A DNA stretch of 16,875 nt from Octopus sinensis. Taxonomy: Eukaryota. Positions 1 through 16,875 of this stretch are shown piece after piece. The stretch is taken from the NCBI RefSeq assembly GCF_006345805.1, contig NW_021825009.1, positions 1 to 16,875 of the forward strand. Reading direction: 5' to 3'. A program made the position numbers and the translations under genes. Each line of letters starts with the position of its first letter. Position 1 is the stretch's first letter. Under the pieces are notes generated by a model. The model had not been told where the DNA came from and did not search any database. It was given only the letters and a program-made list of their open reading frames with translations.

Positions 1-5
1 CGGGG

Positions 6-500
6 ATATAATGATGACGATTATGATGATGATGATGATGATAAGGAGGAGGAAGAGGAGGAAGAGGAGGAATAAGGGACGGTGGCAACGATGATGATGA
101 TGAGGAGCAGGAGGGGGGAGGAGGGGGAAGCGGTGTTGACAACGATGATGATGATGATGATGATGATGATAATGAGGAAGATGAGGAATAAAGGGCGGTG
201 GCAACGACGACGATGATGATGATGAGGAGGAGGAGGAGGAGGGATGCGGTGATGACGACGATGATGATGATGGTTAAAAAACATGCCGAAGAATACGACG
301 GTGATGAAGGAGATGACTGATGTTTTCATGATGATGATGATGACGACGGTGGTGAGGATGATGAGGATGAGAACGACGGCAGCGATGGCGAAAACGATGA
401 TGATGATGAAAAAGATTATGCTACTGATAGTTAAACCCATGCTTAATACTAAATAGGAAAACGGCAGTGACAACAACAACAACAACAACAATAATAATAT
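6..500. repeat. Degenerate trinucleotide low-complexity tract (GAT/GAG/GAC, ending in CAA/AAT)
   Basis: Runs of gatgatgat, gaggaggag, gacgacgat and caacaacaa are visible. The 156-aa minus ORF (poly-I/H/S/P) is the translation of these repeats. Confidence 0.9.
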
Positions 501-939
501 TGAAAAATAGTAATCATGGAGGTGGTGGTGGTGGACGTGAGGATCTTGTTGGCGTAATAACGCCGATGGGATTGTGGTATAGGTGGTGGCGCTGAGGAAG
601 ACGTAGTGAGTGGTGGCGGTGATTACGTATCAAAATGTTGGTCCAATGTGCCAAAAAATCTGCTATTGACGGACGTAGAGCAGTCGTTGACCCCTTTCTG
701 GCCTTTTCGCTTTCAAATTTGATGAGAAAGGCAGCAACGGTGTAGGGAAATAGTAAAAATAATAAAAGAAAAGGGAAAAAAATTCCGAAAAGAAAAAGGC
801 GAACAAAACATTAAGTGTCTTTTACATTTGGACGCCATTTTAGGACTTCATTATTTTCTTTCGTTTACACAGCAGCCATTTTGGTTTTTAAATTTTGTTC
901 CCTGTTTGTGTTGTGCCTGCATACCTGTGTGCTGCGGAC

Positions 940-1006
940 GGCTATATGTGTATCAAATGCATGCATGTGTGTTTGTATGTGTGTGTGTGTATTTATATGT
1001 ATATAT

Positions 1007-1048
<42 letters not shown>

Positions 1049-2098
1049 ACACATACATATGCATATGTATATATATATATCAATGCGGCTATGCTTACAC
1101 ACGTGTATATATGCATATATATATATACATATATGTATATATATATATGCATATATATCTATACATATATGTATACATATATATACATACGAATATATGC
1201 ATATACATGTATATATATATATATATACACACCCATATCTATATCTATGTATTCATATATATATATATATATATATGATGGGGTGTGTGTGTATTTGTAT
1301 ATATTTGTCTGCATATCTGTAAATGTATGTATACACACGCACATATGTCTATATATACAAATTTATGTGCGTATTCTGTATGCTTGCACATACACATATG
1401 CATATAATTCCAGGCACACACACTTGCACACATACGAAATATGTGTGTGTGTGTTTGTGCGTGTGTACACACGAGATTTTGGTAGAACAAATAGAATTCA
1501 ATACGAATATACAGACATTTTCTTTATAGATTTTTTAAACTTTTTATTTTTTGAATCGTTGTTGTTTAAAATTTCTGCCGATTAAAAAACAAATATTTTT
1601 GTGAGTATGCATATATATACGTATGTATATATATGCATACGTATATATATATATATATTACATACATGCATACATACATATATGTATACATGTATATATA
1701 ATATATATATATATATATACATATGTATGGATATATACATATGTATGGATATATATGTATATATACATACTACATGCATATATATATATATATATATTGT
1801 ATATATATCTATATATCTATCTATCTATATATAGATATAAATGTATATACATGTATGTATGTATGTATGTATGTATGTATGTATATATATGCATATATAT
1901 ATCCTAGTGTAATATATTTTTGTGTGTGTTTAATCGTACAATTTTCTGAGTGATTAACTCTGAGTATTTGCGTGTGTGTGTGTGTGTCCGTGCGTATACG
2001 TGTGTGCATGTATTCGTTTGTCTATATGTACCTGGGTGTGTGCGTGTGAATGTGAGCATGTTCGTGGATTTGGCCCTGTATGCATGTTTGTATGTGTA

Positions 2099-2169
<71 letters not shown>

Positions 2170-2830
2170 ATATATAGACGTGTGTGTGCATGTTTGTATA
2201 TGTATACATATCTACGTAATCACACACATATACATATATGTATATATGCCTTTATAGTTGTCTATCTGAGTGTGTGTGTGTATGAAGATGTATGTGGGGC
2301 TTTGTGTGTGTATGTGCGTGTGTGTAAGAGTGTGTGTCCATGTCGTAATACCAATACGAGTGCGCAGGCGCATTGCAGTCTGTAACTATGTATATATATG
2401 TATGGCTATACGACTATGTATAGCTATGTACGAATGTGAGATTTGTCTGTGTGTGTACGTGTGTGTGTGCCCGTGTGTAGGTCTAACTACAAACGTATGC
2501 GTGTATATGTATGTGGGTGAGCGTATATGCGTGTGTGCATGTGTGTATATGTTCGTTCGCCTGTATCACATATCGTGTGTATATGTGTGTTTGTGTATAT
2601 AGGTATGCATGTGTGTGTGTGTATGTATGTCTAGTAGTTGCCTATATGTACGCCCTCCACATAAACACACACATACTCACAGACACACACATACAGTGAC
2701 GTACATACACACGTACGAATGACATGCACATACGTACATCAAGACATAACGGCACACACGCAATACACACGTGCTTAAATATATACGCATATTCAAACGC
2801 ACGTATTTACATATATATACACAGAAATTA
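940..2830. repeat. Compound microsatellite field (TA)n/(TG)n/(CA)n/(TATG)n
   Basis: Nearly continuous alternating purine-pyrimidine repeats with short unique spacers. The ORFs here are YI/CV/HT repeat translations. Confidence 0.95.
2099..2168. repeat. Pure (TATC)n/(GATA)n tetranucleotide microsatellite
   Basis: About 17 uninterrupted tcta units. Confidence 0.97.
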
Positions 2831-2848
2831 ACATACACGTTCATCCAA

Positions 2849-2943
2849 GAGTGGCTGTGTGGTAAGTAACTTGCTTACCAACCAGATGGTTCCGGGTTCA
2901 GTCCCATTACGTGGCACCTTGGACATGTGTCTTCTACTATAGC
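2849..2943 (+). mobile_element. tRNA-derived SINE family A, 5' fragment
   Basis: gagtggctgtgtggtaagtaacttgcttaccaaccagatggttccgggttcagtccc...tcttctactatagc aligns with 3002-3096 of the adjacent full copy, with a few substitutions. Confidence 0.9.
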
Positions 2944-2994
2944 GTCAGGCTATGTACATACCTACGTCTATATGTATATATACACGCATATATA

Positions 2995-3404
2995 GGCGCA
3001 GGAGTGGCTGTGTGGTAAGTAGCTTGTCTACCAACCACATGGTTCCGGGTTCAGTCCCACTGCGTGGCAACTTGGGCAAGTGTCTTCTACTATAGCCTCG
3101 GGCCGGCCAAAGCCTTGTGAGTGGATTTGGTAAGACGGAAACTGAAAGAGCCCGTCGTATATATGTATATATATATATATGTGTGTGTGTGTTGTGTGTC
3201 TGTATTTGTCCCCCTAGCATTGCTTGACAACCGATGCTGGTGTGTTTATGTCCCCGTCACTTAGCGGTTCGGCAAAAGAGACCGATAGAATAAGTACTGG
3301 GCTTACAAAAGAATAAGTCCCGGGGGTCGAGTTGCTCGATTAAAGGCGGTGCTCCAGCATGGCCGCAGTCAAATGACTGAAACAAGTAAAAGAGTAAAAG
3401 AGTA
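2995..3404 (+). mobile_element. tRNA-derived SINE family A, full length (about 410 bp; octopus-type, CORE-like central segment)
   Basis: A-box-like TGGCTGTGTGG (3005-3015), B-box-like GGTTCAGTCCC (3048-3058), CORE-like CTTGGGCAAGTGTCTT, an internal (TA)n(TG)n tract and a short-repeat tail agtaaaagagtaaaagagta. Homologous pieces occur at 2849, 8979, 11141 and 14426. Confidence 0.9.
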
Positions 3405-3574
3405 TATGGGTACAGGAAACCAAAAAAACCTTGAACACAATGAGAAACGAAAACATAAAAGCAAAAACATGGAAACGAACTTTTTTTTCAAACAACGAAA
3501 AAACAGAGTACAAGGCATACAACACAAGGAATATTCCCCTTCTTCAGTTGTCCCTGTTTCGTCTACTCCGGGTT

Positions 3575-3742
3575 TACAGTTTTTCAACATGTATAAGGAA
3601 TCCCCAAATTTGTGGGGCTTAAAATTAAAAAAAAAAACGGTTTTGTAAGGGATTACAAGACTATCCATGTATAAGAAACTCCCATGTTTTTTAACCTAAT
3701 TTTAGACAAAAAGGGTACACTTATATACGTTAAAATATGCTA
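3575..3742. mobile_element. Degenerate MITE with Tc1/mariner-superfamily (Tc2/pogo-like) termini
   Basis: Left end tacagtttttcaacatgtataag matches the reverse complement of right end cttatatacgttaaaatatgcta at 16/23 positions, with TA at both ends. The catgtataag motif is repeated internally near 3666. Confidence 0.45.
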
Positions 3743-3780
3743 TATATCTGTATGTGTATATATATATACATAAAATATAT

Positions 3781-4113
3781 AATGGTGTCATTCAGACCCA
3801 AAGGTGTCAGGTAATGCTGAATAAGTGCTATAGACAGACCATAGATAGGTTCCAGATTCGGTAATATTGCGAATAAAGAGTTCAACGTTGGTTCTATGTC
3901 AACGTGTGTATATAAGAATTTTTTGCGTAATAAGATAAAACAGATAAACCAAGGCTAACTAACTATGACTTAATTTTTCCTCTCACACCGTCTCCGATGA
4001 AGGGATATAATTAATTAATATCCTAGAAACAGCTGTAAGACCTTCTATATATAAATGCTCTGATATCTATGCAGCCTTGGTTTTTTTTAATCTTTTTACG
4101 CAAAAAATTCTTA
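3781..4113 (+). mobile_element. Probable Penelope-like element 3' end / pseudo-LTR fragment inserted in (TA)n
   Basis: Unique segment flanked on both sides by TA-rich repeats, containing a minimal hammerhead-like motif followed by a T-rich tail. Boundaries are approximate. Confidence 0.55.
3990..4041 (+). ncRNA. Minimal type I hammerhead ribozyme-like motif (variant core)
   Basis: Stem I GTCT(3990-3993)/AGAC(4038-4041); core CCGATGA (3994-4000, U4C variant); stem II GGGATAT/ATATCCT; GAAA (4026-4029); palindromic stem III ACAGCTGT; GUA triplet (4035-4037). Confidence 0.7.
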
Positions 4114-4133
4114 TGTATATATATTTATATATA

Positions 4134-4172
<39 letters not shown>

Positions 4173-4478
4173 TATATGTATATATATATATGTATATATA
4201 TATATGTATTATATATATATATATATATATATGTACATATTATATATATATATGTACTATATATATAATATATATATGTACATATAATATAATATATATA
4301 TGTACATATATATATATATATATATATATGTACATATATATATATATGTATATATATATATTGTAACATATATATATATATATATATATGTTTACATATA
4401 TATATATATATGTACATATATGTACATATATATATATATAATATATATATCATATATATATATATATATTTTATATAC
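4114..4478. repeat. (TA)n-rich microsatellite with interspersed gtacata units
   Basis: Direct inspection. Confidence 0.95.
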
Positions 4479-4864
4479 AGGCAACGTGATGCAGACAAAA
4501 AATAAAACTCATAGTATGATTATATGATGTATATTTTTTATTAATATTAGCAGAGGCAACAGAGTAGCTCATGGTCCGAGAGTTTCGTGTGTTGCCACTT
4601 ACCAACAGTCGGCCCTTGAGCCACACCGATTCTTCTACTGACATTAATATTAATATATACGTGTGTGTGTGTATGTGTGCTTGTATATGTCTGTGTGTGT
4701 CTGTGTGTGTGCTTGTATGTGTCTGTGTGTCTGTGGTAACATGCCGCATAATATGTCGGCCATTTTCATTTTCTAATATTCTATCACCGCTTTTATTTTT
4801 GCTTGCTATTATATAGCGAATCTCCTTGAGATTTTCCTTTCAATGTGGCTTTTTTGAGGGTTTA

Positions 4865-4981
4865 ATATATATTCGTGTGTATATATATATGCGTGTGCGT
4901 GTCTGTATATGTGTATATACATGCACACATACATACACACATATATATATATATATATGTATGTATGTACCTATCTATTTG

Positions 4982-5014
<33 letters not shown>

Positions 5015-5780
5015 TCATCTATGTATATATGTTTGTAGGTATGTATGCATATATATATATTCATCTATGTATATATATATGTATGTGTATATATATATTC
5101 ATATAAGTCTATATATATGTGTGTGTATGCATGTGTGTGTGCATGTATGTATATATTTATATATATGGTGTGTGTGTGTGTATCTATATATATATTCATC
5201 TATGTATATATATGTATGTATGTATGCATATATATATATACATATTCATCTATGTATATATATATATTCATCTATGTATATATATGTATGTGTATATATT
5301 TATATATTCATCTATGTATATATATGTATGTATGCATATATATATATTCATCTATGTATATGTATGTATGTATGCATATATATATATTCATCTATGTATA
5401 TATATGTATGTATGTATGCATATATATATATTCATCTATGTATATATATGTATGCATGCATATATATATATTCATCTATGTATATATATGTATGCATATA
5501 TATATTCATCTATGTATATATATGTATATGTTTGTATGTATGTATGTCTGCATATATATATATTCATCTATGTATATATATATGTATGTGTATATATATA
5601 TTCATATGTCTATATATATGTGTGTGTGTATGCATGTGTGTGTGCATGTATGTATATATTTATATATGTGTGTGTGTGTATCTATATATGTGTGTGTATG
5701 TATATATGTTTGTGCATATGTGTGTATTTATATATATATATGTGTGTGTGTACATAGATATGTATATATGTATGTATGTT
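4865..5780. repeat. Microsatellite-derived minisatellite with a recurring ATTCATCTATG core
   Basis: ATTCATCTATG occurs 12 times between 5013 and 5572, often about 40 bp apart. The 322, 263 and 212-aa ORFs are repeat artefacts. Confidence 0.9.
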
Positions 5781-6269
5781 ACCTCATATTCTCAATGTTT
5801 TCCACTCTCTCTACATATCTATTTAGGTATTACTAAAGTTTGATTATATGTGTGTTGGGTGGTTGGGTCTGTGTGTGAGTAAGCGTTTGTGAGTGTGTGT
5901 ATATTTGTAGATAGGCTTGTATATAATATATATGCGTGTATGTGTGTATATGAAATTTTCTACGTACGTATTGCACACATACATATGGAAATGGAAATAT
6001 AAGCTGTCACGTACGTAGAGTTATGGATGTGTGTAAATACACATGTATATACTAGCGTGTTGCATATCCACATGCGATCACTCCCGACTTACCCATACAC
6101 ACACATACGTATATGTACGTACGCTTCTATTCACGTGTCGCTTTATCTTCCGAGCTGAATATTACGAACTTCTGTCAATAAATATGATATTGCTTCCCCT
6201 TGTGAAAGCCCTGTCCTTCAGCAATCAATTCACTCCGATTAGGGACCAATACGTCATTATGCATACTAA

Positions 6270-6520
6270 TGAATGTCCGATATATCTGCTAGGTCGTCAC
6301 AATTCCTGTTGTGCCAAAAGGAATAGAGTCCCATTGTTGCCTGGCTCCAAATGCGGCTGAAATATCGCTGAGTTGCGCGCGATTGAAGCGTATGTCTTAA
6401 TCTTGCTCAATACTTAGAAACGAACCACTTCCATTATTTCGGTATTTACAGAGATGATGGACTGGCAATTTCATACAATGAGAAAAATGTTCCCTTCTAC
6501 TTATTTAGCAGTTGTCATCT
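6270..6520 (+). pseudogene. Decayed Penelope-like reverse transcriptase fragment, copy 1
   Basis: 6438-6470 translates as FGIYRDDGLAI, matching the GLYRDDGL catalytic motif of Penelope-like RTs. A frameshifted GS..GAEI.EL-like remnant starts at 6343, and stop codons are present. Confidence 0.6.
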
Positions 6521-6749
6521 TTCGGGAATTTACGGGACGGACCACGTCGCTGTATCGACAGCGTCTTTCTCGTGACAGCCTTCCGGCATCGGTCGCGGGT
6601 ACGTCCACATGTACGACGGCGATACCGCGAGCTTAGGTTCGTTCTTTCGATATCGGTCACGGTAGCGCGGCGGAGGAACGGGCGACCAGCGCAGGCCTGC
6701 CGCTGGCGGCCCCGCGGGGCGTAGACGAACGGGATTTAAGAGTGAACTG

Positions 6750-7340
6750 ATCAACGTCCGAAGTATATTCTATATCATAACAATTTTTGTTGTACCAAAA
6801 CGAATAGACATCTATTGTTCTGCGTCTACAAATGTTCTGCGTCTCCTGAAATGATGCCGAGTTGTTCGCGATGTAGTGAGTCTGTTCATATTGCTCAACA
6901 CTGTGAGGGCGCGTGGCTTAGTGGTTAGGGCATTCGGCTCATGATCGTAAGGTTGTGAGTTCGATTCCCGGCGACGCGTTGTGTCCTTGAGCAAGACACT
7001 TTATTTCACGTTGCTCCAGTCCACTCAGCTGGCAAAAATGAGTTGTAATTGTATTTCAAAGGGTCAGCCTTGTCACTCTCTGTGTCACGCTGATTATCCC
7101 CGAGAACTACGTTAGGGGGTACGCGTGTCTGTGGAATGCTCAGCCATTTGCACGTTAATGTCACGAGCAAGCTGTTCGGTTGATCGTATCAGCTGGGACC
7201 CTCGTCGTCGTAACCGGCGGAGTCTTAAGATTGCTCAACACTAGAAACGAACCGCTTTTATTATTCCGGTATGTACAGAGATGATGGCTGGCAATCTCTT
7301 ACAGAATGAATTATATTCCGTTTTATTTATTTAGAAATGA
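6750..7340 (+). pseudogene. Decayed Penelope-like RT fragment, copy 2, split by a SINE
   Basis: 6750-6902 plus 7243-7340 aligns with 6270-6520. 7265-7288 translates as SGMYRDDG, followed by a 1-nt deletion. Confidence 0.55.
6903..7229 (+). mobile_element. tRNA-derived SINE family B, full length with 13-bp target-site duplication
   Basis: A box TGGCTTAGTGG (6914-6924), B box GTTCGATTCC (6959-6968) and a CORE-like segment gtgtccttgagcaagacacttt...cagctggcaaaaatgag. Perfect direct repeats ATTGCTCAACACT lie at 6890-6902 and 7230-7242. Confidence 0.92.
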
Positions 7341-7378
7341 TTTCATATGAAAATTCCCAGAGATTTGCTAATGATTGG

Positions 7379-7420
7379 TAGTGTATCTAGGATTACATTA
7401 TCTAATGTGTCCTTGCATTT
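7379..7420 (-). repeat. Fragment of a dispersed repeat related to the 118-bp tandem unit
   Basis: tagtgtatctaggattacattatctaatgtgt is the reverse complement of acacattagataatgtagtcctagatacacta (about 16692-16723), with one mismatch. Confidence 0.75.
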
Positions 7421-7499
7421 TTAAACGTTAGAACGAGGTTGAAAAGGGAGGTGGGAGCTGAATCAACTATTTCCAGAAATTGCATGTATCCATATTACC

Positions 7500-7620
7500 T
7501 GATCTATATAGAGAGAGATAAATAGGTGGATAAATAAGCAGAGTAACAGACAGACTGATAGGTAGACTAACAGACAGACAGATATATACATACATTCAGA
7601 TATATACACATACATATATG

Positions 7621-7661
<41 letters not shown>

Positions 7662-7728
7662 TTGTGTGTGTGTGTATGTGTGTGTATGTGTGTGTGTATA
7701 TATATATTTATGTGTGTGTGTATATGTA

Positions 7729-7760
<32 letters not shown>

Positions 7761-7812
7761 ATATGTATGTGTGTGTGTATGTATGTGTGTGTGTATATAT
7801 ATGTATGGTGTG

Positions 7813-7844
<32 letters not shown>

Positions 7845-8502
7845 CATATATACACGCATACATATATACGGACACATAATATACATGTAAGGCAACATAC
7901 ACAAAAATATGTATTTATACACATATGTGCATACATATACACATGCATATACACAAATACATACATGCATACGTATATATACATACATGCATACATTCAC
8001 AAACACATACACACGCATACGCACACATACATGCACATACATACACATAGTGACACATACACATGCATACATACATACATCCATACATAAATACACAAAA
8101 ACAAACATATATACATACATACACACGAGCACACACACGCATACATACATGCACACATATACATACATGCACATATACACATGCATATATACATACACAC
8201 GAACACATGCATGCACTCATACATACATATACACATACTCACATACATACATACACACACATACACATTCATACATACATACAGACATACACTTGCATAC
8301 CTACATAATGCATACATACACACACATACACATACGTACATACACATACGTACATACACATACACTTACAAACATACATACACACATATATATACATACA
8401 CACATACACAATATACATACATACATGCATACATACACACATACACATGTATATATACACACACACATAGATGCATTCACACACACATTCATACATACAT
8501 AC
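7500..8502. repeat. Compound GATA/GACA, (TA)(TG) and (CA)(CATA) microsatellite field
   Basis: Direct inspection; TG-rich up to about 7850, then CA-rich. Confidence 0.95.
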
Positions 8503-8785
8503 TTAAGTCGTCTTTTTGACTAGAAGTTTGAAATGTTTTTTACATTTTATGTCAGACATTTTCTTTTCTTCACAGAACTCACATTTTCCCTCTTTTATTG
8601 TGGTTAAAAGCTTTCTTCCGTGTTGAAACGTCTTCTCCACACACACACACACACACACCTATCCCACCCTACACATTCTTCTTGCCATTTCATTTTCTTT
8701 TCCGGTGTCCCTTTTATTCTTTCCTTTCTTTCCGAGTCCATTCTCAACTCCTCAACACCAGGCTTTGTTATAACCCACTTAAATA

Positions 8786-8828
<43 letters not shown>

Positions 8829-8978
8829 TCATCATTTAACTTGCTCTACTAACCTAGCCTCCATACTTCGACCCTCTTAAATACATTCACACAACACAGC
8901 AATTCACACATACCACTCCCTGTCTTAAATCATCTTCGAGGTACAGGCACACACCTATACCTGTTTCTACACATCTAC

Positions 8979-9177
8979 ACTCTTTACTCTTTTACTTGTT
9001 TCAGTCATTTGACTGCGGCCATGCTGGAGTACTGCCTTCAATCGAGCAACTCGACCCCAGGACTTATTCTTTTGTAAGCCCAGTACTTATTCTATCGGTC
9101 TCTTTGCCGAACCGCTAAGTAACGGGGACATAAACACACCAGCATCGGTTGTCAAGCGATGTTGGGGACAAACACAA

Positions 9178-9228
<51 letters not shown>

Positions 9229-9311
9229 ACGGGCTTCTTTCAGTTTCTGTCTACCAAATCCACTCACAAGGCTTTGGTCAGCCCGAGGCTATAGTAGAAG
9301 ACACTTGCCCA
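8979..9311 (-). mobile_element. SINE family A, 5'-truncated copy
   Basis: Reverse complement of about 3073-3404: tail actcttttacttgtttcagtc through internal (CA)(TA) to gaagacacttgccca. It lacks the tRNA head. Confidence 0.92.
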
Positions 9312-9553
9312 CGTTCACTTTTCTTACATAACTCATACCACGGTGCTGCCATTAGTCCTCTTCTTCGCTCTCTCAGTTAGTTTCCCTTTATTTTAATGAA
9401 AGACTTAACGCCCGAAACGTTCATCTATCTCTTTTTACTCTTACGTTTTAAGGTAATACCGTATTTGTTAAACCGTGTCTCTCCTGAGTTGCTTCTAAAT
9501 TTTCACTGTACTCACACGATACATTCATACATGTATTTATGTTTGTATGCATG

Positions 9554-9554
<1 letters not shown>

Positions 9555-9589
<35 letters not shown>

Positions 9590-9722
9590 AACATATATTA
9601 TATATATATATATATATACACAAACATATAATATATATAATTATATATATATATATATATATACACACAAACATATATATTATATATATACACAAACTAT
9701 ATACTATATATATATATATATA
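9555..9722. repeat. (TA)n-CACAAACA minisatellite, left part
   Basis: Repeated tatatatacacaaacatata units; the same unit resumes at 10352. Confidence 0.9.
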
Positions 9723-9789
9723 TAAAACATTATTGGTGAATTGAAGAAATGGAGCTGGACGCAGATTGAACAGAAATCGTTATATTTCA

Positions 9790-9869
9790 TTCTACACGTG
9801 TTTCGAAAGGCACAAATTACCAAAATCCGATTGAATAATGGGACCATATTGTGTCTTTCTCTTCAGGAA
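9790..9869 (-). ncRNA. Type I hammerhead ribozyme motif (minus-strand copy)
   Basis: Exact reverse complement of 10060-10139; predicted cleavage between 9793 and 9792. Confidence 0.8.
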
Positions 9870-10059
9870 GAAAAAAGGAAATCCGTTGGAAAAACAAAAA
9901 CAGAACAGAGGCAGAGCAAAAAACAAATCGAACTGTGCTCCTAAGAGCCCATGGCGAAACTCTTTCTGTTTCGCCATGGGCTCTTAGGAGCACAGTTCGA
10001 TTTGTTTTTTGCTCTGCCTCTGTTCTGTTTTTGGTTTTTCCAACGGATTTCCTTTTTTC

Positions 10060-10139
10060 TTCCTGAAGAGAAAGACACAATATGGTCCCATTATTCAATC
10101 GGATTTTGGTAATTTGTGCCTTTCGAAACACGTGTAGAA
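10060..10139 (+). ncRNA. Type I hammerhead ribozyme motif (plus-strand copy)
   Basis: Stem I TTC/GAA; core CTGAAGA (10063-10069); stem II GAAAGACACAA (10070-10080)/TTGTGCCTTTC (10114-10124), 10 of 11 pairs; GAAA (10125-10128); palindromic stem III ACACGTGT; GUA triplet (10134-10136). Confidence 0.82.
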
Positions 10140-10351
10140 TGAAATAAAACGATTTCTGTTCAATCTGCGTTCAGCCCATTCTTCATTCACCAATAATGTT
10201 TTAATTTCAATTATCCGCACCAACGCACGGTTGCAACGCCAGATGGTTGTACCTCCAACCGTGCTGTTCACTGCTGTGATTTTGCTACTAAGGTATCGGT
10301 TAAACTTTTGATTAATCTACTACAAGATTATTCATCTTTCTATTTCACATA

Positions 10352-10452
10352 ATATATATATATATATATATACACAAACATATATATATATATATACACA
10401 AACATATATATATATATATATATACACACAAACATATATATATATATATATA
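10352..10452. repeat. (TA)n-CACAAACA minisatellite, right part
   Basis: Same unit and orientation as 9555-9722. Confidence 0.9.
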
Positions 10453-10454
10453 AA

Positions 10455-11020
10455 TTGGGTTGTCCGGAAAGATCGTACCGATATATTGTGGCTTAACTTT
10501 CGACTTATTTTAGAACATGGTTGAGTCCATATAATAGGATTTTACTACATCTCCATTTAGAGTACAGATTAAGCTATCTTTTCGTGGAAGAAGGTTTATG
10601 TTCCTATAACCTGTGTTAATTCTGTAACCCTTTAAAATGGAAGATAAGAAAGTTCATTTTCGGCACTTGATCCTTTGGCAACCAGACAAAAATTGCTGCA
10701 GCTCGGCTTTGATGTGTTACCCCACCCTCCATATTCACCAGATATTGCTCCTTCGGATTTCCACTTATTCAGGTCTCTGCAGAATAGTCTTAATGGTAAA
10801 AATTTCAATTCCTTGGATGACGTAAAAAGATACCTTGATGAATTCTTTGCCATGAAATCACCTCGTTTCTGGGAAGAGGGTATTTTCAAGTTAAAGGAGA
10901 GGTGGAGACGCATTGTGCAACAAAATGGTTCATATTTGGTTGATTAAAAATGTAATGGCAAGTATTTATTGACCTTTTTCTTCCCTTTAAAAATCGGCAC
11001 GAACTTTCCGGACAAACCAA
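10455..11020 (+). mobile_element. Internally deleted mariner DNA transposon (566 bp, mellifera-subfamily-like)
   Basis: 28-bp TIRs ttgggttgtccggaaagatcgtaccgat (10455-10482) and atcggcacgaactttccggacaaaccaa (10993-11020) match at 25/28. TA lies on the right and AA on the left, within TA tracts. Transposase remnants are inside. Confidence 0.93.
10637..10947 (+). pseudogene. Mariner transposase remnant: N-terminal start joined out of frame to the C-terminal ~90 aa
   Basis: MEDKKVHFRHL at 10637 resembles mariner N-termini. 10675-10947 gives LPHPPYSPDIAPSDFHLFRSL...GIFKLKERWRRIVQQNGSY, which contains the YSPDLAPxD motif. The HTH, WVPHEL and first two catalytic Asp residues are missing. Confidence 0.92.
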
Positions 11021-11140
11021 TATATATATGAGGCTTTTACATGCCGAAATCTACTTGGTGAAATTAATGATTATTCCAAATTAATTAATTTCACCCTATA
11101 TTATTACTGATAACCATATATATATATATATATATATATA

Positions 11141-11301
11141 TACAACGGACATCTTTAAGTTTTTGCCTACCAAATCCACCCACGAGGCTTTGGTTCGCCT
11201 GAGGCTCTCGTTAGAAGATACTTGTCGAAGGTGTCACGTAATGGGACTGAACTCGGAACCATGTGGTTGGGAAGCAAGCTTTTTACCACGCAGCTGCACC
11301 T
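11141..11301 (-). mobile_element. SINE family A, diverged 5' half
   Basis: Reverse complement of about 3000-3160 (taccaaatccac...gggactgaactcggaaccatgtggttgg...ttaccacgcagc), ending at the internal (TA)n. Confidence 0.85.
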
Positions 11302-11686
11302 ATATTAATCAAATTTTTCACTTTTCATTCACAAGAAAGGGAGACAATTTGGAACACTTCCTGATATTTTCTGATCTCACTAGCCAAAGTTTTCGCCAAA
11401 AGAAACCCGTTAACGAGTCATATTGGTAGGAATTAATGAATGATTCCCATTAATAAAACACATTGATTTTCAAAATCAAAAACAAAAAATGTTTAGCGAT
11501 GATAAATAGATTGGTTTAGATATTTAAATATTTAAGAAACGCCGTGCGAATGCCGAAAGCAACGGACTAGATTTAATTCTCGACGCTGATGTAAAATTTA
11601 GGAAAATACCAATTAATGATACAGATGTATGCAGCCCGAAACTATACACTGCGAAACAGTATGAATAAATGATAAGCAAAGAGCAC

Positions 11687-11694
11687 TATTATTA

Positions 11695-11736
<42 letters not shown>

Positions 11737-11755
11737 CATTATTATTATTATTATT
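11687..11755. repeat. (ATT)n microsatellite
   Basis: Direct inspection; a second (ATT)n tract lies at 11978-12023. Confidence 0.97.
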
Positions 11756-11975
11756 CTATGTTTGACTTTTGCTTTATATTTGTACAAGTTGGCTCCAAGT
11801 CTCACCCAGAGACCTCAAGAGACAAGTTAGAAGTTCATGTTGGTTTCATGCTTAGGGTGTCATATATTCGGTTTTGTACATAGTGTTGTACTAATGAATG
11901 CTTAAAAAACCATAAGAAAATTATGTTTGTTTTAAAATTTGAGATTACATAGAAGTATTTTGCGTAGGATATGAG

Positions 11976-11976
<1 letters not shown>
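11756..11976 (-). mobile_element. R4/Dong-like non-LTR retrotransposon, short 5'-truncated 3' end (copy A)
   Basis: Homologous to 12024-12240 (tttgtacaagttggctccaagtctca...tttaaaatttgagattac). The minus strand encodes the ORF end HILRKIL, and the copy is flanked by (TAA)n on both sides. Confidence 0.8.
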
Positions 11977-12023
<47 letters not shown>

Positions 12024-12690
12024 GCTTTGTATGTTGCTTTGCATTTGTACAAGTTGGCTCCAAGTCTCATCCAGAGACCTCAAGAGACGCTCATGCTAGA
12101 AGTTCATGTTGGTGTTATGCTTAGGGTGTCATATATTAGGTTTTGCACTTAGTATTGTTCTAGAGAATGTGTAAGAAAATTGTGAGTTTGTTTTAAAATT
12201 TGAGATTACCTAGACAGTATTTAACTTAGGATATGGGCAGTTCTCATGATCACTATCTTTTGAATTTCTGCCATTTTGGAGTTTCCTGGTATCTGGGTTA
12301 AGTAGTAAATATCCCCTTTTTCTATCATTCCTAGGACACCTATGACAACAGTCATAGTCTTCAGGTTCCACATTTTTCCAATTTCTATTTCAAGATCTTT
12401 ATACTTGCTCAGTTTTTGATAGGTCTTAACAGATACATATATCTCGATTGGGACAGTCATATCGATGAGGAGGCTTGATTTTTGTCTGAAGTCCTTCGAT
12501 ATAATGTCTGGCCTATGCGCATCAATCTTTCTGTCAGTTTGAATGGTGAAGTTCCAGAGGAGTGAGATGTGATCATTTTCAAGCTGGAGGTGGATTGTGT
12601 TCCCACCAGTTTTTATCATGGGCAGGTCCAGGATTTTTGCAAATTACCCAGTGAATATATTGTGCAGCTCTATCATGCCTGTTGAGATAC
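12024..12690 (-). mobile_element. R4/Dong-like non-LTR retrotransposon 3' fragment with restriction-like endonuclease (RLE) domain (copy B)
   Basis: Frameshifted translation YLNRHDRAAQYIHW...WWEHNPPP / LENDHISLLWNFTIQTDRKIDAHRPDII...LLIDMTVP...KLSKYKDL...VVIGVLG...TAHIL gives the RHD, PD-(D/E) and KxxKY motifs of RLE-clade LINEs. A 3' UTR and (TAA)n follow. Confidence 0.88.
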
Positions 12691-13975
12691 ACCAGCACCG
12701 CGACAACAACAGCTACGACAACGACAAACGCAACCATCATGACCACCACTACTGAAAGACTCTCACCGTTGCTCGCTCTACCACAACCACCTGCGAAATA
12801 ATCCAGCACCATCTCAACCACCACCACCTCAACCATCACCACTACAACCACCATCACCACCTCAACCACAGCCACCGCCACCTCAACAACAACCACCGCC
12901 ACCACAACCACCACTACAACCACCACCACAACCATCACCATCACCACTACCACAATAACAACAACAACAACCTCAACCACCATGACGAACACTGCTGAAA
13001 GCCTCTCACAACTACAACCATCGGGAAAATAATCCACTACTACAGTCTCCATCATCACAATGACCACCACCACAACAGCAGCAACAACTTTTACCATCAT
13101 GACCACCACCGCTGATAGCCTCTCGTCGTTGCCCTCACAACCTCAACCACAAGCAAGATAATCCACCACCATTATCATCACCACCACCACAACAACAACA
13201 ATCATCACTACTACTACAACCACCACCACTACTACTACAACCACCACCACTACAACAACCACCACCACTACCTCAGCCACCACAACTACCGCCACAAAAA
13301 CCAGCACAACAACCACCAAAACCACAACCACCACTGCAACCAAAACCACCACAACCACCACCAAAACCACAACCACTACCACCACGTAACCACTACCACC
13401 ACCACAACCACTACAACAACAACCACAACCACCACCAAAACCACAACCACTACAACAACCACCACCACTACAACCATCACCAACTACAACAACCACCACC
13501 ACTACAACAGCCACCACAACTACCACCACGCAACCACTACCACCACCGCAACAATCGCCACCACCACTACAACAACAACAACAACCACTACCACCACCAA
13601 AACCACAACTACTATCACTACTACTACAACCACCAACTACAACAACCACCACCACTACAACAGCCACCACAACTACCACCACCGCCACCAAAGCCACAAC
13701 CACAACCACCACCGCAACCCAAACCACCACAACCACCACCAAAACCACAACCACCACAACCACTACCACCACGCAACCACTACCACCACCGCAACTACAA
13801 CAACCGCCACCACCAAAACAACCACCACCACCACTACCACAACCGCAACTACAACAACCACCACCACAATCACCACCACCACCAAAACAACCACCTCTAT
13901 AACAGCCACCACCACAACCACCACCACCACCACCACCACCGCTGCCGTCGCCACCTCCTTCACACCCACCCACCA
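12691..13975. repeat. (CAC/CAA/CTA)n low-complexity tract with internal higher-order repeats
   Basis: Nearly G-free plus strand; the poly-V/G/C minus ORFs are repeat translations. Confidence 0.93.
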
Positions 13976-14283
13976 TCGCTAGACTTAAACTAATTTTCTG
14001 ACGTCCATGTTAGAAAGAATTAACGACAGCCATTATTACGTTAGAAATTACTTTATAATGGACGCCAAATAATCCCACGGTTACATGCAATGTGCTACCG
14101 TTAAACTATCTTTTCTATTCTACTACCACCTCTACTGCTGCTGCTACTACTATTAATTCTGCTATGCCACGAACCAGCGAGGGAGGCCTCTATGTGGTAG
14201 ACAAAGCTGTTAGAAATTGCAGCCGAATCTCTCTCAGATCACTTCTCCCTGTCTTACGTAGGTATTTGTGTATATATATCATG

Positions 14284-14425
14284 ATTCAATGAGGGAGCCT
14301 TCTACATGGTGGCTAAAGCTGAGAAAAATCGCAGTCAAATTTTCCTCCTAGAGCCTTATGTATGTATGTCATAATTCGATGAGGGAGCCTTCCACATGGT
14401 GGCTACAGCTGAGAAAAATCGCAGT
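14284..14425 (+). repeat. 52-bp direct repeat, period 90 (14284-14335 and 14374-14425), with a more diverged third copy near 14178-14225
   Basis: attcRatgagggagccttcYacatggtggctaMagctgagaaaaatcgcagt, with 3 mismatches between the copies. Confidence 0.85.
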
Positions 14426-14560
14426 GTTGGTGTGTTTACGTTCCTGCAATAAGCGGTTTGACAAAAGGTTCCTCATAGAATATAGTACTGGGCTTTAAGA
14501 ATTCTTCAAGGCGGTGCCCCAGCATGACCGCGGTCTAATGACTGAAACAAGTAAAAGAGA
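14426..14560 (+). mobile_element. SINE family A, diverged 3' part
   Basis: tggtgtgtttacg...aaggcggtgccccagcatgaccgcggtctaatgactgaaacaagtaaaaga aligns with about 3236-3394. Confidence 0.85.
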
Positions 14561-14569
14561 AACGATAAT

Positions 14570-14795
14570 GGTTGGCAGAAACGTTAGCACGCCGGGAGAG
14601 ATGCGTAGCCGAATTTCGTCTGCCGTTACGTTCTGAGTTCAAATTCCGCCGAGGTCGACTTTGCCTTTCATCCTTTTGGGGTCGATAAATTAAGTACCAG
14701 TTACGCACTGGGGTCGATGTAATCGACTTAATCCCTTTGTCTGTCCTTGTTTGTCCTCTCTATGTTTAGCCCCTTGTGGGCAATAAAGAAACAGG
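14570..14795 (+). mobile_element. tRNA-derived SINE family C (Deu/Nin-like central domain)
   Basis: tRNA-like head tggcagaaacgttagcac, B-box-like GAGTTCAAATTCC (14635-14647) and central gcctttcatcctt..ggggtcgataaattaagtaccag. Several reverse-strand homologues lie downstream. Confidence 0.88.
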
Positions 14796-14821
14796 AATAA
14801 TTTAGCGCTGGGCCAAACCTG

Positions 14822-14987
14822 TCCTTATAGAATTATGATCGTAGCTGTTTCAGTTCCATTCGCTCTTGTTTTATTGATGCACAGTGTATCTAGGACTACA
14901 TCATGTAATGCGCCCCTCCTTGTTGATGTTCTTGTTTAGCAATTTTGATCATGGTTCTGCCTGATCAGGTGCGACCTGGGATTAAAC
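14822..14987 (-). repeat. Diverged dispersed copy of the 118-bp tandem unit sequence
   Basis: agtgtatctaggactacatcatgtaatgcgcccctccttgttgatg resembles the reverse complement of caacaacaaggaagaacacatttgataatgtagtcctagatacact. Confidence 0.7.
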
Positions 14988-15018
14988 AACGGCAAGGAAG
15001 TATGTCATGCAGTCCAAA

Positions 15019-15442
15019 AATCCTTTCCTTCAACAATGCGCGCAAGCCTGGTATTTTGGGGAAGCGAGATAAGTCGATTACATTGAAACCCCCCACCACC
15101 AACTCCACAATGTTCAGTTGGTTCTTATTTCATCGAGGCCCGAAAGAATGAAAGGCAAAGTCGACCTCAGCGGAATTTGAACTCAGAACCTAAAGACGGA
15201 CGAAATACCTATTTCTTTATTACCCACAAGGGGCTAAACACAGAGAGGACAAACAAGGACAGACAAACAGATTAAGTCGATTACATCGACCCCAGTGCGT
15301 AACTGGTACTCAATTTATCGACCCCGAAAGGATGAAAGGCAAAGTCGACCCCGGCGGAATTTGAACTCAGAACGTAACGGCAGACGAAATACTGCTAAGC
15401 ATTTCGCCCGGCGTGCTAACCTTTCTGCCAGCTCACCGCCTT
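15019..15442 (-). mobile_element. SINE family C, dimeric arrangement (full monomer 15208-15442 plus headless second monomer 15019-15208)
   Basis: 15208-15442 is the reverse complement of 14570-14795 with the complete 5' end. The block gaaaggcaaagtcgacc..gcggaatttgaactcagaac occurs twice, near 15150 and 15334. Confidence 0.88.
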
Positions 15443-15486
15443 AAAACAAGAACAAGAACAACAACAATAATAATGATAATAATAAT

Positions 15487-15936
15487 GCCGTACCAGGCAG
15501 TGGCTCTCATGGCTTCTGATCTAAGCTGATTGGAAGTGTTATCATGTACATTGTTTTGTCTTGGTATAAAAGATGGGCTACAGCAAATATTCTGCTCAAT
15601 ACCACAGATTTGCTTGTCAGTTGTTTGACCTTAATCGTGTGATTATGTCCCTTGGTAGCTGACGATATGTGCATCTCTGATCACGAGCAGAAGTAGTGGG
15701 GGAGCATCATAGCCATGTGTTGAGAGGGATTCTTTGGGGTTTGGATTATTCACCTCTGGAAAAATGGGTGTTTCGTCCAGCATCCTCAAACAACCCTTAT
15801 TCAGGGACCTTTTGAGTGGGATGGGCTACTCGACCTGAAAAAAATTTAGGCCCCACCTGAAAGGTTATATGTTGTTTATCTTCACCCTGAGATCACCCTG
15901 TCGTGCACATATGGTTTTGATGCGTGTGCCTGGGGT
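15487..15936. other. Unassigned non-coding segment abutting an (AAC)/(AAT)n tract, probably an interspersed repeat
   Basis: Complex sequence that starts directly after the (AAT)n tract and is cut by a SINE. It has no ORF and no second copy in the window, so repeat status is inferred. Confidence 0.35.
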
Positions 15937-16450
15937 AAGACCGAAGAAATACCGCTAAGCGTTTTGGACGGCGCGCTAACAATTTTATCAGCTCGCCCCT
16001 TTATTAATCCTTTCTATTATAGGCAGACGGCCTGAAATTTGGGGGAGGGGACGAGTCGATTACATCAACCCCTATCGTTTCAGTGATACTTAATTTATCG
16101 CCCTCGAAAAGATGAAAGGCGAAGTCGACCTCTGCAGAATTTGAACTCGGAACGTAGCAACGGGCGAAATATCGCAAAACACTTCGTCAAACGTGCTAAC
16201 GATTCCGCCAGCTCCCCGCCTTCTTTATTTCTAATAACGGTTTCAAATGTTGGCACAAGGCCAGCAATTTCGGTTGGAGGGGGTTAAGTCGATTACATCG
16301 ACCCCAGTGCTAAACTGGTCCTTATTTTATCGACCCCAAAATGGGTGAGGGGTAAAGTCAACCTTGGCGAAATTTTGAAGGCAGAGCTGAAAGACGGACG
16401 AAATGTCGCTCAGCATTTTGTCCGGCATGCTAACGAATCTGCCAACTCAG
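15937..16450 (-). mobile_element. Cluster of three diverged SINE family C copies (15937-16001 head only, 16006-16222, 16236-16450)
   Basis: Each ends in a gctaac...gcca(g/a)ctc-like head. The two longer copies contain agtcgattacatc.accc...ttatcg.ccc..aa..atg...aaagtc.acct. Confidence 0.85.
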
Positions 16451-16466
16451 TCGAAGAATAAAAGAC

Positions 16467-16875
16467 AATGTAGTCTTAGATACACTACGTCAGAATAAAA
16501 GACAGGATGGCCACAGATGGAACGGCTTTGATCATAGGCCTGCTGGATCAGGACTAAGCAACAACAAGGAAGAACACATTTGATAATGTAGTCCTAGATA
16601 CACTATGCCAGGATAAAAGACAGGATGGCCACAGATGGAACGGCTTTGATCATAGGCCTGCTGGATCAGGACTAAGCAACAACAAGGAAGAACACATTAG
16701 ATAATGTAGTCCTAGATACACTATGCCAGGATAAAAGACAGGATGGCCACAGATGGAACGGCTTTGATCATAGGCCTGCTGGATCAGGACTAAGCAACAA
16801 CAAGGAAGAACACATTTGATAATGTAGTCCTAGATACACTATGCCAGGATAAAAGACAGGATGGCCACAGATGGA
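16467..16875 (+). repeat. 118-bp tandem repeat array, about 3.5 units, running off the window
   Basis: Units begin aatgtagtc at 16467, 16585, 16703 and 16821. Units 2-4 are almost identical. Confidence 0.97.

Follow-up and report, generated by a model that had tools for sequence, protein, structure and literature searches.

How does a stretch of octopus DNA come to carry one and the same hammerhead ribozyme motif on both strands, once in each arm of a long palindrome? We analyzed a 16,875-nt stretch of Octopus sinensis DNA (hereafter the window; contig NW_021825009.1 of assembly GCF_006345805.1) in which this arrangement occurs. Alignment confirmed the palindrome that a sequence-only reading had proposed, with arms at 9723–9960 and 9968–10203 that are 97.5% alike over 239 columns (two mismatches and four one-base gaps) and a spacer of 7 nt. 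The identical 80-nt motif in each arm and the splitting of a (TA)n-CACAAACA repeat, which flanks the insertion on the left and right, were borne out as well, as was the longer right arm, which extends 148 nt past the mirror of the left arm and ends at 10349–10351 (Table 1). In the palindrome, the ribozyme-bearing, truncated 3' end of a 3.64-kb Penelope-like retrotransposon (Penelope-like element, PLE) is present twice, back to back. Our analyses suggested that it very probably arose when a young Hydra-like octopus PLE was inserted head-to-head in 5'-truncated form, with both cut (TA)n ends likely priming reverse transcription of the element RNA. The locus itself is ordinary, one of many similar insertions.

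Table 1. Features of the palindromic insertion and its target repeat, in window coordinates.
Feature	Position	Strand	Element position or basis
Left half of (TA)n-CACAAACA target repeat	9554..9722		Sequence
Inverted arm	9723..9960	-	Unit 3256-3494; abuts (TA)n at site B, the second of the fixed 3' ends
Hammerhead motif, minimal type I, identical to + copy	9790..9869	-	Sequence match
Junction	9961..9967		Between arms; pattern recurs at other loci
Forward arm, pseudo-LTR and tail	9968..10351	+	Unit 3257-3641; ends at main 3' end (site A) against (TA)n
Putative internal promoter	9968..9999	+	Initiator-like CAGTT, G at +24, DPE-like AGTTC at +28 to +32
Minimal type I hammerhead	10060..10139	+	Predicted cut after A10136
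148-nt tail between fixed 3' ends B and A	10204..10351	+	Copy comparison
Right half of (TA)n-CACAAACA target repeat	10352..10452		Sequence

The inversion could in principle have been produced by assembly or by long reads, since the window is an entire 16.9-kb unplaced contig and the exact junction is spanned by none of the listed contigs (four runs examined, all contigs). However, the two arms end at two different fixed positions of the element, the flanks are not mirrored, the same design is common to 54 of 69 sampled loci, and contigs of an independent sequencing run (X5, from a different study of a different organism) contain further joints that depart from this centre, all of which makes an artefact extremely improbable. 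Sequences of the stretch were present in 20 of 24 listed sequencing runs from 10 studies, none of them recorded as RNA. Compared with the family unit and the left arm, the right arm has three single-base gaps, near 10175, 10178 and 10184, at which the differing sequencing-run contigs carry the extra base; these gaps may be assembly errors. One contig starting at 10137, beside the predicted cut, was discounted, because its overlap with the neighbouring contig amounts to about one word length, RNA ends are not visible in contigs, and the RNA status of its run is a guess.

Several other repeats were observed in the window. Bordering the split (TA)n target repeat on its right is a short element (10454–11020) with inverted ends flanked by TA, and its 99-aa frame (10648–10947), which gave no Pfam match, presumably resembles the C-terminal part of a Tc1/mariner transposase. 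A 140-aa frame on the minus strand (12221–12643) with a PDI...K-like motif resembles what we take to be the restriction-like endonuclease end of a non-LTR retrotransposon. The segments 14573–14798 and 15205–15430 form a 226-nt inverted repeat (93%) made of opposite copies of a dispersed, probably SINE-like repeat, at least three more partial copies of which lie at 15119–15208, 16054–16222 and 16280–16449. Another dispersed repeat, 90% alike and inverted, is found beside microsatellites at 3069–3412 and 8968–9315, and also at 11116–11294. Finally, a 118-bp tandem repeat (16467–16875; 3.5 copies, 97%) runs off the contig end.

The hammerhead pattern matched twice in the window, both times within the palindrome, and in 0 of 200 block-shuffled windows. 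The plus-strand motif consists of a 3-bp stem I, the CUGAAGA core, a stem II in which 10 of 11 positions pair and one is an A-C mismatch, a loop II of 33 nt, GAAA, and a 2-bp stem III with a palindromic loop; it is a minimal type I hammerhead and not the canonical one with an 11-bp stem II that had been supposed at first sight. The Rfam model Hammerhead_1 (RF00163), suggested earlier as a check, recognized the core but scored it at 14.8 bits (E 0.65), below the gathering score of 34; a 51-nt insert in the stem II region of the model is penalized. A scan of all 16,875 nt against Rfam gave 208 matches; the 150 of these that were listed all fell below gathering, included no hammerhead and were rejected as hairpin or microsatellite noise.

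Related hammerheads were located with an alignment-anchored pattern, yielding 60 distinct variants; the full core fits 168 of 190 matches, in which overlapping loci are counted repeatedly and most misses are truncated. Covariation was assessed in 28 of the 60 variants, gap-free and chosen across subfamilies. The core was unchanged in all 28 except at the free position 7, stem II was 91.9% paired with three pairs changed on both sides, and the whole structure was 94.4% paired, compared with 33–50% in slid controls. The covariation support is moderate, since the number of pairs changed on both sides was not above that in shuffles (239 of 500) and the variants are related. RNAalifold predicted one additional, twelfth pair that covaries, together with a conserved hairpin inside loop II, and did not recover stems I and III in these variants. 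The palindrome of stem III was altered in two steps and is self-complementary in all three versions (duplex energies −10.3, −6.0 and −7.0 kcal/mol), in agreement with the dimer-competent stem III read from the window copy. The active monomer fold lies 4.8–9.1 kcal/mol above the minimum-energy fold, and the hammerhead is predicted to be a weak cutter as a monomer, in need of a dimer or of an element protein. It is the ordinary pseudo-LTR ribozyme of the family and not a stand-alone ribozyme device; it lies about 270 nt ahead of the next ATG, and it is present twice at the locus only because both arms span it.

Searches of the 2.72-Gb genome, in which a database protein named for Octopus sinensis finds a 100% match, placed the palindrome within a large family. 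The right arm (373-nt query) gave 985 candidate matches, of which 40 were scored and all 40 were 98–100% identical; the ribozyme 30-mer had 2,777 exact matches (reversed control, 0) and an RT 24-mer had 274. The first 30 loci all share one 3' end base followed by (TA)n, and long copies run upstream into an ORF. The full unit measures 3,642 bp, and an uninterrupted 895-aa ORF of the same subfamily was present in 3 of 20 loci fetched around long open frames (L073, L074 and L075), whose pseudo-LTRs share 96.6–98.5% DNA identity with the right arm. The forward arm is 98.7% identical to the unit of L032 and 98.5% identical to the intact-ORF copy L074, and DNA identity in older subfamilies falls to about 77%. 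The family is young, autonomous and present in thousands of copies. The PLE origin, the young age and the expected linkage to RT/GIY-YIG ORFs were thus upheld, while the notion of a retrozyme-like or special non-coding element was not, as the family is autonomous and the window copy is an ordinary insertion of it, truncated at the 5' end. No description of this octopus PLE family was found in the literature searched, and it may already have an entry in a repeat library.

Units also occur in tandem in L032, and partial tandems form the pseudo-LTRs. A triple tandem lies at G000:C1:193556431-193563719, where an inverted arm is followed by three direct units at a spacing of about 3,635 bp. The tandem junction of L032 (window equivalent 10291 onward) contains a possible splice donor in the tail and a possible acceptor about 20 nt into the next unit; the putative intron of about 90 nt would lie over site A, like the promoter intron of Penelope. 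A search for a spliced genomic copy across site A gave 0 matches with one mismatch allowed, which is neutral on the intron because PLEs keep introns.

Tandem units are also what a non-autonomous, retrozyme-like lineage of short copies, spreading via hammerhead-cleaved circular RNA, might be expected to leave. Such an origin agrees with the excess of short copies (2,777 ribozyme against 274 RT matches) and with the report, in 10.64898/2026.07.22.740005, that non-LTR retrozymes are derivatives of PLE pseudo-LTRs. Nevertheless, no tandem array of short units was found at the window locus, and the arms differ by only 1.5–3.8% from ORF-bearing copies. Truncation points of the family are moreover continuous from unit 219 to 3599, with none at 3420–3429 beside the predicted cut, where only free arms could show them because the search pattern spans the site. 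We therefore regard a retrozyme-like lineage as very improbable. The lack of truncations at 3420–3429 suggested that most templates of the PLE family were probably uncut, as in the anole element.

The 895-aa ORF encodes an RT followed by a C-terminal GIY-YIG endonuclease, for which the alignment shows the motifs YRDD and VY..YIG..R..E..N; neither the octopus protein nor two homologues matched an RT or GIY-YIG model in Pfam, and PDB sequence searches returned nothing informative for the ORF. IRWL (with L in place of K) and SDKT align with the RWK and DKT motifs of six homologues at 33–35% identity. The endonuclease lacks CCHH and reads CNLC..E..N..CPH, that is, CxxC before E and CxH after N. 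Section 11 of Craig et al. (2021, PMC8557442) lists RW, DKT, the absence of CCHH, CxxC/CxH and a CxCX5C linker among the features of the Hydra clade, and the paper ties this linker to (TA)n targeting. CxCX5C was present in all six non-octopus homologues aligned and absent from all three octopus ORFs aligned, which have a long Ser/Asn-rich insert in its place and a second insert after the thumb; the unit of 3,642 bp also exceeds the norm of the clade, which is generally under 3 kb. We name the family Hydra-like only, because the CxCX5C feature fails and the placement is by motifs, not by an RT tree with named members. Insertion into (TA)n is retained despite the lost linker. Fragments of this and of a related PLE (P0001 and P0027) are annotated as 'myb-like protein I' and 'GATA zinc finger domain-containing protein 14-like', which are likely misannotations.

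The architecture of the insertions was examined in 69 cases behind the first 100 listed ribozyme 30-mer matches, all on contig C1. Fifty-four were two-armed and inverted head-to-head, so that the inverted pseudo-LTR recognized in the window is the usual build of the family. Among these, 50 combined one A end (unit 3641) with one B end (about 3494), two fixed 3' ends lying 148 nt apart, and 51 had A/T-rich flanks on both sides. Of 30 divergent ribozyme pairs, 14 lie within 340 bp, and at least five further palindromes with the same centre occurred among the first 100 matches listed in the genome search. In 46 simple A+B cases, the A arm was longer in 15, the B arm was longer in 21 and the arms were symmetric in 10. 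In 8 of the 21 cases with a longer B arm, the A arm starts beyond site B and the arms do not overlap, hence the B arm was not copied from the A cDNA; four further insertions were single arms ending at B without an A arm. These arm statistics fit two primings on RNA.

The same element might instead have acquired its inverted arm by self-priming, through fold-back of the first cDNA or on an antisense template, with the endonuclease trimming the second strand at B, as argued for rotifer Penelope elements in PMC3846280. The 10 symmetric junctions fit fold-back equally well and often lie at short palindromes, and the centre in the window sits at a quasi-palindrome. Self-priming may still explain some of the symmetric copies; as the general origin of the inverted arm we consider it unlikely, because in nearly half of the simple cases it is the B arm that extends further towards 5', sometimes without any overlap, because a B arm can be present alone, and because a G found at −1, described below, fits a capped sense template.

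The centre of the window palindrome coincides with a truncation hot spot of the family, as 22 of the 62 truncations in unit 3100–3400 fall within the 15 nt of 3249–3263 (p 1e-13). The intact element has an initiator-like CAGTT at +1, which the junction damages in the window copy, and the exact spacing of the DPE-like motif was held in the youngest subfamily only; the Inr and DPE consensus motifs applied to the octopus centre are those that we take to hold in Drosophila. Penelope itself has both Inr and DPE, according to PMC2377424. Sixteen of 32 flagged rows read AGTTT at +1; once three read-through rows had been removed, 13 arms starting exactly at +1 were left, and 7 of them show a G at −1 in place of the element's C. 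A test on 19 loci fetched afterwards gave G in 6 of 9 exact-+1 arms. When both sets are pooled, 13 of 22 arms carry G at −1 (p 0.0007 at a 25% background) and 9 another base. A cap copied as C would yield such a G, which is also explicable by microhomology with the partner arm in several junctions. Exact 24-mers across the hot spot numbered 927 just downstream and 1,141 just upstream, without a drop, a comparison that is confounded by subfamily differences. At the window junction, the left arm contributes its unit position 3256 (+1) as the first base, and the second reads G at −1 on this arm instead of the C of the element; this G is likely cap-derived, and the remaining junction bases are likely a short slipped template jump. 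Taken as sequence evidence, the centre, which lies inside the pseudo-LTR, is likely the element's own transcription start.

If so, any RNA driven by the element would be transcribed away from the centre and include just one sense arm. This bears on the earlier suggestion that dsRNA masks the ribozymes, which would apply to read-through RNA from outside, predicted to fold into a hairpin of −412.5 kcal/mol, and likely not to the element's own transcripts. The stability of this hairpin is also what speaks for the palindrome being a functional host switch in which long dsRNA masks two ribozymes. The same build in most insertions of the family, with other palindromes sharing its centre, the ORF list around the locus, which has no evident host gene and only repeats and transposon remnants, and the lack of any sign of selection on the locus leave a host switch with hardly any probability.

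The data on the octopus family point to two primings on capped, uncleaved sense RNA, and we infer the following course for the insertion in the window. First, the endonuclease of the element would cut both strands of (TA)n. Second, one 3'-OH would serve as the primer at site A, and its counterpart would do so at site B. Third, both cDNAs would reach the capped 5' end of the transcript at unit 3256, where the RT may add C opposite the cap, and the two cDNA ends would be joined via a few bases of homology. The results of Frangieh et al. (2024, PMC11167929) include a purified PLE protein that cleaves and extends both target strands and uses uncleaved RNA, and an RT that in vitro starts at two internal sites defining the tail. 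More tentatively, and with somewhat less than even confidence, the octopus family could be regarded as a natural readout of PLE integration, in which the two ends of a double-strand cut in (TA)n prime reverse transcription of sense RNA that is capped and uncleaved, starting from fixed sites separated by 148 nt, before the cDNAs are joined; the template may be a pair of RNAs held together by the palindromic stem III. If true, this would replace the account of head-to-head pseudo-LTRs by self-priming or an antisense template, and would demonstrate that (TA)n targeting needs no zinc-finger linker of the kind proposed as its mediator.

The head-to-head architecture as such has been published, including for the Hydra clade, and inverted 5'-truncated copies with a one-sided tail are already described in PMC8557442. 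New are the family variant, with no linker zinc finger, a 148-nt tail and a 33-nt loop II, and the copy-level evidence for two primings on capped sense RNA. The family is of modest importance; its copies provide statistics on how inverted structures form, a matter left open by the 2021 and 2024 papers. In this family, (TA)n targeting is also uncoupled from the linker zinc finger, and the unusually long loop II makes its hammerhead a test case for dimer- or protein-assisted cleavage.

Among known systems, the C-terminal EN+ PLEs of the Hydra clade, such as Penelope-13_HM and Hydra-1_Obim, share with the octopus family, in the account of Craig et al. (2021, PMC8557442), a single ORF with RT followed by GIY-YIG, the motifs RW, DKT, YRDD, CxxC and CxH, the absence of CCHH, a hammerhead near the 3' end and (TA)n targets. 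The supplement of that paper shows for Penelope-13_HM an inverted 5'-truncated copy with a hammerhead on each strand, as found here. In contrast, the octopus unit reaches 3.64 kb as against under about 3 kb and has lost CxCX5C, its tail measures 148 nt where the PLE tails described there are 30–40 bp, and its loop II has 33 nt, compared with 3–10 nt in the Hydra rows of File S2; compared by eye, Hydra-1_Obim differs from the octopus family in its N-terminus and hammerhead.

The anole element PAc (Poseidon_Ac of Anolis), as portrayed by Frangieh et al. (2024, PMC11167929), shares two internal RT starts that define the tail, the cutting and extension of both strands at AT-rich DNA, an uncleaved RNA template, and a hammerhead that is weak without protein. 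It belongs to another clade, with a tail of 30–40 bp and a hammerhead overlapping the ORF start, whereas the octopus tail has 148 nt and the octopus hammerhead precedes the next ATG by some distance. PAc sites are said there to be non-homologous to the target, while both octopus ends border on element sequence that is rich in A/T. With Penelope of Drosophila virilis and the elements of Adineta vaga (PMC2377424 and PMC3846280), the octopus family has in common inverted pseudo-LTRs that are arranged head-to-head and meet at palindromic junctions, an Inr/DPE promoter inside the element (putative in the octopus) and Asn-rich inserts between RT and EN. Their junctions were read there as self-priming on antisense RNA, whereas the octopus statistics favour two primings on sense RNA. 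Lastly, non-LTR retrozymes, as described in PMC7229834, share the type I hammerhead, the versions of which with a weak stem III act as dimers. Retrozymes are direct tandem repeats of 150–450 bp with canonical hammerheads and no ORF, whereas in the octopus insertion it is a coding element that has been copied in truncated and inverted form.
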